This document shows positions 1 through 64,000 of a stretch of 64,000 bases of DNA, piece by piece; positions within the stretch are counted from its first letter, which is position 1, and the number at the start of each line of letters is the position of its first letter. Origin of the DNA: Promethearchaeati archaeon SRVP18_Atabeyarchaeia-1. GTDB taxonomy: Archaea > Asgardarchaeota > Atabeyarchaeia > Atabeyarchaeales > Atabeyarchaeaceae. Location of the stretch: assembly GCA_037308085.1 (NCBI GenBank), contig CP147779.1, forward strand, positions 1,664,001-1,728,000, given 5' to 3'. The notes below the pieces were generated by a model. It was not told where the DNA came from. It worked only from the letters and a program-made list of their open reading frames with translations, and made no database searches. A program made the position numbers and the translations under genes.

Positions 1-1180
1 TCTGTGACGCCAGGACTAGCTCGTGGACCGCCCCCCTGGTTTTTGGGCTTCCTTCAGTTGTGAGCAGTAGGCTGGCGCCAAGCTCCTCCGCTATGCCGGC
101 CATCACAGCGTTGACTCCGACGCTATCCGCGTCCAAGAGTTCGGTGACGTTGCCAACCCCGCACATTAATGGCACGTCTCCGTGGCGTTGCGAAAATGTG
201 TTATAGGAGATGATGGAGCTGACCACTCCAGGAGAAACCAATGGATCCATTATTGGATCCGCGATGATCTTCTTGAAGCCTATTTGGCGTGCATTCTGCA
301 CATTCTTTTCGAGGGCATGTGTTCTCTCCCTGATTTGATCGCTGGTGGATACTTGATCCATGCCTTCACTTCTATCTGGTATTACTATTGCAGCCACGTC
401 GGGTGCATTGTCAAGGTTCTTCACCTTTTCGATGTTGGACGAGTTGAGGCTCAGAACCATGTCCACTCCGCTGTCCATTCCCGCGTCAATATCTTCAGGT
501 TCAAGAGTGTCCAGACTGATTGGAACTTCCAGCTTGCTTTTGAGCAGGGAGACTATTCTTTTCACATCTATCGGTCTGGGTTCTTTTGCGCGCATTCCCA
601 CGTCGACTATTCCTGCCCCACTCTCCACATAGTATTTGGCTGTTCTGAGTATCTCATCATCTGTGAGAGTTGGGGCGTCAAGTATCTCGGCGACGACGCG
701 CATTGGAAAGTCTCGACCCACGGATAGGCGCTTGCCCCTCTCTCTGCCTATGACTAGGTTCCATGGCCTTTTCAGAACCGATTCTTCTGGGTGTTCTGCT
801 TCTTCGAGTGCAGCCATTGTCCGATGCTGCAGGTCTTGGGCGAGAATCGAATCAGCAGGTTTCGCCTTCGATAGCTCTGATTTGCCCAGCGCTTCAAACA
901 AGGCCGGAATGTCAGAAGCATATCTGGTTCCCTTGAAAGCTGGGACGCCGACAGTCCTCTCTATGATTGACGTGTCTCCGGGAACCATCCCTGGTACGAC
1001 TATCAGGTCGTAGTCTGACAAGTCCTCACCCTTCAATTCCCTAGAGATGAACTCTGGAGTCAATAATGCAGCCACAGACACAGGCAAGACCCTGACACAG
1101 AAGTCTACTTCGCTCTGCTGCAAGGCTGACTCGGTAACGACTCGCTCAGCCAGTCGTCCTGTTACCAAAAGCACTTTCAT
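1..1180 (-). CDS. Dihydropteroate synthase-like protein (methanopterin biosynthesis); runs off the window start
   Basis: Not in the ORF track. ATG at 1180 reads MKVLLVTGRLAERVV...VLPVSVAALLTP...DLIVVPG...KGTRYASD, the typical N-terminus of archaeal DHPS-like proteins. Same strand as mptD/E/A. Confidence 0.85.
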   Translation of the reverse strand, partial: MKVLLVTGRLAERVVTESALQQSEVDFCVRVLPVSVAALLTPEFISRELKGEDLSDYDLIVVPGMVPGDTSIIERTVGVPAFKGTRYASDIPALFEALGKSELSKAKPADSILAQDLQHRTMAALEEAEHPEESVLKRPWNLVIGRERGKRLSVGRDFPMRVVAEILDAPTLTDDEILRTAKYYVESGAGIVDVGMRAKEPRPIDVKRIVSLLKSKLEVPISLDTLEPEDIDAGMDSGVDMVLSLNSSNIEKVKNLDNAPDVAAIVIPDRSEGMDQVSTSDQIRERTHALEKNVQNARQIGFKKIIADPIMDPLVSPGVVSSIISYNTFSQRHGDVPLMCGVGNVTELLDADSVGVNAVMAGIAEELGASLLLTTEGSPKTRGAVHELVLASQ

Positions 1181-1367
1181 TTTTCTACCAATCTTCCTGG
1201 ATCTAAGTCAAAGTCATCTTTCAGACTGATTCAGACTTGGGCAACGTATCAGGTGTTGGCTAGCCTGGCTGCAAGATGGGCAGGCTCAGCTACTAGTCTT
1301 CAAGTCTACTATGTTAAGAAGCTCCCGTATAATCTCACTGGGGCTTTTGAGAACTTAGTCCTGCTGC

Positions 1368-1787
1368 CTATTCCTCTTGAGACACTTTCTCAATGAACAT
1401 CAGATCATAGTCAAGTTCAGGAATGTGCTTCATGGCTAGGACAGCTTTCGCTTTTCCGTAAACTGCGGTCACCCTGACTTCTAAGGCGGATCCAGATAAT
1501 GTGTCATAGTCGTATGGCCCCTTTTTCGTTCCCTTCATTTTGTCCGTTCTTATCTTTACGTCGACCCTCTCTTTGAAGGGCTGGAGCTCCATTGTTGACT
1601 TTATGGCTTTCTCGACCACCCCGGTGATTCTTGGATCCGCTGAAATAGGGATCCCTGGGAATTGGTGGTATACCGCTGCCAAGGTTATCGCTCCCTCGAA
1701 TATGGCGCGCTCCCGGTCTGAGACAGTATCATCAAAGAACTTCTTAGCTGGATCGACTTTCAATTCCTTACTCATTTTCCCCACCAT
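1368..1787 (-). CDS. mptD: Archaeal dihydroneopterin aldolase
   Basis: ERAIFEGAITLAAVYHQFPGIP motif and YDYDTL; located in a pterin cluster. Confidence 0.88.
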   Translation of the reverse strand: MVGKMSKELKVDPAKKFFDDTVSDRERAIFEGAITLAAVYHQFPGIPISADPRITGVVEKAIKSTMELQPFKERVDVKIRTDKMKGTKKGPYDYDTLSGSALEVRVTAVYGKAKAVLAMKHIPELDYDLMFIEKVSQEE

Positions 1788-1819
1788 GCTGTCAGCAATC
1801 TAGATTACTAGGCGCTCTA

Positions 1820-2656
1820 TCATTCTTGACTCCCTGTCGCCTTAACTATTCGCGGAAGATCCCTAAAGTCTATTCTTGCGAAGCCCCTTATCGCTTCTCC
1901 TCTGGGTCCTGTTGCGTTAAACAATCCGCTTCTAGCCCTTGACCAAGTCGCAAGCCATTCAAGGAGCTCTCTGGCGAATCGAAGTTTCAGTCTCTTCATA
2001 GACAGCCATTTCCTGTCATACCTTCTGGAATCAGAATCCTTGTCTCTGTTTTTTGAGTATTTTCCTATGACTTTTCCGAGATCCATTCCAGCCAGAACGA
2101 TTGTCCTTGCCTCCATTTCCTCTGCCAAGAAGACACCCCTATCTCCATCGGTGAAACCTCCAAAGTTGTGGATTGCGGGAGGGCTGGGCTCCGCTTGCGT
2201 TGTCCCAAATACCTCTCCTTTACGACCATCAATGATTCTTGGAACCCATTTTCTTAGCGCCTCAATGTTGTCTCCGTGCGCATGAATTACCACGGTCGCG
2301 CCCACCTTGCTGGCTTCTATTATATCCTCTACGCAACCGTCCAGGTCAGTGACCACTATGTGTGGTATGATTGATTCTTCCAGAAGTGCACTGGTTGTGC
2401 CATCTGCAGCCACAAGCTTGAAAGATCTCTCTAGGCCACTTGAGACCAGCTCAGCCAAGTTATTCTCAAGTGATGGACCTGCTCCAAGGATCAATATGTC
2501 TCTGCCTTTGACTATTCTTCTAAGTGCTGCAAGCGGCGCTGCAGCTCTCGATAATAAATCGCTTAGAACAAGTGAGGCTTCGCGATCCTTATCGACGCTG
2601 TACCCGAACGACGAAGTTATCTTCTCGTACCAAGGCATCCAACGGGCAAATTCCAT
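1820..2656 (-). CDS. mptE: 6-hydroxymethyl-7,8-dihydropterin pyrophosphokinase (DUF115 family)
   Basis: GAGPSL, AADG, VVTDLDG, HAHGDN, NFGGFTDGDR motifs. Confidence 0.92.
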   Translation of the reverse strand: MEFARWMPWYEKITSSFGYSVDKDREASLVLSDLLSRAAAPLAALRRIVKGRDILILGAGPSLENNLAELVSSGLERSFKLVAADGTTSALLEESIIPHIVVTDLDGCVEDIIEASKVGATVVIHAHGDNIEALRKWVPRIIDGRKGEVFGTTQAEPSPPAIHNFGGFTDGDRGVFLAEEMEARTIVLAGMDLGKVIGKYSKNRDKDSDSRRYDRKWLSMKRLKLRFARELLEWLATWSRARSGLFNATGPRGEAIRGFARIDFRDLPRIVKATGSQE

Positions 2657-2694
2657 TCTTCCTCAAATCACCCGTTCTAACGATCTTCTAGCCC

Positions 2695-3654
2695 TTACGG
2701 TGATATCTGGGAGCTTCCTGCCTTTACTTCGCTTCTCAGCACCCCGAGGGTCGCGCGTCTTTCCGCCACCATGTCGTGTTTGTGTATGCTCTCGGCGCTT
2801 CTCATCTTCATGGTGACATGAGTTGCGTCTGGTAAGTCTGCAAATGTTTCAAGAATCCCCTTTGCCATGTACCTTATTGAATCCTCGACGAACCTTGGAT
2901 TCTCCAGCGCTTTGATCACCATTTGAAGTTCATCTGGGCGTTTTAGGAGCTCGTATGTTGGTGCACTGGCAGACTCCTCGATCACTTTTATTATGTCAGT
3001 GAGGTCGACAATGTAGCCTTGCGGTGCATCCATCATTATGAGCCCTGCACATCGCTGCATGTGAGTTCCCGTCGGGGGATCACAAAGTAGCTTCTCTGTT
3101 TGTTCTCTGCCAAGCAGTGTTGACCCGTTTTCGCGGATCTTGTTGGCGAACAGGCTATCCATTGATTCTTTTACGCACGGGCAGGCCGTAATGCCGATCA
3201 CTTTGGCGCCAATAACCCTCTTCGTAACGACAGCGGAGTTGGTGATTCTTGAAGTTGCTTTCGCATAAACAGTGTATGGTTCGAAGGTCTCCATTTCGGT
3301 CACAGGGGTCTTTCGTTCAACAATAGCCTCAGCTCTAGCCCTGACCTCCGTCCTAGTTGCATCATCATGCTTCTTTAGGAGCCTTGTTGAGATATTTGCA
3401 CAAAGATCCTCAATTCGATCTTTATTCTTTACAAACTCGCTGAAGACTTCTGCAATGACTTCATAGCTCCTCGAGGCATGAATCCCTCTCCTCATAGTTG
3501 GGAGATCAACATACACCTCAAACTGCGGGAGTAAAATCACTCTCTTACCCTTGAAGAGCGTGAAACTCACAGGCATTCTAATACCAACGACTCCGACCTT
3601 CTCGAGGGGTATTGTAACCTGAGGCTTTTCACGATGAACATCGCGTGAACTCAA
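2695..3654 (-). CDS. mptA: GTP cyclohydrolase MptA/FolE2 family
   Basis: RGIHASR, GITACPC, THMQR, LLKRPDE, NPRFVED, ESIHKHD motifs. Confidence 0.92.
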   Translation of the reverse strand: MSSRDVHREKPQVTIPLEKVGVVGIRMPVSFTLFKGKRVILLPQFEVYVDLPTMRRGIHASRSYEVIAEVFSEFVKNKDRIEDLCANISTRLLKKHDDATRTEVRARAEAIVERKTPVTEMETFEPYTVYAKATSRITNSAVVTKRVIGAKVIGITACPCVKESMDSLFANKIRENGSTLLGREQTEKLLCDPPTGTHMQRCAGLIMMDAPQGYIVDLTDIIKVIEESASAPTYELLKRPDELQMVIKALENPRFVEDSIRYMAKGILETFADLPDATHVTMKMRSAESIHKHDMVAERRATLGVLRSEVKAGSSQISP

Positions 3655-4097
3655 ATCCTAAACACACCTACAGATGACAGAGATGTAGAAGCAAACAGAC
3701 TCGATTCCCTAATGAGCCAGATATGAATATAAATGCTTCAGCTACGCATCTGGGACACAGTCGCCTCTCATTTCAGTCCTGTTAACTCTTCAGTTCCATG
3801 TGGAGGCTTCATATCACTGTCAAGAGTCAATGAAATGGGGAGAACCTTCAGAAAACCCACTGTCGAGCATGATTCCTGGTACGCGGCTGGAGGCTTGACC
3901 CACGCCAACTTCGTTCTATCGTCCAACATAGCAACAATAAATAGAGAAGAGAAGCACTCTAGTACTGACTTCGCCTATGAGGCTAGCTCAGGCAATTTGC
4001 CAGTTCAGTCCCTGAATTGGGGCAACACAAAGATCGATTGCTGGCTACGCCGGCCACGAGGTTCGGTCGATTCATTAGCCAGTCGGGCATCTGAGAG

Positions 4098-4838
4098 ATG
4101 GTTCCTATGAGTCGCAGACACCCATCAAATAAGGCGATTCTAGAAAGATTGGGCGCAACCAACGACTTCGTCTTTGAGGTTATCGTATCCACTTGCGCCA
4201 TCGATGGAACGCCAAACGCCGCTCCGATGGGAATACGGTTCGTGGGCGCCGGAGTCGGAGGAGAGGAGACCAAAATCCTGGTAAAGCCTTTCAAGTCAAC
4301 CACTACTTACCGAAATCTCTCAGCCCAGAGAGAAGCCGTGGTCAATGTCAGTTCTAACCCTGCAGCGTTTTTTGCGACTGCATTCAAGGGCCAGGTAGAG
4401 CGGGAAAGTGAGGTGAAGATAGATTTTTCAGCAGCCAGTTCTGTGAAACCTCCAAGGGTGAAGGGTTGTGACGCGTATATCGAACTCATGGTGGAGGACG
4501 TAAAGGAGGGCAGTCTCCTCGAGGATGAAAGGTGCGAAGTCCTATGCCGAGTTAAATCAGCGCAGCTTCAGAATCCGGATGCAAGACTCTACTGCAGGGC
4601 TCCCTACATTCTGATCGAGGCCATTATACATGCAACGAGAGTCAATGCGCTCCGTTCCCAGGGATTAATGAAAGAAGCTGGCGAACTTACTGAATTAGTA
4701 CATCGCTACAGAAACCTTGTCCACAGAGTCGCTCCCAACTCAGAGTATGAGAATATAGCAGCAGAACTGGAGGCAATCATTCACACGAAAAAAGAGGAAA
4801 CGGGAGTTCGTATCAGAGGAAGCGAGGGAGATGAATGA
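4098..4838 (+). CDS. DUF447 family protein (H4MPT-cluster associated)
   Basis: EVIVST...PNAAPMGI, KPFKSTTTYRNL, IEAIIHATR; overlaps the start of the RFAP synthase gene. Confidence 0.82.
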   Translation: MVPMSRRHPSNKAILERLGATNDFVFEVIVSTCAIDGTPNAAPMGIRFVGAGVGGEETKILVKPFKSTTTYRNLSAQREAVVNVSSNPAAFFATAFKGQVERESEVKIDFSAASSVKPPRVKGCDAYIELMVEDVKEGSLLEDERCEVLCRVKSAQLQNPDARLYCRAPYILIEAIIHATRVNALRSQGLMKEAGELTELVHRYRNLVHRVAPNSEYENIAAELEAIIHTKKEETGVRIRGSEGDE

Positions 4839-5812
4839 AGAAGATCAGGGTCAGCGCTCCTGCGAGAATACACATGGGGATATTTAACCCATCCCGTGGC
4901 GTCAGGGGGCGTCTATACGGATCCGTGGGCGTTGGCACTGAGGAGCCGAGAACAGTCGTCGAAGTCGAACAAGCAAAAGACATATACGCGTCAACCCCGT
5001 TCGCCGACGAGATCAAGTTTGTCGCAATGAAAATAGTGAGACACTATAATCTTGAGGGCGCTAGGGTTAACGTACTCTCTGCTCCAAAGCGGCATTCCGG
5101 ACTCGGCTCCACAACCCAGCTATCACTATCTATAGCAACTGGGATAACTAGAGCCTATGGACTCGACGTGAAGCCTGTTGATCTAGCCATGATCCTCGGG
5201 CGAGGGAAACAATCAGCAGCGGGGACCTACGTGTTTCAGATGGGGGGGTTTGTGGTTGATGGTGGTTGGGGAGCCAAGACAAGTTTCCCTCCCCTGCTGA
5301 TTCGCTATACCTTTCCTGAAGATTGGAGGCTCTTGATAGTTGTCCCTGAAAGTAGGGGCCTCGACGAGAAGGATGAGTTGGAAGCTTTTGAGAAGCTGCC
5401 GGCCCCTGATGAGCAACTCATCCGTGAAGCTAGTTACAGGCTACTTCTTGGGATGGCGCCTGCGATTATGGAGAAAGACATCCAGGCGTTCGGAGAGAGT
5501 CTCACCAAGCTACAAGAAACAGTTGGCGCAATGTTTTCTCAGGCTCAGGGTGGAGTGTTCCAGCCTCACTCGACCCCCATGATTGAGAAACTCAAAGCCA
5601 TGGGCGCAGCAGGCGTCGGTCAAAGCTCATGGGGTCCAGCTGTCTACGCAATATTCGATGCTGAAACGGGGAAAAGCGTAGAGGCCTTATTGAGGAGAGA
5701 GGTCCTGTCCGGTGGCTCAACAAAGCAACTTGGGAGTAGCTTATATGGCGCTTCAAAGTGGGGTGAGGTTTACTTCACGCGAGCTGACAATAGAGGCGCC
5801 GTGGTGACCTGA
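4835..5812 (+). CDS. mptG: Beta-ribofuranosylaminobenzene 5'-phosphate (RFAP) synthase, GHMP family
   Basis: PARIHMG, HSGLGSTTQL, GGFVVDGG, GQSSWGP motifs. Confidence 0.9.
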   Translation: MKKIRVSAPARIHMGIFNPSRGVRGRLYGSVGVGTEEPRTVVEVEQAKDIYASTPFADEIKFVAMKIVRHYNLEGARVNVLSAPKRHSGLGSTTQLSLSIATGITRAYGLDVKPVDLAMILGRGKQSAAGTYVFQMGGFVVDGGWGAKTSFPPLLIRYTFPEDWRLLIVVPESRGLDEKDELEAFEKLPAPDEQLIREASYRLLLGMAPAIMEKDIQAFGESLTKLQETVGAMFSQAQGGVFQPHSTPMIEKLKAMGAAGVGQSSWGPAVYAIFDAETGKSVEALLRREVLSGGSTKQLGSSLYGASKWGEVYFTRADNRGAVVT

Positions 5813-5873
5813 GTCTAGGGATCGGGGCAGATTGAGTTTCTCTGAAGGCTGAGACGATTTTTCCACAAACATG

Positions 5874-7028
5874 TCACTTGGCCTTGAGTTTCCTCACTAC
5901 CTCCTCGACCTTGAACCCTGGAAGCGTAATGTAGTCAAGGACTGTTCCCCTGCTCTCTTTTATTTTCATTCTCTTCACTAGGGGTTCGTATTCTCCCCCC
6001 TGAACACCGTTGGCGATTATTGCGGCGCCTTGTGCCACATCCTTGGCCTTGCTAGAGTATCTTCTTGGTGCGGAGACCTTGAGATCAAGTTTCCGGCTTA
6101 GCTCTGATTCGACCCAGTCGAAGATGCTCTTTATTCTTGAGAGTCTGCCAGTTAGAATGACTTCCCTAGGTCTTTCTTCTAGTACTGTCGATCCCATCGC
6201 TACGGCCTTCACTATTCCCTCGAGCATAGCTGACCAAGCGGTGACGAACGTCTGTCCCCCTGATTCGATACCCTCAACGAACTCGGCTGGCTCGAGGAGC
6301 CTCGCACCGCCCTGGGAAGCCATTTGACTTGCACCCCCCTCAAAAAGCCTGAGCTTCGTGAATTCGCCAAGGAGGTACGCCAGTTCGCCATCCATCATGC
6401 TATGAGTCAGGTAGCCAGGACCTGGAAAGATGGTTCCACCTATCCCATCTACTATTTGACCCTTCTCCACGATTATCGCTGCATTATAACCGAATCCCAT
6501 CTCGACACAGATTAAGCTGGTGTCAGCGTAGTCGATCCCCAGTCTTCTGGCTTGATCCCATACTGCATAAGCTGCAACACAAGTCTTGTCAGCCGTCCCC
6601 ATGTCTATTTTGTTGATCTTCCTGTGATATGGAACGGTAGGCAACTGAACTACTCCTGGGAGAGAGTACGCATTCATCTTGGCTTCCTTCATCATCCACA
6701 GAAGTTTCCTAAGTCCAGTGAGCACTGCTATTTCAACGTCGCCGACTTTGTCCAGAGTTGTCAGGGCGACGTCACTGGCAGTGAACTTTGATATATGCTT
6801 GAACTCCAATCCATATCCAGAGGGACCCACAATGACCTTCGGCTTGGCGTCTTCGATGACCTTGAAAACGGCTTTTGGATCATCTGCCACGAGTTGACTA
6901 GGGAGGGACTCATCGAGAACTATATGCTCCATGTCGCCATCAATGCAGAGAAGGTCAAAGTTCTTCGTACCAGGATCGATACCTAAGGCTCGCAATTCAA
7001 ATGGACACCTCTTATCGCAACAGGACAA
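5874..7028 (-). CDS. DUF1464 family ASKHA-fold (butyrate-kinase-like) protein
   Basis: GIDPGTKNFD, GPSGYG, NKIDMGTADK, DGIGGT, DGELAY motifs; exact start uncertain. Confidence 0.82.
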   Translation of the reverse strand: MSCCDKRCPFELRALGIDPGTKNFDLLCIDGDMEHIVLDESLPSQLVADDPKAVFKVIEDAKPKVIVGPSGYGLEFKHISKFTASDVALTTLDKVGDVEIAVLTGLRKLLWMMKEAKMNAYSLPGVVQLPTVPYHRKINKIDMGTADKTCVAAYAVWDQARRLGIDYADTSLICVEMGFGYNAAIIVEKGQIVDGIGGTIFPGPGYLTHSMMDGELAYLLGEFTKLRLFEGGASQMASQGGARLLEPAEFVEGIESGGQTFVTAWSAMLEGIVKAVAMGSTVLEERPREVILTGRLSRIKSIFDWVESELSRKLDLKVSAPRRYSSKAKDVAQGAAIIANGVQGGEYEPLVKRMKIKESRGTVLDYITLPGFKVEEVVRKLKAK

Positions 7029-7077
7029 ATCCAGATCGAGTCTGAACCTATATTAAGGAAGTGGAGCGTGATCGGCT

Positions 7078-8433
7078 CTAGGTCTGGATTCTGTGGATTT
7101 CTACGTTGCCTACCTCATAGCCTTGCGGAGTCACCCTGATCTTACCAACTTCTATTCTGTCAATCATACTGATTTCCGTTGTCATCACTATCGAGGCTCG
7201 CCTAGAATGGAAATCCAGTCTCCTCAGAATCCCAAGGGAAACAGGCACCTTGCTCTTTCCGAATACCGCCACGACTATATTGCCCAATTCTCTGAGCGAG
7301 ATGACTCTCAGTTCCTTCTGACTAGGTCTCGGGGATCCCGATTCAGCTTCGGCAGCTTCTTGTTGCTGGCTTTCTTCCCCTATGACTTCGGTCTTTGCAT
7401 CAGCGAAGTCCGTGACCACTGCATTTATGGAGCGTTCCGCCTCTTCACAATACAGCACTCTACTTTTCACCGCATCCCCGACTTTCCTCACCACTTGAGA
7501 AGTCGCAGGCTTGCCTCGCGAAGCGAAGAGGGGTGAGAAATCGATCGCGCTGTAATGAGCAGTGACTTCGGTTGCGTGTGAGAAGTACTTCCGATAAGAT
7601 GTCTCTCTGAGGAACTTTCTTTCGTCTCTATTTCTTGGCACAGCGTAAGGTGAAACTGGTAGCCGGGTAATCTGGACTTTGCTGGTGACTTCGCCCAGTA
7701 TGTGCTCCACTTCTCCTTCCCTTTGCAGGGCAACAAGGTGGCTGACGCCTATTCTCGATATCATTTCGCGCACGAAACTGACTGCAGCCGATCCAGCTAT
7801 CCAGCCCGGCATGTTTACAAACAAGACTGCTTCCTTCGCATTCTCCTCAACGAACTCCATGAGCTGCTCAGTTCCCTGCAGTACCCTATTTACCAAGTAT
7901 GCTGGGGATGTAGCGCCTACAAAGTAGATCGAGTCAGGGCTGTACTCAAGAAGTTCAGAGATAGGCTCGTTTAGCGTTGCAACCGACATAGTTGTTGGAG
8001 GACCAACCTCTGCCTGCCCCATGTCTGCGTCCAAAACTGCGACCTTGGACTCCTCCTTAATCAACATGTTGCTTGAGTAGGTGATAAAAGTATTCTTGCC
8101 GGTATCCAGTCCACCAAGAATCATGATTCTATGCTTTTCCTGTCGTTTTTCAATGATCTCTCTTACGAAAGCAGTCCACTCTCGTGGTATTGTTGATTCT
8201 TCTATTTCATTCACTTTGCCGTTCTGGCCAACGACAATGTCAAGCTCCGAGTCTTCGAGTACCTCGATAATTCTCGTTCTCCCAGCCCTGACAACAAGGG
8301 CTTCTCCGGAAGCGAGTGGCTTTCCCAAGCTTGAAGCGCTGCCGGTGAAAACCCTTACGGTTGCCGGACCATGTACCAGAAGCTCACGACCCGATTCTGG
8401 TTTTAACCTCATTGGCTTATGTCTCCTTGCCAA
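7078..8433 (-). CDS. Clp1/Grc3/Nol9 family polynucleotide 5'-OH kinase
   Basis: P-loop GGLDTGKNT, DADMGQAEVGPP, NMPGWI and RxxxERKFLRE motifs. Confidence 0.85.
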   Translation of the reverse strand: MARRHKPMRLKPESGRELLVHGPATVRVFTGSASSLGKPLASGEALVVRAGRTRIIEVLEDSELDIVVGQNGKVNEIEESTIPREWTAFVREIIEKRQEKHRIMILGGLDTGKNTFITYSSNMLIKEESKVAVLDADMGQAEVGPPTTMSVATLNEPISELLEYSPDSIYFVGATSPAYLVNRVLQGTEQLMEFVEENAKEAVLFVNMPGWIAGSAAVSFVREMISRIGVSHLVALQREGEVEHILGEVTSKVQITRLPVSPYAVPRNRDERKFLRETSYRKYFSHATEVTAHYSAIDFSPLFASRGKPATSQVVRKVGDAVKSRVLYCEEAERSINAVVTDFADAKTEVIGEESQQQEAAEAESGSPRPSQKELRVISLRELGNIVVAVFGKSKVPVSLGILRRLDFHSRRASIVMTTEISMIDRIEVGKIRVTPQGYEVGNVEIHRIQT

Positions 8434-8484
8434 ATTCCGTTAGAAGATGAAGTTCTCGGAAAAGGGTCTCCAGCCTGTTCAGCC

Positions 8485-10716
8485 CTATTCATATTCACCT
8501 ATACTGATCTGTGATACTCTCTTTGCCGGATTCCCGTACAGAATCGGCTTCATCCAGTTATCATCTTCCATTCCCTTTGACTCTATGAGCTGCAATCTTG
8601 CCTCTTTGAGTGCTTCGCCTACTGGTCTCTTGTTCTTGATGAGTTCCTCATAAAAAGCCTTCGTTAAGGTAAGAGTTGATTCTGTCATCCCTTCCGTGAC
8701 GGCGCCGACGAAGCATTCGGGCCCAGCTAGTTTCACGCCATAAGCCAACGTGTGCAGAATTCGGTCTTGCTGCTTCCCGTCCCATCCGCGCTCCCACGGC
8801 GGCCAGCATACATAGGAAACAATAAGCTGTGGATAGCCATTCTTGAAGAGCTTCCTGAGTTCATTTCCTCTGACTTCTCCGTCGATGAATAGCCAAGAGC
8901 TGGCCGTAGGATCGCCCGAGCTTGACTCAGCCGATCCAACAAAGTGGACTATATCATATTTGCCTGAGGAAAGATGCTCTTCGAAAGCCTGCCTGTTGAC
9001 TTCTCCTTTAAGGGTCTCGACTTTCACGGTGACGTCCCCAAAGGACTTGCTATCAGTAAGGAACTGCTCTAGCTGGTCTTCGTAGCTTGAAGGGGATGAT
9101 AGCTTGCCTTCTACTTTGCTGTCGATAAGTAGTATTGTCACTGGCTCGCTGTCGCCGCGAACGCGTGGGACCACCTTGTCTCTTTCTTCATCAGCAATTG
9201 AGCCATGCTCCTCTATGATCCACCTTGAAATTGGTTTCTTAAGGCACAGAAACTTGTCGCCATCATGCAGTATCTCGAACGGGATCATCAGTTCATCCCG
9301 ATCCACTTCGAAGGTGAGGTATTCAGGATCATCTTCCTCTATGTTTGTTAGCATGCTTTTGCTGAGCAACGTGTTGAATATTGATGCGCCTACCTTCTTG
9401 ATTTCGTCAAGGAAGTTCTTGACATACCTCTTCCTGAGGTCCTCCGTTGTGGCAGTTCTTGTTTTGTTCTCCATGTTGCTGCGGAGTCGATCGACATCCT
9501 TGATCATAGTCTTCAGACCGTACTCATCAAGTGGGGTGAGCGTAGAGTAGGTTCCGCTAATGTGACCTGGAGCATAGATCATTTCGTACTGGTTCTTTTG
9601 CCGAGAGACACTCAGGTATCCCACACCGGCGCTGATAGCCTCTGTGGTACCGCCAACGAATAGCCTTGACTTGAAGAATTCCCTCGGGTTAGGGACTAAC
9701 GACTCAACTTGACGCTTCCCAGCTGACGTTATATGATCCCGCGCAACTATGTAGAACTGCTCGAGAGCTTGGTTAAGGTCGTCGACAGAAGTAACATCTT
9801 TCTGACCCAGAATTATCGGGGCAGAATCCTGAATCAGCTTAAACAAACTAAAGATTCTCTTCGGAGGAGTAGTTGAAGGCATTGCGAGAGCAACTATGTA
9901 GGAGACGCCAAACTGGTCGCGCTTTGCCGTGTGGTAACTGCAAAGGTAGAAATCTTCGGTCTTGACAGTAGCGAAGCTGGGGAGAGTGTCGCTGGACGGG
10001 TGCATGCCGGCTGTTGTATTAACCTGACTGGCGCTAAGGGAGAATACCTGCGGATAAGTTGATTCCAAGGTGGGTTCGAACCCTCCAGAATTGCCTATTA
10101 AAGCAACACCCAAGCGGGTCAACTCTGGCGGAGCTTGAGGTATAGCCTGAATTGTAAGTGTTCGTTGCACTAGGTCAACCAATAAGACCTGGAAAGCCTG
10201 TGATATGCCATCCCCATTGATGGCGATCGACTCGTATACTCTACTCCCCCTGACTCCTGGCAAGTCGCCAAACTCATTGACAGTAATCAGGTCTCCATCC
10301 GTGTCACGCTTGTTGAGCATGAAGATCTTTGGCAAATTCGAATACGTTTGCCCCATCACAGCCATCAATTCGTCTAGGCTAGCCACGTCTTCGCTCATCT
10401 TGCTTCTCTCTGATTCGGCCACGAATATGAGCCCGTCAGCCCCTTCCGTGAGGATTCTTCTCTCTCGCGCGCAACTCTCAGAGCCACCTACAGCGAAGAA
10501 GTCGTAGAGGACTTCTCCACCAGTTGACAGAGATGCATAATCAAAGTAAACGGTCTCGCCTCGATTATTCTCGACTGACGTGAAGCCTCCCTTGCTTAGC
10601 TCGGCCACGTTGTTGTAATACCACTTCACCATGGCAGTCTTGCCTGACCTGAAGGGTCCCCATACCACAATCTTGAAGTGCATGCGGCCATTGTCGTCAC
10701 GGTTCATTTGAGGCAT
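8485..10716 (-). CDS. MglA-like small GTPase + possible longin/uDENN-like domain + C-terminal CHAT (caspase-like) domain fusion
   Basis: N-term KIVVWGPFRSGKT, TVYFDY, GADGLIFVAES, NKRD; C-term LMIPFEILHDG, DIVHFVG, AFYEEL...VGEALKEAR, W..PILYGNP typical of CHAT. Confidence 0.8.
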   Translation of the reverse strand: MPQMNRDDNGRMHFKIVVWGPFRSGKTAMVKWYYNNVAELSKGGFTSVENNRGETVYFDYASLSTGGEVLYDFFAVGGSESCARERRILTEGADGLIFVAESERSKMSEDVASLDELMAVMGQTYSNLPKIFMLNKRDTDGDLITVNEFGDLPGVRGSRVYESIAINGDGISQAFQVLLVDLVQRTLTIQAIPQAPPELTRLGVALIGNSGGFEPTLESTYPQVFSLSASQVNTTAGMHPSSDTLPSFATVKTEDFYLCSYHTAKRDQFGVSYIVALAMPSTTPPKRIFSLFKLIQDSAPIILGQKDVTSVDDLNQALEQFYIVARDHITSAGKRQVESLVPNPREFFKSRLFVGGTTEAISAGVGYLSVSRQKNQYEMIYAPGHISGTYSTLTPLDEYGLKTMIKDVDRLRSNMENKTRTATTEDLRKRYVKNFLDEIKKVGASIFNTLLSKSMLTNIEEDDPEYLTFEVDRDELMIPFEILHDGDKFLCLKKPISRWIIEEHGSIADEERDKVVPRVRGDSEPVTILLIDSKVEGKLSSPSSYEDQLEQFLTDSKSFGDVTVKVETLKGEVNRQAFEEHLSSGKYDIVHFVGSAESSSGDPTASSWLFIDGEVRGNELRKLFKNGYPQLIVSYVCWPPWERGWDGKQQDRILHTLAYGVKLAGPECFVGAVTEGMTESTLTLTKAFYEELIKNKRPVGEALKEARLQLIESKGMEDDNWMKPILYGNPAKRVSQISIGEYE

Positions 10717-11268
10717 CTACCCCATAGTCAAGTCTCAGCGATCATTAACCAATACGTCAAGCATTTTAAAGTACATTACCCCTATCCCTGCCTGTGACAA
10801 TTCACATCTTGCGAATGTCTTAACGGCCGCGGATCTGGGAATTGGGGCAATATCTTTCCGAGAAGAACTCAATCAAGGTGCTCTGGGGCCCTTAAAGATA
10901 AACGAGTTCCGGGGACGCGCTCACTTCAACGTCGCGCCGAAGCCCGCGGGTAGCTCTAGGTCTGGTTGCAGTCATGGTATTGAGCAGGAGTCCATAGCTT
11001 CTTTAGGTTCCCTCGAAACTGTTGAATAAGGCGAAACAAATATCTGAAGAGTTGCTCAATGGTTATTCGGGATAGCGAGCTGGGTTTGAGATTTTGGTAC
11101 CCTTAACGTTATCCTTCTCTGGCTTGCATTCATGCGCAGTAATTGCTGCAATCCAAAGTTAGGTTTAGTTTAATATGCTGGCATGCACCTTTCGATATAC
11201 GTGTGTGCGGGTCGGCCACCTGATCCTATGGATATTGCGGCTGACCTAGCTGAATATCATTCAATGGA

Positions 11269-13248
11269 GTGTGTGACAGAAAGATGGCAGTCAGCGACTC
11301 AATAAAGAGTCTCCTGAGTACGGAGTCATTGGTTCGAAGGGCCTCGGCAAGAGTTCTCAGCGACATGGCTGAATCTGATCCGAGCAAATTCAAGGAAGAC
11401 GATCTGGCGGCAATCATCAAAGTCCTACGGGAAGAGGATGATTCCTTGACTCTTGAATTCCTGCTCAAAGTGATCGACTTCGCTGGTCTAAGGAATCTCA
11501 CCTATCTCATTAATGCCGGCCTTCTGAGAGTTCTCGTAGACGTCTACATGAGAAATATGGGTGGCATAGGGGTGCCAGTGGGTCGCAATGCCATGCGTCT
11601 TATCTCAACTCTCGCGTCGGCTGATATTGAGGGGGCTGAGAAACTCGATGTGATAGGTCTGGATCTAAGGGCAATAACTGGTTCGTCTGATCCCTATGTT
11701 CGCTGGTACGCCTCAATGGGGCTTCGGAAGCTTGATCCATCCTTGATACGGAAGGGATCCCCCGAGATCGTGGACTACTGCCTGGATGCATTGACTAAGG
11801 AGAGCGATGATAAAGTCAGGATTGCAGGCGCATTGACGCTGTCACTTGTGGCATCACTCGCGCCAGAGGCACTGGACGGGAACGATGCCATCAAGACTAT
11901 CATTAAGACCATGTTGAAGGACCCGAACTCTGAGGTTCAGGAAATGGCAGCGATGACGCTGCAGTTTCTGGCGAGAAGAGACCCCTCTCGGCTACGAGAT
12001 ACCAAGATCGGTGAAGCTCTCTGCGAGACCGTAATCAACAAGTTGGAATCCCTCAAGAAAAACGACAACCGGGCGGATCGCGAAGTCCTTGTATCTGCAG
12101 CGTCAACCATATCTATACTCGCAATGAGAGATCTTTCGACTCTGACCGAGAGTAAGGGTATTGAGGAGATCAACATAGCTGAAATTGTCACCAGTGCCCT
12201 GGCGGAGAGCGCCGAGGAAACCGATGTAAGGCCCATACTCTTGTCCATCTTGTTGGAGCTCTCGAACAAGGCTGCTCGTTACGTCAACAACAAGAGGATT
12301 GTTAGTGTTCTGGCTGATCTGCTCGACAAGGGGGATGAAGCAGACACTTCGCGCAGATCAGCGATCTCAATTCTTGACATGGTGGCGTCGATCTACCCAA
12401 CTCTGTTCGCCGACTCACTCGCGCTAGAGAGGATAGTTTCGGCCTCACTTAAGAGCGCGAAACTTGAGACATCAGCAAGACCACAGCACGGACCATCACC
12501 CATAGTTGTTCTAGACACTCTCGTTAGCTCAGAAAAAGGATACAGGGTGGCAGTCGCTGGCCTACAGAGACTCCACAAGGAGAAACCTTACCTAGTCTCA
12601 GAGATATGCGAAGCAAGAAATTGGAAGGGTATAATGAGCCAAATCAAGGGAGAACCGGTAGCCGAGACGAAAATAGAGAAGCCTCCGACAGTTGCAAGCA
12701 CAACGCCCGTGCAGAGAGCGGTCGGACAGGTTGCCACTGAAAGGAAAGAGCCTGAACCTACAGAAGTTTCGAAGGAAGAAAAGAGGAAACCTGCACCATC
12801 GACGAGGCTAAACGATGAACAGAAGGCGATGCTTCAGGAGATCTTCAACACGTACGCCGAAATACCATTAACGGAACTCGCCCAGAAGCTGAATGTAGAC
12901 GAGAACATCATCAGAGAGGTGCTAGGCAAACTCATTGGATCAGGCAAACTGCCCTACAAGATCCAAGATGACAGGCTCTACCTTAAGAAAGTGCCTACAG
13001 TTCGGGCGACCCGGAGGGAGAGGTCCACGCTTTGCATCTGGTGTGGAGCCGAGTTGGGTCCGATGGATGAAAGATGCCCGAATTGCAATAAAACTCCTCC
13101 GAAGTGCCTCATCTGCAACGCCGAGCTTACAACCGAGGATGAGCTTGAGAAATGCCCGTTCTGTGGAACTCTGTTCCACCGCGAGCACTATAGGAAATGG
13201 GTGGAGAAGAAGAAGCACTGTCCCAAGTGCAGTGTTGCATGGTCGTAG
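11269..13248 (+). CDS. HEAT/ARM-repeat protein with PCI-like winged helix, zinc ribbon and C-terminal RING-variant finger (putative E3 ligase)
   Basis: Repeats such as DPYVRWYASMGL, DDKVRIAGALTL, DPNSEVQEMAAMTL; IPLTELAQKLNV helix; CIWC..CPNC; CLIC-x12-CPFC-x4-HREH-x3-W-x6-CPKC. Confidence 0.8.
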   Translation: MCDRKMAVSDSIKSLLSTESLVRRASARVLSDMAESDPSKFKEDDLAAIIKVLREEDDSLTLEFLLKVIDFAGLRNLTYLINAGLLRVLVDVYMRNMGGIGVPVGRNAMRLISTLASADIEGAEKLDVIGLDLRAITGSSDPYVRWYASMGLRKLDPSLIRKGSPEIVDYCLDALTKESDDKVRIAGALTLSLVASLAPEALDGNDAIKTIIKTMLKDPNSEVQEMAAMTLQFLARRDPSRLRDTKIGEALCETVINKLESLKKNDNRADREVLVSAASTISILAMRDLSTLTESKGIEEINIAEIVTSALAESAEETDVRPILLSILLELSNKAARYVNNKRIVSVLADLLDKGDEADTSRRSAISILDMVASIYPTLFADSLALERIVSASLKSAKLETSARPQHGPSPIVVLDTLVSSEKGYRVAVAGLQRLHKEKPYLVSEICEARNWKGIMSQIKGEPVAETKIEKPPTVASTTPVQRAVGQVATERKEPEPTEVSKEEKRKPAPSTRLNDEQKAMLQEIFNTYAEIPLTELAQKLNVDENIIREVLGKLIGSGKLPYKIQDDRLYLKKVPTVRATRRERSTLCIWCGAELGPMDERCPNCNKTPPKCLICNAELTTEDELEKCPFCGTLFHREHYRKWVEKKKHCPKCSVAWS

Positions 13249-13325
13249 GACCGCTACAGATTCACCCAGAAGGAGGAGCCAGAATCGTTACCTTTTTATC
13301 CTTCTGGTTGTAAAAAGTCTACTCC

Positions 13326-13799
13326 ATGAGCGAAATAAGTGAAAAAGACCTAGAGATACTTAGGATACTGCAGGACAACTGTCGGCTAAGGGCCAAGGAA
13401 ATCTCCAAGAGGATTCAAACTCCCATATCCACGGTCTTCGCAAAAACCAAGAGAATGGAGAAAGACGGCATAATAAAGGGATACAAGGCTATATTGGACC
13501 CTGGTAAGCTTGGAAAGGGTGCCACCGCTTTTGTACTCATTACATTCGAGCATGTGGTTGGCGTTGGAGAGGCTGGTCCCTCGCAGAGGGATGTGGCCCG
13601 AGAAATCGCCAAGCTCAAGGAAGTTCAGGAAGTTCATATTATCACTGGGGATTGGGATCTTCTCGCAAAGGTTAAGGCAAGAGATATGGATGATATTGGA
13701 AGATTACTGATTGACAGGATTCGCCTGATAAGAGGCGTCAAAAAAACGCTGACGTGTGTGGCTTTTCAAACAGAGAAAGAAACAACAGACGTGATATGA
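13326..13799 (+). CDS. Lrp/AsnC family transcriptional regulator
   Basis: DLEILRILQDNCR HTH; EVHIITGDWDLL RAM domain. Confidence 0.93.
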   Translation: MSEISEKDLEILRILQDNCRLRAKEISKRIQTPISTVFAKTKRMEKDGIIKGYKAILDPGKLGKGATAFVLITFEHVVGVGEAGPSQRDVAREIAKLKEVQEVHIITGDWDLLAKVKARDMDDIGRLLIDRIRLIRGVKKTLTCVAFQTEKETTDVI

Positions 13800-13833
13800 C
13801 AAGAGGACGTGACAGGTTCTAGATAAACGAAAA

Positions 13834-14241
13834 CTACTTATTCTGCGCCATTATCTCAGATACCATATCTTTTGTTCTATTCAGCTCCAAGAAGGTCATT
13901 CCAAGGCTTGCCCCTTTTCTTGTGATAACCGACAAGATCATTTCTTCTGTGGCCTTGGACAGGACAATGTCGCCTATTAGTCCGCTCACAACGACTCTCT
14001 TCAACTCGCCCAACTCGAGCTGGTTCACAACATTGGCGCCGATGTTAAGAAGTGCAGCGGACATCGCGCCAGCAATCGCGTCATCGCTGAGACCTGGAGT
14101 CCAAGCGGAAACAATCAGGCCATCACGTCTCACAAGGGTAGCTCCATCTATCCCTTGAGTCGAGGTACCAAGGTGTTTGAGTATGCTTCCGAGTCTTCCT
14201 TTCAGGCTCGAATCATTTTCAACCCCAGGAGCTTTCACCAC
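13834..14241 (-). CDS. Roadblock/LC7 (MglB-like) protein
   Basis: LVRRDGLIVSA, AMSAALLNIG, LELGELKRVVV, ASLGM. Confidence 0.9.
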   Translation of the reverse strand: MVKAPGVENDSSLKGRLGSILKHLGTSTQGIDGATLVRRDGLIVSAWTPGLSDDAIAGAMSAALLNIGANVVNQLELGELKRVVVSGLIGDIVLSKATEEMILSVITRKGASLGMTFLELNRTKDMVSEIMAQNK

Positions 14242-14275
14242 ACTCTGCCCCCATTTAAGACTTAAACGTGCTAAA

Positions 14276-14869
14276 TCAGGATCCGATCAAGCCACGTTCT
14301 TTCATAACCTTGAGTAGCGCTAGCAGCGCCTCTCTAATCCCTCGCCCCGTCAAGGCCGAGCCCTCGAAGAATTGAACCGATTCAATCTTCATTAGGCTCT
14401 TCATGGCGCCGGCTTTCATGGCACTTTCTAGATCCTGCTTGTTGGCAACTACAACCATTGGGATATCTTTACCGAGGTAGGACTTTACTTCCTCGTAGAT
14501 GGCTATCGCATGCCCTATCTGTCCGGGAGCTGTGCTATCCACAATGAAGATGACGCCCTGCGCTCCTTTGCTTGTGGCTTCTCTGATTGGTGACATATGA
14601 ACTTGGCCAGGGCTTCCCATCAACATCACGCGGAAAATGTCTGATCCAATATTGTCGTTCTTAATCTCATCATCACTACACAATTTGTCGTTTCCATTCC
14701 ACCATACATGCCCTAGGTCAAACACGATCGTGGTTGTAGTACCATCTGCGAGAGTTCTCTCTACACTCTGCGCGTTCTTGTCCAAGAAGTGGACGAACGT
14801 CGTTTTTCCCGCGTGAAAGGGACCGGCAACGAAAATCTTGTAAGTTGCCGCCTTCTTTTCACAACTCAA
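14276..14869 (-). CDS. MglA/Arf-like small GTPase
   Basis: GPFHAGKTT (G1), TTTIVFDLG (G2), GSPGQ (G3), NKQD (G4), SAL (G5). Confidence 0.92.
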   Translation of the reverse strand: MSCEKKAATYKIFVAGPFHAGKTTFVHFLDKNAQSVERTLADGTTTTIVFDLGHVWWNGNDKLCSDDEIKNDNIGSDIFRVMLMGSPGQVHMSPIREATSKGAQGVIFIVDSTAPGQIGHAIAIYEEVKSYLGKDIPMVVVANKQDLESAMKAGAMKSLMKIESVQFFEGSALTGRGIREALLALLKVMKERGLIGS

Positions 14870-15258
14870 TGGAAATCATCTCCATCAAGAACTTCCGTTA
14901 TTTTGATGGACGCCTTCTGGAGTACCAGGTGGATGAGCCCCAGACCGACTTTGGAGCGCGCTGTGCCAATTATCAGTTGGTGCTTTCCAGCGCTCCTGAC
15001 GACAGTGATCCCGTCGTCTGCCTGTATGGTGACCTGGGATAGCTTCCCTTGCTTCAACTCCTCAACTGTCCTTTCGCCCATAGCAAGGATGGCTGCGGCC
15101 ATAGCTGAGAGAATACTCTCCTTCTCGGGTAGGCAAATTGCCGAGCAAATCGGCAACCCGTCTTCGCTTACGATGCAAGTGGCATCAAGGCTGCCTGAGT
15201 CAACAGTGTCTTGAAGAACTTGGGTTAACTTCATCTGCTTGCTAAGGGTTTCAGCCAT
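14866..15258 (-). CDS. Roadblock/LC7 (MglB-like) protein
   Basis: IVSEDGLPIC, SAMAAAILAMGER, ELKQGKL, LGLIHL; likely start ATG 15258; overlaps the GTPase start. Confidence 0.9.
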   Translation of the reverse strand: MAETLSKQMKLTQVLQDTVDSGSLDATCIVSEDGLPICSAICLPEKESILSAMAAAILAMGERTVEELKQGKLSQVTIQADDGITVVRSAGKHQLIIGTARSKVGLGLIHLVLQKASIKITEVLDGDDFH

Positions 15259-15698
15259 ATACCGGCCCCCTGATTGCAAAGGAACTTGAAACAAATACTA
15301 CTGTGAACGCATCAATTCCAATATTGAGAGGAGTTCAGGCTAATTAAAAGCCTATCTTTACTTGTGCCAAGATTCCTCTGCTTGCGTGCGATCCTCGCAA
15401 GATCCACTGCACGGTTGCTAAATTCGCAAGAGGCAATTCAAATGTCTGGGTCTCAAAGATTAGCGTAGAAAATGCATGGTAGCTACTGCGCAAACGAGCG
15501 ATCCCAATGTGCCAGGATCGGCTTGGACCAATTTACAGAAGTTGTGACGACTTTCCAAACCTGCTAAAAAGATCGCCATCCAAGATGTCAACAGTTAGGG
15601 CTTAAGATTCATCGAGAGAATCGTACTTTCGCGAACCGTTGGAGAAGAGACCAGTAAACGTTGACCCAGATTTCTCTTTGAGACAACAATGTTACGAG

Positions 15699-15929
15699 GT
15701 GAGCTACCAGCCCCTCAAAGGGTGTTGGCTTCCTGGTTCATGGACCGAGCTTGCCTCGACGTGTGGGGGTCGTTGAGGCACCTCAGAGGCGCCGGGGTAG
15801 AGGCTTCGATCTCCGCAGGCGTAGATTCGGCGCGCACCGTACCTATTGCCGAGACCGATGCATGTTCCTCTATTTGAACCCGCGATTCACCCCCCCCCTC
15901 AAAGGGTGTGGGCTTCCTGGCCCGCGTTT
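15699..15929 (-). mobile_element. 231-bp non-autonomous IS200/IS605-type miniature element, copy 1 (end hairpins plus tnpB-tail/omegaRNA-like core)
   Basis: On the minus strand it follows TTAC, carries GGAAGCC(C/A)ACACCCTTTGAGGGG at both ends and terminates in GCTCAC. Homologous to 20106-20336. Confidence 0.75.
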
Positions 15930-15944
15930 GTAAGAACTCGTGGT

Positions 15945-16751
15945 CTACTCGAATCTCGACGGTTCGGCTCGCACCTGGTACAGCTCGACGCCAGCGCTTC
16001 TGCATGCCTGGTGGATCATGCCTCTTATCTTGATACATACAATTGCCTTTCGAACCTTGACTCCCTCGCGCTCCTTTGATCCCTTATTATCTGCCTGTTG
16101 CCTCAGAAACTCTGCATAGCCCTCGGCAAGCTTGCACACCTGTCCTACTGCCTGCTCGGTCGCAGTCACCTCTACCTCAGCGACAACCGGGGTTCCATTG
16201 CGGTCTAGCAAAAGCAGATCTATTGTGCCGGTGGGAGTCGACTGCTCTTTCCCTATTACTGTCAGGTCTTCTTCGATTATCGACGGAGCCAGCGAGAGTA
16301 GTTCCGTGAGCAATTCCTCTGTTTCAAACCTTGTTTCATGAAGTGCTTCTTCAGAGCCCTTCTCCAATGCCTTGCTCAAGTGTTGCTGAACAGTTTCGAC
16401 CTTCTCCTCCAAGGCATGTGGAAATACTGCCACTGGTCTGTCGGAACTGTCCCTCACCACCAATATGGGTGTGTTGCTCAAGTTCAAGTTCTTAGAACCT
16501 GATAGTGCGAGGGTCATTCCACCTCCGCTGACTACTCGACCCCTTGTCTGTGGAGGTATCGTTCTGATGTCTGCCGTGATCCTCTCTCGTTGAACGTCTG
16601 TCAGAGCCGAGACATCTATGACTTCCACTCTGATATTCTTCTCCTTTTTCTCCAAATCGCGTAACGCAGACAGTACATTACCGAAGGTCGAGTGAGCCGA
16701 AATGGAATCCTTGACATATAGAATGTATCTGTATGTATTCCCGCCTAGCAT
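15945..16751 (-). CDS. Protein with C-terminal NucS-like PD-(D/E)xK domain
   Basis: E..LTELL, GKEQSTPTGTIDLLLLDRNGTPVVAEVE, AVGQV. Confidence 0.7.
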   Translation of the reverse strand: MLGGNTYRYILYVKDSISAHSTFGNVLSALRDLEKKEKNIRVEVIDVSALTDVQRERITADIRTIPPQTRGRVVSGGGMTLALSGSKNLNLSNTPILVVRDSSDRPVAVFPHALEEKVETVQQHLSKALEKGSEEALHETRFETEELLTELLSLAPSIIEEDLTVIGKEQSTPTGTIDLLLLDRNGTPVVAEVEVTATEQAVGQVCKLAEGYAEFLRQQADNKGSKEREGVKVRKAIVCIKIRGMIHQACRSAGVELYQVRAEPSRFE

Positions 16752-16868
16752 GATCCGAATCGTTCCCCTTGAGTTCTATGCAGAACAAACGACTATTGAC
16801 TAAATCGGTAATAAGAGAGACCTCTCGGATCTTCAAGCAGCGTCTTCTTGGCAAATCGCCTTTGTGAG

Positions 16869-17747
16869 CTAGAGCAACTCGGATGGGATGGTTAGTTGTG
16901 GAAAAGAAGTGGAGAAGTAGCGTTGTTTATGAAGAAAGGTCTCGACTAGGTTTTCGGTCGAGTACTGGTTCTGCGTGAACTCCTTGTATGTGGACTTCAT
17001 ACCGATTCTTTCGAATTGGGCTTCAGTGCCAAATACTTCGTTCAGTATCTGTTGTGCGTTTAAACCGTCTTTGCTTAGCTTCAAGATTCTCTGGCCTTTT
17101 TCTTCGCGCAAGGCTATCGATCGGTCAAGAACATTCGAAGCGTCTTCAATCGGGCCGCTTACTGCCGTAAACATTACTCGAGGAGAGAATTCTCTGATCT
17201 TCTTCAAAGATGATATGATGTGCCACTGATTCTCGTCGAGTCTTGCCGCAACAAGTTTAACCGATATGAATAGGTCTCCAACGAAAACCCAGCCTTCTCT
17301 AGGTTCAACGATAGCAATGTGGTCCAGCGAATGCCCCGGCACGTGGACCACTTGAAACTCATGATTCTCAGTCTGAATTGTGTCTCCTAAGGGAAGCCCT
17401 TCCGAAGGATCAGGATAACCCCACGTCAGTTCCTGATAGGGATAGAGTTTGGGAATCAGTCTAAGCAAGGGAACAGCCAGAGGATGCGCGTATATCCGGA
17501 CTTTTCGGCCAGACTGGAGGAGATGGTTGCCTGCAATGTGATCCTCATGGTGGTGAGTGTTAATGACCGCTCTTACCTGTGACGGCTTCAGGAGGTCTAC
17601 TAGCTCCCTCTTCGTGTAGTCACACCCGGTATCAATAAGCAGGTCGTCGATAAGATACCCGGAGACCCACATGAGCGGAGTGCCTCCGACAGATTTGCTC
17701 ATCTTTATCTGTGCAACTGAGTCGCCAACATTGGTTTTCTTGATCAA
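16869..17747 (-). CDS. MBL-fold metallo-hydrolase
   Basis: LIDTG, THHHEDH, PGHSLDH, FVGDL. Confidence 0.9.
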   Translation of the reverse strand: MIKKTNVGDSVAQIKMSKSVGGTPLMWVSGYLIDDLLIDTGCDYTKRELVDLLKPSQVRAVINTHHHEDHIAGNHLLQSGRKVRIYAHPLAVPLLRLIPKLYPYQELTWGYPDPSEGLPLGDTIQTENHEFQVVHVPGHSLDHIAIVEPREGWVFVGDLFISVKLVAARLDENQWHIISSLKKIREFSPRVMFTAVSGPIEDASNVLDRSIALREEKGQRILKLSKDGLNAQQILNEVFGTEAQFERIGMKSTYKEFTQNQYSTENLVETFLHKQRYFSTSFPQLTIPSELL

Positions 17748-17928
17748 GCCGATTCGACCTCCGAGGATCTAGAGCTATCTGTTTTGGCGCGCGTTCTTTT
17801 TGAGGTTGAAGGTTTTGACGCACAATCTTATTTCTTACGTCGATTCTACTGGGGTTTGTGGATCGCTGTCGCAAGACTCTCTGGTTCCCATAGTGAAGCT
17901 GCTCGGCGTTAGGTCAAAGAAAGGCGAC

Positions 17929-19260
17929 TCATTTGAGATAGCCCAAATGCTCCTTCTGGAGCTGAATGATCTCATCCAGCATCTTCTGTGCACTGCTGAC
18001 GCTGTCGACTGTTGGGTCGACGAGTAGCGCTTCTAGAGCTTTCTGCTTGGAGCCAGTTATGGCGGCTTCGGCAGCTAACTCCTGAACTGCGGCTTGGTTC
18101 TTCATCAAGCTTGCGAGTCCTGTGGGCATGCGCCCGACATTGATGCCGTGAACTCCGTTCTTGTCAACTGTAGCGGGGCATTCGACAACGATATCCTGCG
18201 GCAGGTTTTCGATTATCCCTTCGTTTGGAAGGTTTACAGAGAGCTCCTCATGCTTAGAGTCTGTCAGCATCCCTTCGATGATGGGGATTACTCTTTCGCC
18301 GGAGGGCCGGAGCCACAGCTTGGCCGGTCTCTTGTTTTCAACTATTCTCTTCAGCTCCTTAGGCTCATCCGTGGTGACGAGCTTGTAGTCGTTATAGAAA
18401 TTGCGGCATGCCTTGAGGTCGGCAACTTCCCACGCCCACTGGATGTATTCACCGAAGTGAGTATCATGCGTATATGGCAAGTAACCGTAGATTCTTAGTA
18501 TCTCTGCGGTCAACCCAAAGGATTTGTCGATCCCGTATTTCAGGTCATTTGAGGTGCGGACCTTTTCAAAATACGCTTTGGCTTTGCTCTTTATGTCAGG
18601 ATAGGCATCTCTACCGGTGTCTCTGTACTTGACCTCGAGGAGTACTCCGAAATGATTTAGCCCTGCTCCCTTGAATTGCAGATTTGAGTAGGAAGTATTC
18701 AGCATTTCAGGGAGGAAAAGCTCTACGAATCCAATTTCATGGCAAAGACCGACAAGTTTCACTCTTTTCGCGAACTTTTTCTTGACCGCCAGGCAGATCC
18801 TGCTCATGGGGTTACTGAAATTTATCACCCAAGCATTTGGGCATATCTTCTCAACATCTTTGCAGATCTCGATTATTGGAGGGATTATTCTGAGCGAGTG
18901 AAAAAGCCCACCGGGTCCACCATTCTCCCCGAATATTTGTTTGTTCCCATACTTGCGTGGCACCTCGTAGTCCTGTTCCCATAGCTTGAATCTGTTTCCA
19001 ACCTCGATTGAAATAACCACAAAATCAGCGCCCTTGAGGGCCTCAGGTCGTGAAGTTGTCGCTTCAAGCTTGACGTTAAGCTTCTTCTCTTCTATGGCCA
19101 TTTGGCAAGCTTTGCGAACCATCTCCAGTGTAGTTGGATTGATGTCATGAAGGACAATGGTTGATTCACTTAGTGTCTTACTCATAAGAATATCGGCAAC
19201 TGTTCCCAGGCCGAACTGAGCGCTACCTGCTCCTACAAGAACAATCCTGCTGTCTCTCAT
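17929..19260 (-). CDS. Family 4 glycoside hydrolase (NAD-dependent alpha-galactosidase/glucosidase)
   Basis: GAGSAQFG, GENGGPGG, NFSNPM, GLCHE, GLNHF. Confidence 0.92.
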   Translation of the reverse strand: MRDSRIVLVGAGSAQFGLGTVADILMSKTLSESTIVLHDINPTTLEMVRKACQMAIEEKKLNVKLEATTSRPEALKGADFVVISIEVGNRFKLWEQDYEVPRKYGNKQIFGENGGPGGLFHSLRIIPPIIEICKDVEKICPNAWVINFSNPMSRICLAVKKKFAKRVKLVGLCHEIGFVELFLPEMLNTSYSNLQFKGAGLNHFGVLLEVKYRDTGRDAYPDIKSKAKAYFEKVRTSNDLKYGIDKSFGLTAEILRIYGYLPYTHDTHFGEYIQWAWEVADLKACRNFYNDYKLVTTDEPKELKRIVENKRPAKLWLRPSGERVIPIIEGMLTDSKHEELSVNLPNEGIIENLPQDIVVECPATVDKNGVHGINVGRMPTGLASLMKNQAAVQELAAEAAITGSKQKALEALLVDPTVDSVSSAQKMLDEIIQLQKEHLGYLK

Positions 19261-19586
19261 CTTCTAACACCTCGATAGCATATCCGATAACGTCCTCTTG
19301 AGTCACGTCTCCTAGGTCTTGCAGGCTTGACCTAAAAAGGATTGCCTCCACATAATTATGTCAAAGCCTCACGGGGAAAATGGAATCCCACGCGATTGCA
19401 TTTACCCGTGGTCGGGCGATCAACGCGTACGTGAGGGAAGCGATGGTGGATCAGCGGAAAAACAACCTATAAGAGCGAAAAGGGGCGGCAATCAGTTAAT
19501 TCCCCTTCTGATCTTCTGAAGACGCGATTGGCTCGCCAGCCAAAGGCTAAGCACAGGAGAAACAACCTCGAAAGAATGAACAGATT

Positions 19587-19904
19587 CTAGCCCAAGGCCA
19601 CTATTTCCAACGCGCTAAGGTTCCTGAACCTCTTGGCCTGTTCCTCTCCAGCTATCTTGGTTATGATCGTGTCGACTGCTTCATTAAACGCATATACCAT
19701 TTGGAACCCTTCTTCATAGGTAATCCATTTTTCGGCGATCTTCTCAGCATCGTCGGATATGTCGTATTGCTCATCCTTGTATCGAACGTAGACCTTCCGG
19801 TTGTCCCAATCCACCCCTGGGCCATAAAGATCTCGGTGCAGGTTTATTGAGTCGGCGATGGAAAGACTCGGGTCCTCGCTTCGTAGGTCATCCATAGTCT
19901 TCAT
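19587..19904 (-). CDS. Hypothetical protein (about 105 aa)
   Basis: Protein-like composition from ATG 19904; no motif recognised. Confidence 0.5.
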   Translation of the reverse strand: MKTMDDLRSEDPSLSIADSINLHRDLYGPGVDWDNRKVYVRYKDEQYDISDDAEKIAEKWITYEEGFQMVYAFNEAVDTIITKIAGEEQAKRFRNLSALEIVALG

Positions 19905-20105
19905 GCTAGTTCCTTCTATCCTCATGAGAAGATGCTGAACAAAGGTTCCAATTAGCCAGCAAGTCTGATTCCACTCCGCATTGCAGAGTCTCTTCTTCCC
20001 GCTACAATTCCCTGACAACTGGATTCCAACTCCTAGTACTCTGCACGGTAATCAGCATTGGAGACATAAAAAGAGCGCTGATATTCGTGGAACACACATA
20101 CTTAC

Positions 20106-20336
20106 AAACGCAAGCCAGAGATCGCGCGCCACTGAAGGGCGGGAAGGATGTCTAACCCAAATAGAGGTACGTGCGTCTTTCGGGGCAATAGACACGATTC
20201 TTGACGAATCTACGCCTTAGGAGATCGAGTCCCCTGCCCTGACGCCCCCAGGCGGTCTCAGGCGCATCCCATATTCCAGCTCGAGCTCGGCTCATGAATC
20301 AGGAAGCCAACACCGTTCAGTGGATTCATGGCTCAC
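20106..20336 (+). mobile_element. 231-bp non-autonomous IS200/IS605-type miniature element, diverged copy 2
   Basis: Follows TTAC (20102-20105) and ends in GCTCAC. Shares CAAATAGAGG, CGAATCTACGCCT, GGAGATCGA and CAGGAAGCCAACACC with copy 1; same length. Confidence 0.7.
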
Positions 20337-20360
20337 AAATAGTCTTCACAGTTGCTAGCT

Positions 20361-21764
20361 TCACAAATGTTGCGTTGAGCGCACAAGTCTATCAGCCTTC
20401 CTCGTCGTGGCGTAGATCACCGATGAGATCGAATACAGGAAGACCATGGCTGATATCGAATATGTATAGCCGTACGGCGTCGGAACCGCGTTGAGAATCA
20501 GCGACGTGAGCGATGGGCTGATGCCGTTGGGAACGCTAAAGGCTATGCTCACCAAGGAATTAACGACCCCCCTTCTATTTGCCGGCGAATGATCCATGAG
20601 TAGGGCCGATGTTAGCGGACCAATCATGTTCATCAAGTCAGTTCTGGCAATGTACGCGATTACGGCGAGGTAAAGGTTCATCTGAAATGGCACTATTGCA
20701 AGATACCCAGCGAATGCTATTGAGGCAGTCTGGAACGCGACGATTGTTCCAACTCTTCCGCCGTGCTTCGTAGCATGCCGCGCCACCCATGGCGTAACCA
20801 TGCTGCCCAATGCCATCCCAACATCACCGAGAACCGTGATTCCGGCGATGGACTCATCGGAAAGTCTGAAGATATCCCTCCAATAGTAAGTGAAGAGCGG
20901 TATTATGAAACCCGCGCCAAAGCCTATGAGAACATTTATAGCTATAATCTTCTGGACTACCCTACTATTCCAGAGTGACTTTGGTGGCTCGTAGAGGCGC
21001 TCAGGTTCTTCCGCCTTCCTGGTCGGCGTCATGCCGTATTGTTCTGAGTCTCCGGCCTTATCGATGGGGAACCTCCCAATGTCGATTGATGGACTCGCAG
21101 GGCGATCCTTGTCGACGCGATGAGGAGTCCCTATGAAGAAAAGGGGTATCACTGCCAGCAAACCTAGAACTGCCGAAAACGCCAGCATGAACCTATAATA
21201 GAAGTCACTTTGCAGAATTGTCGCGAAGAAAGCAGAATACACCATGAAAAACAGCGTTCCGACGGTGGTTGATCCCACGCTCGCAAATGCGACAAGACCA
21301 TAGGATTTCTCTCTTTTGTATCCCCTTGTGATATCGGCCACGAGTGAAGCCTGCGCAGGGCTAATCAGCGCGGAGCCTGCTGATAGAAGCCCAGAACCCA
21401 GAAGCAGATGCCACCACTCGGTGGACAACGGAGCAATGAACCCGCCCACGGCCGAGAGCGATCCCCCGATTATTAGAGCTCGCTTTCTTCCAACCTTGTC
21501 AGCCAAGAACCCTGAGGGAACAAGCAGAGAAGACAACGCCAGACTTCCAACCAAGTAATACAGAGAGTAGTGCCCTCGGTATATCGACTCGACACCACCA
21601 TCGAGGTACGCCATAAAGAACATGACGAGAATCGAATAGGTTCCACCAGACAAGCCACTGAAGACCAAGAATACGAGTAGCTTGCTCATCCAAGGATCCT
21701 TGACGATCGAGGACCATGAGGAAGAACGAAAACGTGGGTGGAAATGTGGATGGGGAAAGCGCAT
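20361..21764 (-). CDS. MFS transporter
   Basis: GFLADKVGRKR motif A; about 12 hydrophobic segments. Confidence 0.9.
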   Translation of the reverse strand: MRFPHPHFHPRFRSSSWSSIVKDPWMSKLLVFLVFSGLSGGTYSILVMFFMAYLDGGVESIYRGHYSLYYLVGSLALSSLLVPSGFLADKVGRKRALIIGGSLSAVGGFIAPLSTEWWHLLLGSGLLSAGSALISPAQASLVADITRGYKREKSYGLVAFASVGSTTVGTLFFMVYSAFFATILQSDFYYRFMLAFSAVLGLLAVIPLFFIGTPHRVDKDRPASPSIDIGRFPIDKAGDSEQYGMTPTRKAEEPERLYEPPKSLWNSRVVQKIIAINVLIGFGAGFIIPLFTYYWRDIFRLSDESIAGITVLGDVGMALGSMVTPWVARHATKHGGRVGTIVAFQTASIAFAGYLAIVPFQMNLYLAVIAYIARTDLMNMIGPLTSALLMDHSPANRRGVVNSLVSIAFSVPNGISPSLTSLILNAVPTPYGYTYSISAMVFLYSISSVIYATTRKADRLVRSTQHL

Positions 21765-21872
21765 GGGATCATCTTCTACTCGATCGTTCTGCCAGCAGAA
21801 ATAACGAGAAGTAGATAAATGTAGTTGTGATGAAACATGCGTTACTCGGCCATTTCGCCGCTACCTTGCGAA

Positions 21873-23318
21873 TCATTCCTTCGCCTGTTTCCACTGCTTA
21901 ACTAGTAGCCTATCCTTTTTCCTAGTTGTCGAGAGAAGAGCCGTTCCGCATATGTACGTGCCGACCAATATCAGGGTTGAGTACGTGTATCCATAATTAC
22001 CCGGGACTGAACCTATAATCCGGCCCGAAAGGTTTGTGCTTATGCCGTTTGGCACGTTGAAGATCAGTTGCGTAAGAGAGTTGACTCTTCCTCTTTGGGC
22101 TACAGGCGTGTGGTCCATGGTTAGGGCTGACATGAGTGGGCTAACCATGTTCATCAGAGCTTGTCTAGCGATGAACGCTAGTACTGCAGGCAGGAGGAAT
22201 AGGTAGTAAGGGACTGTGGCAAGATACGCCGCGCAAGCTATCGAAGCAACTTGGCACGCTATGGTGGTTCCAACCCTTCCCCCAAGCCTCTTGGCCCTTC
22301 TTGATACCATGGGAGCTATCAGACCTCCGACAGCTACCCCCAGTTCTCCAAGAAGAGCTATGGTGTAGATTAGGGGCTGTGGCAACTTGAATAGGTCCCT
22401 CCAAAAGTAGTTGAAGAGTGGTACTAAGAATCCTGCACCAAAACCTATTACACCTTGAAATATGAGTATCTTCAGGACTACGCTGTTCCTCAAGGGGTTC
22501 CTTGGTGGCTCATTCAATTGCTTCTGCTCTAGTGTGTTCACAGGATCTGAGGCGGAGGAGTCGGATTTCGGGGGGGGACCAGCGCAGCCAGGTCCGTCCT
22601 TTGGAGGCTGGCGGGGGATCCTAATCAGGAACAGAGGTACCGCGGCCAAGACGGCAAGGATCGCTGCGCTGACGGATGGAAGAAAATAGTAGGTGTTGTT
22701 GGGCAACACGCCATCATACAAGAAGGAATAGATGATGAGTGCTACGGTTCCGATTACGCCAAACACCATGCTGAAGGACATCGTGATACTGTAAGCTTTC
22801 TCTCTCCTATACTCAGCTGTGACATCCGCAACGACGCAGTTCTGGGCTACGCTCACTAACGCATAGCCTATTGCAGTGCCTATTGAGAAGTAGATAATGT
22901 GCCACCATTCCGTGGCAAGTGGCAGAACGAATGTTCCTAGGGCCACCGCGGTAGAACCCATCATCAATACTGGCTTTCGACCCATCTTGTCGGTCAGGTA
23001 TCCCCCGATGGGAAGGGCGAGCGACATGGCTATTTGGAAAACTAGGTACTGCAACGCAAAGTGACCTATGGAGTCGACCCCTTTGTCCAAGTAGGGGATG
23101 AAGAAGTAGATCAGGTTGTTGTAAACACCGTAGCTGAGTCCGCTGAACGCCATGTTGACTAGGAGTTTGCTTATTGCAGGGTCTCTGATTATGGAAGACC
23201 ATGATAACTGCTTGGGCGTCAGTTTCGTGGATGACATGGCGGACCCGACTCCAGTTGTTCTACCCATCGAATGCTCTGCAAGGAAAGATCGTTTCTCAAG
23301 AAATAGGCTAAAAGTCAA
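21873..23318 (-). CDS. MFS transporter (tandem paralog); true start likely downstream
   Basis: GYLTDKMGRK motif; shares SWSSIxxDP, IGFGAGF, GGRVGT, MDHxP with its neighbour. Confidence 0.9.
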   Translation of the reverse strand: MTFSLFLEKRSFLAEHSMGRTTGVGSAMSSTKLTPKQLSWSSIIRDPAISKLLVNMAFSGLSYGVYNNLIYFFIPYLDKGVDSIGHFALQYLVFQIAMSLALPIGGYLTDKMGRKPVLMMGSTAVALGTFVLPLATEWWHIIYFSIGTAIGYALVSVAQNCVVADVTAEYRREKAYSITMSFSMVFGVIGTVALIIYSFLYDGVLPNNTYYFLPSVSAAILAVLAAVPLFLIRIPRQPPKDGPGCAGPPPKSDSSASDPVNTLEQKQLNEPPRNPLRNSVVLKILIFQGVIGFGAGFLVPLFNYFWRDLFKLPQPLIYTIALLGELGVAVGGLIAPMVSRRAKRLGGRVGTTIACQVASIACAAYLATVPYYLFLLPAVLAFIARQALMNMVSPLMSALTMDHTPVAQRGRVNSLTQLIFNVPNGISTNLSGRIIGSVPGNYGYTYSTLILVGTYICGTALLSTTRKKDRLLVKQWKQAKE

Positions 23319-23635
23319 AGTAGAGTGACGTTGTTATTTTATAAAGGTACCTTCCACGAGGTTGGCGTCGCACGTTTGCTTTAACTGTGACAACTGGCAT
23401 TTGATGCTTTTCGCTGTAGTCATGATCCCTATATACCGTTATCAAACTTCTGCAGGCAATGTTAAGCTGAAGCGGGAGAAGCGGGTTCTATCCAAGTCGA
23501 ACTCCACACTTTAGCCAGAGGGAAATGATGTTTGAGGTTGACGCCATCGTCGCCGAAGACCAGTATATACTAATGGGCTTTTTCCGCGCGGACCGCGCAT
23601 TTTATATATAACCAAATAATGTATATATAACCGAG

Positions 23636-24736
23636 GTGGACGGAGTGGAACAGAGAAGAATAATATCGTTGGGCAGAGGTTCACTGGTCGTTTCACTGCC
23701 AAAGTATTGGCTGAAGCTGAATGGGCTGAAGAAAGGGGACGAGGTCTCGTTAACTCTGCAACAGAATCGCTCATTGGTTATCCTGCCAGGTTCGGGAATG
23801 AAGCAGAGTAGCAGAGAGGTTGTCATCGAGATCAAACCCAATGACAGTCAAGCAACAATCATGAGGCGAATCATCGCCTGCTACTTGAACGGCTATTCCG
23901 GCATAAGGATCATCTCGAACGATATACTTAATGTTTCCCAGCAGAGGGCCATACGCAAAGCGGCAAATATGCTCTTCATGAACATAATGGAAGCCTCAAC
24001 AAAGGGAGTGCACATTCAGATTCTGATGGATGACTCCAAAGCTTATGTCAATGCTGGGATCCAGAGGATGCATGCCATAGCAGACTCAATGTGTAAGGAC
24101 ACCATGATTTCGCTGAAGACTTTCGACACGTCACTAGCTAAGGTTGTATACTCACTTGACAATGATGTAGATCACTTGTCCTTTCTGGAATTGAGGCTTC
24201 TTAGAAGCGCTGCCACAAATCCAGCGCTGGCGAATGACCTTAGCCTTAATCTCATAGACTGCCTAGACCACCAGACACTGGTGCACAGAATCGAGCAGAC
24301 GGCGGACCAAGCTGCGAACATTGTCAGGAACTTGATAGTCCTTGAAGGCGAGAGACAGAGGATTCCGGATGACATGCTTGGATTAATGGCAGAGGTCGGC
24401 GAAAAGGCACATGTCATGTATGATCGAGCAGTGAAGGCTTACTTCGCGAGAGATATGGCGGAGTCAGAGAACATAATAGAGCAAGATGAAGAGATAGAGA
24501 AGCTGGGAAGAGAGATCGCTTCCAAGACTTTTGCAAACACGCAGAATAGCAGCATGGTGGTGTGCTCAATCTGCTCGATCCGGGACAGCATAAGGAGAAT
24601 GGCTGAATTCGCCGTCGATATCGCGGAGAGTTCAATCAACCGTATGTACGAGCTAAGGCCTCGCTTGGAGGGACGAGAGAAAGCCCTTCTCGAAAAAGAG
24701 GCAAAGGTCACTCCTAAGGTCCCTGAAGTAGCTTAG
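23636..24736 (+). CDS. AbrB/PhoU-domain archaeal transcriptional regulator
   Basis: RRIISLGRGSLVVSLPKYW AbrB domain; two PhoU repeats (DNDVD, IEQTADQAANI, IRRMAEFAVDIAE). Confidence 0.88.
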   Translation: MDGVEQRRIISLGRGSLVVSLPKYWLKLNGLKKGDEVSLTLQQNRSLVILPGSGMKQSSREVVIEIKPNDSQATIMRRIIACYLNGYSGIRIISNDILNVSQQRAIRKAANMLFMNIMEASTKGVHIQILMDDSKAYVNAGIQRMHAIADSMCKDTMISLKTFDTSLAKVVYSLDNDVDHLSFLELRLLRSAATNPALANDLSLNLIDCLDHQTLVHRIEQTADQAANIVRNLIVLEGERQRIPDDMLGLMAEVGEKAHVMYDRAVKAYFARDMAESENIIEQDEEIEKLGREIASKTFANTQNSSMVVCSICSIRDSIRRMAEFAVDIAESSINRMYELRPRLEGREKALLEKEAKVTPKVPEVA

Positions 24737-24823
24737 TTGACAGGAAGATCAAAAAGAGATAGAAGAGCGCATACAGAAAAAAAAGGGGGCTGCCTGCTCC
24801 AAGAAGAGGAGCTCAGCCTTAAC

Positions 24824-26566
24824 CTAAGGAGTCCTAGTTTCGGGGTACGTTAAGGTTACGGTGAAGTCAGGAACACTGGTCTTCTTAGATAGAAGTTTCC
24901 TGGCGGAGTCGAGCGCATAGTTGTAGTCGAAAACCCCTTTTCCGCCTTCCTTAGCCTGCTTGAGTATCTCAATTTCAATCTTGTGCTTCAGCTTTCCGAT
25001 CGCAATGGGCCCAATGCCATACATTCCGCTGACAAGCTCTCTCATCTCATCCTCCGGCTTCAGTCCATCAACACCAAGCGGTGGGATGGCGTTTATGTCA
25101 GCGAAGATCTTCACTGGCTCCAGCTCATTCAGCATCTGAGCGTCTATGAGCTGAGTACTCGCTTGGGCTGCCGTGAATACCAAGTCGTTCGCGGATGCGA
25201 TCTCCATCCTCTTATCTCTCGTTGGCGCAAAGAATCCCTCTACGTTGATAGAGTACCTCTCGTATAGCTTTGAAGCGATTCCCTTGACATAGGCGTCCCC
25301 ATCAGCCCTGCCTGGGTTGGGGCTTATGATCGTTACTTCGCAGCCAAGTCGGCTCAACAAGACCGCGGCTACTTTTCCAACAGGACCAGTGCCAAAAATC
25401 GCGCATCGCTTGTTGCGGATATCACCCAAGTTATTTGCCGCCAAAGAACTCTCAGTTTTTGCCACCATTGCTGCTGCAGTCGTATACGCGCCGCTCGGGT
25501 CTATTATGACAGGAGCTTCAAATGGTGGGAACATCGCTTGCATGGCAACCTCAAGGATCTTCTCAGCCTTATCAGAGTCTTTTCCACCAATCAGGAAGCA
25601 AGTGCGCTTCGCGCCTGCGGGTCCTCTTGAGAGCAGAGCCTCTTGAATCACCACCTTCGCGTCCTCGGGTGGGATGTCGTTGTATGGTATCACGCTGTCA
25701 TATCCAGCATCGTAGCCCATGCAGATATCGAATGGGTTGACTTTCTTGCTGTCTGCGTCAAGGAAGAACAGTAGGAAAGGAATGTAGTCTGAAGCCTTCT
25801 TTATTACGGGCTTGACTTGGATTTTGAATGCTTGAAGAACTGACTCTACCTTGCCACTGCTGGGAATGGATGCGTCGGGTTGCACAGGGACGGCCTTTTT
25901 TGACATTGTCAGGACGTCGACTCTTACTTTCAGTGATTCGAGTAACTTCTTGAGGCCTTCCACTTGCTCTGGGCTGCTAATGTGGTAGCACAACAGCGGA
26001 GCGTTCTTCTTTCCATTGAACTTCTTGGCGTTGTCGAGAATACCCATAGCGATCCAGTTTTCGCGGGTTGAGAAGTTTATCTCCTTCAACTCATCCTCGA
26101 TTTCGGACTGAAGGCATTGGCCATAAGTGACCAGGTAGTCCTCCTTTTCCGTAAAAGTCTTGTCGCGTGAACCCTTCTGCTTGGAGATGGCTGATAGTTC
26201 GTCAAGGATCTTGGTTCTTACGTCGATTTTCCTCGTTATGTTGGTGAGGAGGTACGACCTAGCATTCTCGTCTATGTCGACCGGGAAGAAGGGAACATTG
26301 TGTTTCTTAAAGACGGTAAGCAGTGGGTTAGCTTCATAGAATTCCTTCTGTGAACGATCACCCAACTCTTCTGTTGCAAAGCTGGGTTTACTTCGTCTAA
26401 CTACCTCATCAAGGAACTTGGAGAAAGCCGCAGACGGCCTGGCGAGTAGCCTGCCAGGAGCGGTAGGATTCAGAGCTGATGAGAAGAATTGCTCATTGAA
26501 CTCTTTCTCAATCATCATTACACGCAAGTCAATATCTTTCAGGGGCTCAATTTCTAGAACCTTCAT
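24824..26566 (-). CDS. NAD(P)-dependent methylene-H4MPT dehydrogenase (MtdA/B/C family) with about 260-aa N-terminal extension
   Basis: PFDICMGYDAG, SRGPAG, FPPFE..IDPSGAYTTAAAMV, GTGPVG, DINAIPPLGVDG, GIGPIAIGKLK. Confidence 0.85.
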   Translation of the reverse strand: MKVLEIEPLKDIDLRVMMIEKEFNEQFFSSALNPTAPGRLLARPSAAFSKFLDEVVRRSKPSFATEELGDRSQKEFYEANPLLTVFKKHNVPFFPVDIDENARSYLLTNITRKIDVRTKILDELSAISKQKGSRDKTFTEKEDYLVTYGQCLQSEIEDELKEINFSTRENWIAMGILDNAKKFNGKKNAPLLCYHISSPEQVEGLKKLLESLKVRVDVLTMSKKAVPVQPDASIPSSGKVESVLQAFKIQVKPVIKKASDYIPFLLFFLDADSKKVNPFDICMGYDAGYDSVIPYNDIPPEDAKVVIQEALLSRGPAGAKRTCFLIGGKDSDKAEKILEVAMQAMFPPFEAPVIIDPSGAYTTAAAMVAKTESSLAANNLGDIRNKRCAIFGTGPVGKVAAVLLSRLGCEVTIISPNPGRADGDAYVKGIASKLYERYSINVEGFFAPTRDKRMEIASANDLVFTAAQASTQLIDAQMLNELEPVKIFADINAIPPLGVDGLKPEDEMRELVSGMYGIGPIAIGKLKHKIEIEILKQAKEGGKGVFDYNYALDSARKLLSKKTSVPDFTVTLTYPETRTP

Positions 26567-26630
26567 TTACTGCACCTCCGTAATCGGTCAGTATTTACAT
26601 TGTAGCTGAGCTATTACTAGCTGGCAGGCG

Positions 26631-26740
26631 ATATATACGTTATCGTAATAGTATATAGCTGGGTATATACAGTATATACCATGACGAAACCGAAAATATA
26701 AAAGTCGATTGATTATGAAAACACCGAACAAAGTATATAA
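26631..26740. promoter_or_regulatory. Cluster of GTATATAC-type boxes in the divergent mtd/nfnAB promoter
   Basis: ATATATAC 26631, GTATATAG 26651, GTATATAC 26663 and 26672, GTATATAA 26733. Confidence 0.45.
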
Positions 26741-26789
26741 AATATGCGACGCGTAGCCCTAGTTGCCTTTGCAAAGACAGGTGATACCG

Positions 26790-27626
26790 TTGTATGAGAT
26801 TGTCTCGGCAGAAGAACTAGCCCCAAGTATCAAGAGAATGGTGATAAAAGCCCCAGTTGTAGCCAGGAAGATACAGCCCGGGCAATTCGTGGTCATCAGA
26901 ATAAACGAAAACGGCGAAAGAATTCCACTGACTCACGCCGACGAGTCACCTGAGGACGGAACGGTCACGATCGTCTTTCAGGAGGTCGGCAAGAGCACCA
27001 AACTGCTCGGCACCCTAGGTCCAGGCGATTCAGTCTTGGATTTTCTGGGACCCCTGGGGGTGCCACTAGAAGTGAAGAAGTACGGAACCGTCGTGCTCCT
27101 TGGTGGCGGAGTCGGAATACCTCCTCTGTATCCGAAGGGCAAGGCCCTCAAGAAGGCTGGAAACTACGTCGTCTCTATAATAGGCGCTCGAAACAAGGAT
27201 CTCCTGATCATGGAGGACGAAATGAAGAGTGTATCCGACGAACTAATAGTCACAACCGACGATGGCTCCAAAGGTAGGAAAGGATTCACAACGGACGCAC
27301 TCAGAGATGTCCTGAAGAGCAGAAAGGTCGATCTGGTCATCACTGTGGGTCCCCTGATTATGATGAAGAACGCCACCCTCGTCGCGAAAGAGAGCGGTGT
27401 CAGGATCGAAGTAAGCTTGAACCCGATCATGGTTGACGCGACGGGCATGTGTGGTGGCTGCCGATGCACAGTAGGTGGCGAAATGAAGTTTGCATGTGTC
27501 CACGGACCAATGTTTGATGGGACTAAAGTCAATTTTGACGAATTAATGAAGAGAGCAAGAACCTATACTGAAGAGGAGAAAGTCTCCCAAGATTTGTACA
27601 ATAAAGAACTCACTGCAAAGAGTTGA
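26790..27626 (+). CDS. nfnA: Electron-bifurcating transhydrogenase small subunit (NfnA/SudB)
   Basis: GERIPLT, GPLG, GGGVGIPP, TDDGS, MVDATGMCGGCR, CVHGP; likely TTG start 26790 after AGGTGA. Confidence 0.85.
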   Translation: MYEIVSAEELAPSIKRMVIKAPVVARKIQPGQFVVIRINENGERIPLTHADESPEDGTVTIVFQEVGKSTKLLGTLGPGDSVLDFLGPLGVPLEVKKYGTVVLLGGGVGIPPLYPKGKALKKAGNYVVSIIGARNKDLLIMEDEMKSVSDELIVTTDDGSKGRKGFTTDALRDVLKSRKVDLVITVGPLIMMKNATLVAKESGVRIEVSLNPIMVDATGMCGGCRCTVGGEMKFACVHGPMFDGTKVNFDELMKRARTYTEEEKVSQDLYNKELTAKS

Positions 27627-27653
27627 AGCAGGACAGAGTGAGGCGGATACACC

Positions 27654-29072
27654 ATGGCGAAAAGGGTTGAGGCACCAAAGGCGAAGAAGATCAAGATGAG
27701 GGTTCCTATGCCTGAACAAGATCCAAAGGAGAGAATCAAGGGCTTCAGTGAAGTAGCGCTGGGGTACAGCGAGAATGATGCTCTTGAAGAGGCAAGTCGA
27801 TGCCTGCAGTGCAAGGACAAACCATGCTGCACCGGTTGCCCCGTCAACATAGATATTCCTGGGTTTATCAAGCTCGTAAAGGAGAAGAAATACGGGGAAG
27901 CAATAGCTGTGGTAAAGGAGCAGAACAGTCTCCCCGCGATATGTGGGCGCGTCTGCCCTCAAGAGGTGCAATGCGAGAAGGTGTGCACGCTAGCCAAGGT
28001 GAAGCAACCCATAGCCATAGGAAGACTTGAAAGGTTCGTGGCAGACTACGAGAGAGAGAAGCTGGGAGTCAAGGTCCCCAGACTGCCAAATCCCACAGGG
28101 AAGAGAGTGGCAATAATAGGCTCAGGGCCAGCTGGTCTAACGGCAGCAGGCGAGCTTGTCAAGATGGGGCACTCTGTCAAGATTTTTGAATCGCTTCATG
28201 TTCCGGGCGGAGTACTCATGTACGGTATTCCGGAGTTCAGGCTGCCAAAGGCGATCGTTCAATCGGAAGTCGAGTATGTCAAGAAACTTGGCGCGGAACT
28301 CGAGGTAAACGTGCTAGTTGGAAGAACTTACACGATCGATGAACTCTTTGCCGAGGGGTACGACGCAATCTTCGTCGGTAGCGGAGCTGGGCTACCAGAC
28401 TTCCTGGGTATTCCAGGAGAGAACTCCATGGGGGTTTACTCTTCAAACGAGTTCCTCACGAGAATCAACTTGATGAAGGCCTACCTATTTCCCAAGTATG
28501 ACACACCTATCAGGGTCGGAAAACGCGTTGTAGTCATAGGTGGAAGCAATACCGCCATGGACTCTACCCGCTGCGCATTAAGGTTCAAGGCTGAAAAAGT
28601 AACGATTGTGTACAGGCGAAGCGAAGAAGAAATGCCTGCCCGAAAGGAAGAAGTTGAGAGGGCCAAGGAAGAAGGAGTAGAATTCATGTTACTGACGAAC
28701 CCCACTAGGATCATCCCCGATGAGAAGGGCTTCGTCAAACAGGTTGAGTGCGTCAAGATGCAACTCGGCGAGCCCGACGCATCGGGAAGGCGCAGACCCA
28801 TCAAGATACCTGGATCCGAGTTCAAGATCGATGCCGACACGGTCGTGATAGCGATTGGTCAAAGCCCCAATCCATTGGTACGCCAGACTACGAGCGGGCT
28901 TGAAGCGAACGACATAGGAGCGCTAGTCGTGAACCCTGACACATTGGAGACGACTAGAAAGGGAGTTTTCGCTGGTGGAGACATAATCAGCGGAGGCGCG
29001 ACAGTCATTAGAGCAATGGGAGAAGGAAAGAAAGCAGCCAAAGCCATAGATGCCTACCTGAAGAGCAGGTAG
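27654..29072 (+). CDS. nfnB: Electron-bifurcating transhydrogenase large subunit (NfnB/SudA; GltD-like)
   Basis: RCLQC..C..GCP, CGRVCPQE.QCE, GSGPAG, YGIPEFRLPK, FAGGDI. Confidence 0.88.
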   Translation: MAKRVEAPKAKKIKMRVPMPEQDPKERIKGFSEVALGYSENDALEEASRCLQCKDKPCCTGCPVNIDIPGFIKLVKEKKYGEAIAVVKEQNSLPAICGRVCPQEVQCEKVCTLAKVKQPIAIGRLERFVADYEREKLGVKVPRLPNPTGKRVAIIGSGPAGLTAAGELVKMGHSVKIFESLHVPGGVLMYGIPEFRLPKAIVQSEVEYVKKLGAELEVNVLVGRTYTIDELFAEGYDAIFVGSGAGLPDFLGIPGENSMGVYSSNEFLTRINLMKAYLFPKYDTPIRVGKRVVVIGGSNTAMDSTRCALRFKAEKVTIVYRRSEEEMPARKEEVERAKEEGVEFMLLTNPTRIIPDEKGFVKQVECVKMQLGEPDASGRRRPIKIPGSEFKIDADTVVIAIGQSPNPLVRQTTSGLEANDIGALVVNPDTLETTRKGVFAGGDIISGGATVIRAMGEGKKAAKAIDAYLKSR

Positions 29073-29205
29073 CCAGTTTAAGATTCTTCTCTCATGGTAC
29101 CCTTCCTCTTATTCTCTTTTTCAATCCTGCAAAACTCTTATATATGGCATCTCTCGACTACCGATATGTAAGAATAAGCATATCGGGTAAGTCAAAGCGG
29201 TTTGG

Positions 29206-30330
29206 GTGACCCAGTTGCAAGACAGAGACAAAATGATAGCCATCATTCTGATCGCGATAGTCGGTACAAGCATTGGAATAGGCGTAATCGTGCTGACTCC
29301 TAGGACAACTCTGACAATCCAGACAACAACCAGCTTGAATGACACAGGCCTCTTGGACCTACTCAAGCCTGCATTTGAAGCCAAATACACGGTGAACATG
29401 AGGTGGATAGCAGTCGGAACAGGACAAGCACTAGCCAATGCGGCTTTGGGTGAAGCTGATATGGTTATGGTTCATTCACCAAGCAACGAGTACTGGTTCA
29501 TCAACCACACTAATCCAGCCCAGACAAATGCCAAGAATTCAATCACTTATGCAGGGATTGGGATTATGAGGATCAACTTTGCCTACAACTACTTCGTTAT
29601 AGTTGGGCCCATATCGGATCCCCTGCATATCCACGGCAATAGCACACTCATGAACGACGCGACAGGAATGTTCCGGAGGATCTACACATTTGGAAGCAAC
29701 CACACTCAGGGGGTCCTGTTCGAATCGCGCGGAGACAACTCGGGGACATTTACGAAGGAAACCTCCTTTTGGAAAGCGCTGAAAGTGTGGAACAGTACTA
29801 CGGGTTCCTCTACCCCTTACGGTTGGATAAAGAATGAGCCAAAACCCAGCACCTGGTACGAGCAGACTGGGCAAGGCATGGGAGCGACCTTGACAATAGC
29901 CAACCAGAAACTGGCGTATACCATAACCGACTACGGAACATGGCTGAAGATGAGAAGTGGGCTTACAGGCTTGAAGGTCGTTAGCAATCTAACCTGCCCC
30001 GCTCTAAAGAACATCTACTCGGTAATAGCAGTGGACCCGATGGTAGTCCCAAGTGCCAACTTTGACCTAGCTAGAAAATTCATATACTTCATGGCCACGG
30101 AGGGAGAGAACATCCTCGGAAACTACACTATCGACGGGGAGCAGGTATTCAACAGGTACCTCAACTACACTGGTACGAGTCCCACAGGTAGTTCCTTGGA
30201 CGATGTCTACAATGGAACTTTCGGCACGAACTTGTCAACTCCGGGCTTCATGCCCGTTTCCAGTCCCGCAGCTTCTGGTGTGAGCATCGAGTTGCGTTCG
30301 CCCACCCCTTGGCAGCGTGAGATCCTTTGA
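29206..30330 (+). CDS. tupA: Tungstate ABC transporter substrate-binding protein
   Basis: TTTSLNDTGLL, AVGTGQAL, SRGDNSGT, TGQGMG motifs; N-terminal anchor. Confidence 0.9.
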   Translation: MTQLQDRDKMIAIILIAIVGTSIGIGVIVLTPRTTLTIQTTTSLNDTGLLDLLKPAFEAKYTVNMRWIAVGTGQALANAALGEADMVMVHSPSNEYWFINHTNPAQTNAKNSITYAGIGIMRINFAYNYFVIVGPISDPLHIHGNSTLMNDATGMFRRIYTFGSNHTQGVLFESRGDNSGTFTKETSFWKALKVWNSTTGSSTPYGWIKNEPKPSTWYEQTGQGMGATLTIANQKLAYTITDYGTWLKMRSGLTGLKVVSNLTCPALKNIYSVIAVDPMVVPSANFDLARKFIYFMATEGENILGNYTIDGEQVFNRYLNYTGTSPTGSSLDDVYNGTFGTNLSTPGFMPVSSPAASGVSIELRSPTPWQREIL

Positions 30331-30433
30331 TGGCAAACTCTTCTGGCAATGTTACACCGTGGGCTTATGGCCTTCGGGCCAACCCCACTTTTCTAGTTAG
30401 CTATAAAAAAGGGTAGATCCAGTCAGATAGGCG

Positions 30434-31243
30434 GTGACTCGTGGAGATATGGTCGGCATTCTCGATGGTTTTCTTCAGGCTTTAGGCCTCCTAGTCTCAT
30501 TCAACAGTGAGATCTATGGAATCATGTTTCTTTCATTATTCGTGTCTGGAATGGCAACGATAATCGCGTCGCTCATGGGTGTTCCCCTCGGTGCCCTTAT
30601 CTCTTTAAAGCGTTTTCGCGGCAAAGAGCTTGTCAAGACCATGACCTACACTCTTATGGGATTACCTCCGGTTGTAGCTGGGCTCGTTATTTTCCTTATC
30701 TTTGTTAGGATTGGTCCTCTTGGAATGTTTGGTTTGCTCTATACGCCCGTTGTCATGATTATCGCCCAAATTACTCTTGCGACACCCATTATCGTTGGCG
30801 TCACAATATCTGCCGTCTCAAGCGTTCCCAAGGACGTTAGGGATACAGCGCTTTCCCTTGGGGCGACCGAGTGGCAATCCACGTTCACCATCCTGAAGGA
30901 GGCAAGGATTGGTCTAATCACGGCCATCATCACTGGTTTTGGAAGCTGCATATCTGAGGTTGGCGCCGTCATGATCGTGGGAGGCAACATCAGGTATGAG
31001 ACTAGAGTCTTGACAACCAGCATAATGACGTCGACGGGCATGGGGGACTTCGGATATGCCTTGGCCCTCGGAATAATACTTCTGGTACTAGCATTCGCAG
31101 TTAATGTACCCCTCGTCAGACTGCAAAGGAGACATTCGTCTGAAGCCTATGTTTCCACAAAGCATGTTGCGCGAGCTCCAGGAAGGAGGCGAAGGCGCCC
31201 GAATCTTGGAGATGAAGTCGCATCCATGGAGGAGGAGAAATAG
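30434..31243 (+). CDS. tupB: Tungstate ABC transporter permease
   Basis: LMGLPPVVAGL, SEVGAVMIVGGNI, TRVLTT. Confidence 0.92.
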   Translation: MTRGDMVGILDGFLQALGLLVSFNSEIYGIMFLSLFVSGMATIIASLMGVPLGALISLKRFRGKELVKTMTYTLMGLPPVVAGLVIFLIFVRIGPLGMFGLLYTPVVMIIAQITLATPIIVGVTISAVSSVPKDVRDTALSLGATEWQSTFTILKEARIGLITAIITGFGSCISEVGAVMIVGGNIRYETRVLTTSIMTSTGMGDFGYALALGIILLVLAFAVNVPLVRLQRRHSSEAYVSTKHVARAPGRRRRRPNLGDEVASMEEEK

Positions 31244-31260
31244 CGAAACCGGAAAAGAAT

Positions 31261-32010
31261 GTGGGTAACATGAAACCTGTGATTGAAGTAGAGGATCTCA
31301 CGAAGACGTTCGACGGTGTAACACAGGTACTGGACAGCATCTCTTTCCAAGTCACTAAGGGAGAGACGTTCGTTGTGATAGGCCCAAGTGGCTCAGGAAA
31401 AACAACGCTACTCCGCTTGATGGACCTGCTGGACTACCCAAGCCGTGGGAAACTCCTATTCAAAGGCAAGAACACGACCACACTCAAGAAACCTGATAGG
31501 CTCGAGATCCGAAGGCGAATAGGAATGGTCTTCCAGTCAACAGTACTCTTCGACACGGATGTCTACACTAATGTTGCATACGGGTTGAGTATACGCAACA
31601 TTCCGCAGGGAAGGCGACGGGAACTCGTCACCAAAGCGCTGCAGACAGTCGGGCTCATAGGATTTGAAAAACGCTATGCGAAGACCCTCTCAGGAGGAGA
31701 GGCCCAGAGGGTCGCCATCGCAAGGATGCTGGCATACGAACCAGAGCTCATCCTTCTGGACGAACCGACAGCCAATCTGGATCCGACTAGCACATCCACT
31801 GTCGAAAAAGCAATACAAGAAGTGAAGAAGACGTACGATGCTACGGTTATGATTGCAACTCACAACATGTTCCAAGCAAGAAGACTAGGAGAAAGGGTTG
31901 CTCTTCTCCTGAACGGCAAGTTCGTTGAGGTATGCGATCCTGAGACAATGTTTACAAACCCAAAGGAGCCGGTCACAAGGGCCTTCGTAAAGGGAGAGTT
32001 GGTCTATTGA
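31261..32010 (+). CDS. tupC: Tungstate ABC transporter ATP-binding protein
   Basis: GPSGSGKTT, LSGGEAQR, LLDEPTANLDP; operon with tupAB. Confidence 0.88.
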   Translation: MGNMKPVIEVEDLTKTFDGVTQVLDSISFQVTKGETFVVIGPSGSGKTTLLRLMDLLDYPSRGKLLFKGKNTTTLKKPDRLEIRRRIGMVFQSTVLFDTDVYTNVAYGLSIRNIPQGRRRELVTKALQTVGLIGFEKRYAKTLSGGEAQRVAIARMLAYEPELILLDEPTANLDPTSTSTVEKAIQEVKKTYDATVMIATHNMFQARRLGERVALLLNGKFVEVCDPETMFTNPKEPVTRAFVKGELVY

Positions 32011-32186
32011 CGGCGCCTCCGACTCTATGACCATGCTGCTCTCTATCAAGCGCTTCTAACGGTAGTTGCGACAATGAACATCCATCCAAGGGTCTTGGAG
32101 TCCGGGACGCAAAAGCCATAAATATCGGAACCAATATAGACAAACAAACAATTCAAAAAGAGAGAAATCAAAGGGGAGAACAACAA

Positions 32187-32546
32187 ATGGCAGACATCTA
32201 CACTTTCCTGATGAGCCTACTCCTAAACCCGATGTTTCTAATCGTGTTCTTGGTCGCTATTATTCTAATAAGTCTAGTGCTGTCCACCTTGTTCCTTATG
32301 CTAGGTCTCGGCGCAGTTGGAGGCAAGAACAGGGAATTCGGCTCAGTCTTCGTGACTGCCCTAATTGGTTCCGTTCTCGGATGGATACCATGCGTCGGCT
32401 GCATACTCTACTGGTACATGATAAAGACACGCCATGAGACTAGCTGGGGAGGCGCCATAGCCGCTTGGCTGCTTGCGGGACTAATACCATTGGCCATTGC
32501 CATCGCCATATTCTGGCTTGTCCTGTTGCCATTCGTCGCACTCTAG
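32187..32546 (+). CDS. Small hypothetical membrane protein
   Basis: 3-4 hydrophobic segments; TATA-like ATAAATA and GGGGAG upstream. Confidence 0.7.
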   Translation: MADIYTFLMSLLLNPMFLIVFLVAIILISLVLSTLFLMLGLGAVGGKNREFGSVFVTALIGSVLGWIPCVGCILYWYMIKTRHETSWGGAIAAWLLAGLIPLAIAIAIFWLVLLPFVAL

Positions 32547-32779
32547 TATGGGCCCAGTCGTATTGAAGAATCACGAAGGGGAGGCAAAATCCCCTTTCCG
32601 ACCCTTTTTTCCTCAAACCACTGACCTCGGCGGGCGAACCCTCTTCTTCACGCCTCAAGGTCGTTAGGGATGCCTGCGTTAATAGCCAACAACTGATTTG
32701 AGCTATCGACTGCAGTACGAGCAAATATTAATCACCCAGTACTACCGCACTAGTAATGGAATAGCATGTTGGCGGGGCG

Positions 32780-33361
32780 ATGCGCACTTTGAAGCTGCAA
32801 TTGAGGCGTGCAGTGTTTCATCCACTGAAATTTCTTAGGTCTCTGGGTCCTTTCGCGCTTGCGCATCATCCTGGTTGCGAGCAATTCGCGAATCACTCCC
32901 TTAGACTTAGGAATCACCGTTTCTGCATTGGATGCTTCATAGGCTACCCTGCGTTCATTGCGTCGATAGTCATTCTCTGGATCTCATCATTCCTTTTTGG
33001 CATAGGCTTTGGCTTCATTGAAGCGATTATTGTTGGAATCGCCTTCGAATCAGCAACAATAATAGTCAAGGCGCTCCATGCCGGGGAATCGGCTCATGCC
33101 AAGATCGCCGTGAAAAGCTCTCAGGGAGTAGGGCTTGGATTCATATTCTATCCCTTCCTCATGTTGCAGGCGCCCATCATCTTCAAGGTGTACATTCTAT
33201 TCATTATATGGTCTGCTTTCAACCTGATCATAGGCGCGGTAAGGCTGTACGAGACTGGGAGGACATGCGAGGCGTGCGAGTACAAGTCGAGGTGGAGTAA
33301 GTGCCCAGGCTTCAGGGAGACTGTGAAAAGACTCCGCAGCTCAGGGTTCATAACCGACTAG
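32780..33361 (+). CDS. Hypothetical membrane protein with His/Cys clusters
   Basis: HHPGC...FCIGC, four TM segments, CEAC...CPG. Confidence 0.7.
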   Translation: MRTLKLQLRRAVFHPLKFLRSLGPFALAHHPGCEQFANHSLRLRNHRFCIGCFIGYPAFIASIVILWISSFLFGIGFGFIEAIIVGIAFESATIIVKALHAGESAHAKIAVKSSQGVGLGFIFYPFLMLQAPIIFKVYILFIIWSAFNLIIGAVRLYETGRTCEACEYKSRWSKCPGFRETVKRLRSSGFITD

Positions 33362-33570
33362 AGCTGGCCCAGAAGTCAGGATCTCAAGATCGCGTTTCCA
33401 GTTATTCAGGACTATCGGGGGTGCCGTTGTGAGTGGTTCCCTTATTCTCCAGTCAGGTTGCTGAAAAATGGTACCCTTAAATACGGGAGAGTACCCTCAA
33501 TAATATGAGGGGGGAGGGGGTTCCCCCTTTAAAAGAGCCACCCGCCCCCATTTTCTATTTTGTGGAGCTC

Positions 33571-34831
33571 CGCTCAGTTAACTCTTCGGGTGATAGTTGG
33601 TGCCGTTAGCTTCTCGGCCGTATGGCGGCTTTATTAGCCGAAGTAGCCCCTTTTTCGGGTATGCAAGCTGTCAAAGCAGTCAAGCAGAGCTACACGCCAC
33701 CAACCGAACTACTCAACCTCCTAGACGAGTTTAGAAGAATGGTGAATGACTGCATACGGATTGGCTTAGCTGAAAATGCCACTTCGATGAAGGCGCTCTC
33801 AAAGAAGGCATACCATGAACTCGCAGGATGCGACGCGCCAACCTACTACCGCCTGACGGCGATCAGCAAAGCCACCGGAATCCTCCGGAACTACAGGCAC
33901 GCGCTGAGAAAACAGCCCAAGGCGAAGAGACCGCACGCGGCTAAGCTCATGCTCACCGACTGCTACGGCTTCAGGATAATCAGCGGCGAGCTCAGACTCC
34001 CCATAAGGGCAAAAGAGTACGTATACATCCCGCTGAACGCCTACACACTGCGGTCCATTGAGGGCTGGACCGTGCGTTCAGTCTGCCTGACCACCTCCGC
34101 CGTATCCCTGACTTTCTCCAGGGAGGTTGATCAGGTTGAGCCTGCGGGGCTAATCGGGATAGACCGCAACCTCGACAACGTAACCATTGCGTCCTCAGAT
34201 GGAGATGCGAAGAGGTATGACCTCTCGAGGGTAACTGAGATCAAGGAGAACTGCAGGCAGGCTAAGCGGGGCTTCAAGCGGAACGATTGCCGCGTCAGGG
34301 GGCAGCTCTACTCCAAGTATGGGCGAATCCAGAGGAGCAAGGTAAATTGGGTACTGCACAACGCTTCTGCTGATATAGTGAAGCGGGCGAAGGAGAAGCG
34401 GTTCGGCATAGTCATGGAGGACATTAGGGGCATCCGAAAACTCTACAGGAGGGGAAACTGGCAGGGCAGGGACTACAGAGCAAGGATGAACGGCTGGAGC
34501 TACGCCGAGCTGCAACGGCAAATAGAGTATAAGGCACGCTGGGAAGGTATCCCAGTGTTTTATGTTAACCCATCCAAGACTTCCTCACTCTGCGCGACAT
34601 GTGGTTCACCAATAACCGAATGCGCGGGGAGGAAGGTCTACTGTCCAAGATGCTGCAGCAGGCTCGTGGACAGGGATGAGAACGCGGCTTTGAACATCGT
34701 CGGCGCAGGGCTGCGGTTCGGCCTGAAGGGAGTGGCAGGTGAAGCGGTGAAGGGGAACCCTGAACGCGGAAAGGTAATCCCCGGAGCAGATGCCACCCAG
34801 CTAACTCATCACCCGAAGAGTTAACAGAACC
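33571..34831 (+). mobile_element. 1,261-bp tnpB-carrying non-autonomous element with 24-bp terminal inverted repeats and 8-bp flanking direct repeat
   Basis: Left end CGCTCAGTTAACTCTTCGGGTGAT (33571-33594) vs reverse complement of right end GGTTCTGTTAACTCTTCGGGTGAT (34808-34831), 21/24 identical. TGGAGCTC at 33563-33570 and 34832-34839 abuts both ends. Confidence 0.85.
33661..34824 (+). CDS. tnpB: RNA-guided endonuclease TnpB (IS605 OrfB/Cas12f-like)
   Basis: RuvC-I GIDRN, RuvC-II VMEDI, QIEYKA, zinc finger CATC...CPRC, RuvC-III DRDENAALNI; likely start ATG 33661. Confidence 0.93.
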   Translation: MQAVKAVKQSYTPPTELLNLLDEFRRMVNDCIRIGLAENATSMKALSKKAYHELAGCDAPTYYRLTAISKATGILRNYRHALRKQPKAKRPHAAKLMLTDCYGFRIISGELRLPIRAKEYVYIPLNAYTLRSIEGWTVRSVCLTTSAVSLTFSREVDQVEPAGLIGIDRNLDNVTIASSDGDAKRYDLSRVTEIKENCRQAKRGFKRNDCRVRGQLYSKYGRIQRSKVNWVLHNASADIVKRAKEKRFGIVMEDIRGIRKLYRRGNWQGRDYRARMNGWSYAELQRQIEYKARWEGIPVFYVNPSKTSSLCATCGSPITECAGRKVYCPRCCSRLVDRDENAALNIVGAGLRFGLKGVAGEAVKGNPERGKVIPGADATQLTHHPKS

Positions 34832-34963
34832 TGGAGCTCTCTTTCTGGTGCAACCGCTGTTTTGCTGCGGTCGGTATTCTGGCAAGAGAAGAGAGCGCGG
34901 TATCATTATTCAGCTCATCTGATTTTGGTGGGAGCCCTAATCTGCCAGCTTTTGGGAGGATCA

Positions 34964-35197
34964 TCAACGTCGGCTGTAGCTTGTGGCTAATGTAACGAAA
35001 ACCAGCATTAGGGAGGCTATGGCGAGCACTGCCAGTCCCGAGACCCCGACCTGCAGTGCGAAGAGCGTCACAAACATCAAAGCTCCGAGAGATCCGAGCA
35101 GGGTAACTAGGGTCACCGCTACTAGCCTTCTCATATACTGTCTTATCGCCAGCCTGTAGTTGTATGATACGTTCGCGTCAGCCAAGTTTAGCGCCAC
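34964..35197 (-). CDS. Small membrane protein (2 TM)
   Basis: 77-aa hydrophobic ORF, GTG start preceded by GAGGT, divergent from the helicase. Confidence 0.55.
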   Translation of the reverse strand: MALNLADANVSYNYRLAIRQYMRRLVAVTLVTLLGSLGALMFVTLFALQVGVSGLAVLAIASLMLVFVTLATSYSRR

Positions 35198-35300
35198 AAC
35201 CTCAAATCACTCAAGAAGAACTCGCCAAACTATTTATCGCAATCTGATAATTGTAGATTGAATCAAGAGGAAATCCAAAGAATAACGCAGTGGATTCCGG

Positions 35301-37565
35301 ATGTCAACAAAAAAGCCAAGGACTTTTGCAGGAATCATTGGTCAACTCAAGAAGTCGCGTGCCCGCGACGTTGTCAATGTCTACGTCGAGAAAGAACAGC
35401 TGCCCTCGTATGGATGTTCGGTCGGAGCCCTCGGGCTCTCCGAGTCCGTGATTGGCGCCTTAGAGCGGAGTGGGGTTTCGCGGTTCTTTGCCTTCCAAGA
35501 GAAAGCAATAGGGAGGATCAGGCAAGGCGACAACGTCCTTGTAGTCGCTGGAACCAGTATGGGAAAGACCGAGAGCTACCTCACGCCCGCCCTTGAATAT
35601 GCCACAAGGAATCTCTCAAGATGCATAGCCCTCATAATTTACCCGACCAAGGCACTGGCAGCCGATCAGGCTGAGAGGATATCCAAGTTGACCCAAGTCA
35701 TCTTCGGGGTTTCCTTCGCCAAGTATGATGGAGACACAACTGAGAGTGAACGGAGAAGGATAATGGCTAATCCCCCATCCATACTGATATCTAACCCTGA
35801 TATGCTTCACTTCCACCTACAAGACCCGTGGCTTCAGGAACTCCTCTCGTACCTCAAGTACGTTATCGTAGATGAAGTTCACAATTACTCAGGCGTATTC
35901 GGCAGCCACGTTCACCACATAATCCAGAGGCTGAAAAGGTTCGTGAGAGAGGATTGCCAGTTTGTAGCTTCCTCGGCAACCATCGGAAACCCAAAAGAAT
36001 TCGCCGAACTACTTTTCGCAGAGGAGTTTTCCCTAGTGACGTCGGATAAGGACTGGAGGGGGAAGCGCTCACATGTCATGATTGCTCCCCTACGCAGCAA
36101 ATACACGGAGGCAGTATACCTCGCTGAAATGCTTGTCCAAAGCGGACTCAAGACTATTATTTTCGCTGACAGCCACTTGAGCTCCGAACTCGTGAAGAGC
36201 ATCGCCGATGAGAGAAATCTGAACATGGGAATCCACCGGTCAGGTCTACTCAAAGAGCACCGGAGATCAGTCGAAAGCGCATTCAAGGAAGGTCAAATCA
36301 AGACGGTAGTAGCGACTCCTACACTTGAGCAAGGAATAGACATCGGCGATCTTGACGCTGTAGTACTGATAAAGATCCCACCGACTTTTAGCCGATACAT
36401 CCAAAAGGTTGGGCGCGCCGGAAGGAAGGGCAGGGAGTCAGGAGTATTCCTAGTAATCGGTGACGACCCAATCTCCAACTACTATGCTACCCACCCTGAC
36501 GAGTTCTATCATTCTACGCCAGAGCCAGCATACATCGACCCAGAGAACCCCGAAGTCCTGAAAAGGCAGATCGTGAGCATGGCGTATGACCAGCCCCTAG
36601 CAGACCGGGAAATAGATGAGATTGCCGAGAAGATCAAATCGGTCGGCACAGTAGTTGCCGGCCTACTGGAGGAAGGCTACCTACAGAGAATGAAAAACAT
36701 ACTAACACCTACGAGAAAAGGAGTGGCGCTTCACCAGTCTACGAAACTGAGGGGAACAGGAGAAGCCACAAGAATCTACACAATGGACAACAAATACATC
36801 GGTGACCGCTCTTTGCCAATGGCCGCCAGGGAGCTACACCCAGAGGCAATCTATCTGCATGGAGGAACCCAATACAGAGTCATGAGCTTTGAAGGTCGCA
36901 GAGCAATAGTGGACAGGATGCCATTCAGGAGCAGACAATTCACAGTAGCGCGCTACTATTCAGACATCAAGGAATATGAGACGAAGATGGAAAGGAGAGC
37001 CTTCAACGTACAGATAGAATATGGCGCCGGGACGATCTCGCACGTAGTAGACGGCTACTATGAGAAAGATAGACTGACAGAGAAAACCCTCGCCGAAAAC
37101 AATCTAGAAGAACCAATCATTTACGATTTCCCAACCAAGATCATCAACTTCAAATTGCCTCTCAAAATTACTTGGTCTCCCGAACAGAAGGGAAGCGCAT
37201 CACATGCTGCAGAACACATTCTGATATCTGCCGCTGTAACGTTGACAGGCGCGGACCAGGCCGAGATGGGTGGAATATCATACCCCGACGGCTCAATCGC
37301 AATCTACGACGGCGCATACGGAGGCTCAGGCTTAACTCGTCTCCTGTTTGATCGAATGGAAAGAGCGTTTGAAAGAGGAGCTGAAATGCTCGCGACATGC
37401 AAATGTGGACGGGAAGACGGGTGCCCCAAGTGCACATACTCCCCCTACTGTGGCAACAACAATAAGCATCTCTCGAAGAATGGCGCATTGACAGCTCTGA
37501 GAAAAGTACTGGGAGGCAAAGGAACGGAAGTGGAGAAAAAACCAACTGGAAAGTCAATAGTATAA
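35301..37565 (+). CDS. SF2 DEAD/DEAH helicase with DUF1998 (Hrq1/YprA/SftH family)
   Basis: GTSMGKT, YPTKAL, DEVH, SATIGNP, GIDIG, GRAGR; C-terminal C.C..GCPKC. Confidence 0.93.
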   Translation: MSTKKPRTFAGIIGQLKKSRARDVVNVYVEKEQLPSYGCSVGALGLSESVIGALERSGVSRFFAFQEKAIGRIRQGDNVLVVAGTSMGKTESYLTPALEYATRNLSRCIALIIYPTKALAADQAERISKLTQVIFGVSFAKYDGDTTESERRRIMANPPSILISNPDMLHFHLQDPWLQELLSYLKYVIVDEVHNYSGVFGSHVHHIIQRLKRFVREDCQFVASSATIGNPKEFAELLFAEEFSLVTSDKDWRGKRSHVMIAPLRSKYTEAVYLAEMLVQSGLKTIIFADSHLSSELVKSIADERNLNMGIHRSGLLKEHRRSVESAFKEGQIKTVVATPTLEQGIDIGDLDAVVLIKIPPTFSRYIQKVGRAGRKGRESGVFLVIGDDPISNYYATHPDEFYHSTPEPAYIDPENPEVLKRQIVSMAYDQPLADREIDEIAEKIKSVGTVVAGLLEEGYLQRMKNILTPTRKGVALHQSTKLRGTGEATRIYTMDNKYIGDRSLPMAARELHPEAIYLHGGTQYRVMSFEGRRAIVDRMPFRSRQFTVARYYSDIKEYETKMERRAFNVQIEYGAGTISHVVDGYYEKDRLTEKTLAENNLEEPIIYDFPTKIINFKLPLKITWSPEQKGSASHAAEHILISAAVTLTGADQAEMGGISYPDGSIAIYDGAYGGSGLTRLLFDRMERAFERGAEMLATCKCGREDGCPKCTYSPYCGNNNKHLSKNGALTALRKVLGGKGTEVEKKPTGKSIV

Positions 37566-37634
37566 GATCACTTACGCCTCTCTTAGTAACGAAGTTCATA
37601 ATTCCCTTCTCTTCTACTGATCTTCTGAAGACAA

Positions 37635-38627
37635 GTGCATAGTGCTCACAACGGAAGGTTGGTTGCGAATGAACCGCGAACAGATTGTGACAAACTCTTA
37701 AATCCCACCACTCGGCGTATTCTGAAACATAGAAGGAGGAGAGAAGTCTTAATCCACAGTGTTGCAGGTGGGCTTCTGCCTGAGCGAAGAGCCTCCAATG
37801 GGTTCCTCGAGATTGATGACTGCAATATCAATCTCTCGGACTCGATAGCGATCCGAATCAGCTCCGACACTAGACCACACAACTTAATGTTGGCAGGTCT
37901 ACAGAAGGGATTAAGAATTGTTTATAAGGGCAGGGAAATAGTCGGAGAGGGGATAGGATTCGGGGTTCCTATTCTATTGTACTCAGACGATACATACTTT
38001 TCTGGCACATCCAAACTCTACCTGGATGACAGAAAGGACGTTCATGTCATTCGCAAGGAATTCCTTTTCGACAGAGTCCAGAGAAAGGTGATGCATGGAA
38101 TCAAAATGCAGAACGCGAAACTTCGACAATTATGGAGGTACCTAGACCGACTCTATCAGAATCATCGAAGCCTTCAACCTGTTTCCTCGGCTGATGTCCT
38201 AGGGAAACTTGGTGTTCACCTTCAATTTTCGGAGACCGATGCAGCTGGAAAGGTCATTGCGGCCTACTCGGTAAGTCACGATCGGATAAGAGCGAAGATG
38301 GACTTCTTTCCCACAAGAGAATCTAATCTCAAAGGTGTATTTGTGCTGAACGAACAAGGGTCAGAATTTTTTAGGAGATATTCGGACTCCAATGGGACGG
38401 AACTTGTGGACAAAGAAATCGGCGCTTGGGGAATAGTTGAAGCCGAATCAGCACGCGTAACTGATCTCCGGGGTAGAGTCGGTTTCCAGTTAGCGAGAAG
38501 TAGAGGCAGCGTATTGCATCGAGGCCGCGAGTACACGAGCGGCTTAGCAGATTGGGTGGGGCTGGACTACGAGATAGACCCGGCGAAGCGCACCTTTGAG
38601 TATGAGATCCAGGTTTTGGGAGCGTGA
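37635..38627 (+). CDS. Hypothetical protein directly upstream of the radical SAM gene; real start probably later
   Basis: Long ORF (GLQKGL, GEGIGFGVP, LNEQGS, W.GLDYE) whose stop abuts the next ATG. Confidence 0.65.
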   Translation: MHSAHNGRLVANEPRTDCDKLLNPTTRRILKHRRRREVLIHSVAGGLLPERRASNGFLEIDDCNINLSDSIAIRISSDTRPHNLMLAGLQKGLRIVYKGREIVGEGIGFGVPILLYSDDTYFSGTSKLYLDDRKDVHVIRKEFLFDRVQRKVMHGIKMQNAKLRQLWRYLDRLYQNHRSLQPVSSADVLGKLGVHLQFSETDAAGKVIAAYSVSHDRIRAKMDFFPTRESNLKGVFVLNEQGSEFFRRYSDSNGTELVDKEIGAWGIVEAESARVTDLRGRVGFQLARSRGSVLHRGREYTSGLADWVGLDYEIDPAKRTFEYEIQVLGA

Positions 38628-39998
38628 ATGAGCAGAATGGGTGCAGATGTGGCATTGCTGTATCCGTACTTCCGTCCTCCCAGAGACAGCTCACCGTTCA
38701 GATTCCCTCCACTAGGTCTGGGCTACATAGCAGCATACTTGAAGAAGCATAACTTCTCAGTGAGCTTGGTAGACTGCACCTTCGCGACTCAGGGCGAAGC
38801 GCTCAAGAGAGTCCGGGACTCGCACCCTAGAATCATTGGCATCTATTCAATGTATTCGATGAAGGAAAAGGCCATGGAGATGGCGGACCTACTCAGAGGA
38901 GACTGCGAATTACTGATCACTGGTGGTCCACTGCCTAGTGTAAACCCCAAGGAATTTCTTGGTCATTTTGACGTTGTTGTTATTGGAGAGGGGGAGCAGA
39001 CAACGCTTGAGCTGGTCAAGCAATTCGACCGCAGTGGCGACCTGTCACGTGTAAGAGGAATAATGCACAAGAAGAATGGCAGAGTGAACTGCACTGGATC
39101 GCGCCCCTTCATTCAAGACTTAGATAGCATACCTTTTCCGTCGAGAGAGTTGTTTGACAATGATAGCTACAAGGCCCACTATTCTAAGATATTCGGATAC
39201 ACCATGACGTCATTGATGTCATCTAGAGGCTGCCCTTTCAACTGCGACTTCTGTAGCAGACCGATCTTCGGGAACACGCTCAGAGCGAGGTCAGCGACCA
39301 ACGTCGTGGACGAGATAGAACAGGTGAAGGAACTCGGCTATCAGAGAATATGGTTCGCCGATGACTGCTTCACGCTAAACCATAAGCGACTCCTGGAAAT
39401 ATGTCATGAGATGATTCAACGAGGAATAAAAGTAGAATGGGAATGCCTATCAAGAGTCGACACTGTGAACAAGAAGACGGCAGACATGATGAAATTAGCA
39501 GGATGCAGACGCGTTTTCTTTGGGATTGAATCTGGTAACGACCGGGTATTATCTCTAATGAAGAAGCAGATAACGACTGAGAAGGCCAAGAAAGCCGTGA
39601 AGGAGACGAAACAGTCTGGTATAGAAGTGGGGGCATTCTTCATCGTTGGATATCCAGGAGAGACAAGTGAAACCATCCTAGACACCGTGAACTTTGCATC
39701 TGAGCTCCCCTTGGACTACCTATCCTTTACGATGCCTTACGCAATCCCTGGAACATCTCTCTATGATAGAGTGAGAGATCGATTGATCTCCGATGAATGG
39801 GAGGAGCCAAGGAGTCGGTACCTAGTCAAACACAAACTTCTGATTTGCTCTCCTTTTTCGGAGGGGAAACTTAAAGTCGCGATCTTGAAGGGCATGATCC
39901 AATTCGAGCTGAGGAAGTACTTGGGGAACCGCGCCTACAAATTGATAGGAGTGCCATTGGAGAAAATCATGAATTATGTATACAAAGCGCTTCGCTGA
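38628..39998 (+). CDS. Cobalamin-binding radical SAM protein
   Basis: PPLGLGYIAA, GGP, GEGE, SRGCPFNCDFC, FADDCF, GIESG, GYPGET. Confidence 0.93.
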   Translation: MSRMGADVALLYPYFRPPRDSSPFRFPPLGLGYIAAYLKKHNFSVSLVDCTFATQGEALKRVRDSHPRIIGIYSMYSMKEKAMEMADLLRGDCELLITGGPLPSVNPKEFLGHFDVVVIGEGEQTTLELVKQFDRSGDLSRVRGIMHKKNGRVNCTGSRPFIQDLDSIPFPSRELFDNDSYKAHYSKIFGYTMTSLMSSRGCPFNCDFCSRPIFGNTLRARSATNVVDEIEQVKELGYQRIWFADDCFTLNHKRLLEICHEMIQRGIKVEWECLSRVDTVNKKTADMMKLAGCRRVFFGIESGNDRVLSLMKKQITTEKAKKAVKETKQSGIEVGAFFIVGYPGETSETILDTVNFASELPLDYLSFTMPYAIPGTSLYDRVRDRLISDEWEEPRSRYLVKHKLLICSPFSEGKLKVAILKGMIQFELRKYLGNRAYKLIGVPLEKIMNYVYKALR

Positions 39999-40142
39999 TT
40001 GCCGTAAGTGTGCTCGAATGTTCGAAGTCTCTGGACTAGTTACACTAGTCGGATCACTCTTTTCCCCGCAAGCCTAAAATAACTCATACAACCCATGTGC
40101 AACCACAATAGAAGAGGGGAAATATAGAGAGAGATTACTGAG

Positions 40143-43100
40143 GTGTCTTATTTGAGGAAGAGGATAGTTTCGATACTAGCGGTTGTCATGATTCTGAGTT
40201 TCATGGCTTTCGTACCTACGACTAGCGCTCAAAGCTCGACAAGTGCAGCAATTCCCACTGTTGACAAAACGGCGCCGTCCAGCGCTGGGTCCTCGATTAA
40301 CGTTGTAAAATCGGGACTCGACAAGTTGGCGCCTAACCTTCTATCTGAGATCCAGGCAAACCCAAGTGGCGAATACCGTGTGGAAGTCGTCTTAAAAGAC
40401 GGCGCTAACAAGGCTTCCGCGCTGGGGTGCATCTCAAGCCTAGGTGGGCTGATCAACGGGCAACACAGCATAATAAACTCCATTTCCGCCACGCTTACGG
40501 GAGACAAGATATCAGCAGTAGCTTCACTAGCTGATGTAGACAAGATCCTCGTAGACGGGAAGAAATACCTGGTTCCAGTTCCACAATCCGACGACAGCGG
40601 GGCTGCCATTCAGAGCTTTATGAATACATATCCAGACTGGTATTCACAGTTCCCCTTCTGGGTGGGCGCGGATAAAGCATGGCAAATGGGAATCAACGGT
40701 GAAGGAGTCATAGTGGCCGATCTAGATACTGGAATCTTCATTGAACACCCTGACTTGGCTGGAGTCGTTATCGACTACAAAGTATTCACAGGCGAAGTGG
40801 ACGCGTTCCCGCACGACGGCAATGGGCACGGAACAGCGACCACAAGCTGTGTGGCCGCACAGGGAAACGTTGAGTGGGATCTAGGCGTACCAGATGTGTA
40901 CTTTAAGGTGCAGGGTGTCGCTCCGGGCGTCAAAGTAATCGGAGGAAAGGTGCTCACCGATGCAGGTTGGGGATGGGATTCATGGATAATCGACGGAATC
41001 GAATGGGCAGTCCAAAGAGGAGCAAACATAATAACTATGAGCCTTGGAGGGTTGGAAGTCCCTAACAACGGATATGACCCCACGGCTCTGGCATTGGATG
41101 CTGCAACGAAACTCGGTGTCACCTGCTTTGTCGCTGCGGGCAATGAACAGGGTCTGGACACAGTCGGTTCGCCAGGTGTCGCCAAGGACGTCATAACCGT
41201 CGGTGCTTCAACAGAGAACTCTTTCATCTACTATTGGCTTGGCTACTGGCCAACACTGCCCGCAAGTGGCTACGAAAATGACCAAGTTATCTTCTGGAGC
41301 AGCGGAGGAGCAACAGCAGACGGCAGATTAGATCCAGACATTTGCGCAGTCGGCGCGTGGGGTCTTACACTGGACTCCTATCCAAACTATCTGTGGCTAC
41401 AGTTCGGGGGAACAAGCATGGCCACTCCGGTCGCCGCTGGAGTAGGTGCTCTGGTTCTTCAAGCATACAAACAGGCTCACGGTGCCTTTCCGTCTCCAGC
41501 CATGGTGAGAGACATCCTAATGAATACTGCAAAGGACCTTGGCTACCCGGCTAACCGCCAAGGAGCTGGGCGCGTAGATGCCGAAAAAGCAGTTCTCGCA
41601 GCCATGAGCCAATACCCGTACTCCAACAGAGACGAGGTAAACACGGGAATACTTTCATCTGGGAAGTGCTACACCACGACGTCGGTTTTCACAGACAGCA
41701 TCAGTTGTGCATACGCAACCACACTTCAGATGTTTGACTCGCTAAGCTTCAGCAATCTGGTGATACCTCGCGGATATACGTACCTGTCTTTCCAGATCCC
41801 GTCGGGAACCGACTACGCTGACGTACGAGTGAAATCCGCTCCGGAGTATGCATATGGTACCTCGGTTCATACGTATGACGGCAGTACATGGACGGACGCG
41901 CATCTCAACACGGCACTATACCGGAACGATAGCGGCAACTTGATTCTGATAGACTACGCCTATGCCCACACAAACGTTCAGTGGTTGGACGCTAGAGTTA
42001 GTCCTGGAGACTATGTCCTCCTGATATGGAACCAATACAAGGTGACCGTCAGCCCGGTCGATGTGGAGGCGAACTTCTATAAGTTTGTCAACTGGGACTG
42101 GGTATCGACATCTAGTAGGGGCAACTGCCTGTTCACCACTATTTCGGTTCCAACTGCTTCGGCTCCGGGTACCTATAGTGGCTTCGTGAAGGTGACTTCT
42201 AGTGGAGCGCAGATCGACATTCCAATTGTGGTGACTGTTCCGGCGAAGCTTGGGCAAACATTCTCAGTTCAAGCCAACGTTGTCAACGAACCAAGAACAG
42301 GCTCATCAGGGGACTGGTTCTACATACCAGTGCAAGCTTTTACCATCGGTACCTTGACTTTGACGGCTAGCTGGACTAGTTCGGATGCGGACTTCGACGC
42401 CTACCTAGTCAACCCAGCAGGTGCAGTCAAAGCCATGTCAGTAGCTCCGCTTGTTCCAGTGGTGCTTTCTGGCGGTGGTGGGCAATACTGGTACACGACG
42501 ACAGGCTCAACTATGGAGGTACTATCAGCATTCAGTCTGCTTCCAGGATACTGGTACATCGGAATACACGCCATATACTTCGGCAACAACTTTGACCAGG
42601 AGGTCACTGTAAAACTAGACCAGGGTAGTCCTATTGTAGCACCAAGCTATCTCAATTTGAAGGCGGGAACGAGCAAGACTTTCACAATATCCAACAAGAT
42701 CGCTGGAGCAATAAATGTCCAAACCATGGCTCTATCATTCCAAACGGAGCGCTTTTCACAGCAGTTAACCAGCACGGTAGCCTCATTTGGCGATACAGGC
42801 ATCGGCTACGATGGTTGGATAATACCAGTGACGCCAGACATTACTACACTGGCAGTGAGCATCAACTGGGTAGGAAGCCACGGACTGACCCTAATCCTCT
42901 GGGATCCAGCTGGTCGCAACGCTGGACTAACAGCTACAAGCGGACAGACACTGACCATCAACAATCCAGCTATCGGCTGGTGGACCGCCATCATAACAAT
43001 CAATGACGCCGGAAGCCAGTACTACACCCTGAACGTCGGAGGAACACACTTCAAACCCTTAGAAGGAGTCACTGTTCAGCCTGCGGCATTCACGTTGGCA

Positions 43101-43247
43101 GCAAAAGGAAACCAAGCTCTGACCATAACCGTCGCGCCGAAAGTAAGAGGGATGGGTCAATTGATCTGCTACGACTTCACGTCTGGAAGCATATATTCCA
43201 TAACCCTGCTGACAATCACTTCAACCTGCGGTTGGACAAACTGCTAG
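40143..43247 (+). CDS. Secreted subtilisin-like S8 serine protease with C-terminal beta-rich (PPC-like) domains
   Basis: Signal peptide; triad DLDTG / HGT / GGTSMATP; AAGNE. Confidence 0.93.
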   Translation: MSYLRKRIVSILAVVMILSFMAFVPTTSAQSSTSAAIPTVDKTAPSSAGSSINVVKSGLDKLAPNLLSEIQANPSGEYRVEVVLKDGANKASALGCISSLGGLINGQHSIINSISATLTGDKISAVASLADVDKILVDGKKYLVPVPQSDDSGAAIQSFMNTYPDWYSQFPFWVGADKAWQMGINGEGVIVADLDTGIFIEHPDLAGVVIDYKVFTGEVDAFPHDGNGHGTATTSCVAAQGNVEWDLGVPDVYFKVQGVAPGVKVIGGKVLTDAGWGWDSWIIDGIEWAVQRGANIITMSLGGLEVPNNGYDPTALALDAATKLGVTCFVAAGNEQGLDTVGSPGVAKDVITVGASTENSFIYYWLGYWPTLPASGYENDQVIFWSSGGATADGRLDPDICAVGAWGLTLDSYPNYLWLQFGGTSMATPVAAGVGALVLQAYKQAHGAFPSPAMVRDILMNTAKDLGYPANRQGAGRVDAEKAVLAAMSQYPYSNRDEVNTGILSSGKCYTTTSVFTDSISCAYATTLQMFDSLSFSNLVIPRGYTYLSFQIPSGTDYADVRVKSAPEYAYGTSVHTYDGSTWTDAHLNTALYRNDSGNLILIDYAYAHTNVQWLDARVSPGDYVLLIWNQYKVTVSPVDVEANFYKFVNWDWVSTSSRGNCLFTTISVPTASAPGTYSGFVKVTSSGAQIDIPIVVTVPAKLGQTFSVQANVVNEPRTGSSGDWFYIPVQAFTIGTLTLTASWTSSDADFDAYLVNPAGAVKAMSVAPLVPVVLSGGGGQYWYTTTGSTMEVLSAFSLLPGYWYIGIHAIYFGNNFDQEVTVKLDQGSPIVAPSYLNLKAGTSKTFTISNKIAGAINVQTMALSFQTERFSQQLTSTVASFGDTGIGYDGWIIPVTPDITTLAVSINWVGSHGLTLILWDPAGRNAGLTATSGQTLTINNPAIGWWTAIITINDAGSQYYTLNVGGTHFKPLEGVTVQPAAFTLAAKGNQALTITVAPKVRGMGQLICYDFTSGSIYSITLLTITSTCGWTNC

Positions 43248-43489
43248 ACTTACGGTCAAGAACCCCACTTTCCCCTTTTTTTTGACGGGCTCGGTTCAGA
43301 CATTCGTCTTCTTGTGGTAGTCCGATGCGAACCCCCATCGCGATTGGTGTACCGAAAATGTGTCACTGTCGAAGCTCGTGGAGCTAGTTATTCACAATGT
43401 CCGCTGCGAGCCTCAACATCGCCCTCAGGGCGGCCCAAACAGAAGGCATGTCAAGCACCTACAAGAAGGGCCAGTTTCCTTAGGGGAGC

Positions 43490-43590
43490 GCCTCCGTCAG
43501 TGGGCGCGTTTGGCAAGGTGAAGGGTTTGAAAAGTCGCACCAAACAACCCGGAGTTGCAAGCCCAGAAGCTTCAGCAGTGGGTAACTGAC
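43490..43590 (+). repeat. 101-bp dispersed repeat ending in an IS200/IS605-type end hairpin, copy A
   Basis: 85/101 identical to 47378-47478 by manual alignment; ends GCAAGCCCAGAAGCTTCAGCAGTGGGTAACTGAC. Confidence 0.75.
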
Positions 43591-44300
43591 TGGATCATAA
43601 AAACCCTAGTTACACAGTGCGGTTTACTGAACTCCAAAACAGTGTGATCCCACTCACAACTCGTGGCAGTCTTGAGAAACTGACATACGAATACGGAACT
43701 GCCACATGAAATCCTGCCATCTGGACGTTGCAGCAAGGTCTGCTCTGCAGATGATTGGCAACCCTCCACGTAGGGGCAGCCCCCGTGAACAATATCCACG
43801 CTCCCATCTTCGTTCTTTTTATATCCAAACTCAAGGGGGGCGACCTTCATGTCGACAGCAAGTTTGCGAAGCTTAGACATGACCTTATCAACGTCAAACC
43901 CCAATGTTCTTAGATCGCCGTCCGATTCCATTACCCCCTTGGCAAAACCCCTCTTGCTCACCTGATATCCAGCCCCTAAGGACCCTTCAAGCTTTTTTTC
44001 AGTCACATACTGAGCCCAAAAAGCTATGTAGTAGGGAGGCGCTGTTAACCTATCTGATTTTGAGAGTAGATACTCAGTCAGCTGACTTAGAGTCTGGATA
44101 TTCTGCGGAGCTTCTTCTTTCGTCTGGTTGGCTACAGCCCGTACGGCGTATTTGATGACGTTTGTGGTGAAAACGGGACCATAGAGTCTTTCCACGTCCG
44201 TTGCTCCTCTCATAACCAATTCTAAGATCGCTTTTGGGTCGGCTTTTTCATACGGAGCTTTTTCAAACATCTTGAAACCATCAATATTGATAATTGACAA
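43572..44300 (-). CDS. Hypothetical protein with V4R/methanogen-output-like Cys-rich C-terminal domain
   Basis: GCPY..GC...CG...C...C...C pattern; the C-terminal codons lie inside repeat A. Confidence 0.55.
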   Translation of the reverse strand: MSIINIDGFKMFEKAPYEKADPKAILELVMRGATDVERLYGPVFTTNVIKYAVRAVANQTKEEAPQNIQTLSQLTEYLLSKSDRLTAPPYYIAFWAQYVTEKKLEGSLGAGYQVSKRGFAKGVMESDGDLRTLGFDVDKVMSKLRKLAVDMKVAPLEFGYKKNEDGSVDIVHGGCPYVEGCQSSAEQTLLQRPDGRISCGSSVFVCQFLKTATSCEWDHTVLEFSKPHCVTRVFMIQSVTHC

Positions 44301-44708
44301 TTCTCGATGCCTCCTGTGGAAATCCTAATGCATACTACTCCAGTTTTCAGGCAAGTAACGATGAGAGGACTTGCTCAGGGTGGCTCGAATTGAGAAGATA
44401 CTTGCCACACATCATCTTGCTGACACAAAATATAACTCTTTTTGATTTCCTGCGAGGTTCGCAGGTTGTCCTTAATGATTCTGTAAAACCGTCCGACGCT
44501 TAGTGCAACAGTAAGCGGCTTGTAGTCGCGACCCTTCTGGACTATGCCAGCGCGCGCTGCTTCCTTCTCCATAGATGTGTTAAATACTTTTCCACCCGGG
44601 AACTTCCCAACGCAATGGACGCGAACTGTGTCACCAGACTTCTGTTTCGGACATCGCGATTCCCCTCAGATTTTCTGTTTGATAACTACGGTCGCTTGTC
44701 ACTATCTT

Positions 44709-45021
44709 GGTCGTTAGATAGTTAGTGGGGTTTCCATCTACGTAGACATAGGTAGGTGTGCGCCAGCGTATCTTTCATACGGCATTTAGATCCGGGGCTT
44801 CACCGCATCATGTTGATGCCTCACTAGTTCATCGACACCCTTCCGCTCCACTCCCGTCGGGACGTGCCCACCCACAGCAGCGAGAGACGGTAGACTATTC
44901 GGTCCCACCGCGCATTGTTCTGTGGAACGTCGACCATCCTCAGGTAAAGGTTGATGGCTTCATTGAGATGCCTATCCACCCGCAGACCACCGTCACCACA
45001 CTCGAAGATCGTGTTCCTGCT
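44709..45021 (-). pseudogene. tnpB 3' remnant (zinc ribbon/RuvC-III plus tail)
   Basis: Translates to TIFECGDGGLRVDRHLNEAINLYLRM, a degenerate C.CG..DR..NAA.N motif; no upstream RuvC-I/II. Confidence 0.7.
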
Positions 45022-45299
45022 TGGCTCTTCAACTACAACTCTCGACTCAGCAGGTATCACCGTCTCTATCGCGAGGAAGCCCACGCCCTTTAGGGGCGCC
45101 TCCGTCAGTAAGGTAAACAATAAGGTTACTTCGCAAGTAGGCGCATTGAAGGTACAGTCATCTAGCATGTATCAGTTAGAGCGTGATAGCGGCATGCTAA
45201 ACAAGTGTAGCCATATCACCATAACCACGCTCTACCTTAAAAATAGAAAAGGAATTGATCCCCTTAGTTCCGGTTCGATCCTTTGCTGGCTTCTTTCAA

Positions 45300-45930
45300 T
45301 CTCTCTTTGAGTGCCGACAGCTCTTTTCGTACCGATTTCTCCTCCTCTTTCACTATGATTTTGTTAATGCTTTCGCCTCACTTGTCCTCAAGATCCTTTT
45401 TCTTTGGAAGCCTCCTCTTTCTCAACCTACTTCTTTTGCTTCTGTTTTTCAAGCTCAGCTATTTCTCTGTCGTACCTAGCGCTTTCACCTTGCGACCTCG
45501 CTTGAGTTCTCTTTCTCCTTAGGGCCTTGATCTTTTCCTCAATCTCAGCCAATTTAGGTCCAGGTGCTTCTTTCTTGATTCCCTCTTTACCTTCTGGCAA
45601 ATCTATACACCTCCACTCTGTCAATCCAAGTTAGCGATGATCTCTGACCGCATTTTCTCCGGTCATCCCAAGCCCTCCATTCACTTGATCATTGGTCTTC
45701 TCGATCAGGTCCACGACCTTCTGCTATTCGCCGATTTGCTTATTAGCTTCTTCCTTGTCCGCCACGGCGTAGACCCTCCGCCACGATGCCAACATAAGCT
45801 ATGTCATATAGTATTCTTAGATCTTCCATTTCCAGAAGAACCAGAAAAATCGATCCGAAACTTATGCATGAGTGGGAGATCATGACGAACGCCTTTGCAT
45901 TGTCAGCACACTCCAACTCTGCGGTCACCT
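45300..45930 (-). pseudogene. Possible frameshifted remnant of a coiled-coil protein gene
   Basis: Short protein-like fragments in successive frames (EMEDLRILYDIAY; VADKEEANKQ; LAEIEEKIKALRR) broken by stops. Confidence 0.35.
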
Positions 45931-46510
45931 AGAACGATCGTATCAAATCAAAAAAGGAGAAATGGGAATTCAGTTATTCCCGCCTACATCTGGAAGCCGG
46001 TTCTACTGCCGCCTCACTTCGTCAAAGCAGTCTTCAGCTCCTCATGCTCCTCAGCATGATCACTAACTTAACCCCTAGTGTCATAGTCTAAAGAGAATTC
46101 TACGCGACGCTAGCATGAAAATTGAAGTACCATAGACCCAAGATCAAGGAAATATGCGAAGACTGGAGAAACAATTCAAGACACAACTCAACCTAACCTC
46201 GGCAACCCTAAGGAATGAAGTTACTAATAGCCAGACACCGTGAACGATACACGAAAAACTATGCAAGGAGAGGCAACGAAAAGCCTCATATCATGCACCT
46301 CAACAAGCTCCTAAAGCGTAGTGCCTCCGTCAGAATGTACTAGGAATTGCTTACTTTTCAGTGGGCGGTCCTATGTAATCCCAACAACTGGCCAGCCAGG
46401 AAGCCCTAAATACCCGACTTCCGGAAGATGACCCGACCGAAAGATACCAATACCCGAGGGTATCTGACTCCAATCCCCTCACAACCACAGATTGGAGAAG
46501 GGATAAGTAT

Positions 46511-47008
46511 TCACTGGGCATTCGCCCGTTGCTGCAGTCTCTTCTTCACTTCATCGTAGAGATAAGAAGCATTATCTCCCACTTCGGGTTGATTGAGTTC
46601 CTTCATCACGCCTTCAGCATATGGGGTGATTTTATCGATCAACATAATGAAGGTCTCGCCATAATAATCGCACAAAAGGTCCAAGCTCAGGAGCCCTCTT
46701 CTCACCAGAGTGCCCAATGCATCAAAGTAGTTGCCGACAGTCAAGATCGCCATTTGCTCTGGCTTCTCAGCAAATGGCCGCCCATACTTTTTGACGAACT
46801 CATCATAGTCCTTGAACTCCAAGTTCAAGACTCTCACAAATGCCTGCTGCAGCTCACCTGCGGTAATACTCAGCCATGGCGCCAGTCTAACCAGAAGGTC
46901 TGTCTGTCTCTGCCTATTCTGCATTCTGAGGATCATAGCATAGTAGAAAACCCCTGCTACCACACTTGCCGAAGCAATTACCACGGAAATCGTCGATACA
47001 TCATCCAT
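46511..47008 (-). CDS. Hypothetical protein with N-terminal TM helix (DUF4760-like)
   Basis: TM helix, RQTDLL, FKDYDEFVKKYG, YFDALGTLVRRGLL. Confidence 0.65.
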   Translation of the reverse strand: MDDVSTISVVIASASVVAGVFYYAMILRMQNRQRQTDLLVRLAPWLSITAGELQQAFVRVLNLEFKDYDEFVKKYGRPFAEKPEQMAILTVGNYFDALGTLVRRGLLSLDLLCDYYGETFIMLIDKITPYAEGVMKELNQPEVGDNASYLYDEVKKRLQQRANAQ

Positions 47009-47377
47009 TATTCACACCTACTCAGGCCAAGTGTATGAAGAGATACTTAGCGAATTGAGAGATAGAAAGATCTTTGGTATTATATTCAGAATACATCTCT
47101 TAAATAGTATGACTTACCGAGCCAAGCCGAAAAAAGAATAGCTCCTGTAGAATTCAGCCCTGTCAGGGTCATGGCTTCCGAGAAAAGAGGGGTTGAGAGC
47201 ATATCTGGCTTCTTACATCTGGAAGCCTGTCTTGCCAGCACCCCACTTCGTGAGGGCAGTCTTAAGCTCCTTATGCTCCCAGCCATTGGGACTCTCTTCC
47301 TTCGAGGGCTTGGTCTCCAATCCCCCCTCTTCCCCGTGGAGAGGTTTCTTCTTTTCCAGTCATCCCAAGCGCCCTCC

Positions 47378-47478
47378 ACCTACGTCAGTAGTCGCGTTTG
47401 GCAAGGTGAAGTGTTTGAAAGGTCGTACGATATAACCTCGAGCTGCAATCCCAAGAGCTTCAGCAGTGGGTAACTGAC
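47378..47478 (+). repeat. 101-bp dispersed repeat, copy B
   Basis: Collinear with 43490-43590; identical last 23 nt AGCTTCAGCAGTGGGTAACTGAC. Confidence 0.75.
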
Positions 47479-47638
47479 TTTCGTTTTCAGACTGGGAACG
47501 CAATCAGTGTCATCGCTTCTTCGGAGAACTATATGCCGAGGAACTAGCGTGGGAGGCGGATGAGGAGATTTTCCAGCTGGTGCGCAATTGGCTGCCTATA
47601 TGTCGATGTTGGTTGCTTGGAGCACGTCATTCCTTCTT

Positions 47639-48952
47639 TCAGTCAGTTCTCTGTGTGCTGGGTTCGCTGCTCGGTTGGGACGCGTTTTCCTCTGGGTCCG
47701 AAGCGTTAGCGCTCCGGGTCTCTGGTCTAGGCGCTTGCCCAGTCTCTCCCTCTACCACCTTCCCGCCTTTGCTTCTATGTCGCATCCTTACACTCTTTCC
47801 CGATAGAGACATGTAGAGTGCGAGGTTCCCGAGGAGCACCATGAGCAGCGCGAAGATGCCTACTACCACAACGTCTGGTAGAACGTTTACTAGACTTGTT
47901 CCTTTGATCATCACTCCTCTAAGGCCGTCGACAGCGTAGGTCATGGGGTTGACCAGCACCACTGCCCTCAGCCAGTCTGGCAGCGATTGAATGGGGTAGA
48001 ATGCACCTGAAAGGAAGAACACTGGAAAGTTGATCAATCCGTTGACGAACTGGAATGCTGTGATTTCGATCTTGACGCTTAGCGCTATGGATATGCCGAC
48101 GAACCCAAGGGCGAGCAGGATGACTAGCACGTAGATGTAGAGTAGAGAAAGTGGATTCAGCGCCATGCGTATTCCGATTAGAACAGCTATAATGAGGACG
48201 AATGTTGCCTGCGCCACAACCTTTGTAACTCCAGCCAACGTGAATCCAAGAACGACCTCACTCCTCTTAGCCGGGGTCGAAAGCAACATGTCAAAGTAAC
48301 CAACTTCCCTATCAAGTATTATTGGCATGCCTGCAGCAAACAGTGACGTGAACAAGACTGTCATCGCCAGAATGCCTGGCGCGAGGAAATCTATGAAACT
48401 GTATCCCGAGGAATACTGGTCAACCGTGTTGATGTATGAGCCGGTGCGCAGCGTGGTGTGGGTAATGTTGAAGAACCAATTCTTGACCCTCTGATCATTC
48501 AGCGTCTCGTTTAGTGCTTGCGCAGCAATTGCGCTAAGCGCCTGTGCAACCATCAGATTGGTGTTATCGACTGTCACGTTAATTTTGCTGCTTCCGATGG
48601 GAAACGGCGTCACCAAGCCCCTGCTGAAGTTCACAGGGATGAGTATGAACCCGGCAAGCTGCCCATTGTCCACCATCATCATAGCATCCTGCACCGAGAT
48701 GTTGGCGGAGACAACTGTCAAAGCAGTCGAGTTTTGAAGCACTTGAGCGTAAACTTCACCGGGGACAGCGCCTAATGGATAAGAATCTTGGTTCAAAACC
48801 GCGACTGGGACATGGCTGAAAGATCCAGAATAGGCATTGCCCACCACTATTAGGAAGAGCACAGGAAGAAGCAGGGAGCTAACTAGCTGAACCCTATTTC
48901 TTTTCCACTTCCTCATCTCACGCAGCCAAATTGCTCGTGTTCCTCTAAGCAT
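47639..48952 (-). CDS. ABC-2 type exporter permease
   Basis: DFLAPGILAM, DREVG, FFLSGAFYPI, NPMTYAVDGLR. Confidence 0.92.
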   Translation of the reverse strand: MLRGTRAIWLREMRKWKRNRVQLVSSLLLPVLFLIVVGNAYSGSFSHVPVAVLNQDSYPLGAVPGEVYAQVLQNSTALTVVSANISVQDAMMMVDNGQLAGFILIPVNFSRGLVTPFPIGSSKINVTVDNTNLMVAQALSAIAAQALNETLNDQRVKNWFFNITHTTLRTGSYINTVDQYSSGYSFIDFLAPGILAMTVLFTSLFAAGMPIILDREVGYFDMLLSTPAKRSEVVLGFTLAGVTKVVAQATFVLIIAVLIGIRMALNPLSLLYIYVLVILLALGFVGISIALSVKIEITAFQFVNGLINFPVFFLSGAFYPIQSLPDWLRAVVLVNPMTYAVDGLRGVMIKGTSLVNVLPDVVVVGIFALLMVLLGNLALYMSLSGKSVRMRHRSKGGKVVEGETGQAPRPETRSANASDPEENASQPSSEPSTQRTD

Positions 48953-48956
48953 GTCC

Positions 48957-50009
48957 CTAGACCCTCTGCCTCATCTTTCCAATTACTTTGGCCGTAAGTC
49001 TCCTCGTGTCGGCCGAGTCTTCTCCCACTTCGCCTTCCTCCCTAATTCCCCTTCCGGTATACTTGATGAAGACGTCATCGAGAGAAGGAGTCCTCACTGA
49101 TATGGCGTCTACCCCAATTCCCGATGACTCAATCTTGTGCAGTATTATCGGCAGTGCTCTCTTCCCATCTGCGACTGCGACTCTGAAACTCCGGTCGACG
49201 ATAGACAGTTCATTCCCAAGTTCTAGGCCCAGAAGCTTGGACCTGACCTGCTCATCTAGCCCGACTCCACTCCCTTCGGCCTTGATGATCACCTCAACAA
49301 GATCCTTCCCATAATCACTCTTCAGGTCTGCTGGCTTACCCATAGCCATTATGTGGCCCTTATCGATTATTGCGACCCGGTCCATCTGCTGCTCTGCTTC
49401 TTCGAGGTAGTGGGTAGTGGCAAGGATCGTCAGGTTCCACTCTCTCTGAAGCCTATGAACGAACTCCCATACAATGCGTCTGGTCTGCGGATCGAGTCCC
49501 AGAGTTGGCTCATCCAAGAAGAGAACCTCAGGAGTAGGAAGCAGCCCTCGAGCTATCTCCAGGCGCCTCTTCATGCCGCCGCTAAAATGTGCGACGAGGT
49601 CATCCTTCCTCTTATCCAACTCGACAAGCTCCAAGACGTCACGTATTCGTTGTTTGATATCCCGTTTCTGAAGCGAATAAAGCTCTGCAAAGAGCTGAAG
49701 GTTCTCGGTTGCAGTCAACCTTATGTCCAGCGCGGACTCCTGCGGAACGTACCCGATTTTTCTCCTAACCTCATCTTGCTGAGAGACGACATCCAAGCCT
49801 GCGACAGTGGCTTTCCCACTTGTGGGCTTGAGGAGAGTTATCAGCATTTTTATTGTGGTCGTCTTCCCAGCGCCGTTGGGGCCAAGAAGGCCAAAAACCT
49901 CACCCTTGTCAATGGATAAATTGATCCCGCTTACGGCAGTAAGCCCGTCGAACTCCTTAACGAGGTCGATAGTCTGCACCGCATTTACCATGTCCTCCAA
50001 CTCCTCCAC
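48957..50009 (-). CDS. ABC exporter ATP-binding protein (DrrA-like)
   Basis: GPNGAGKTT, FSGGMKRR, LDEPTLGLDP, PSLDDVF. Confidence 0.93.
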   Translation of the reverse strand: MEELEDMVNAVQTIDLVKEFDGLTAVSGINLSIDKGEVFGLLGPNGAGKTTTIKMLITLLKPTSGKATVAGLDVVSQQDEVRRKIGYVPQESALDIRLTATENLQLFAELYSLQKRDIKQRIRDVLELVELDKRKDDLVAHFSGGMKRRLEIARGLLPTPEVLFLDEPTLGLDPQTRRIVWEFVHRLQREWNLTILATTHYLEEAEQQMDRVAIIDKGHIMAMGKPADLKSDYGKDLVEVIIKAEGSGVGLDEQVRSKLLGLELGNELSIVDRSFRVAVADGKRALPIILHKIESSGIGVDAISVRTPSLDDVFIKYTGRGIREEGEVGEDSADTRRLTAKVIGKMRQRV

Positions 50010-50331
50010 CGCTGGGTGATGGGTGTTTGTGAATCATTACGTAACCGAGAAAGCGAAAGGCTCGTCAACTGCCCCGCAGTGGACTGTTCTTGAGACTTCT
50101 GTTCCTCTCTGATTGAGCAAATCTAGTATTTACGCTTTTCACTTTCGACATTATACAATGGAGAGGTGCCAATGACCCAGTCTCTGGAGGGAATCTGTAA
50201 AAAGCAGAAGTTCACTTCTGAACTACAACATGAGGCTTAAGAAGTGGCTAGAACTGCCATACGTATTTAAATAACAGAAAAAGGAAGAAGGAAAGTGGAA
50301 AAACCCCGGGCTTAGATCACAGTGCTTGCTA

Positions 50332-50763
50332 CTAATCAACTGAGATCTTCTTCCCAGGGTTTTTCTTCTCGGCTGTTACCTTCAGGATCCCATTCTCCAG
50401 TTTTGCCTTCGCTGTGTCTGGGTCAACTTCGGTTGGCAGCGGGAATCTCCTTGTTCCGTGGAGACCAAAACCCATATGGACTGACCATGGTCTGAAGCCC
50501 ATTTCCTCTCTAGCGCCAGTAGGTTCCTCCTCGGGTGCTGCTTTCTCCTTAAGAGTTATGACTACTGTGTCTGGGCCTACATTGAGTTCGATGTCTTCTT
50601 TCGTAACGCCCGGCAATGGCACGGAGATTGTCAAGTTCTTCACGTCTTCATCTATGTCAACGCCCATCAATAAGTGCCCAAGTGGTCCGATTCCGGGGAA
50701 ACCCATAGGCAGATCAGGCATTCTGAAGCCGCGGGGACCTCTACACATGTCTTCACCTCTCAA
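50332..50763 (-). CDS. Hsp20/alpha-crystallin small heat-shock protein
   Basis: LPGVTKEDIEL, LPTEVDP...AKLENGILKV. Confidence 0.92.
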   Translation of the reverse strand: MRGEDMCRGPRGFRMPDLPMGFPGIGPLGHLLMGVDIDEDVKNLTISVPLPGVTKEDIELNVGPDTVVITLKEKAAPEEEPTGAREEMGFRPWSVHMGFGLHGTRRFPLPTEVDPDTAKAKLENGILKVTAEKKNPGKKISVD

Positions 50764-50857
50764 TTCGTTTCACCTCCTTCTGCTTTCTTTGATTTTGACT
50801 ACATTGCTTGCGCCGCGCAACATCGAGGTAAGCATCAAGCCTATGATCTTCGGCTAA

Positions 50858-51478
50858 CTACTCAACCTCCACTTTTCTGAACTTCTTCTCCTTCTCTCTC
50901 ATCTCACTCAGCTTCTTCTCGATCCTGTCAAGCTCGACCTTCAACTGTTCTCTATAGAACTCGAGTTCACGTATGCTCTCGTCAATCGGAAGCATTTGCA
51001 TGGCGAATCTCAGCGCGTGGGACGCACCATCAAGCGCCTTCTCCACCGCGCCCTGAATCCTCTTGAAAGCGAGGTCATCGAAGCTCTGCCAGACTGACTG
51101 ATCTACGACTCCCATGAATCGGCTGATGAACTTCTCTTCGTGGTCCATCTTTTCAATGATGTTCTTGAGGGCCTCCGCGCCCTTTTCCGTCAAGATGTAG
51201 ACTTTCTTAGGAGGATAATCGGCTTCCCCCTTGTTCTCAGGTCCCGTTCCTTTGGGTTCCTTCAATCTGATGAGGTCCCTCTCCTCAAGCCTCGTGAGTG
51301 CGGGGTATACAGTCCCAGCCTTGGGAGACCATAGCCCAGAGAACTTCTCTGCAAGTCTCTGCATAATATCATACCCGTGCGTTGGCTCTTCCTTGAGCAG
51401 AATTAATATCAGGAACTCGACTGGACTGATCCTTTCGCTCCATACACCCCTGCCGAATCCTCTACCCGACCAGAACAT
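50858..51478 (-). CDS. PadR family transcriptional regulator
   Basis: HGYDIM, PKAGTVYPALTRLE, KVYILTEKG. Confidence 0.92.
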   Translation of the reverse strand: MFWSGRGFGRGVWSERISPVEFLILILLKEEPTHGYDIMQRLAEKFSGLWSPKAGTVYPALTRLEERDLIRLKEPKGTGPENKGEADYPPKKVYILTEKGAEALKNIIEKMDHEEKFISRFMGVVDQSVWQSFDDLAFKRIQGAVEKALDGASHALRFAMQMLPIDESIRELEFYREQLKVELDRIEKKLSEMREKEKKFRKVEVE

Positions 51479-51520
51479 TTCAATCGACTCTCTTCGTTAA
51501 ATCTTGATCTTGAACATAGC

Positions 51521-51548
51521 TAGAGTAGAATAATACTATTCAGCTCTA
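51521..51548. promoter_or_regulatory. Imperfect palindrome, candidate PadR operator
   Basis: TAGAG-TA-GAATA-ATAC-TATTC-AG-CTCTA between a TATA-like tract (about 51568-51578) and the padR start. Confidence 0.4.
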
Positions 51549-51700
51549 CATGGAGCACTATGCATCTCTATATATAAACGTGTCGATATTTCATTCTTCC
51601 CCTCAAAACGGGTGATTTTACCTCACTTGAACTTTGAATGTAGGAAAAGCAGGGTTAGCTTCGTCTGAGATAGAGTGTCACAGTTCGTTGCAGACTGGCA

Positions 51701-52585
51701 TCATTTCCTTTTCTCGATGTAGTTGAATACTCCTGGTGCAATGAACGCTGCCCCGAAAGTCACTATGGCATACCGGACGAACTTCATGAACACGTTTGCA
51801 CTTGGCAGAATCGGCGAAAGACCAACATACAACACCCCGACTACCACCCCACCAGTCAGAAGCCTCATAATCCGCTTCTTGTTGTCCAACTTCTCTGTCT
51901 TGAAATCTATGTACTTTGACTCAAACGCTAGGCCTACGGAGAAGCCGAACAAGGCTCCACAGACTGTCGCCGGGTCATCTCTGGTTGTGTCTGGGAAGAT
52001 CACGAGGGAAGACGCAAAGAGAACTAGTGCGATCACTGGTACGATAACTTGTCTGGTCGTGGTAGAATGTCTTCCAAGGAACGAGGCAATTTGGGGATAC
52101 GCCAAGTACGCGATGAGAGTGTATACGAGACCAATGAGGGTTCCACCGATCACATCTCCAGGGTAGTGGACTCCGAGGTAGATCCTTGAGAAGCTCACCA
52201 TGAATATCATGAATGGAGAAATGATGAGCAGCGCTTTCAGCTTTGTTTTGAGGAGCGCCCATGTCCAGAATGTCGTTGCGCTTTGTGCATGCCCACTTGG
52301 GAAACCGTGCGAGATGTCACCTTTACCGATGATTCTGTAGGCGTCTGGCGGTCGATCCCTGTTTAGAAGCATCTTGAAAAAGTAGTTGATATAGAAGCCG
52401 AACAGCATGACATATGCTACAGCAATTCCGCCTTTCTTGTGGAAGCACCAGTATATCGCTGCGATGAGCACTATGTAGAAGATGTCTTCCCCAAGCAAGG
52501 TGAAGAAGATGAACAGCCAGGCTATGGTGGTTCCAAGCGCTGACTGGACAGCGGATATCAACTCGGTGTCAAACAGCCAACTCAA
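51701..52585 (-). CDS. PAP2 family membrane phosphatase
   Basis: K-x6-RP, FPSGHA, SRIYLGVHYPGD. Confidence 0.92.
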   Translation of the reverse strand: MSWLFDTELISAVQSALGTTIAWLFIFFTLLGEDIFYIVLIAAIYWCFHKKGGIAVAYVMLFGFYINYFFKMLLNRDRPPDAYRIIGKGDISHGFPSGHAQSATTFWTWALLKTKLKALLIISPFMIFMVSFSRIYLGVHYPGDVIGGTLIGLVYTLIAYLAYPQIASFLGRHSTTTRQVIVPVIALVLFASSLVIFPDTTRDDPATVCGALFGFSVGLAFESKYIDFKTEKLDNKKRIMRLLTGGVVVGVLYVGLSPILPSANVFMKFVRYAIVTFGAAFIAPGVFNYIEKRK

Positions 52586-52687
52586 ACTGCAGCACCACGA
52601 ATCGATCTTGTGACAAGATCATGATGTTTGTCGCATTTATACCTTGACCTAAGAGACTCAAGATTCATTGCATTCGACGTGACGTCT

Positions 52688-53791
52688 CTAGTGAACTCGC
52701 ATGTTCTGAACCTTCATCCAAGCACCTTTTCCAGTCTTCTCGGGAACATCTTCCTTCACTCTGACCAGACTGATTGCTTTGTTTGGGCACGCGCTTGCGC
52801 ACACGCCGCATCCTATGCACAGCTCCTTGTTGAACACGAGTCTCTCGTCGGATCTGTCACTCTTGTGTGGGAAGTGGAAGGTTAGTGCCTTGAAGGGGCA
52901 AGCTCTCACGCAGGTCCTGCACTTTTTGCAGGACTCACTGTTAATCTCTGGCTGGTAGTTTGACCTTGCGAATGCCCGAGGGTTCCTTAGCTCTGACAAC
53001 CCCCGCAAAATCCCGCAGCAGCACGTGCAACAGTTGCAGATGAAGGTAACGTCCCCCTGACTGTTGTTAGTTGTGTGGACAAGTCCATTCTTTTCCGTTA
53101 ATGCGAGTATTCTACCGGCTTCGCCCTTGTCTATGTGTCTCCCAATTCCTGATTCAACAGTCCAATCCGCGAACTTGTCAAATGTCAGACATACCTCAAT
53201 CGGTCGATCACATTTCTTCACGTGGGTTCTGCAGGCACAGTTCATGACGGCCAGGGAACTTGCCTTGTTTATGTACTCGCTCACGCGCTCATAGGGCAAA
53301 ACTTCAATCTGCGGTGAGAAACTCTTCTCTATTGGGATGACTCGCGCCCAAGGATAATCTGACGCTCCAATTTCGTGCCCCCATCCGTCGGAGTATAGAT
53401 GTTCAAACCACTTGCCGGCCTCGGCTTTATCGCTCTCAGGTACTCTTGGGTCAGCAAAGTAGGCTTCAAAGACACCCGGAACCATAGGCAGCAGAGCGTA
53501 GTACTCCGTACCAGTTGTCCTGCTCCTACTCTTGTAGATCATACCCCGCCTAAGCAGACTCTCGAAGACTTCCTTAACTTTCCTCTCGGGGATTCCCGTG
53601 GCTTTCGAGAAGTCGCTTGCAGTTCTTGAATCCATGTAGGGAATATTGAAATTTGAGAGGATCTTCGCTTCATCTTCAGTGAATAACCTTCTCAGGAACT
53701 TCATTAGGTCCTCGCTCCTAGGAGAACCGATAGGGAAGTTATCCATCTTCTGCCGAAGCAACTCGTAGGAATCACTCTTTGTTTTGCTCAC
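52688..53791 (-). CDS. 4Fe-4S dicluster-domain protein
   Basis: CACR, CNCCTCCCG, two CxxCxxCxxxCP ferredoxin motifs. Confidence 0.88.
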   Translation of the reverse strand: MSKTKSDSYELLRQKMDNFPIGSPRSEDLMKFLRRLFTEDEAKILSNFNIPYMDSRTASDFSKATGIPERKVKEVFESLLRRGMIYKSRSRTTGTEYYALLPMVPGVFEAYFADPRVPESDKAEAGKWFEHLYSDGWGHEIGASDYPWARVIPIEKSFSPQIEVLPYERVSEYINKASSLAVMNCACRTHVKKCDRPIEVCLTFDKFADWTVESGIGRHIDKGEAGRILALTEKNGLVHTTNNSQGDVTFICNCCTCCCGILRGLSELRNPRAFARSNYQPEINSESCKKCRTCVRACPFKALTFHFPHKSDRSDERLVFNKELCIGCGVCASACPNKAISLVRVKEDVPEKTGKGAWMKVQNMRVH

Positions 53792-54068
53792 GAGTTATTC
53801 TCACCTCAAAATCCTTCAAAAGGATGCTTAACGCCAATCATAAGATCGTTAAGAGTTGCTCCTCGTCTGGTATTAAACTTTAGCCTAGTGCAGATTCTCA
53901 AGATAGACGAGAGAGCGTCGTGTCCGGTGCGAGAAACCCCGAGCAGGAAACAGTTCTGAAGGCTGAGCAGATAGGAAGAACCATGTACCTCAGGATCTCA
54001 TATGTGAAAGAAAACTCGAACTGGCCAAAATTCGTGGGTGATGACTTGACGCTCAACATTCGCTACAT

Positions 54069-54506
54069 TCAACGAGTAGTGCCGATGCTGGTTTCTTGGT
54101 ATTCGAGGATCGCGGAGATTCGGTTTATCATCTTGCTTCTTCCAGGCGTGTCAATACCTGACAAGAGCTCGCCTAAGCTCAGTGGGTCCTCGCTTATCAC
54201 GCGATCCATTTCTGCAAGAAGTGTCGGCATAGTCTTGCGGTAGTTATCCCAAGATTCGACGTCGGCAACAATGAGGAAACCTCTGTGGAAGCAAAGGGTC
54301 AGGGAATAACCTTCAAGCTCAACCCGTCCCTCATTCTCATTCCCAAGACTAACCGCCCGAACAAAATCCATTATGGGCTTCGGGGGTTGTCCCGCGGATA
54401 ATTCCATCCGCATCTTCTCGAACCAGCCCGAACGGATTGACGTGCTGCCAGCCCAATGAAAAATGCACCTATTGCTCGAGTCAAGCAAAGAGAATGCCCT
54501 GATCAT
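54069..54506 (-). CDS. Longin-like hypothetical protein
   Basis: MIRAFSLLDSSNRCIFHW start resembles a longin/sigma-adaptin beta-hairpin; likely ATG 54506. Confidence 0.45.
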   Translation of the reverse strand: MIRAFSLLDSSNRCIFHWAGSTSIRSGWFEKMRMELSAGQPPKPIMDFVRAVSLGNENEGRVELEGYSLTLCFHRGFLIVADVESWDNYRKTMPTLLAEMDRVISEDPLSLGELLSGIDTPGRSKMINRISAILEYQETSIGTTR

Positions 54507-54617
54507 CCTTGACACCCCTCTCTCCAATTAGACGAGTCCGACATGCCGACTTCTCTCTACTGAACTAACGTTGACGAACCCCGGAGGGGTCCCAACCGTC
54601 TACCTCCCAGACAACGG

Positions 54618-55160
54618 CTATGAAGCTGGCACGGCCATTTCCCGGCCACTAAGCGTAAAGCTGACGACCTTCGAGGCGATTTCTCCCAGCCCCATAGGCG
54701 CCAGTGAGCCCATTAGATCCTCCCCAGTGTTCTCTCCGACTACAAGCATGACTGGAATAGAGAACACCTTGCATATTTCTCGGAGTAGTTCCTTCGTCGC
54801 CTGGATTGTCTCCCGATCGGTCAGCTCGAGGAGCACAATGGCTGCTGCGGCCCCCTGCAGAAAGGAGAACTCGAAGCCAAGGTTCTTTCCTCCAGTCTTC
54901 TTCAGAAACCAGAACACCACGCGCCCATCTTTCAGATCCACAACCCTGGTTCCAAGAACCTGCCCAGCACTCTTGCAGAGATCACCGACCTCATCTCCCG
55001 GGTATGCGCTACCAACCTCAAAGTTCTTGAATCGCGATCCAGTTCTCCCCTTCACCTGTATCACAACCACTTTGCGCAATTCTCTTAGCGAAGGCTTGTC
55101 AGACTTCAGGGGAAAATGACTATCCAACACTCTATCAGAGACCGTTATCATCACCTTCAC
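54618..55160 (-). CDS. Degenerate Ras/Rab-like fold protein (pseudo-GTPase)
   Basis: FLQGAAAAIVLLELTDRETIQ...LLREI...IPVMLVVG matches the Rab beta4-alpha3-beta5 pattern; no GxxxxGK or NKxD. Confidence 0.55.
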   Translation of the reverse strand: MKVMITVSDRVLDSHFPLKSDKPSLRELRKVVVIQVKGRTGSRFKNFEVGSAYPGDEVGDLCKSAGQVLGTRVVDLKDGRVVFWFLKKTGGKNLGFEFSFLQGAAAAIVLLELTDRETIQATKELLREICKVFSIPVMLVVGENTGEDLMGSLAPMGLGEIASKVVSFTLSGREMAVPAS

Positions 55161-55466
55161 CTGCCAATGTTTCTCGGCACAGCTACCTCTAACTAACTAT
55201 ATGCCCGAACGCTTTAAATACAGCCAAAATTGAAGGCAGAAGTAGGCATGGTAGAACGCAGGATCAGCGAAATAGCCACAATAGGTCTCAACTCTGGAAA
55301 TAAGGAAGAAATTGGGCATGTTAGCCTGTGAAGAGCGCCAGACGCCGCCATTTCAGGCAAGTAGGTGAACCATTTTAAAGCGCTGGTCTCGAAATCGTTT
55401 AAATTGGTTCAGACACGCGAGGCGATCTGTCTGGAAAAGTCTTAAGAAGGTGAACAAGCAGAGAAG

Positions 55467-55628
55467 ATGCTAGGGAAAACCGGAGGGCAAAGAGGATTGA
55501 ACGCAGGAGAGTTCTTCGTAGAATACAATAGGTTATTGATCTTGGCAGCCGCCCTTACGATAATGCTAATGGCAGCATTGCTCGGTGCACCAGCAGCTGC
55601 AACACCCTTCACTGGTTCGCCAGCCTAG
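55467..55628 (+). CDS. Unannotated microprotein (53 aa, or 43 aa from TTG 55497): hydrophobic helix plus short tail
   Basis: MLGKTGGQRGLNAGEFFVEYNRLLILAAALTIMLMAALLGAPAAATPFTGSPA*; TATA-like tracts upstream and a terminator downstream. Confidence 0.55.
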   Translation: MLGKTGGQRGLNAGEFFVEYNRLLILAAALTIMLMAALLGAPAAATPFTGSPA

Positions 55629-55687
55629 CAGATTCTCAGATAAACCAAACAAAGCTACCTAAGCAGAATCGTAGACGGCCGTCTATT

Positions 55688-55730
55688 GAGGTTAGGCGCG
55701 CGCTAACCTCCTCCCCTTTTTTTCTTTTGC
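55688..55730 (+). terminator. Hairpin plus oligo-T terminator
   Basis: GAGGTTAG-GCGCGCG-CTAACCTC followed by CCCCTTTTTTTCTTTT. Confidence 0.6.
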
Positions 55731-55754
55731 TGGAATTCTCTAAGCTCTTCTTCT

Positions 55755-57251
55755 TCATTGCAGCAACTCATAACGCCTGACAAAATCAAGCTCATCAACA
55801 GAGCAAACCCACTTCTGCTCCACCTCATTCCAGTGGTCGTATAAGGGAGTCAGGGTCTTCCCTCCACTATTCTCAAACCTGTTGGAATAGGTTACGATAT
55901 TAATCTCATTTATTCCTTTCATCATGTAGTTGATCTTCGCCGAATCCTCCAGACTTGACTTAATGAAAATGAGCACACCCTTATCCGTTCTGTAGAGGAA
56001 GTAGAACGGTAAGTAGTTCACAGCATAGTATAGCTCCTCTACCTTGTCGTCGGGACATTCAATAAGGTAGGCGCTCATGTTACTAAGGCCTAATCCCCAG
56101 TAGCTTGCATAGGGGTAGATCATTGGTTGGCCCTCCGGACTTCCATTGCCGTCAATTGACCGCTGCGCGGAGATCAGTCTGTCAATCCTTCTGGTTATCG
56201 TAGGTCTTGATGATTCGTAACCGAACTGCTCTAGCTGCTTTCTGATATCATTATGCGTGGCAAATGGGTTGCTCATAAGAATCGTAGCGATCAAAAAGTC
56301 CATTCTATCAAATCTCTCATGGCTGTCAGAGTAGCGCAGTTCTGTGGCTTTCCTTAGAAGCTCCTTGTTTTCTCTGACAAATTCGAAGAATCCGTACGCC
56401 CACAAGTGAGGGTCGAAGAACCAGCGCTTACCATCGAAGAATTCCAGGTTTGATCCAGTTGAGAAAGACTTGAGTTCGCATATGTTTATGTCCTTGAATA
56501 CTTCGCCTCTGAGATCCATTAAGGTTTGTCTGAATTGACTGAGCTCTTTTCTCTGATTGGGTACGGCAAAGCTTGCCCAACTGCTTCCCTCGTATATGTC
56601 CAGATTCAGATTCAGAGTAAATGGGACGTTGTCAAAGAGCAGCTTTTTCGGATAGTCACTTTTTCCTCTATACTCTCTGAGAAGTGTGAAGAAGGTGATG
56701 TAGTGCCTTAATCTGAATGCCGGGTAATTGAGGTATCCGTAAAACCGTATGAGATCTGACCTTCTCAAAGCATGATAAGCCTGATAGACTGCTTGCGGCG
56801 TCACCCCAAGTTGCTTCGCGATCTCGGCAAATTGCATATTCGGGTACTTCATGAAAGCGTCTAGGTACGTTTTTCGAACTGGGTGGGTCCTCTTTTCTTC
56901 CTCGTAGAGGCAAGATACCAGTGTCCTTCTTACGACCTCAGGGTTAGTTATTCTGTACTTGCGCACGCTGTGCAATCTCGTAACCAGAGCCTCTCTTAGG
57001 TTCCTGCTTGTTGGAGTATTGAATGGATCAAAGTAAGACATTGCCAGCCTTTGCATTATCTGCGGGTTTATCATTATATGTTCTTTCTTGAGGTGGGCGT
57101 TGTCACATCTGGCAAGGTAGATTCTGATTAAGGCGAAGAGAACTTGAAGCTCCTTGTTCTCAACCTCTGGGAAAAGACTGTCGTATAGGTTTAGCTGCTG
57201 CGCTACGTTTTGCAGAAGGATCGAGTCCTCTCGCTGCTCTTCTCTCCCCAT
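55755..57251 (-). CDS. Large transcriptional regulator with two Lrp-like winged-HTH modules
   Basis: FAEIAKQLGVTPQAVYQAYHAL...LNYPAFRL and DRMDFLIATIL...SRPTITRRIDRL...YWGLGL. Confidence 0.65.
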   Translation of the reverse strand: MGREEQREDSILLQNVAQQLNLYDSLFPEVENKELQVLFALIRIYLARCDNAHLKKEHIMINPQIMQRLAMSYFDPFNTPTSRNLREALVTRLHSVRKYRITNPEVVRRTLVSCLYEEEKRTHPVRKTYLDAFMKYPNMQFAEIAKQLGVTPQAVYQAYHALRRSDLIRFYGYLNYPAFRLRHYITFFTLLREYRGKSDYPKKLLFDNVPFTLNLNLDIYEGSSWASFAVPNQRKELSQFRQTLMDLRGEVFKDINICELKSFSTGSNLEFFDGKRWFFDPHLWAYGFFEFVRENKELLRKATELRYSDSHERFDRMDFLIATILMSNPFATHNDIRKQLEQFGYESSRPTITRRIDRLISAQRSIDGNGSPEGQPMIYPYASYWGLGLSNMSAYLIECPDDKVEELYYAVNYLPFYFLYRTDKGVLIFIKSSLEDSAKINYMMKGINEINIVTYSNRFENSGGKTLTPLYDHWNEVEQKWVCSVDELDFVRRYELLQ

Positions 57252-57432
57252 TCAGCTGCCCCATACCCTGTGTCTCGATGAGCAATTTCCATAAGAGATG
57301 GAGTTATCTTCGTGAACCAATTTAAATCGATTCCCATCAAATTCTTTTGATAATAACTCAAATTTCATTCTCCTTCAGCGAAATCTCAAGGAGGCAGTCT
57401 TCTGTTCACAAGGAAAGAAGCGTTTTTTGATG

Positions 57433-58530
57433 TCACGGCGAACCGATCATGTGTTGCTTCCAGAAATACCACGGAATTCCTTGAGGCGGGAGCGAGAATC
57501 CGTGCTCCAGCGGGAGGCACATGAAAGTTGTTGGAATCAGCCTGAAGAATCCAGAGGGTTTGAGCGATTTATTCATGTCCTTGTCGTGTTGGCTTAGGGG
57601 GGCCATCTGGAGTGCGCAGCCGCGCTCCTCGCCATCCTGAGCCAATCTCTTGATTAAACACTGCAAGTACCCCTCCCTTTCTGGGCTCTTTAGACTTGGC
57701 GAAGCGAAAATATCGCTGATTACCCATGAATTGAAGACTCTCCCGAAAAACCTCATTTTGTAGATGGATGCATTTGCTCCGCACAGAATCTTGCCAGATT
57801 CCTCGATGAATCGTGCGAGTGGCGAAATAGTTTTCGGCGCCCTGCAGATCATCCAGGCGAGTCGTTCCTTTGAATAGGGATAGAAGAGTGGCATTCCCTG
57901 TAGCGAGCCATTCAGCGCCTCAAGATAAGAGTCAAATTGGCGATCGTTTGCGCACTCGAGCCGTTCTATTCTTGCTTCTCTCTTTAGTCCCCTACATCTT
58001 ATTGAGTTCAGGCCAGAGAACAGCGTGGCTAGCGGGCTGGCAAGATTCACAGGGAACGGTAGCTTCCTAGCTAGGTAACCGACGCTAGCCGTCTTGCCGT
58101 TATAGTAGAAGTACTTGGCATCCCTGAAGCCAAGCCGCCTGTAAATGCCAGCGGCTTCACCCGAAGGGTTAGCGTACAGAAACAGGGCAGAACAGCCAGC
58201 CTTCTTTGACTCCTCAATGGCCATCCTCATGAGCCTTGTGGCAATTCCCTTTCCCCTCCACTTGTGAGAGGTATCCACATCATCGACGATCCCCACGAGG
58301 CGCTTCCTGTCATTGATCAAGGCAGGATGCTTGCAGACTACTAGGGATCCGACAATCTCATGGAGATCTTCGTCCTCCCCCACCAGTATTCCTGAGGGGT
58401 CAAAGTCTGGCATCTGGAGATACATCCACTTCCACTCTTCGACCGTCCGATACGACTGGAAGCACTCGTTGTAAAGCCTGACGACGCCCGTTGCATCTTC
58501 ATGCTTGAAGCTTCTGAAAGTCAGCGTCAT
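57433..58530 (-). CDS. GNAT family N-acetyltransferase (double-GNAT length)
   Basis: WRGKGIATRLM motif A; YRRLGF. Confidence 0.85.
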   Translation of the reverse strand: MTLTFRSFKHEDATGVVRLYNECFQSYRTVEEWKWMYLQMPDFDPSGILVGEDEDLHEIVGSLVVCKHPALINDRKRLVGIVDDVDTSHKWRGKGIATRLMRMAIEESKKAGCSALFLYANPSGEAAGIYRRLGFRDAKYFYYNGKTASVGYLARKLPFPVNLASPLATLFSGLNSIRCRGLKREARIERLECANDRQFDSYLEALNGSLQGMPLFYPYSKERLAWMICRAPKTISPLARFIEESGKILCGANASIYKMRFFGRVFNSWVISDIFASPSLKSPEREGYLQCLIKRLAQDGEERGCALQMAPLSQHDKDMNKSLKPSGFFRLIPTTFMCLPLEHGFSLPPQGIPWYFWKQHMIGSP

Positions 58531-58697
58531 ATCGTCAGACCTCGAATCGCCAGAAGACTACTCCGAGAACATCTACTCAGCAGGAGTGATTCTTAAATGA
58601 TTTGGGGTCGCTACCAACAACTTGTTCAGAGCTCCTGATGCACTAGTCTTTTATATTTGAAGGCTTTAACCGTATGCTTTGAAGGTGATTTCAGTCC

Positions 58698-59024
58698 ATG
58701 CCTACAATCGCTGATTCGATCAAAACGATGGCAACGAAGTTCAAGCCAGACCAAGCCAAGGGCTGGGACAGAACCCTCCAGATCCAAGTTACTGGAACAG
58801 GAGGAGGAACCTGGCACTTCATAATAAAGAACCAGAAATGCGAGGTCAAGGACGGCGAGTTTCCAAGCGCAAACATAAAGGTCACAACAGATGCAGCCAC
58901 TTGGAACGCAATGTCTGCTGGAAAACTTAGCGGGACGAGCGCGTTCATGTCGGGGAAGCTGAAGGTTCAAGGACCGATGGCTGACCTGATCAAGACTGGC
59001 AAGGCCTTCCCGGGTATGTTCTAG
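58698..59024 (+). CDS. SCP2 sterol/lipid-binding domain protein
   Basis: GGGTWH, AFMSGKLKVQG signature. Confidence 0.9.
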   Translation: MPTIADSIKTMATKFKPDQAKGWDRTLQIQVTGTGGGTWHFIIKNQKCEVKDGEFPSANIKVTTDAATWNAMSAGKLSGTSAFMSGKLKVQGPMADLIKTGKAFPGMF

Positions 59025-59273
59025 TCTAAACGATGTCGGCTGTCTGGGCTCACGGCGATCCGCAGGATCTTTTTTGCCTACCCTCGCTGCATTCCCTCTT
59101 TTTTGATTCAATTCATTCGCAGAATCAGAACTAACTGCAAGGCCTCAACTCGTGCAACGAGTGATAAGATTGTAGCCGTTCTTCTTTGGCCCATCCAGAA
59201 AAACTTATAACTCAAAAATCACATTCTCTCTTTTCACGAGGGGGATCGAGAAACGAAAAGTTGCTCCGGGTAT

Positions 59274-60524
59274 TTGGTACTTGCCGTCCTGGTTTTCGCG
59301 CTTTTCCTAGGTGGGTTGGCTACTGCAGGGGTACCTGGATCGGGAAACCTGAATTCATATAGGCAGCTAAGAGAGGAAGCCAAGATGCCGTTATCACTTG
59401 GTGGCTCTCAGCCTTCATTTGCCTATTCTCGTATAGCCACTTCGTTCACTGGTCTGGAAATCCCTGAGGTTTCCCATGCCCCGTCAAATGGTAGCCTAGT
59501 CGTTGTCGTTATAGACGCGCTAACCAATCTCGTTATCCCTGGAGCAAGAGTTGTCTCCTACTATGCACCTATCAACCAAACTCAACTTGATGGTTTGACG
59601 AATTCATCAGGACTCGTCTCATTTCTGAACATAGCTGTAGGCGTGTACTCTATAGGTGTCAATGCCAGTCTCCACTTCAATGAGATTAGTATTGTCGACG
59701 TTTATGCTGGGCAGACCTTCACGCTAAATTTCGCATTGACCTCAACAAGGGTTGGTGACTTGGATATTCGGGTCGTCGATTCAGACAGCGGGCAAAGCGT
59801 GGTTGGCGCAACCGTCTTTTCAATTCACCATCCGAACCACCAGCTAGCTCTCAATGGAGCAACAGACAGTTTGGGGTTCGCAATTTTCAAGCAGATATTG
59901 GTGGGTAACTATACGTTCGTGATAATCATCGGCGGTTACAGCGATACACAGGTAGAAGCTTACATATCGGCGAACTCGACGACCATCGAGGTTGTATATC
60001 TGACGAAGCAGCCCTTTTGGTTGCTGCCAGTCAACTTGGCCGTAATCATTGGCGTTAGCTCTGCGGTGATTCTTCTTTCAATCATGGTTATGAGGAGGAG
60101 AGCGGGGCGTCCGCGAAGTGTCGCAGTCGATCCAGACAGCATGCTACCTCAGCGGTACGGCGAGGTACCAAATACCGCAATCAACCTGCCGGTCGATCGG
60201 GAGAAGCGCGCTACTCGACCTACCTTAGGGGCCTGCCCGTATTGCGGTAGCAGTATCAGGATCGATGGCGCCTCGTTCTGCAAGAATTGTGGAGGACGCC
60301 TTACCGCGACGAACGTTGTTCTTAACAAAGGCCAACTGAAGCGGCCAGTTCCACAAGGACACTGCATGGTGTGTAGCCTGCCCCTGAAGCCAGGCGACAC
60401 CCTAGTCTGGTGCCCATACTGCGGAAATGCCAGTCATAAGACTCACATGCTGGAATGGTTGCACGTGAAAGACCATTGTCCAGTGTGCCATAGACAGCTG
60501 GATCCGGACGATCTGAAGCATTAG
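59274..60524 (+). CDS. Single-pass membrane protein: two carboxypeptidase-regulatory-like ectodomains, TM helix, zinc ribbon, RING-variant finger
   Basis: Two repeats of V.V.D......GA.V...T...G...F.....G.Y; TM followed by RRR; CPYC..CKNC; CMVC-x12-CPYC-x4-HKTH-x3-W-x6-CPVC. Confidence 0.8.
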   Translation: MVLAVLVFALFLGGLATAGVPGSGNLNSYRQLREEAKMPLSLGGSQPSFAYSRIATSFTGLEIPEVSHAPSNGSLVVVVIDALTNLVIPGARVVSYYAPINQTQLDGLTNSSGLVSFLNIAVGVYSIGVNASLHFNEISIVDVYAGQTFTLNFALTSTRVGDLDIRVVDSDSGQSVVGATVFSIHHPNHQLALNGATDSLGFAIFKQILVGNYTFVIIIGGYSDTQVEAYISANSTTIEVVYLTKQPFWLLPVNLAVIIGVSSAVILLSIMVMRRRAGRPRSVAVDPDSMLPQRYGEVPNTAINLPVDREKRATRPTLGACPYCGSSIRIDGASFCKNCGGRLTATNVVLNKGQLKRPVPQGHCMVCSLPLKPGDTLVWCPYCGNASHKTHMLEWLHVKDHCPVCHRQLDPDDLKH

Positions 60525-60709
60525 AAGTGGCTAACGCAAGAGAATTGTCGGTCTCCGCTTAGGTCTGGCGCGGAACGCCTGAAGAAAGGGCCTTTATACT
60601 GGCTTTTTGTTGGGAATACCTCAGGCGCCGTTTTCAGACTAATGAAGATGTTGACAAGAAGTACATGCCGAGCTCAAATCTGTTCCCCCGATCACACGAT
60701 GATGCCGAT

Positions 60710-61531
60710 CTACAGCAGCGAGACCAGGACACGGTTAAGACCATAGACGTCTATTCTCTTGTAGTCGCGCTTCATGATAGGTATCACCTGGGAATGCAGG
60801 ATTCTGCCTGCCTCGCCGCTCGGCAGATTCTTCTTGAGGATCGCAACGAGTCTTTCCAGCAAGACAGCGAGACATGCCTTCAATGACTCATAACTAACCG
60901 AGAAGACGTCAAGAGAGATCAGCTCTATCACTGGCTCCGGTTCGCGCAGCTTGGAATTGACTTGAACTCCACATTTAGCTGAAAAATCATCGACGGCTTG
61001 TGCAAGTTCCGACCAAACCTTGTAGCTTCTTGGCGGCACATTTGCCAAGACGGCATCGAAGATCTTCTGGTAGATCTCAAGCACATCCAAAGCCTTGGCA
61101 GCCTTGTTCACGTCGCCAATCTCATCCCACTGCTGGACCAATTGATCCGCTAGTGCTGTGAAGCTGTGAAAATCAGAGGAAGCCCCCGACCAGTTTTCCA
61201 GGAATTCCTCAGCTTTGTTCCCTTTAAGCTGAGGAAAGGCTTCAAGAAAAGAACCACACAGGTAATTCACTTGCGCCTTGAGATGCGACTCCGGATCACC
61301 TTTCGCTCCTGTAACCACGAAAATCAGCGGATCCGAGTATCGGTAGATCCATCTCCTTCCTTTCGTCTCGAGTACTGAGATCCTGTCTCCAGCCAGCTCG
61401 CTGTCAGAGAAGCTGGTCAAAGCTGATAGAAAACTCGGGATGAAGTCTGCTTCGTGCACATCCCTGCCGTAGGACCTCTCGAATAGACAGCGACCGCTGA
61501 TCCTGTCTATTATCCAGATACTCTGAATCAT
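60710..61531 (-). CDS. Longin-domain protein with helical C-terminal extension
   Basis: MIQSIWIIDRISGRCLFERSY...FLSALTSFS...LIFVV longin pattern; likely ATG 61531. Confidence 0.65.
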   Translation of the reverse strand: MIQSIWIIDRISGRCLFERSYGRDVHEADFIPSFLSALTSFSDSELAGDRISVLETKGRRWIYRYSDPLIFVVTGAKGDPESHLKAQVNYLCGSFLEAFPQLKGNKAEEFLENWSGASSDFHSFTALADQLVQQWDEIGDVNKAAKALDVLEIYQKIFDAVLANVPPRSYKVWSELAQAVDDFSAKCGVQVNSKLREPEPVIELISLDVFSVSYESLKACLAVLLERLVAILKKNLPSGEAGRILHSQVIPIMKRDYKRIDVYGLNRVLVSLL

Positions 61532-61646
61532 CCACTGGAACCCCCGTACCACAAGTAGAGTCCGTTCGTGATAATAAGTCCTTTGACGGTTGCTTGGTCC
61601 GATCTTATCTTTGATTGCCTATTTAGAGGGAAACGTCCGGTCTTCC

Positions 61647-63620
61647 TCAGTACAACAGGGATAAGCGCATTGCGTTAATTACTACTGCCAATGACAATCC
61701 CATATCGCCTACGGCGACTGCAAGCCAAAGCGTTATTAGCCCCGGAAAAACGAGGACAGCGAGAATCCCCTTGACAAGAAGGGAGGCCAAGACGTTTCTC
61801 TTTATTATTGCCAGTGACTTCTTGCTCAGTCTCATCAAATAAGAAAGTTTGGAGAGATCGTCATGCATCAGGGCCACGTCCGCCGTCTCTATTGCGGCGT
61901 CACTGCCTGCGGCGCCCATCGCTATACCCACATCTGCTCTAACTAGGGCTGGGGCATCATTGACGCCATCACCAACCATGGCAACACCAGCGTATCTCCT
62001 CACTAGTCTCTCGATGACTTTCGCCTTGTTCTCGGGAAGCAGTTCTGCCTTGTACGCATCAACTCCAGTGATCTTCGCGATGGTTCTGGCGGCCATCTCG
62101 TTGTCCCCAGTGATCATCTCAGTCCTTATCCCATTCTTCTTAAGTTCGGCGATGGCGTTTATTGAGCCGTCTCTGATCTTGTCCATTACGGCGATGAGCC
62201 CGATTGCCTTCCCTCCGCCCCCAACAAGTATGACCGTCTTTCCCTCATTTTGTATTCTCTGGGCACGCTTGAATGGATATTCGATGGATGAATCTTCAAA
62301 CATTTTTTCGTTCCCAGCGTAGTACACTTTCCCGTCAATTTCACCGGCTACGCCTCTGCCTAGGATGGCTCTGAAGTTGTTGACAGGCCTGATCTGCACA
62401 CCTTCGAGTTCGGCCCTCCTCACGATAGCTTTCGCAATTGGATGCTCTGACAATGCTTCAAGTGAGGCTGCTTTGACCAGAACCCCGTCTCCCTCAACCG
62501 AGTCATGGCGCTCGAACGAGACGATATCGGTAACCTCGAGTTTGCCCTCCGTCAGCGTGCCCGTTTTGTCGAAGGCGAATACTTTCACCTTGCCAATCTG
62601 CTCAAGGTAGTTGCTACCCTTGATAAGCACGCCATTCTTTGCCGCATTCGTCATACCAGAGATCATAGTCACCGGAGTGGAGAGAACCAAAGCGCAGGGA
62701 CATGAGATGACCAATAGCACTAAAGCCTTGTAGACCCAGTCGCTGAAAGACAAGCCAAAGAGGAATGCCGGGACAACCGCAACTATTGCAGCTAAGAGGA
62801 TCACTATTGGCGTGTAGTACCTCGAGAATCTGTCGACGAACTTCTCTATGGGTGACTTTTCCTTCTGCGCGTCCTCCACGAGCTTCACGATCTTAGAGAG
62901 CATGGTTTCCCCCGACGTCTTGGTCACCTTTATCCTGAGGAAACCTTCGCAGTTCACAGTTCCGGCATAAACCGTATCCCCAACCTGTTTCGTTACAGGG
63001 ACAGACTCGCCTGTTATCGGGGCTTGATTCACGCTTGATATGCCGTCAATGATCTCCCCGTCGAGTGGTATTTTGCCGCCAGGTCTTATGTAGGCAATAT
63101 CGCCGACGTGGACGTTATGAGCATGGACCTTCACCCCTCTCTTCCCCCGTTCAACAACTGCAACTTCAGGTGCGAGCCTGATCAGATTTGCAATAGATTT
63201 CTTGGCCCTGTCCGAAGCGTGATCCTCTAGGAATTCTGCCACGTAGTAGAGGAAAATTACTGCTGCGCCTTCTTGACCGTGACCAATTAGGAAGGCTCCT
63301 AGGGCGGCGATCGTTATCAGGAAGTCTATGCCGAGAGTCTTATCTCGTACTAGGGAGGATAGTCCTTTCTTGACTATGCTGTATCCAGGCATAATAGCTG
63401 ATATGAGAAGGAGTATCTCGGCAGGGTTCTGCAGATTAGAGACGAGGTCCGTGAACAGACCTGCGAAAAGTGTCGACGCGGACGCGCCGATCAGAATAAT
63501 CCTCCTGTCCCTCCAGATTGAGACATAAGATCTGAACCGTGAGTACTCCAACGCGCAGGCGGCGCAGACTTTTCCAGCATGCTCCTCGTGACACTCCACC
63601 ATAGCTAAACTAGCCTCCAT
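61647..63620 (-). CDS. Heavy-metal-translocating P1B-type ATPase (Zn/Cd/Co type)
   Basis: TGES, SCPCAL, DKTGT, SEHP, GDGVNDAP, AVGDMG. Confidence 0.93.
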   Translation of the reverse strand: MEASLAMVECHEEHAGKVCAACALEYSRFRSYVSIWRDRRIILIGASASTLFAGLFTDLVSNLQNPAEILLLISAIMPGYSIVKKGLSSLVRDKTLGIDFLITIAALGAFLIGHGQEGAAVIFLYYVAEFLEDHASDRAKKSIANLIRLAPEVAVVERGKRGVKVHAHNVHVGDIAYIRPGGKIPLDGEIIDGISSVNQAPITGESVPVTKQVGDTVYAGTVNCEGFLRIKVTKTSGETMLSKIVKLVEDAQKEKSPIEKFVDRFSRYYTPIVILLAAIVAVVPAFLFGLSFSDWVYKALVLLVISCPCALVLSTPVTMISGMTNAAKNGVLIKGSNYLEQIGKVKVFAFDKTGTLTEGKLEVTDIVSFERHDSVEGDGVLVKAASLEALSEHPIAKAIVRRAELEGVQIRPVNNFRAILGRGVAGEIDGKVYYAGNEKMFEDSSIEYPFKRAQRIQNEGKTVILVGGGGKAIGLIAVMDKIRDGSINAIAELKKNGIRTEMITGDNEMAARTIAKITGVDAYKAELLPENKAKVIERLVRRYAGVAMVGDGVNDAPALVRADVGIAMGAAGSDAAIETADVALMHDDLSKLSYLMRLSKKSLAIIKRNVLASLLVKGILAVLVFPGLITLWLAVAVGDMGLSLAVVINAMRLSLLY

Positions 63621-63822
63621 GGATCAACAAAAGTGTAGGAGAATCGGAAAAGAAATGAACGCCACCTTCGGATAGCTTGAAGTTATTTGTATCAACATAT
63701 TCGAGGTTCCAATGTTACATTATCGGAATACTCGTAGGTTGTCTGTCACAACGTCAAGCGGATCAGTCTGCACATTGGTTTTATTAAGGTTGTGCTAAGA
63801 TGCTGGCGAAAAACGGTAAGAA

Positions 63823-63854
63823 TTAATAACATTGATGAGGTATCTTAATAACAT
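63823..63854 (+). promoter_or_regulatory. Direct repeat TTAATAACAT x2 upstream of the NikR-like gene
   Basis: Copies at 63823-63832 and 63845-63854 (22-bp period). Confidence 0.4.
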
Positions 63855-63869
63855 GAGATGACCTTAACC

Positions 63870-64000
63870 ATGCCGATTGTGAGCATATCTCTGACAGTGG
63901 AACTGCTACGGAGTCTGGATGAGTTCATGGAGGACAAGGGTTACTCAACCCGTTCTGAGGCAATAAGAGATGCAGTAAGAGGTCTCCTTTCAGAATACGA
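63870..64000 (+). CDS. NikR/CopG ribbon-helix-helix metal-responsive regulator (5' part; runs off the window)
   Basis: MPIVSISLTVELLRSLDEFMEDKGYSTRSEAIRDAVR. Confidence 0.85.
   Translation, partial: MPIVSISLTVELLRSLDEFMEDKGYSTRSEAIRDAVRGLLSEY

Follow-up and report, generated by a model that had tools for sequence, protein, structure and literature searches.

Asgard archaea are a hunting ground for forerunners of the GTPase, longin and roadblock signalling of eukaryotes. In a 64,000-nucleotide stretch of the genome of the Promethearchaeati archaeon SRVP18_Atabeyarchaeia-1 (contig CP147779.1, positions 1,664,001 to 1,728,000; hereafter the window), one long reading frame appears to join a small GTPase to a caspase-like module. 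An earlier note, made from the sequence alone, held that both of these enzyme domains look catalytically degenerate. This raises the question of whether the locus holds a decaying gene, an enzyme that works in an unusual way, or a conserved protein with another role.

The gene and its domain anatomy

The reading frame and the features that bear on its function are as follows (positions are those of the window). All motifs quoted in the earlier note are found in it.

8485..10716, minus strand: whole open reading frame, 743 codons plus stop, uninterrupted
10150..10707, minus strand: MglA-type small GTPase domain, residues about 4-189 (profile and structural alignment)
10636..10659, minus strand: G1/P-loop GPFRSGKT, residues 20-27, kept (G20, P21, G25 and K26 invariant, n = 16)
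10552..10557, minus strand: switch I E54-T55, with E54 at the site of the MglA intrinsic Arg finger (Arg53) and T55 as the conserved G2 Thr
10480..10494, minus strand: G3/switch II AVGGS, residues 75-79, in place of MglA TVPGQ (T78..Q82)
10303..10314, minus strand: G4 NKRD, residues 135-138, the guanine-specificity motif, kept (N135, K136 and D138 invariant)
9712..10119, minus strand: longin domain, residues about 200-335 (DSSP of two AF2 models and VIA-align)
9394..9690, minus strand: N-terminal lobe of the CHAT module, residues about 343-441 (helix, three-stranded sheet, long helices)
8527..9393, minus strand: caspase-like CHAT core, residues 442-730, predicted to be catalytically dead (Pfam CHAT, hhalign, structural alignment)
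8929..8946, minus strand: HFVGSA motif, present as first quoted in the earlier note
8932..8934, minus strand: S595, at the catalytic His site (H585 of Sb TPR-CHAT), from the column aligned with the proven dyad
8806..8808, minus strand: C637 of VSYVC, at the catalytic Cys site (C627 of Sb TPR-CHAT), present here and unconserved

The probable true start is Met4 (window 10707), which gives a product of 740 amino acids; all orthologues begin with MNRD, and the database copy (P0007) has the same length. With 18 relatives, full or partial, at identities of 46-75% and a whole-gene dN/dS of 0.10, positions 8485-10716 evidently hold one real gene, and a chance reading frame is ruled out. For the pair L001/L007, at dS 0.70, dN/dS is 0.03 in the GTPase domain, which is the most constrained portion of the protein, 0.14 in the longin domain, and 0.12 and 0.10 in the two CHAT lobes. 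Values of 0.03-0.14 indicate strong purifying selection in every domain, in a gene that is not decaying.

We are highly confident of an anatomy in four parts: an MglA-type GTPase, a longin domain, a CHAT N-terminal lobe and a CHAT core. The AF2 models used to delimit them, built from 16-18 sequences, reach a mean pLDDT of 72-73, a moderate confidence. A search of NCBIfam returned no family covering the fusion protein.

The GTPase and longin domains

Compared with the PDB, the family profile matched Myxococcus xanthus MglA with an E-value of 8e-23, and the next match outside MglA (8oun_A, annotated as “GTP-binding protein”) with 9e-08. VIA-align superposed the modelled domain on MglA at Z 20-21.6 (rmsd 2.1-2.9 Å over about 175 residues) and on Arf at only Z 16-17, and Foldseek gave TM-scores of 0.75-0.81 for the domain. 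In sequence and in modelled fold, the domain is nearer to MglA than to other small GTPases.

When the family profile is aligned by HMM with M. xanthus MglA, E54 falls on Arg53, T55 on Thr54, and AVGGS on T78-V-P-G-Q82. Position 54 is Glu in nine and Gln in seven of the 16 family sequences, so that the Arg finger is absent throughout, and AVGGS is identical in 16/16, with the Thr/Asp and catalytic Gln82 gone and the gamma-phosphate Gly78 kept. The residues expected to bind nucleotide (G20, G25, K26, T55, G78, N135, K136 and D138) are invariant across the family (n = 16). An MglA-type N-terminus that lacks the catalytic Arg and Gln and retains G1 (GxxxxGK[TS]) and NKRD (NKxD), as originally read from the single sequence, is therefore a property of the whole family. 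The Ala in place of the G3 Asp/Thr could also weaken Mg binding.

In the GTPase tree, the fused clade is monophyletic (100/100), sits on a long stem and is nested among Asgard MglA-like GTPases. Because these surrounding GTPases keep GRT at switch I and mostly TVAGQ at G3, the losses of Arg and Gln are derived; the nearest solo relatives have GRT with either TVAGQ or TVAGA. The tree indicates that the domain descended from solo Asgard MglA-like GTPases. A canonical paralogue elsewhere in the same genome, at C1:735116-735655, is 44% identical to the fusion GTPase and is flanked by two roadblock genes of its own. In the MglA/MglB systems of Myxococcus and Thermus, whose GTPase is the best match in both sequence and structure, MglA has Arg53, TVPGQ and free roadblock dimers, whereas the fusion has Glu or Gln, AVGGS, and a fused longin domain and CHAT module.

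The segment that follows the GTPase was at first only likened to a uDENN/longin fold, and the models bear out a longin. Its secondary structure elements by DSSP are E203-210, E216-221, H229-237, E247-252, E256-262, E271-280, H285-304 and H311-332. This is the strand-strand-helix-strand-strand-strand-helix-helix order that defines a longin, a fold whose five-stranded sheet has one helix against one face and two against the other, and it is seen in the full-length and the domain-only models alike, the latter with pLDDT 83-90 across the first 90 residues. Against 48,161 chains, VIA-align returned the Lst4 longin (Z 9.8), Nprl (9.6), FLCN and FNIP2 (9.4 and 8.9), C9orf72-SMCR8 (9.3) and a Lokiarchaeal longin (8.8). 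The best structural matches of residues 200-335 are all longin proteins (Z 8.7-9.8, 122-135 aligned residues), at identities of 7-11%. Shape matches in the ESM Atlas were SMCR8, NPRL2, Longin/Synaptobrevin and GAP1-N proteins; the Atlas feature scores for the segment (0.76-0.82) serve as leads only.

At the sequence level the longin segment stands alone. Pfam gave no family match at E ≤ 0.1, longin and roadblock models included; phmmer with residues 191-430 recovered only the fusion family among the fetched relatives; no shorter protein matched residues 195-345 at E ≤ 0.01; and Foldseek with the middle-domain model returned nothing at E ≤ 1e-3. One candidate match to residues 14-315 (P0167) was dismissed, as its alignment holds for the GTPase part alone. 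A two-copy complex prediction of residues 195-340, run without controls, scored 0.00, a value that counts neither for nor against a homodimer.

The CHAT module and its former active site

The C-terminal part matches Pfam CHAT (PF12770) with 50 bits against a cut-off of 24, over residues 442-728 and 286/289 profile positions, and hhalign to 30 active CHATs gives a probability of 99.95%. Structural matches over residues 343-736 include separase (Z 18.0), Csx29 (Z 17.3-17.5) and SAVED-CHAT (Z 16.4). Alignments to human separase 1676-2120 and to Sb Csx29 322/388-715 begin at model residues 342-345, and several CHAT homologues align starting from query residues 362-380.

The His and Cys columns of active CHATs align with the proven dyad of Sb TPR-CHAT, H585 and C627. 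In the nearest 129 CHAT homologues, which carry H[YF]AGHA and FSNAC, the His is present in 123/124 and the Cys in 123/125. In the fusion family, by comparison, His occurs at the dyad site in 0/16 sequences (Pro in 10, Ser in five, Arg in one), and the Cys site holds Ser in nine, Cys in four and Trp in three. The family likewise has Tyr, His or Phe where the FSNAC motif has Asn635. Around the former active site, the family has invariant residues of its own (G601, D602, P603, W608, P639, R643, W645, D646 and Q649).

A CHAT domain lacking the dyad His, as the earlier note held, is thus confirmed, in a CHAT/separase fold with S595 at the His site. The Cys which that note counted as kept is indeed present as C637, but it is not conserved among the relatives, and C637 appears not to be under selection as a nucleophile. 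The protease site is therefore more degenerate than first held, because the Cys is also missing in most relatives. Alignment of the dyad and the G-motifs with homologues, which had been put forward as a check, finds both enzyme domains degenerate across the family.

Distribution, candidate function and alternatives

The complete fusion occurs only in 3/400 Asgard genomes scanned, all from the window's own family, and in about 18 metagenomic relatives. It is single-copy in all three family genomes, with conserved synteny there. A roadblock-GTPase-roadblock operon, said earlier to lie about 3 kb away, is found at 13834-15294, 3.1 kb from the fusion gene. Its GTPase is only 25-27% identical to the fusion GTPase domain. 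The operon is no conserved partner: in the 46-50% identity clade the fusion gene lies between DUF72 and BtrH_N/PadR genes and the operon is absent beside it. The same applies to the Clp1-type P-loop, DUF1464 and HEAT-RING genes, which, like the roadblock genes, were considered as operon partners and accompany only closer relatives (57-72% identity). Across the loci compared, no neighbour gene is conserved family-wide. A CHAT model search found the fusion gene to be the sole CHAT gene of the 2.81-Mb genome, and a C14 model search found no Peptidase_C14 genes. A role as regulator of an active paralogous protease was set aside; the fusion protein is not an obvious candidate for it, because neither model picks up a second caspase-fold protease in the genome.

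Strong selection still acts on both enzyme parts although each has lost catalytic residues; the product is therefore most likely an adaptor and not an enzyme. We give roughly even chances to the specific reading that the gene encodes a single-chain, non-catalytic, GTP-controlled signalling adaptor. The GTPase domain would bind guanine nucleotide, and hydrolysis would be slow or absent unless a partner supplies the missing residues, because the intrinsic Arg finger and catalytic Gln are lost while the P-loop, Thr55, Gly78 and NKxD are kept. With these retained residues, nucleotide and Mg binding and the change in switches I and II should still be possible. The fused longin may take the place of the separate roadblock (MglB-like) partners of the canonical paralogue, as a platform in the same chain that serves the switch region, dimerisation or the two together. 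The CHAT module would be unable to cleave, because the dyad His is lost across the family and the Cys in most of its members, and could instead be an output that binds proteins or peptides, with nucleotide state deciding how accessible it is. By analogy, the logic would be that of TPR-CHAT, SAVED-CHAT and separase, in which a sensor gates the CHAT pocket, with binding replacing cleavage. The “nucleotide-sensing pseudo-caspase scaffold” proposed at the outset is a reasonable candidate function.

The first alternative to weigh is a normal cycling GTPase, in which hydrolysis is aided by an Arg or Asn of the longin (as in FLCN, Nprl2 and SMCR8) or by a separate GAP, and the CHAT module alone is a pseudo-enzyme. 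Some GTPases that lack the Gln do hydrolyse via a residue supplied by a GAP, as Rap does with RapGAP. The longins of GAP complexes (Lst4/FNIP, FLCN, Nprl2/3 of GATOR1 and C9orf72-SMCR8) are the top fold matches of the fusion longin, the GTPase domain is under the tightest constraint, and switches I and II do not vary in sequence. The fusion longin differs from those longins in having no sequence-level family match and no DENN lobe behind it. Against this reading, none of its Arg residues is invariant: R266 is present in 14/16 sequences, and the consensus R294 is Leu in the window protein. Losing Arg, Gln and the G3 Thr together also resembles what is seen in known hydrolysis-dead GTPases. We regard a cycling GTPase as possible, though on the unlikely side. 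A protease with a non-canonical site, for example Ser or Cys 637 with another base, seems very improbable. Position 637 is Ser or Cys in 13/16 sequences and H591, four residues ahead of the lost His, is invariant, but three members have Trp at 637, and H591 is no replacement for the dyad His because active CHATs carry it just as conserved alongside the true dyad His. In the model, moreover, the strand ending near 595 holds H591 four residues further in, the FSNAC Asn is replaced as well, and the C627S substitution inactivates TPR-CHAT (PMC9729208).

The protein might also belong, as a component or a decoy, to an NTP-gated conflict (defence) system like the bacterial GTPase-GAP1-effector systems. 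Systems built around a GTPase, with effectors of the caspase superfamily and with inactive enzymes as decoys, have been described (Kaur et al., 2020, PMC7159879). ESM Atlas shape matches to GAP1-N1/GAP1-N2 proteins are weak (TM 0.41-0.48), and a deltaproteobacterial protein is among the nearest active CHAT relatives. Against this, PADLOC gave no match for the protein or its neighbours, the neighbours in the window are housekeeping genes (a Clp1-type P-loop protein, DUF1464 and pterin genes), the gene is single-copy and syntenic as described above, and purifying selection acts strongly and evenly, showing no trace of diversification. We consider a defence role quite improbable.

Two further groups of known systems stand close to the fusion protein. 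Rag/Gtr proteins and the Asgard GTPase-longin and GTPase-roadblock fusions (Tran et al., 2024, PMC10933270) share with it a GTPase followed by a longin- or roadblock-type domain in one chain. By sequence, however, the fusion GTPase is MglA-type, neither Rag nor Arf, and although Foldseek lists RagA/RagC over 333-362 columns, the superposition is poor (TM 0.36-0.39, rmsd 12 Å). Faint Gtr1_RagA Pfam matches occur in some relatives. In the literature searched, we found no described GTPase-longin or GTPase-roadblock fusion that bears a CHAT module. TPR-CHAT/Csx29 (Craspase), SAVED-CHAT and separase share a pseudo-protease-like N-lobe and a caspase-like core behind a sensor or regulatory region. 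Their sensors are TPR repeats with gRAMP, a SAVED domain and a helical solenoid, respectively, whereas the fusion has a GTPase-longin pair; the dyad columns can be aligned, and the fusion family has lost the dyad His and, in most members, the Cys. A bolder version, which we think unlikely, is that the protein is an archaeal single-chain counterpart of the eukaryotic GTPase-on-longin units (Rag with FLCN/GATOR1-type longins), with a separase-like pseudo-protease holding or releasing a client according to GTP state.

One Asgard lineage appears to have made an MglA-type switch into a protein of three domains, linked it to a separase/Csx29-like fold and turned both enzyme domains into conserved non-catalytic modules. 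If the inactive CHAT module binds under the control of GTP state, this would be a clean natural reuse, for binding, of the sensor-gated design of protease activation, and one more entry on the short list of prokaryotic pseudo-GTPases. If a client is held or released according to GTP state, it would amount to a GTP-gated “substrate trap”, of a kind not known from any of the three domains of life. In practical terms its value is modest, as the family is small and has no tie so far to a eukaryotic pathway.

Two other proteins have the same GTPase-then-CHAT order, and a longin was shown in neither. P0146, from a Helarchaeota MAG (1173 amino acids), has an N-terminal MglA-type GTPase, central TPR repeats and a C-terminal CHAT with an intact dyad (HFAGHA / VLSACESG). 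P0140 (790 amino acids) has a canonical MglA (DRT, TVPGQ, NKRD), a Pro-rich linker and a C-terminal CHAT-like domain lacking the dyad. P0146, P0140 and the fusion family lie on separate branches of the GTPase tree, and the comparison indicates that fusions of MglA-type GTPases with CHAT arose repeatedly and independently.

The fusion gene and its GTPase domain

The fusion protein, which combines an MglA-type GTPase, a longin domain and a CHAT module, is encoded by one uninterrupted reading frame of 743 codons:

8485-10716, minus strand, fusion protein gene

Its second methionine (MNRDD...) is the first residue in orthologues and in the 740-aa database copy, so the true start is probably at 10707; residue numbers follow the 743-residue scheme throughout. 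As read from the sequence, a TTTAAAA box about 50 nt 5' of the first ATG and a 51-nt gap to the next gene would fit a separate promoter for this gene. Plus-strand open reading frames within 8485-10716 were dismissed as shadows of the true frame. Asgard GTPase-longin and GTPase-roadblock fusions have been described (PMC10933270), as have bacterial conflict systems that are built around GTPases and use caspase effectors (PMC7159879); in the literature searched, we found no description of a GTPase-longin-CHAT three-domain protein. We hold the domain anatomy set out here with high confidence.

For the GTPase domain, Pfam gave a sub-threshold Arf match alone (20.8 bits). The profile of 16 family members matched MglA structures at E 8e-23, other small GTPases being far behind, and the AF2 model aligned with MglA at Z 20-21.6 (rmsd 2.1-2.9 Å, ~175 residues; Arf proteins, Z 16-17). 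In HMMER alignments to M. xanthus MglA, E54 falls on Arg53, the intrinsic Arg finger (PMC10933270), T55 on the G2 residue Thr54, and A75-V-G-G-S79 on T78-V-P-G-Q82, the G3 motif with the catalytic Gln. Position 54 is E in nine of the 16 family sequences and Q in seven, AVGGS is invariant, and so are the nucleotide-binding and gamma-phosphate-sensing residues G20, G25, K26, T55, G78, N135, K136 and D138. The earlier note had read these motifs as Arg replaced by E and TVPGQ by AVGGS, with G1 and NKRD retained; this is correct and family-wide.

The genome also encodes two solo paralogues of the fused GTPase domain, and a further GTPase lies near the fusion gene:

C1:734606-736150 (locus L009, 3606-5150), minus strand, roadblock - MglA-like GTPase - roadblock operon
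C1:563426-563971 (locus L010, 3900-4481), minus strand, solo MglA-like GTPase
13834-15294 of the window, minus strand, roadblock - small GTPase - roadblock operon (P0002, P0003, P0004), 3 kb from the fusion gene

The closest canonical paralogue (GRT, TVAGQ) is the L009 GTPase, 44% identical to the fused domain and flanked by two roadblock genes, one product of which additionally matches MAPKK1_Int (LAMTOR3-like). The L010 GTPase (41% identical, without a roadblock neighbour) retains the Arg finger (GRT) and has TVAGA, without the catalytic Gln; it is perhaps another switch with impaired hydrolysis. Maximum-likelihood phylogeny groups the fused domains in a single clade (support 100/100, long stem of 1.17 changes per site), whose sister is a Gln-less solo clade that includes the L010 GTPase (94/94). 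Because both clades nest inside an Asgard MglA-like GTPase group named in Hermod-, Odin-, Hod- and Thorarchaeota MAGs, the catalytic losses of the fused domain are derived. P0003, the GTPase of the window operon, is 25-27% identical to the fused domain and is placed outside that group. Its motifs read TTT and SPGQ, and in the alignment a large insert separates switch I from G3.

Longin domain and CHAT module

Residues 203-332 are modeled as strand-strand-helix-strand-strand-strand-helix-helix, the same in the full model and in a domain-only model (pLDDT 83-90 across the first 90 residues). An exhaustive structural search of 48,161 chains ranked longin proteins alone at the top: Lst4 (Z 9.8), Nprl of GATOR1 (9.6), FLCN/FNIP2 (9.4/8.9), C9orf72-SMCR8 (9.3), a Lokiarchaeal Roadblock-Longin protein (8.8), the SEA complex (8.4) and VAMP7 (7.9). 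A shape search of the ESM Atlas returned SMCR8, NPRL2 and Longin/Synaptobrevin, plus bacterial GAP1-N proteins. Foldseek alone gave nothing significant, and no sequence-level relative of the domain was found outside the fusion family. On model topology and these matches the longin assignment is sound, as had been suggested for a uDENN/longin-like middle segment, and is tied to no particular longin family.

At the C-terminus, the CHAT domain proposed from sequence was recovered by Pfam (residues 442-728, 50 bits, cut-off 24) and by structure. Residues 343-736 align with the two-lobed module at the C-terminus of human separase (1676-2120; Z 18.0, 309 residues, rmsd 4.1 Å), with Sb Csx29/TPR-CHAT (322/388-715; Z 17.3-17.5) and with SAVED-CHAT (Z 16.4). 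Since these alignments span 343-736, residues 344-441 (a helix, three-stranded sheet and long helices) belong to this module; the alignments of some CHAT homologues begin at query residue 362-380.

The dyad was located by aligning the family (16 sequences) to its 129 closest CHAT homologues (~28% identical); a profile comparison gave the same register (probability 99.95%).

Residues at the protease dyad in active homologues and in the fusion family (n = 16)
His site (YDIVH[YF]AGHA): active, His 123/124; family, P 10, S 5, R 1, His 0
Cys site (LVFSNACQSG): active, Cys 123/125; family, S 9, C 4, W 3
Asn of FSNAC: active, Asn 122/124; family, Y, H or F

A profile built from 30 active homologues puts the GHA His and NAC Cys on residues 585 and 627 (native numbering) of Sb TPR-CHAT, which are its catalytic dyad; C627A and C627S are both inactive (PMC9729208). 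On this register S595 and C637 of the fusion protein stand at the dyad His and Cys sites, respectively. The dyad His, which the earlier note had held lost in the fusion protein, is absent from all 16 members; the Cys that it reported as kept is present in the fusion protein but is a minority state in the family. H591, invariant in the family, was rejected as a replacement because active enzymes conserve it alongside the true His and its place in the strand is four residues further in. In the 16-sequence alignment no other His or Cys of the CHAT module is invariant except C491, which belongs to an FLC motif shared with the consensus of active relatives.

Constraint and a possible adaptor role

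For the sole non-saturated orthologue pair (L001/L007, dS 0.70), dN/dS was 0.03 in the GTPase, 0.14 in the longin domain, 0.12 in the CHAT N-lobe and 0.10 in the CHAT core, so constraint is strongest in the 'degenerate' GTPase. Near the former protease site, G601, D602, P603, W608, P639, R643, W645, D646 and Q649 are invariant and family-specific. The domains are working and not decaying.

We give about even odds to an adaptor mechanism, in which the GTPase domain would bind GTP and switch with poor hydrolysis, the longin domain would serve as an in-cis platform in place of free roadblock partners, and the dead CHAT module would be a binding output under control of the switch. The gating logic is modeled on TPR-CHAT, SAVED-CHAT and separase, with binding instead of cleavage. 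A normally cycling switch, its hydrolysis completed by the longin domain or a separate GAP, seems rather unlikely. A conflict-system component or decoy is improbable, and a non-canonical active protease very improbable. PADLOC gave no match to the fusion protein, and the genome (a single contig of 2,808,651 bp) contains neither another CHAT gene nor a C14 caspase.

Two other proteins, P0146 and P0140, are independent MglA-type GTPase-CHAT fusions, so the pairing of this switch with the CHAT protease fold is recurrent. Unlike the fusion family, P0146 (Helarchaeota MAG, 1173 aa) carries central TPR repeats and retains both dyad residues (HFAGHA, VLSACESG); its GTPase reads LNFSD where NKxD is expected. 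P0140 (790 aa) has a canonical MglA, unlike the fused domain, and, like the fusion family, a CHAT-like domain without the dyad.

Distribution and gene neighborhood

When 400 genomes of the phylum were scanned with a profile, the full-length fusion protein occurred in three, its own genome and both others of its family (one fragmented); a solo MglA-like GTPase of roughly 190 aa occurred in 372. The best relative in the genome collection (57% identity) is from 'Candidatus Atabeyarchaeum deiterrae Atabeyarchaeia-2'. Among 1.84 billion representatives, searched exhaustively, no further full-length family turned up, and metagenomes contributed ~18 further full or partial relatives, one labelled Njordarchaeum guaymaensis. 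The genes around the fusion gene are:

1820-5812, pterin/folate-type cluster: MptE-like kinase, type IB GTP cyclohydrolase (folE2/GCHY-1), DUF447 flavin-reductase-like protein, GHMP kinase
5874-7028, minus strand, DUF1464 protein (324 bits), downstream of the fusion gene
7078-8433, minus strand, Clp1-type P-loop protein (131 bits), directly downstream of the fusion gene
11269-13248, plus strand, HEAT-RING gene (659 aa), divergent from the fusion gene

The Clp1-type and DUF1464 genes follow the fusion gene in the same order in relatives at 57-72% identity. Upstream, the HEAT-RING gene and the roadblock operon are likewise among the genes called in one locus, L003 (72% identical). We rejected a family-wide partner gene because the 46-50% identity clade has unrelated neighbors and lacks the Clp1-type/DUF1464 order. 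The roadblock operon of the window counts as local synteny and not as a demonstrated partner. The pterin/folate-type cluster is syntenic in relatives. The HEAT-RING gene, also upstream of the fusion gene in one close relative's locus (L003/L004), encodes HEAT repeats, a weak PCI/winged-helix match, and a zinc ribbon followed by a C-terminal RING-type zinc finger.

What the first reader, a model, noticed from the sequence alone, without database searches (positions are those of the whole stretch)
33563..34839. TnpB carried by a TIR/TSD (IS6-like, DDE-type) element rather than an IS200/IS605 or IS607 element
Seen: an intact tnpB (D/E/D RuvC residues present) is bounded by 24-bp inverted repeats (21/24 match; right end reads GGTTCTGTTAACTCTTCGGGTGAT inward). 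These abut a perfect 8-bp direct repeat TGGAGCTC on each side. There is no transposase inside, and the tnpB stop codon lies within the right repeat. Established: IS200/IS605 (Y1) and IS607 (serine recombinase) elements lack terminal inverted repeats and target duplications, whereas IS6-family ends begin GGTTCTGTT/GGCACTGTT and make 8-bp duplications. Inference: this is a non-autonomous RNA-guided-nuclease transposon mobilised in trans by an IS6-like DDE transposase. I cannot confirm novelty without a literature and database search.
Basis: partly seen in the sequence, partly recalled or inferred. Interest (0 to 1): 0.9.

Follow-up and report, generated by a model that had tools for sequence, protein, structure and literature searches.

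The report
TnpB nuclease riding IS6-like transposon ends
A 1.26-kb mobile element in an Asgard archaeon carries only the RNA-guided nuclease TnpB and its guide RNA between the inverted ends of an IS6-like DDE transposon. A transposase encoded on larger elements with the same ends most likely moves it; TnpB on DDE-type elements is already published, but this IS6-like partner and its target layout appear not to be.

Summary
Window 33571-34831 is a 1261-bp element with 24-bp inverted ends (21/24), an exact 8-bp duplication (TGGAGCTC) and one intact tnpB whose stop codon lies in the right end.

It is not chance. The same genome, probably Ca. Atabeyarchaeum deiterrae group 1, holds 15 or more such elements in three TnpB families, plus 257-bp miniatures. 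Their 8-bp duplications all differ in sequence. The same layout occurs in other Asgard, Bathyarchaeia and Nitrososphaeria genomes.

Two cargo transposons in this genome (6.55 and 4.4 kb), and others in sister genomes, carry an IS6-like SWIM+DDE transposase between ends 23-24/24 identical to the TnpB families' ends. Movement in trans is therefore the best reading.

Two things are new here. A conserved guide-RNA scaffold with strong covariation ends exactly at the right end, and its last helix uses the inverted repeat. A TAM-like TTG (TTA in the second family) sits immediately 5' of the left duplication in 12/12 (7/11) insertions, so an empty site would read TAM plus guide match.

TnpBs linked to DDE transposases, and solo TnpBs with the same ends, were published by Altae-Tran et al. 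2023. I found no mention of an IS6 partner. This scan has seen the same kind before on other DNA. Verdict: a new variant of a known kind.

The parts
33560..33562 (+). TTG, a TAM-like motif immediately 5' of the left target duplication
   Evidence: TTG occupies this position in 12/12 independent insertions of this family, its miniatures and its relatives. The background frequency of TTG in the genome is 0.019.
33563..33570 (.). Left copy of the 8-bp target-site duplication, TGGAGCTC
   Evidence: Other copies have different 8-bp duplications.
33571..33594 (+). Left terminal inverted repeat, 24 bp, degenerate at its outer 6 bases
   Evidence: Matches the right end at 21/24.
33630..33636 (+). TTTATTA, a likely archaeal TATA box about 28 nt before the probable start codon at 33661
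   Evidence: Read from the sequence. The box is kept in the 257-bp miniature elements. Its promoter function is inferred.
33622..34824 (+). tnpB ORF (400 aa; probably starts at 33661, giving 387 aa) with RuvC D181/E266/D352 and a zinc finger
   Evidence: Relatives align from residue 13-16 onward.
34703..34831 (+). Predicted omegaRNA scaffold overlapping the tnpB 3' end and running to the last base of the element
   Evidence: Conserved in 21 sequences from four archaeal groups. It has 22 pairs, 15 of them with compensatory changes. 95.4% of cells are paired, against 24-42% when the partners are slid. Its 5' limit is where the miniature elements begin to match.
34808..34831 (+). Right terminal inverted repeat (reads GGTTCTGTTAAC... 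inward). It holds the 3' half of the last omegaRNA helix and the tnpB stop codon.
   Evidence: Helix 5 pairs 34800-34805 with 34820-34825.
34832..34839 (.). Right copy of the 8-bp target-site duplication
34832..34851 (+). Predicted omegaRNA guide: the duplication plus the right flank, about 16-20 nt
   Evidence: Inferred from TnpB biology. Sequence conservation among copies stops exactly at 34831.

Best explanation
This is a non-autonomous transposon. Its cargo is a tnpB gene and its omegaRNA, packed between the 24-bp terminal inverted repeats of an IS6-like DDE transposon.

Shown here: the element has IS6-type ends (GGTTCTG...) and 8-bp target duplications at every well-preserved copy. Larger elements in this genome and in sister genomes encode an IS6-like SWIM-zinc-finger DDE transposase between matching ends. 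A conserved, covarying RNA structure overlaps the tnpB 3' end and runs to the last base of the element, with the right inverted repeat forming part of its last helix. Insertions lie with TTG immediately 5' of the left duplication.

Inferred: the DDE transposase binds both ends in trans and inserts the element with an 8-bp staggered cut. Transcription from a TATA-like box in the left end produces TnpB and an omegaRNA that reads out of the right end, so the guide is the 8-bp duplication plus the right flank. An unoccupied allele then reads TTG, duplication, flank, which is TAM plus a full guide match. TnpB can cut that allele and homologous repair from an occupied chromosome copy re-installs the element. 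This is the IS605-style homing or retention logic transplanted onto a DDE element.
For: 1. Ends and duplication in the window.
2. At least 15 elements with the same ends and unrelated 8-bp duplications in this genome. Exact 8/8 duplications also occur in Atabeya-2, another Asgard MAG and Bathyarchaeia, and one at 7/8 in Nitrososphaeria.
3. IS6-like transposase. Pfam PF13610 scores 65 bits against a cut-off of 27. NCBIfam IS6 covers model positions 1-201 of 202 at 120.7 bits. The best of more than 5000 plasmid matches are all annotated as IS6 family, at about 30% identity.
4. The transposase-bearing elements have matching ends and 8-bp duplications. T6.5 (549276-555829) has TGGAGAAC 8/8 and a right end 23/24 to this family. 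T4.4 (614149-618567) has ends 24/24 to family B. The Atabeya-2 6.2-kb element has TGGATTTC 8/8 and an end 23/24 to the miniature family. The end of G001:C238 is 23/24. End type therefore co-varies between each TnpB family and a transposase-bearing element.
5. omegaRNA covariation.
6. TTG in 12/12 and TTA in 7/11 insertions 5' of the left duplication, with no mirror motif on the right.
7. The eight TIR-type TnpBs form one clade (support 100/97) among the 32 full-length TnpBs of this genome. Other TnpB families in the same genome show no such ends or duplications.
8. Published precedent for DDE-linked TnpBs with inverted repeats and for solo TnpBs with the same ends: PMC10691335.
Against: No transposition event, empty allele or transcript was observed, so trans-mobilisation rests on shared ends only. 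The copies of this family are about 85% identical to each other, so there is no sign of a very recent burst. The left end is degenerate at its outer 6 bases in several copies, which might impair transposase binding. The transposase of the 4.4-kb element is truncated and has an internal stop. The transposase scores 4 bits below NCBIfam's IS6 cut-off and has an extra N-terminal SWIM and zinc-ribbon region, so it is IS6-like rather than a typical member. IS6 elements are thought to move by replicative cointegrates, which leave no empty donor site, so the benefit of TnpB here is uncertain. An orientation-specific 3-nt target motif is unusual for a DDE transposase and is not explained.
Confidence: 0.8

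Rival explanations
1. Target choice is coupled to TnpB. The TTG/TTA next to every insertion exists because TnpB, through protein-level TAM recognition, helps place the DDE transpososome. Alternatively, only TAM-adjacent insertions can be driven to high frequency by RNA-guided homing. On this view the motif is not an intrinsic preference of the transposase. The element and its mover are as in the best explanation; only the origin of the motif differs.
For: The motif is orientation-specific with respect to tnpB and differs between TnpB families: TTG for A and the miniatures, TTA for B and C, TTT in two more distant relatives. It sits exactly where a TnpB TAM must sit relative to the guide read out of the right end.
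Against: TnpB-less elements that carry the transposase also show TTG, TTA, CTG or TAG at one side, and their duplications all start with TG. That hints at a preference of the transposase itself. The sample is only four elements. No mechanism for TnpB-assisted DDE insertion is known outside CAST systems.
Confidence: 0.2
2. The element is an ordinary IS200/IS605 (IS1341-type) tnpB-only element moved by a Y1 TnpA. On this view the inverted repeats are just omegaRNA or end hairpins and the flanking repeat is the reused target site.
For: Three Y1 transposase genes exist in the genome. The right inverted repeat does take part in an RNA hairpin. A short motif 5' of the left end is typical of IS200/IS605 target sites.
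Against: Y1 transposition makes no target duplication, yet 8-bp duplications of unrelated sequence flank at least 15 copies here and more in other phyla. The same 24-bp ends bound DDE-transposase elements that lack tnpB. The other TnpB families in this genome show neither feature.
Confidence: 0.03
3. A different, unidentified enzyme moves these elements, for example a Cas1-like casposase as in Asgard aCas1-TnpB loci. On this view the IS6-like elements merely share similar ends by descent.
For: Asgard TnpBs linked to Cas1 homologues and flanked by repeats are published (PMC10691335). The transposases here are few: two loci in this genome, one of them broken.
Against: The only Cas1 in this genome is a single gene elsewhere. 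An 8-bp duplication and GG-initial ends fit IS6, not casposons. End subtype co-varies between TnpB families and DDE elements.
Confidence: 0.04

Closest known systems
DDE-transposase-associated TnpB branches (DDE-1 to DDE-6) and solo TnpBs with the same ends (Altae-Tran et al. 2023, PNAS; PMC10691335)
   Same: TnpB lies inside inverted terminal repeats. The tnpB 3' end is close to the transposon end. Solo TnpBs share ends with transposase-bearing elements and are proposed to move in trans.
   Different: The only DDE families named in the texts I could read are IS630 (the paper itself) and ISL2, IS630 and IS1031 (review PMC13565253). No IS6-type partner, 8-bp duplication or TAM-outside-duplication layout is described. 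Here TnpB and transposase were never found inside the same element. I could not see the paper's supplementary files, so overlap with one of its branches cannot be excluded.
IS1341-type (tnpB-only) members of IS200/IS605
   Same: About 1.3 kb, with tnpB as the only gene. The omegaRNA overlaps the 3' end and the guide is read from the right flank. A short TAM-like motif lies 5' of the left end.
   Different: IS200/IS605 elements have no terminal inverted repeats and make no target duplication. This element has both, and 8 bp of duplicated target lie between the motif and the left end.
IS6 family (IS26, IS257/IS431; long zinc-finger forms such as ISCpe7)
   Same: 8-bp target duplications, short GG-initial inverted repeats, and a DDE transposase homologous over HTH plus catalytic core.
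   Different: Typical IS6 elements are about 0.8 kb with one ORF and almost never carry passenger genes: one case is listed in Varani et al. 2021 (PMC7986276). Here the transposase has an added SWIM and zinc-ribbon N-terminus and sits in 4.4-6.6-kb cargo transposons. The ends are 24 bp, and non-autonomous derivatives carry TnpB.
Fanzor (eukaryotic TnpB homologues) in TIR/TSD DNA transposons
   Same: An RNA-guided TnpB-family nuclease is carried as a passenger of DDE-type transposons with inverted repeats and target duplications (PMC3627910).
   Different: Fanzors are eukaryotic or viral and belong to different transposon superfamilies. This element is archaeal, and the TnpB is a compact typical form with the DRDxN motif.

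Membership tests
TnpB (OMEGA RNA-guided nuclease) | RuvC-like D/E/D catalytic triad with a zinc finger between RuvC-II and RuvC-III | tested here: met
   D181, E266 and D352 are present, with CxxC at 324 and 341. The DRDENAALNI motif is identical to that of ISDra2 TnpB.
TnpB (OMEGA RNA-guided nuclease) | Match to curated family models above their cut-offs | tested here: met
   Pfam PF07282 scores 65.7 bits against 26.3. NCBIfam NF040570 guided_TnpB scores 108.9 bits against 100.
TnpB (OMEGA RNA-guided nuclease) | Structured omegaRNA overlapping the gene's 3' end and ending at the element's right end | tested here: met
   22 pairs, 15 of them with compensatory changes. 0 of 500 shuffles reach the observed values, and slid controls give 24-42% paired against 95.4%. 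No Rfam family matches. Expression was not tested.
TnpB (OMEGA RNA-guided nuclease) | TAM-dependent, RNA-guided DNA cleavage | not testable with these tools
   The only evidence is positional: TTG lies 5' of the sequence that the guide would match.
IS200/IS605 (IS1341 group) | No terminal inverted repeats and no target-site duplication; moved by a Y1 TnpA | tested here: not met
   24-bp inverted repeats and 8-bp duplications flank at least 15 copies.
IS6 family (ends and partner transposase) | 8-bp target-site duplication | tested here: met
   Seven copies are perfect and seven are 7/8 in this genome. Six relatives have 8/8. The transposase-bearing elements have 8/8, 7/8, 8/8 and 8/8.
IS6 family (ends and partner transposase) | Short terminal inverted repeats beginning GG | tested here: met
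   The right ends read GGTTCTGT... in all copies. The likeness to the IS257 and IS26 ends is from memory, not tested.
IS6 family (ends and partner transposase) | IS6-type DDE transposase | tested here: inconclusive
   Pfam DDE_Tnp_IS240 scores 65 bits against 27, so that test is met. NCBIfam transpos_IS6 covers the full model but scores 120.7 and 116.2 bits against a cut-off of 125. The best tblastn hits are all annotated as IS6 family, at about 30% identity. It is homologous but divergent, with an extra SWIM and zinc-ribbon N-terminus.
IS6 family (ends and partner transposase) | Compact element of about 0.8 kb with a single ORF | tested here: not met
   The transposase-bearing elements are 4.4, 4.9, 6.2 and 6.55 kb and carry cargo: a type IIG restriction-modification enzyme, a ParB-like protein and HTH proteins.
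IS6 family (ends and partner transposase) | Replicative cointegrate transposition | not testable with these tools
   No data.
DDE-associated TnpB (Altae-Tran 2023) | TnpB within inverted terminal repeats shared with elements that carry a DDE transposase, with the tnpB 3' end within 250 bp of the end | tested here: met
   The stop codon lies 7 bp from the element's end. Shared ends are shown.
DDE-associated TnpB (Altae-Tran 2023) | Placement in one of the published branches DDE-1 to DDE-6 | not testable with these tools
   The supplementary files and the tree are not held.

The most novel reading that the evidence does not exclude
The invariant, orientation-specific TTG (or TTA) just outside the 8-bp duplication may mean that DDE target choice and TnpB TAM recognition are functionally coupled in these archaeal elements. 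Either the IS6-like transposase has evolved an asymmetric target preference that matches its passenger's TAM, or TnpB itself helps site the insertion. This would be a natural, CRISPR-free case of a DDE transposon cooperating with an RNA-guided nuclease. The miniature elements that carry only a promoter and an omegaRNA would act as satellites of it.
Probability: 0.2. Interest if true: 0.85.

Novelty: new variant of a known kind. Interest (0 to 1): 0.6.

Why it matters
TnpB is the ancestor of Cas12, and its biology has been worked out almost wholly in IS200/IS605 and IS607 elements. Those excise without a scar and make no duplication. This is a well-populated natural system in Asgard and related archaea, with three TnpB families, guide-RNA-only miniatures and cognate transposase-bearing cargo transposons in one complete genome. 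In it the same nuclease-and-guide module is fitted to a DDE element that duplicates its target. The TAM-duplication-element layout shows how the guide can still define the empty site. It also makes two questions testable: how a DDE-borne TnpB obtains a usable TAM, and whether homing pays for a transposon that may replicate rather than excise. Finally, it extends the IS6 family to large cargo transposons in archaea.

Tried and rejected
- **Empty allele.** Contigs of four metagenome runs were laid on window 33000-35400. No contig bridged the site, and the left flank had no cover in two runs. Only the break points of other copies at 33570/33571 and 34831/34832 were informative. No RNA holder was listed.
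- **Flanks of other copies.** Flanks seen in those contigs were searched in this genome as possible empty sites. None was found.
- **Orthologous locus.** The locus in Atabeya-2 (L067) and in the same-genus MAG (L068) lacks the element. The intergenic DNA there is too diverged to place an exact empty site.
- **Rfam.** No known RNA family matches 33400-35000.
- **Transposase ends in other phyla.** I looked for GGTTCTG-type ends around transposase homologues in Nitrososphaeria and other MAGs. The 1.5-kb flanks were too short. With 10-kb flanks one complete 4.9-kb element with an 8/8 duplication was found, and three loci gave nothing clear. A first brute-force script timed out.
- **Published supplements.** The supplementary tables of the Atabeyarchaeia MGE paper and of Altae-Tran 2023 are not held. 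I could not check whether these elements are among the paper's five 'IS-like transposons' or among branches DDE-1 to DDE-6.
- **Nested insertion.** I considered and rejected the idea that tnpB was simply inserted into an IS6 MITE with its own IS605 ends inside. The omegaRNA runs to the last base of the element and its last helix uses the inverted repeat, so the two are integrated.

Full report
**1. The observation**

Window 33563-34839 is as described.
- An exact 8-bp direct repeat, TGGAGCTC, lies at 33563-33570 and 34832-34839.
- It brackets a 1261-bp element with 24-bp ends at 33571-33594 and 34808-34831.
- The ends are inverted repeats matching at 21/24. All three mismatches are in the outer six bases of the left end.
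- The only long ORF is 33622-34824. Its TAA stop at 34822-34824 lies inside the right repeat.
- The ORF is a TnpB. Pfam Cas12f1-like_TNB scores 65.7 bits and NCBIfam guided_TnpB scores 108.9 bits against a cut-off of 100.
- RuvC residues D181, E266 and D352 and two CxxC pairs are present. The DRDENAALNI motif is identical to that of ISDra2 TnpB.
- Relatives align only from residues 13-16 onward, and TTTATTA lies at 33630-33636. The real start is therefore probably the ATG at 33661, about 28 nt after a TATA-like box. This is inference.

**2. Not chance: a family with target duplications**

The window is G000:C1:1664001-1728000 of a complete 2.81-Mb genome. Its nearest named relative is Ca. Atabeyarchaeum deiterrae group 2, so this is most likely group 1, an Asgard archaeon.
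- The genome holds three more copies of this family (A) at about 85% identity.
- Scanning for the end sequence found at least 15 bounded elements.
- Oriented by tnpB, these fall into family A (ends GGTTCTGTTAAC...), family B (nine copies...GTTACC...), family C (one copy...GTCAAG...) and 257-bp miniature elements.
- Their 8-bp flanks match each other but differ between copies. Examples are ATAGCATT, AAGTGTTT, CTAATAAG, AAAGCTAC and TCACATGA. Seven are perfect and seven are 7/8.
- Families B and C also encode TnpB.
- Contigs of other copies in metagenomes diverge from the window exactly at 33570/33571 and 34831/34832.
- The same layout, with 8/8 duplications, occurs in Atabeya-2, another Asgard MAG (three loci) and two Bathyarchaeia MAGs. 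It occurs with a 7/8 duplication in a Nitrososphaeria MAG.

**3. The likely mover**

The genome has two loci matching Pfam DDE_Tnp_IS240.
- The first is a 382-aa ORF with SWIM zinc finger, zinc ribbon and DDE domains. It lies in a 6554-bp element (549276-555829) together with an Eco57I-like type IIG restriction-modification gene. That element has GGTTCTGTTAA... ends and an exact TGGAGAAC duplication. Its right end is 23/24 identical to the window's right end.
- The second transposase is truncated and has an internal stop. It lies in a 4419-bp element (614149-618567) whose two ends are 24/24 identical to the family B consensus.
- Atabeya-2 has a 6159-bp element with a 399-aa homologue, a TGGATTTC duplication (8/8) and ends 23/24 to the miniature family.
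- A same-genus MAG has a transposase element whose end is 23/24 to family A and abuts a tnpB fragment.
- A Nitrososphaera genome that also holds a TIR-type TnpB has a 4889-bp element with a homologous transposase and an 8/8 duplication.
- The transposase covers the NCBIfam IS6 model end to end at 120.7 bits, against a cut-off of 125. Its best matches among plasmids are all annotated as IS6 family, at about 30% identity.
- Apart from the 24-34-bp ends, the TnpB elements and the transposase elements share no sequence.

Mobilisation in trans is therefore the best-supported inference. The co-variation of end subtype between each TnpB family and a transposase element strengthens it.

**4. Alternatives within the genome**

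- Three Y1 (IS200/IS605) transposases and one Cas1 are present, so absence of rival enzymes cannot be argued.
- Y1 transposition, however, makes no duplication.
- The other TnpB families of this genome, with eight and six members, show neither inverted ends nor duplications.
- In a tree of the 32 full-length TnpBs of the genome, the eight TIR-type proteins form one clade with 100/97 support.

**5. The guide RNA**

- The last ~130 nt of the element are conserved between family A, the miniature elements and relatives in Asgard, Bathyarchaeia, Nitrososphaeria and Methanomethylicota. Conservation stops at the last base of the element.
- The consensus fold has 22 pairs, 15 of them with compensatory changes.
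- 95.4% of cells are paired, against 80% in shuffles (0 of 500 reach it) and 24-42% when partners are slid.
- The last helix pairs 34800-34805 with 34820-34825, so the right inverted repeat serves as both transposase site and RNA stem.
- No Rfam family matches.
- The miniatures keep the left end, the TATA-like box and this scaffold only. They look like guide-RNA-only satellites. This is inference.

**6. A TAM-like motif outside the duplication**

- Oriented by tnpB, the three bases 5' of the left duplication are TTG in 12 of 12 insertions of family A, its relatives and the miniatures. The genome-wide frequency of TTG is 0.019.
- For families B and C, one relative and the 4.4-kb element, TTA occupies that position in 7 of 11 insertions. 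The background for TTA is 0.009. Near-variants occur in the older copies.
- There is no mirror motif after the right duplication.
- The guide read out of the right end would begin with the duplication. An empty site therefore reads TAM, then guide match, as in IS605 elements, but with 8 bp of duplicated target between the TAM and the element.
- Why a DDE insertion should be so oriented is open. TnpB-less transposase elements show TAG, TTA, TTG and CTG at one side, and all four of their duplications start with TG. This hints at a preference of the transposase itself, but the sample is four.

**7. Empty site**

I did not recover one. The orthologous locus of Atabeya-2 lacks the element but is too diverged to align. 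The contigs laid on the window do not bridge the site.

**8. What is known**

- Altae-Tran et al. 2023 (PMC10691335) report six TnpB branches associated with DDE transposases, all with inverted terminal repeats. They also report solo TnpBs with the same ends, presumed to move in trans.
- A 2026 review names the DDE families involved as ISL2, IS630 and IS1031 (PMC13565253).
- The IS6 review lists 8-bp duplications, one passenger-carrying member, two MITEs and no TnpB (PMC7986276).
- Full-text searches for TnpB together with IS6 gave nothing relevant.
- The Atabeyarchaeia MGE paper lists five 'IS-like transposons' of 1.3 kb or more, but its main text discusses neither TnpB nor the IS6 family (PMC11529989).
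- Earlier agents of this scan reached the same reading on other genomes, and first readers flagged other copies in this genome.

The principle is therefore known. The IS6-like partner, the TAM-duplication layout and the archaeal spread seem undescribed: a new variant of a known kind.

Noticed in passing
G000:C1:868840-869096 (in L009); also 537694-537951, 673143-673403, 1526452-1526708, 2198749-2199010: These are 257-262-bp miniature elements with the same type of ends. One has an exact 8-bp duplication (TCACATGA). They keep only the left end, a TTTATA box and the ~130-nt omegaRNA scaffold, which is 76% identical to the window's. They look like guide-RNA-only satellites. No full-length parent with their exact end subtype is present in this genome.
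   Followed up: partly
L020:501-7054 (G000:C1:549276-555829): A 6.55-kb IS6-like transposon carries a 995-aa Eco57I/MmeI-like type IIG restriction-modification protein as cargo, besides the 382-aa SWIM+DDE transposase. It has an exact TGGAGAAC duplication.
   Followed up: partly
L021:501-4919 (G000:C1:614149-618567): A 4.4-kb element has perfect 24-bp ends of the family B type. Its transposase is truncated (250 aa, with an internal TGA). Its cargo includes HxlR-like HTH and DUF5678 proteins. Family B copies are mostly older (7/8 duplications, several broken ORFs), which fits a dead transposase.
   Followed up: partly
L076:3440-4058 (G001:C238): In a same-genus MAG, the end of a transposase-bearing element abuts a family A tnpB fragment starting at element position 481. 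This is either a nested insertion of the DDE element into a tnpB gene or an assembly join.
   Followed up: no
L020, L021, L077:3171-9329, L094:8296-13184: All four complete transposase-bearing elements have duplications that start with TG on the same strand: TGGAGAAC, TGAAAAAA, TGGATTTC and TGCAAAGG. They are preceded by TAG, TTA, TTG and CTG. The window's own duplication is TGGAGCTC. This may be an asymmetric target preference of the transposase.
   Followed up: partly
G000:C1, e.g. 1969997-1971296 and 1995542-1996841: The genome has about 41 TnpB TNB-domain hits. Two other multi-copy TnpB families, of eight and six members, have conserved right ends (…GTTGAAACCC and …CTAGAAACGG) but no inverted repeats or duplications. 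They are ordinary IS1341-like elements and serve as an internal control. A cluster of six tnpB hits lies at 1949-1971 kb.
   Followed up: partly
window 33622-33660: The first 13 codons of the annotated ORF are probably not translated. They contain the TATA-like box, and homologues start aligning at residue 13-16.
   Followed up: partly
L067:1641-2027 (Atabeya-2 orthologous intergenic region): The sister genome keeps the two flanking genes, separated by about 385 bp and with no tnpB element. The insertion is therefore specific to this lineage. The exact empty site could not be aligned.
   Followed up: yes

What the first reader, a model, noticed from the sequence alone, without database searches (positions are those of the whole stretch)
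33553..34855. The target duplication would form the guide seed: predicted TTTG TAM and empty-site targeting
Removing the element rebuilds ...CTATTTTG|TGGAGCTCTCTTTCTGGTGC. In known TnpB systems the guide is the flank just 3' of the right end, here TGGAGCTCTCTTTCTGG. It matches the empty site fully, next to a T-rich TTTG that resembles Cas12f-type TTTR motifs. At the occupied left junction only the 8-nt duplication matches, right after TTTG. Inference: the empty allele is cut (retention or homing in a possibly multi-copy chromosome), while the occupied locus is at most bound without cleavage, about 90 bp upstream of the tnpB start. That could give RNA-guided autorepression.
Basis: inference. 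Interest (0 to 1): 0.75.

Follow-up and report, generated by a model that had tools for sequence, protein, structure and literature searches.

The report
TnpB guide seeded by IS6-type duplication
An RNA-guided nuclease gene (tnpB) of an Asgard archaeon rides in a small transposon with IS6-type ends and an 8-base target duplication. A TTG motif sits just before that duplication in nearly every related copy, so the duplication most likely forms the start of the guide that targets the uninterrupted site.

Summary
A 1261-bp element (33571-34831) is flanked by TGGAGCTC on both sides, with TTTG just upstream.

The element is not IS200/IS605-type. It has IS6-family inverted ends (GGTTCTGTTAAC) and an 8-bp duplication. 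The same ends flank IS6 (DDE_Tnp_IS240) transposase elements in this genome, so it is probably moved in trans.

The last ~130-145 nt form a covarying RNA scaffold that ends at the right tip. About 257-bp miniature copies without tnpB keep this scaffold.

The three bases before the left duplication are TTG in 14 of 16 family-A insertions. These come from three Atabeyarchaeia-group Asgard genomes and metagenome contigs; a more distant 58%-identical Bathyarchaeia copy also has TTTG. A second tnpB family with the same ends has TTA in 7 of 11. IS6 elements without tnpB show only a weaker, two-sided TTN bias (TTG on 6 of 34 sides).

The motif therefore behaves as a family-specific TAM, with the duplication as guide positions 1-8. 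The TAM is HTTG rather than TTTG.

Cleavage of empty alleles is inferred: I found no empty site and no RNA data. The autorepression idea is not supported, because the partial site lies ~60 nt upstream of the TATA box.

Earlier scan notes had flagged IS6-like tnpB ends.

The parts
33559..33562 (+). Predicted TAM (TTTG here; the family consensus is HTTG with core TTG at 33560-33562). It lies directly 5' of the left duplication.
   Evidence: TTG is at this position in 14 of 16 family-A insertions, against 1.9% genome background and 6 of 34 sides of IS6 elements without tnpB.
33563..33570 (+). Left copy of the 8-bp target-site duplication (TGGAGCTC). It gives a TAM-adjacent 8-nt partial match to the predicted guide.
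33571..33594 (+). Left terminal inverted repeat, 21 of 24 identical to the reverse complement of the right end. Its tip is degenerate (CGCTCAG instead of GGTTCTG).
33630..33637 (+). TATA-like box (TTTATTAG), conserved in all four genomic copies, about 28 nt before the conserved ATG. It is the probable tnpB promoter with a leaderless mRNA.
   Evidence: Sequence. The promoter role is inferred from archaeal promoter geometry and was not tested.
33661..34824 (+). tnpB, 387 aa from the conserved Met. The longest ORF starts at 33622 and gives 400 aa. The RuvC residues D181, E266 and D352 (400-aa numbering) and the CxxC Zn ribbon are intact. The stop codon lies inside the right TIR.
   Evidence: Pfam Cas12f1-like_TNB, 4e-18; invariant residues; matches to solved TnpB and Cas12f chains; dN/dS 0.13-0.29.
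34685..34831 (+). omegaRNA-like scaffold. The conserved core runs from about 34703 and ends at the right tip. It overlaps the tnpB 3' end and is retained in tnpB-less MITEs.
   Evidence: 29 pairs, 97% paired against 25-45% in slid controls, and 14 pairs with compensatory changes. One search is the model hit.
34808..34831 (+). Right terminal inverted repeat. Its reverse complement begins GGTTCTGTTAAC, the IS6-family tip. Part of it forms the 3' arm of the last scaffold hairpin.
   Evidence: The IS6 terminal-repeat features are from PMC7986276.
34832..34839 (+). Right copy of the 8-bp duplication, predicted to be guide positions 1-8.
   Evidence: The guide role is inferred.
34832..34851 (+). Predicted guide, about 16-20 nt (TGGAGCTCTCTTTCTG...). 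At this junction it is preceded by ACC from the TIR, not by a TAM.
   Evidence: The guide length was not measured.

Best explanation
This is an OMEGA (TnpB plus omegaRNA) module carried by a non-autonomous IS6-type transposon.

Shown: the element has IS6-family inverted ends and an 8-bp target duplication. IS6 DDE transposases with the same ends are encoded elsewhere in the genome.

Inferred: that transposase moves the element in trans. The omegaRNA scaffold is the last ~130-145 nt and ends at the right tip. Its guide is read from the flank, so guide positions 1-8 are the right copy of the duplication.

The empty allele reads HTTG + duplication + downstream flank, which is TAM plus a full match, and is the cleavage target. 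The occupied locus is protected in two ways. At the right junction the target is preceded by ACC, not a TAM. At the left junction only 8 nt match.

IS6 elements are thought to move replicatively, so the nuclease would not repair an excised donor. Instead it would convert or eliminate empty alleles, on sister chromosome copies or after DNA exchange.

The near-universal TAM next to the duplication would then arise in two steps. The transposase has a modest TTN target bias. Insertions that landed in register with a TAM are then preferentially retained or spread.
For: 1. Ends and duplication. There is an 8/8 duplication and a 21/24 TIR with the GGTTCTGTT tip. An 8-bp duplication and a GG tip plus cTGTt motif define IS6 (PMC7986276).
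2. Transposase in trans. The same ends and 8-bp duplications flank elements that encode DDE_Tnp_IS240 transposases in this genome. Homologous transposases are present in both related genomes that carry these tnpB elements.
3. The nuclease looks functional. The catalytic residues are intact and dN/dS is 0.13-0.29.
4. RNA scaffold. It shows strong covariation, ends at the tip, and is kept in tnpB-less ~257-bp MITEs that carry their own TATA box.
5. Motif in family A. TTG abuts the left duplication in 14 of 16 insertions (binomial P about 1e-22 against genome background). A further 58%-identical Bathyarchaeia copy outside the tally also has TTTG.
6. Motif tracks the tnpB clade. A 35-40%-identical tnpB family with the same ends in the same genome has TTA in 7 of 11. 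On a TnpB tree the motif is clade-coherent.
7. One-sidedness. The right side of family-A elements has TTG in 1 of 12. IS6 elements without tnpB have TTG on 6 of 34 sides, with no side preference (Fisher P 4e-6 and 5e-5).
8. The duplication itself is unconserved, so the motif cannot lie inside it.
Against: - No RNA data, so the transcript's 3' end and the guide length are unknown.
- No empty allele was found, so the pre-insertion sequence is reconstructed rather than observed.
- IS6 elements without tnpB also show enrichment of TT at -3/-2 (14 of 34 sides) and of TTG (6 of 34). Part of the motif is therefore a transposase or target bias.
- Family B is looser than family A (7 of 11). One MITE has TTA and two family-A copies have ATG.
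- The left tip is degenerate (CG...CTCAG), so this copy may no longer transpose.
- The copies differ by about 15-20%, which points to little recent activity.
- The ploidy of this organism is unknown.
- The control IS6 elements are mostly from Bathyarchaeia, with transposases 55-67% identical to this genome's.
Confidence: 0.7

Rival explanations
1. The TTG is only the target-site preference of the IS6 transposase, or of the AT-rich DNA it favours. It has nothing to do with TnpB recognition.
For: IS6 transposase elements without tnpB or omegaRNA have TT at -3/-2 on 14 of 34 sides and TTG on 6 of 34. Both are well above background. The right side of tnpB elements shows a similar ~40% TT.
Against: In tnpB elements the motif is one-sided: 14 of 16 on the left against 1 of 12 on the right. 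It is far more frequent than in the controls. Its last base differs between two tnpB families (TTG vs TTA) that share the same ends in the same genome, which has only one intact IS6 transposase.
Confidence: 0.12
2. TnpB helps choose the insertion site. TAM-bound TnpB, with or without RNA, recruits or orients the IS6 transpososome, so that insertion occurs 8 bp downstream of a TAM.
For: The register is exact and nearly universal, and the motif tracks the tnpB clade. A purely post-insertion filter needs strong selection to reach about 90%.
Against: There is no evidence of contact between TnpB and the transposase. The guide changes at every site, so RNA guidance cannot pick new sites. MITEs and tnpB copies follow the same rule although tnpB acts in trans. 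No such mechanism is known for TnpB outside engineered or Cas12k systems.
Confidence: 0.1
3. The main role of the TAM plus 8-nt match at the left junction is RNA-guided autorepression of tnpB by binding without cleavage.
For: Every copy necessarily carries TAM plus 8 matched nt upstream of tnpB. Short guides can bind without cutting: a 10-nt guide for TnpB (PMC13507860) and 9-11 nt for TldR.
Against: The site lies about 60 nt upstream of the conserved TATA-like box and about 100 nt from the start codon, so it does not overlap the promoter. Eight nucleotides is below the reported functional lengths. The arrangement is an unavoidable by-product of a duplication-making transposon. The nuclease is intact and under purifying selection.
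Confidence: 0.05
4. This is an ordinary IS200/IS605 (IS1341-type) element moved by a Y1 transposase, and the flanking repeat is a coincidence.
For: The genome encodes three Y1 transposases. The ends contain hairpin-forming sequence.
Against: An 8-bp duplication recurs in more than 30 independent insertions, always with IS6-type inverted ends. Eight variable nucleotides separate the conserved motif from the left end. The Y1 mechanism leaves no such gap.
Confidence: 0.01

Closest known systems
IS200/IS605-family TnpB-omegaRNA (ISDra2, IS608/GstIS605; IS1341-type solo tnpB)
   Same: A compact TnpB with a RuvC triad and Zn ribbon. The omegaRNA scaffold overlaps the tnpB 3' end and right end. The guide is taken from the right flank. 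The TAM equals the motif on the left flank, so the empty site is the target.
   Different: This element has inverted terminal repeats and an 8-bp duplication and has no linked Y1 transposase. The TAM is separated from the left end by the duplication, which becomes guide positions 1-8. The occupied left junction therefore keeps an 8-nt seed match. Probably no scarless excision product exists to be re-cut.
DDE-transposase-associated TnpB branches (Altae-Tran et al. 2023, PMC10691335; IS630, ISL2 and IS1031 named in PMC13565253)
   Same: TnpB inside transposons with symmetrical ends that are moved by DDE transposases.
   Different: IS6 is not named in the texts I could read. Here the transposase is not in the element but elsewhere in the genome. 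Neither text describes a relation between TAM, duplication and guide.
Fanzor (eukaryotic TnpB) in DDE transposons
   Same: An RNA-guided nuclease in elements that have inverted repeats and target duplications.
   Different: In Fanzor the 5' duplication is read as part of the TAM and the 3' duplication lies in the scaffold (PMC13565253). Here the duplication has variable sequence, the TAM lies outside it, and the duplication must be part of the guide.
IS6 family (IS26, IS257) and its MITEs
   Same: An 8-bp duplication, short inverted repeats with a GG tip and cTGTt motif, and a DDE_Tnp_IS240 transposase with an N-terminal zinc finger in the partner elements.
   Different: The cargo is tnpB plus omegaRNA instead of a transposase. 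The 2021 review lists a single IS6 member with a passenger gene and two MITEs, none with tnpB.
TldR RNA-guided repressors
   Same: A short TAM-adjacent match could give binding without cleavage.
   Different: The nuclease here is intact. The partial site is outside the promoter, and the match is only 8 nt.

Membership tests
IS6 family (as a non-autonomous derivative) | 8-bp direct target repeats | tested here: met
   8/8 in the window. Repeats of 6-8 of 8 matches in all other family-A and family-B copies.
IS6 family (as a non-autonomous derivative) | Short terminal inverted repeats with a GG tip and cTGTt motif | tested here: met
   The reverse complement of the right end is GGTTCTGTTAAC. The left end matches 21 of 24 but its tip is degenerate. 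The defining features are from PMC7986276.
IS6 family (as a non-autonomous derivative) | DDE_Tnp_IS240 transposase encoded within the element | tested here: not met
   tnpB is the only gene in the element. Transposases with the same ends lie at C1:549899-551047 (intact) and 615506-616258 (truncated).
IS6 family (as a non-autonomous derivative) | Replicative cointegrate transposition | not testable with these tools
   Known for IS26-type elements (PMC7986276). Nothing here shows the pathway in archaea.
OMEGA TnpB-omegaRNA system | TnpB fold with an intact RuvC D-E-D triad and Zn ribbon | tested here: met
   Pfam PF07282 at 4e-18. D181, E266, D352 and the cysteines are invariant. Matches to solved TnpB and Cas12f chains.
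OMEGA TnpB-omegaRNA system | Structured RNA scaffold over the tnpB 3' end and right end | tested here: met
   29 pairs, 97% paired, 14 with compensatory changes; slid controls give 0-5. No Rfam family matches.
OMEGA TnpB-omegaRNA system | Guide transcribed from the flank 3' of the right end | not testable with these tools
   No RNA-holding run was listed.
OMEGA TnpB-omegaRNA system | Conserved TAM 5' of the target in the empty site | tested here: met
   HTTG in 14 of 16 family-A insertions, TTA in 7 of 11 family-B insertions, one-sided and clade-coherent. This is comparative evidence only.
OMEGA TnpB-omegaRNA system | RNA-guided, TAM-dependent DNA cleavage | not testable with these tools
   Needs biochemistry.
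IS200/IS605 family (IS1341 group) | No terminal inverted repeats and no target duplication | tested here: not met
   Both are present.
IS200/IS605 family (IS1341 group) | Insertion directly 3' of a conserved tetra- or pentanucleotide that abuts the left end | tested here: not met
   Eight variable nucleotides lie between TTG and the left end.
Fanzor-type arrangement | 5' duplication read as part of the TAM, 3' duplication in the scaffold | tested here: not met
   The duplication sequences are unrelated between copies. The conserved motif lies outside them.
TldR-type RNA-guided repressor | Nuclease-dead protein with a target overlapping a promoter | tested here: not met
   The catalytic residues are intact. 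The partial site lies about 60 nt upstream of the TATA-like box.

The most novel reading that the evidence does not exclude
The TAM that abuts the duplication may be a genomic footprint of TnpB-driven homing acting as a filter on DDE-transposon insertions in Asgard archaea and Bathyarchaeia. The IS6 transposase would insert with only a loose TTN bias. Mainly those insertions whose left duplication happens to follow the family's TAM would then persist or spread, because only these let the nuclease cut empty alleles. The TAMs (TTG, TTA) would have adapted to the transposase's TTN bias. The tnpB-less MITEs would exploit the same drive with their own guide RNA.
Probability: 0.45. Interest if true: 0.8.

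Novelty: new variant of a known kind. Interest (0 to 1): 0.62.

Why it matters
TnpB is understood mainly through IS605 and IS607 elements. There the transposase itself inserts next to the TAM and excises scarlessly, so the nuclease's job is to re-cut the emptied donor.

Here the carrier makes random 8-bp duplications and probably does not excise. Even so, the TAM sits in exact register in about 90% of copies.

This gives three things that can be tested. The first is a predicted TAM (HTTG, and TTA for the sister family) for compact archaeal nucleases. The second is a case where a target duplication is part of the guide, unlike Fanzor. The third is a natural data set for asking whether RNA-guided homing, rather than transposase specificity, decides which insertions survive.

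It also documents an OMEGA/IS6 partnership in relatives of the eukaryotic ancestor. I did not find that partnership described in the searched literature.

Tried and rejected
- Rfam scan of 33000-35500: no family matched.
- Empty site in the two related genomes: the flanks are only 66-80% alike in short coding stretches, and the intergenic site cannot be aligned.
- Paralogous empty sites in the own genome: none for 19 elements.
- Public runs: Logan contigs of four metagenome runs bridge both junctions. No contig skips the element. Contigs cannot show rare alleles.
- No RNA holder was listed, so expression and RNA ends could not be examined.
- The Atabeyarchaeia mobile-element paper and its preprint do not mention TnpB or IS6, and its supplementary tables are not held.
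- Literature searches for TnpB with IS6 found nothing relevant.
- A covariance model of the scaffold found no omegaRNA in IS6 transposase elements, only end-level matches.
- tblastn found no tnpB inside those elements, so they served as controls.
- The IS605-type reading was considered and rejected.
- A 14-nt match to the predicted guide at C1:567209 has no TAM and was taken as chance.

Full report
**Observation.** The window holds a 1261-bp element (33571-34831). Its only gene is tnpB: the longest ORF is 33622-34824, and the conserved start is at 33661. TGGAGCTC abuts both ends (33563-33570 and 34832-34839), and TTTG precedes the left copy. Pfam places the protein in Cas12f1-like_TNB. It matches solved TnpB and Cas12f chains, and D181, E266, D352 and the zinc-ribbon cysteines are invariant among relatives.

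**What the element is.** The window lies in a 2.81-Mb single-contig genome, and a whole-genome search found three more copies at about 85% identity. Their flanks showed the same layout of TTG, an 8-nt repeat, the element, and the 8-nt repeat again.

The right terminus (...GTTAACAGAACC) recurs, inverted, at both ends of several kinds of element in this genome:
- the four family-A copies;
- about ten copies of a second tnpB family, 35-40% identical;
- miniature elements of about 257 bp;
- two larger elements that encode DDE_Tnp_IS240 (IS6-family) transposases. One is intact, 383 aa, with a SWIM zinc finger.

All of these have 8-bp duplications. A GG tip with a cTGTt motif and 8-bp repeats are the family marks of IS6 (PMC7986276). 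The element is therefore a non-autonomous IS6-type transposon carrying tnpB, not an IS200/IS605 element. The genome does also hold three Y1 transposases and classical IS605-type tnpB genes.

A relative's record title identifies the lineage as Asgard, Candidatus Atabeyarchaeum. The published mobile-element survey of these genomes does not mention TnpB or IS6.

**RNA.** The last ~130-145 nt are conserved even in the tnpB-less miniature elements. A 20-sequence alignment gives 29 base pairs with 97% of cells paired, against 25-45% when the partners are slid. Fourteen pairs carry compensatory changes, against 0-5 in the slid controls and none of 500 shuffles reaching the observed values. The last hairpin uses bases of the right inverted repeat, and the scaffold ends 6 nt later at the tip. 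This is the anatomy of an omegaRNA whose guide would be the flank. No Rfam family matches and no RNA data were available.

**The motif.** I oriented every insertion by tnpB or by the scaffold.
- *Family A.* The three bases before the left duplication are TTG in 14 of 16 family-A insertions with a recognisable duplication. These come from this genome, two related genomes and metagenome contigs. The other two have ATG. A further 58%-identical Bathyarchaeia copy, outside this tally, also has TTTG before an 8/8 duplication.
- *Position -4.* It is T, C or A, never G, so the motif is HTTG.
- *Background.* TTG makes up 1.9% of trinucleotides.
- *Family B.* It has the same ends in the same genome and shows TTA in 7 of 11 insertions.
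- *Phylogeny.* On a maximum-likelihood TnpB tree the motif is clade-coherent. Core family A has 9 TTG and 2 ATG. Family B has 5 TTA plus TCA and TAC. A third clade has ATG, GTG and ATG.
- *The duplications.* They share no sequence, so the motif is not inside them.
- *The other side.* The side beyond the right duplication has TTG in only 1 of 12 cases.

**Control for the main rival.** I collected 17 IS6 transposase elements without tnpB and without a scaffold hit. Two are from this genome and 15 from Bathyarchaeia. Across 34 usable sides, TT occupies -3/-2 on 14, TTG occurs on 6 and TTA on 2, with no preference for either side.

So the transposase, or the DNA it favours, has a loose, symmetric TTN bias. 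The tnpB elements add a one-sided, family-specific enrichment on top of it. Family-A left side against the controls gives Fisher P = 4e-6. Family-A left against right gives 5e-5. Family-B TTA against the controls gives 2e-4.

I read this as a TAM matched to the transposase's bias, plus a further filter linked to TnpB.

**Mechanism, and what is inferred.**
- *Shown:* the ends, the duplication, the transposase partners, the intact nuclease under purifying selection (dN/dS 0.13-0.29), the structured RNA, and the motif statistics.
- *Inferred:* the RNA continues into the flank, the duplication is guide positions 1-8, the empty allele (HTTG plus full match) is cut, and the occupied locus is spared.

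The occupied locus would be spared because the right junction has ACC instead of a TAM and the left junction matches only 8 nt. IS6 elements are described as replicative (PMC7986276). The benefit would therefore be conversion or elimination of empty alleles rather than repair of an excised donor. I could not observe an empty allele, and ploidy is unknown.

**Autorepression.** A TAM plus 8-nt match is an unavoidable by-product of the duplication. It lies about 60 nt upstream of the conserved TATA-like box (33630-33637), which precedes the conserved ATG (33661) by about 28 nt. Reported binding-only guide lengths are 10 nt for TnpB (PMC13507860) and 9-11 nt for TldR. Binding is conceivable, but promoter occlusion is not indicated. 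I rate this low.

**Comparison with the literature.** DDE-associated TnpB branches are described in PMC10691335, where IS630 is named. A 2026 review names ISL2, IS630 and IS1031. In Fanzor the 5' duplication is part of the TAM and the 3' duplication sits in the scaffold. Here the duplication is variable and must be guide. I found no paper that links TnpB with IS6. Earlier notes of this scan had already flagged IS6-like ends around tnpB in this and other genomes. One of those notes led me to the DDE-branch paper.

**Verdict.** The autorepression extension is not supported.

Noticed in passing
L018:477-7030 (G000:C1:549276-555829): A 6.5-kb element with IS6-type ends and an 8/8 duplication (TGGAGAAC). 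It carries the genome's only intact IS6 transposase (383 aa, SWIM zinc finger) together with a 995-aa Eco57I/MmeI-like methyltransferase fusion. This is a transposon-borne restriction-modification-like gene.
   Followed up: partly
G000:C1:868840-869096, 537695-537950, 1260433-~1260690, ~2205595-2205851: Elements of about 257 bp made of the left inverted repeat, a TTTATAT box, the omegaRNA scaffold and the right inverted repeat, with no tnpB. Most have TTG before an 8-bp duplication; one has TTA. They look like guide-RNA-only hitchhikers. Their ends resemble those of a metagenomic tnpB element (L065).
   Followed up: partly
L141-L192 (Bathyarchaeia genomes): IS6 transposases with the N-terminal zinc finger are common in Bathyarchaeia (33 of 301 genomes searched) and rare in Asgard (5 of 301). 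Their elements are 2.2-5.3 kb with unidentified cargo. They show a symmetric TT bias at -3/-2 next to the duplication.
   Followed up: partly
G000:C1:1573364-1574975 and 1955413-1956884: Classical IS605-type pairs (a Y1 transposase next to a distant tnpB) coexist with the IS6-ended tnpB families in the same genome.
   Followed up: no
G000:C1:567209-567222: A 14-nt match to the predicted guide of the window copy, preceded by GAA rather than a TAM. About 0.02 such matches are expected by chance.
   Followed up: partly
G000 family-A copies (window 33571-34831; C1:899438-900693; 1808115-1809377): The copies differ at dS 0.34-0.48, yet their duplications are 8/8, 8/8 and 7/8. The copies therefore diverged before they inserted at their present sites.
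   Followed up: no
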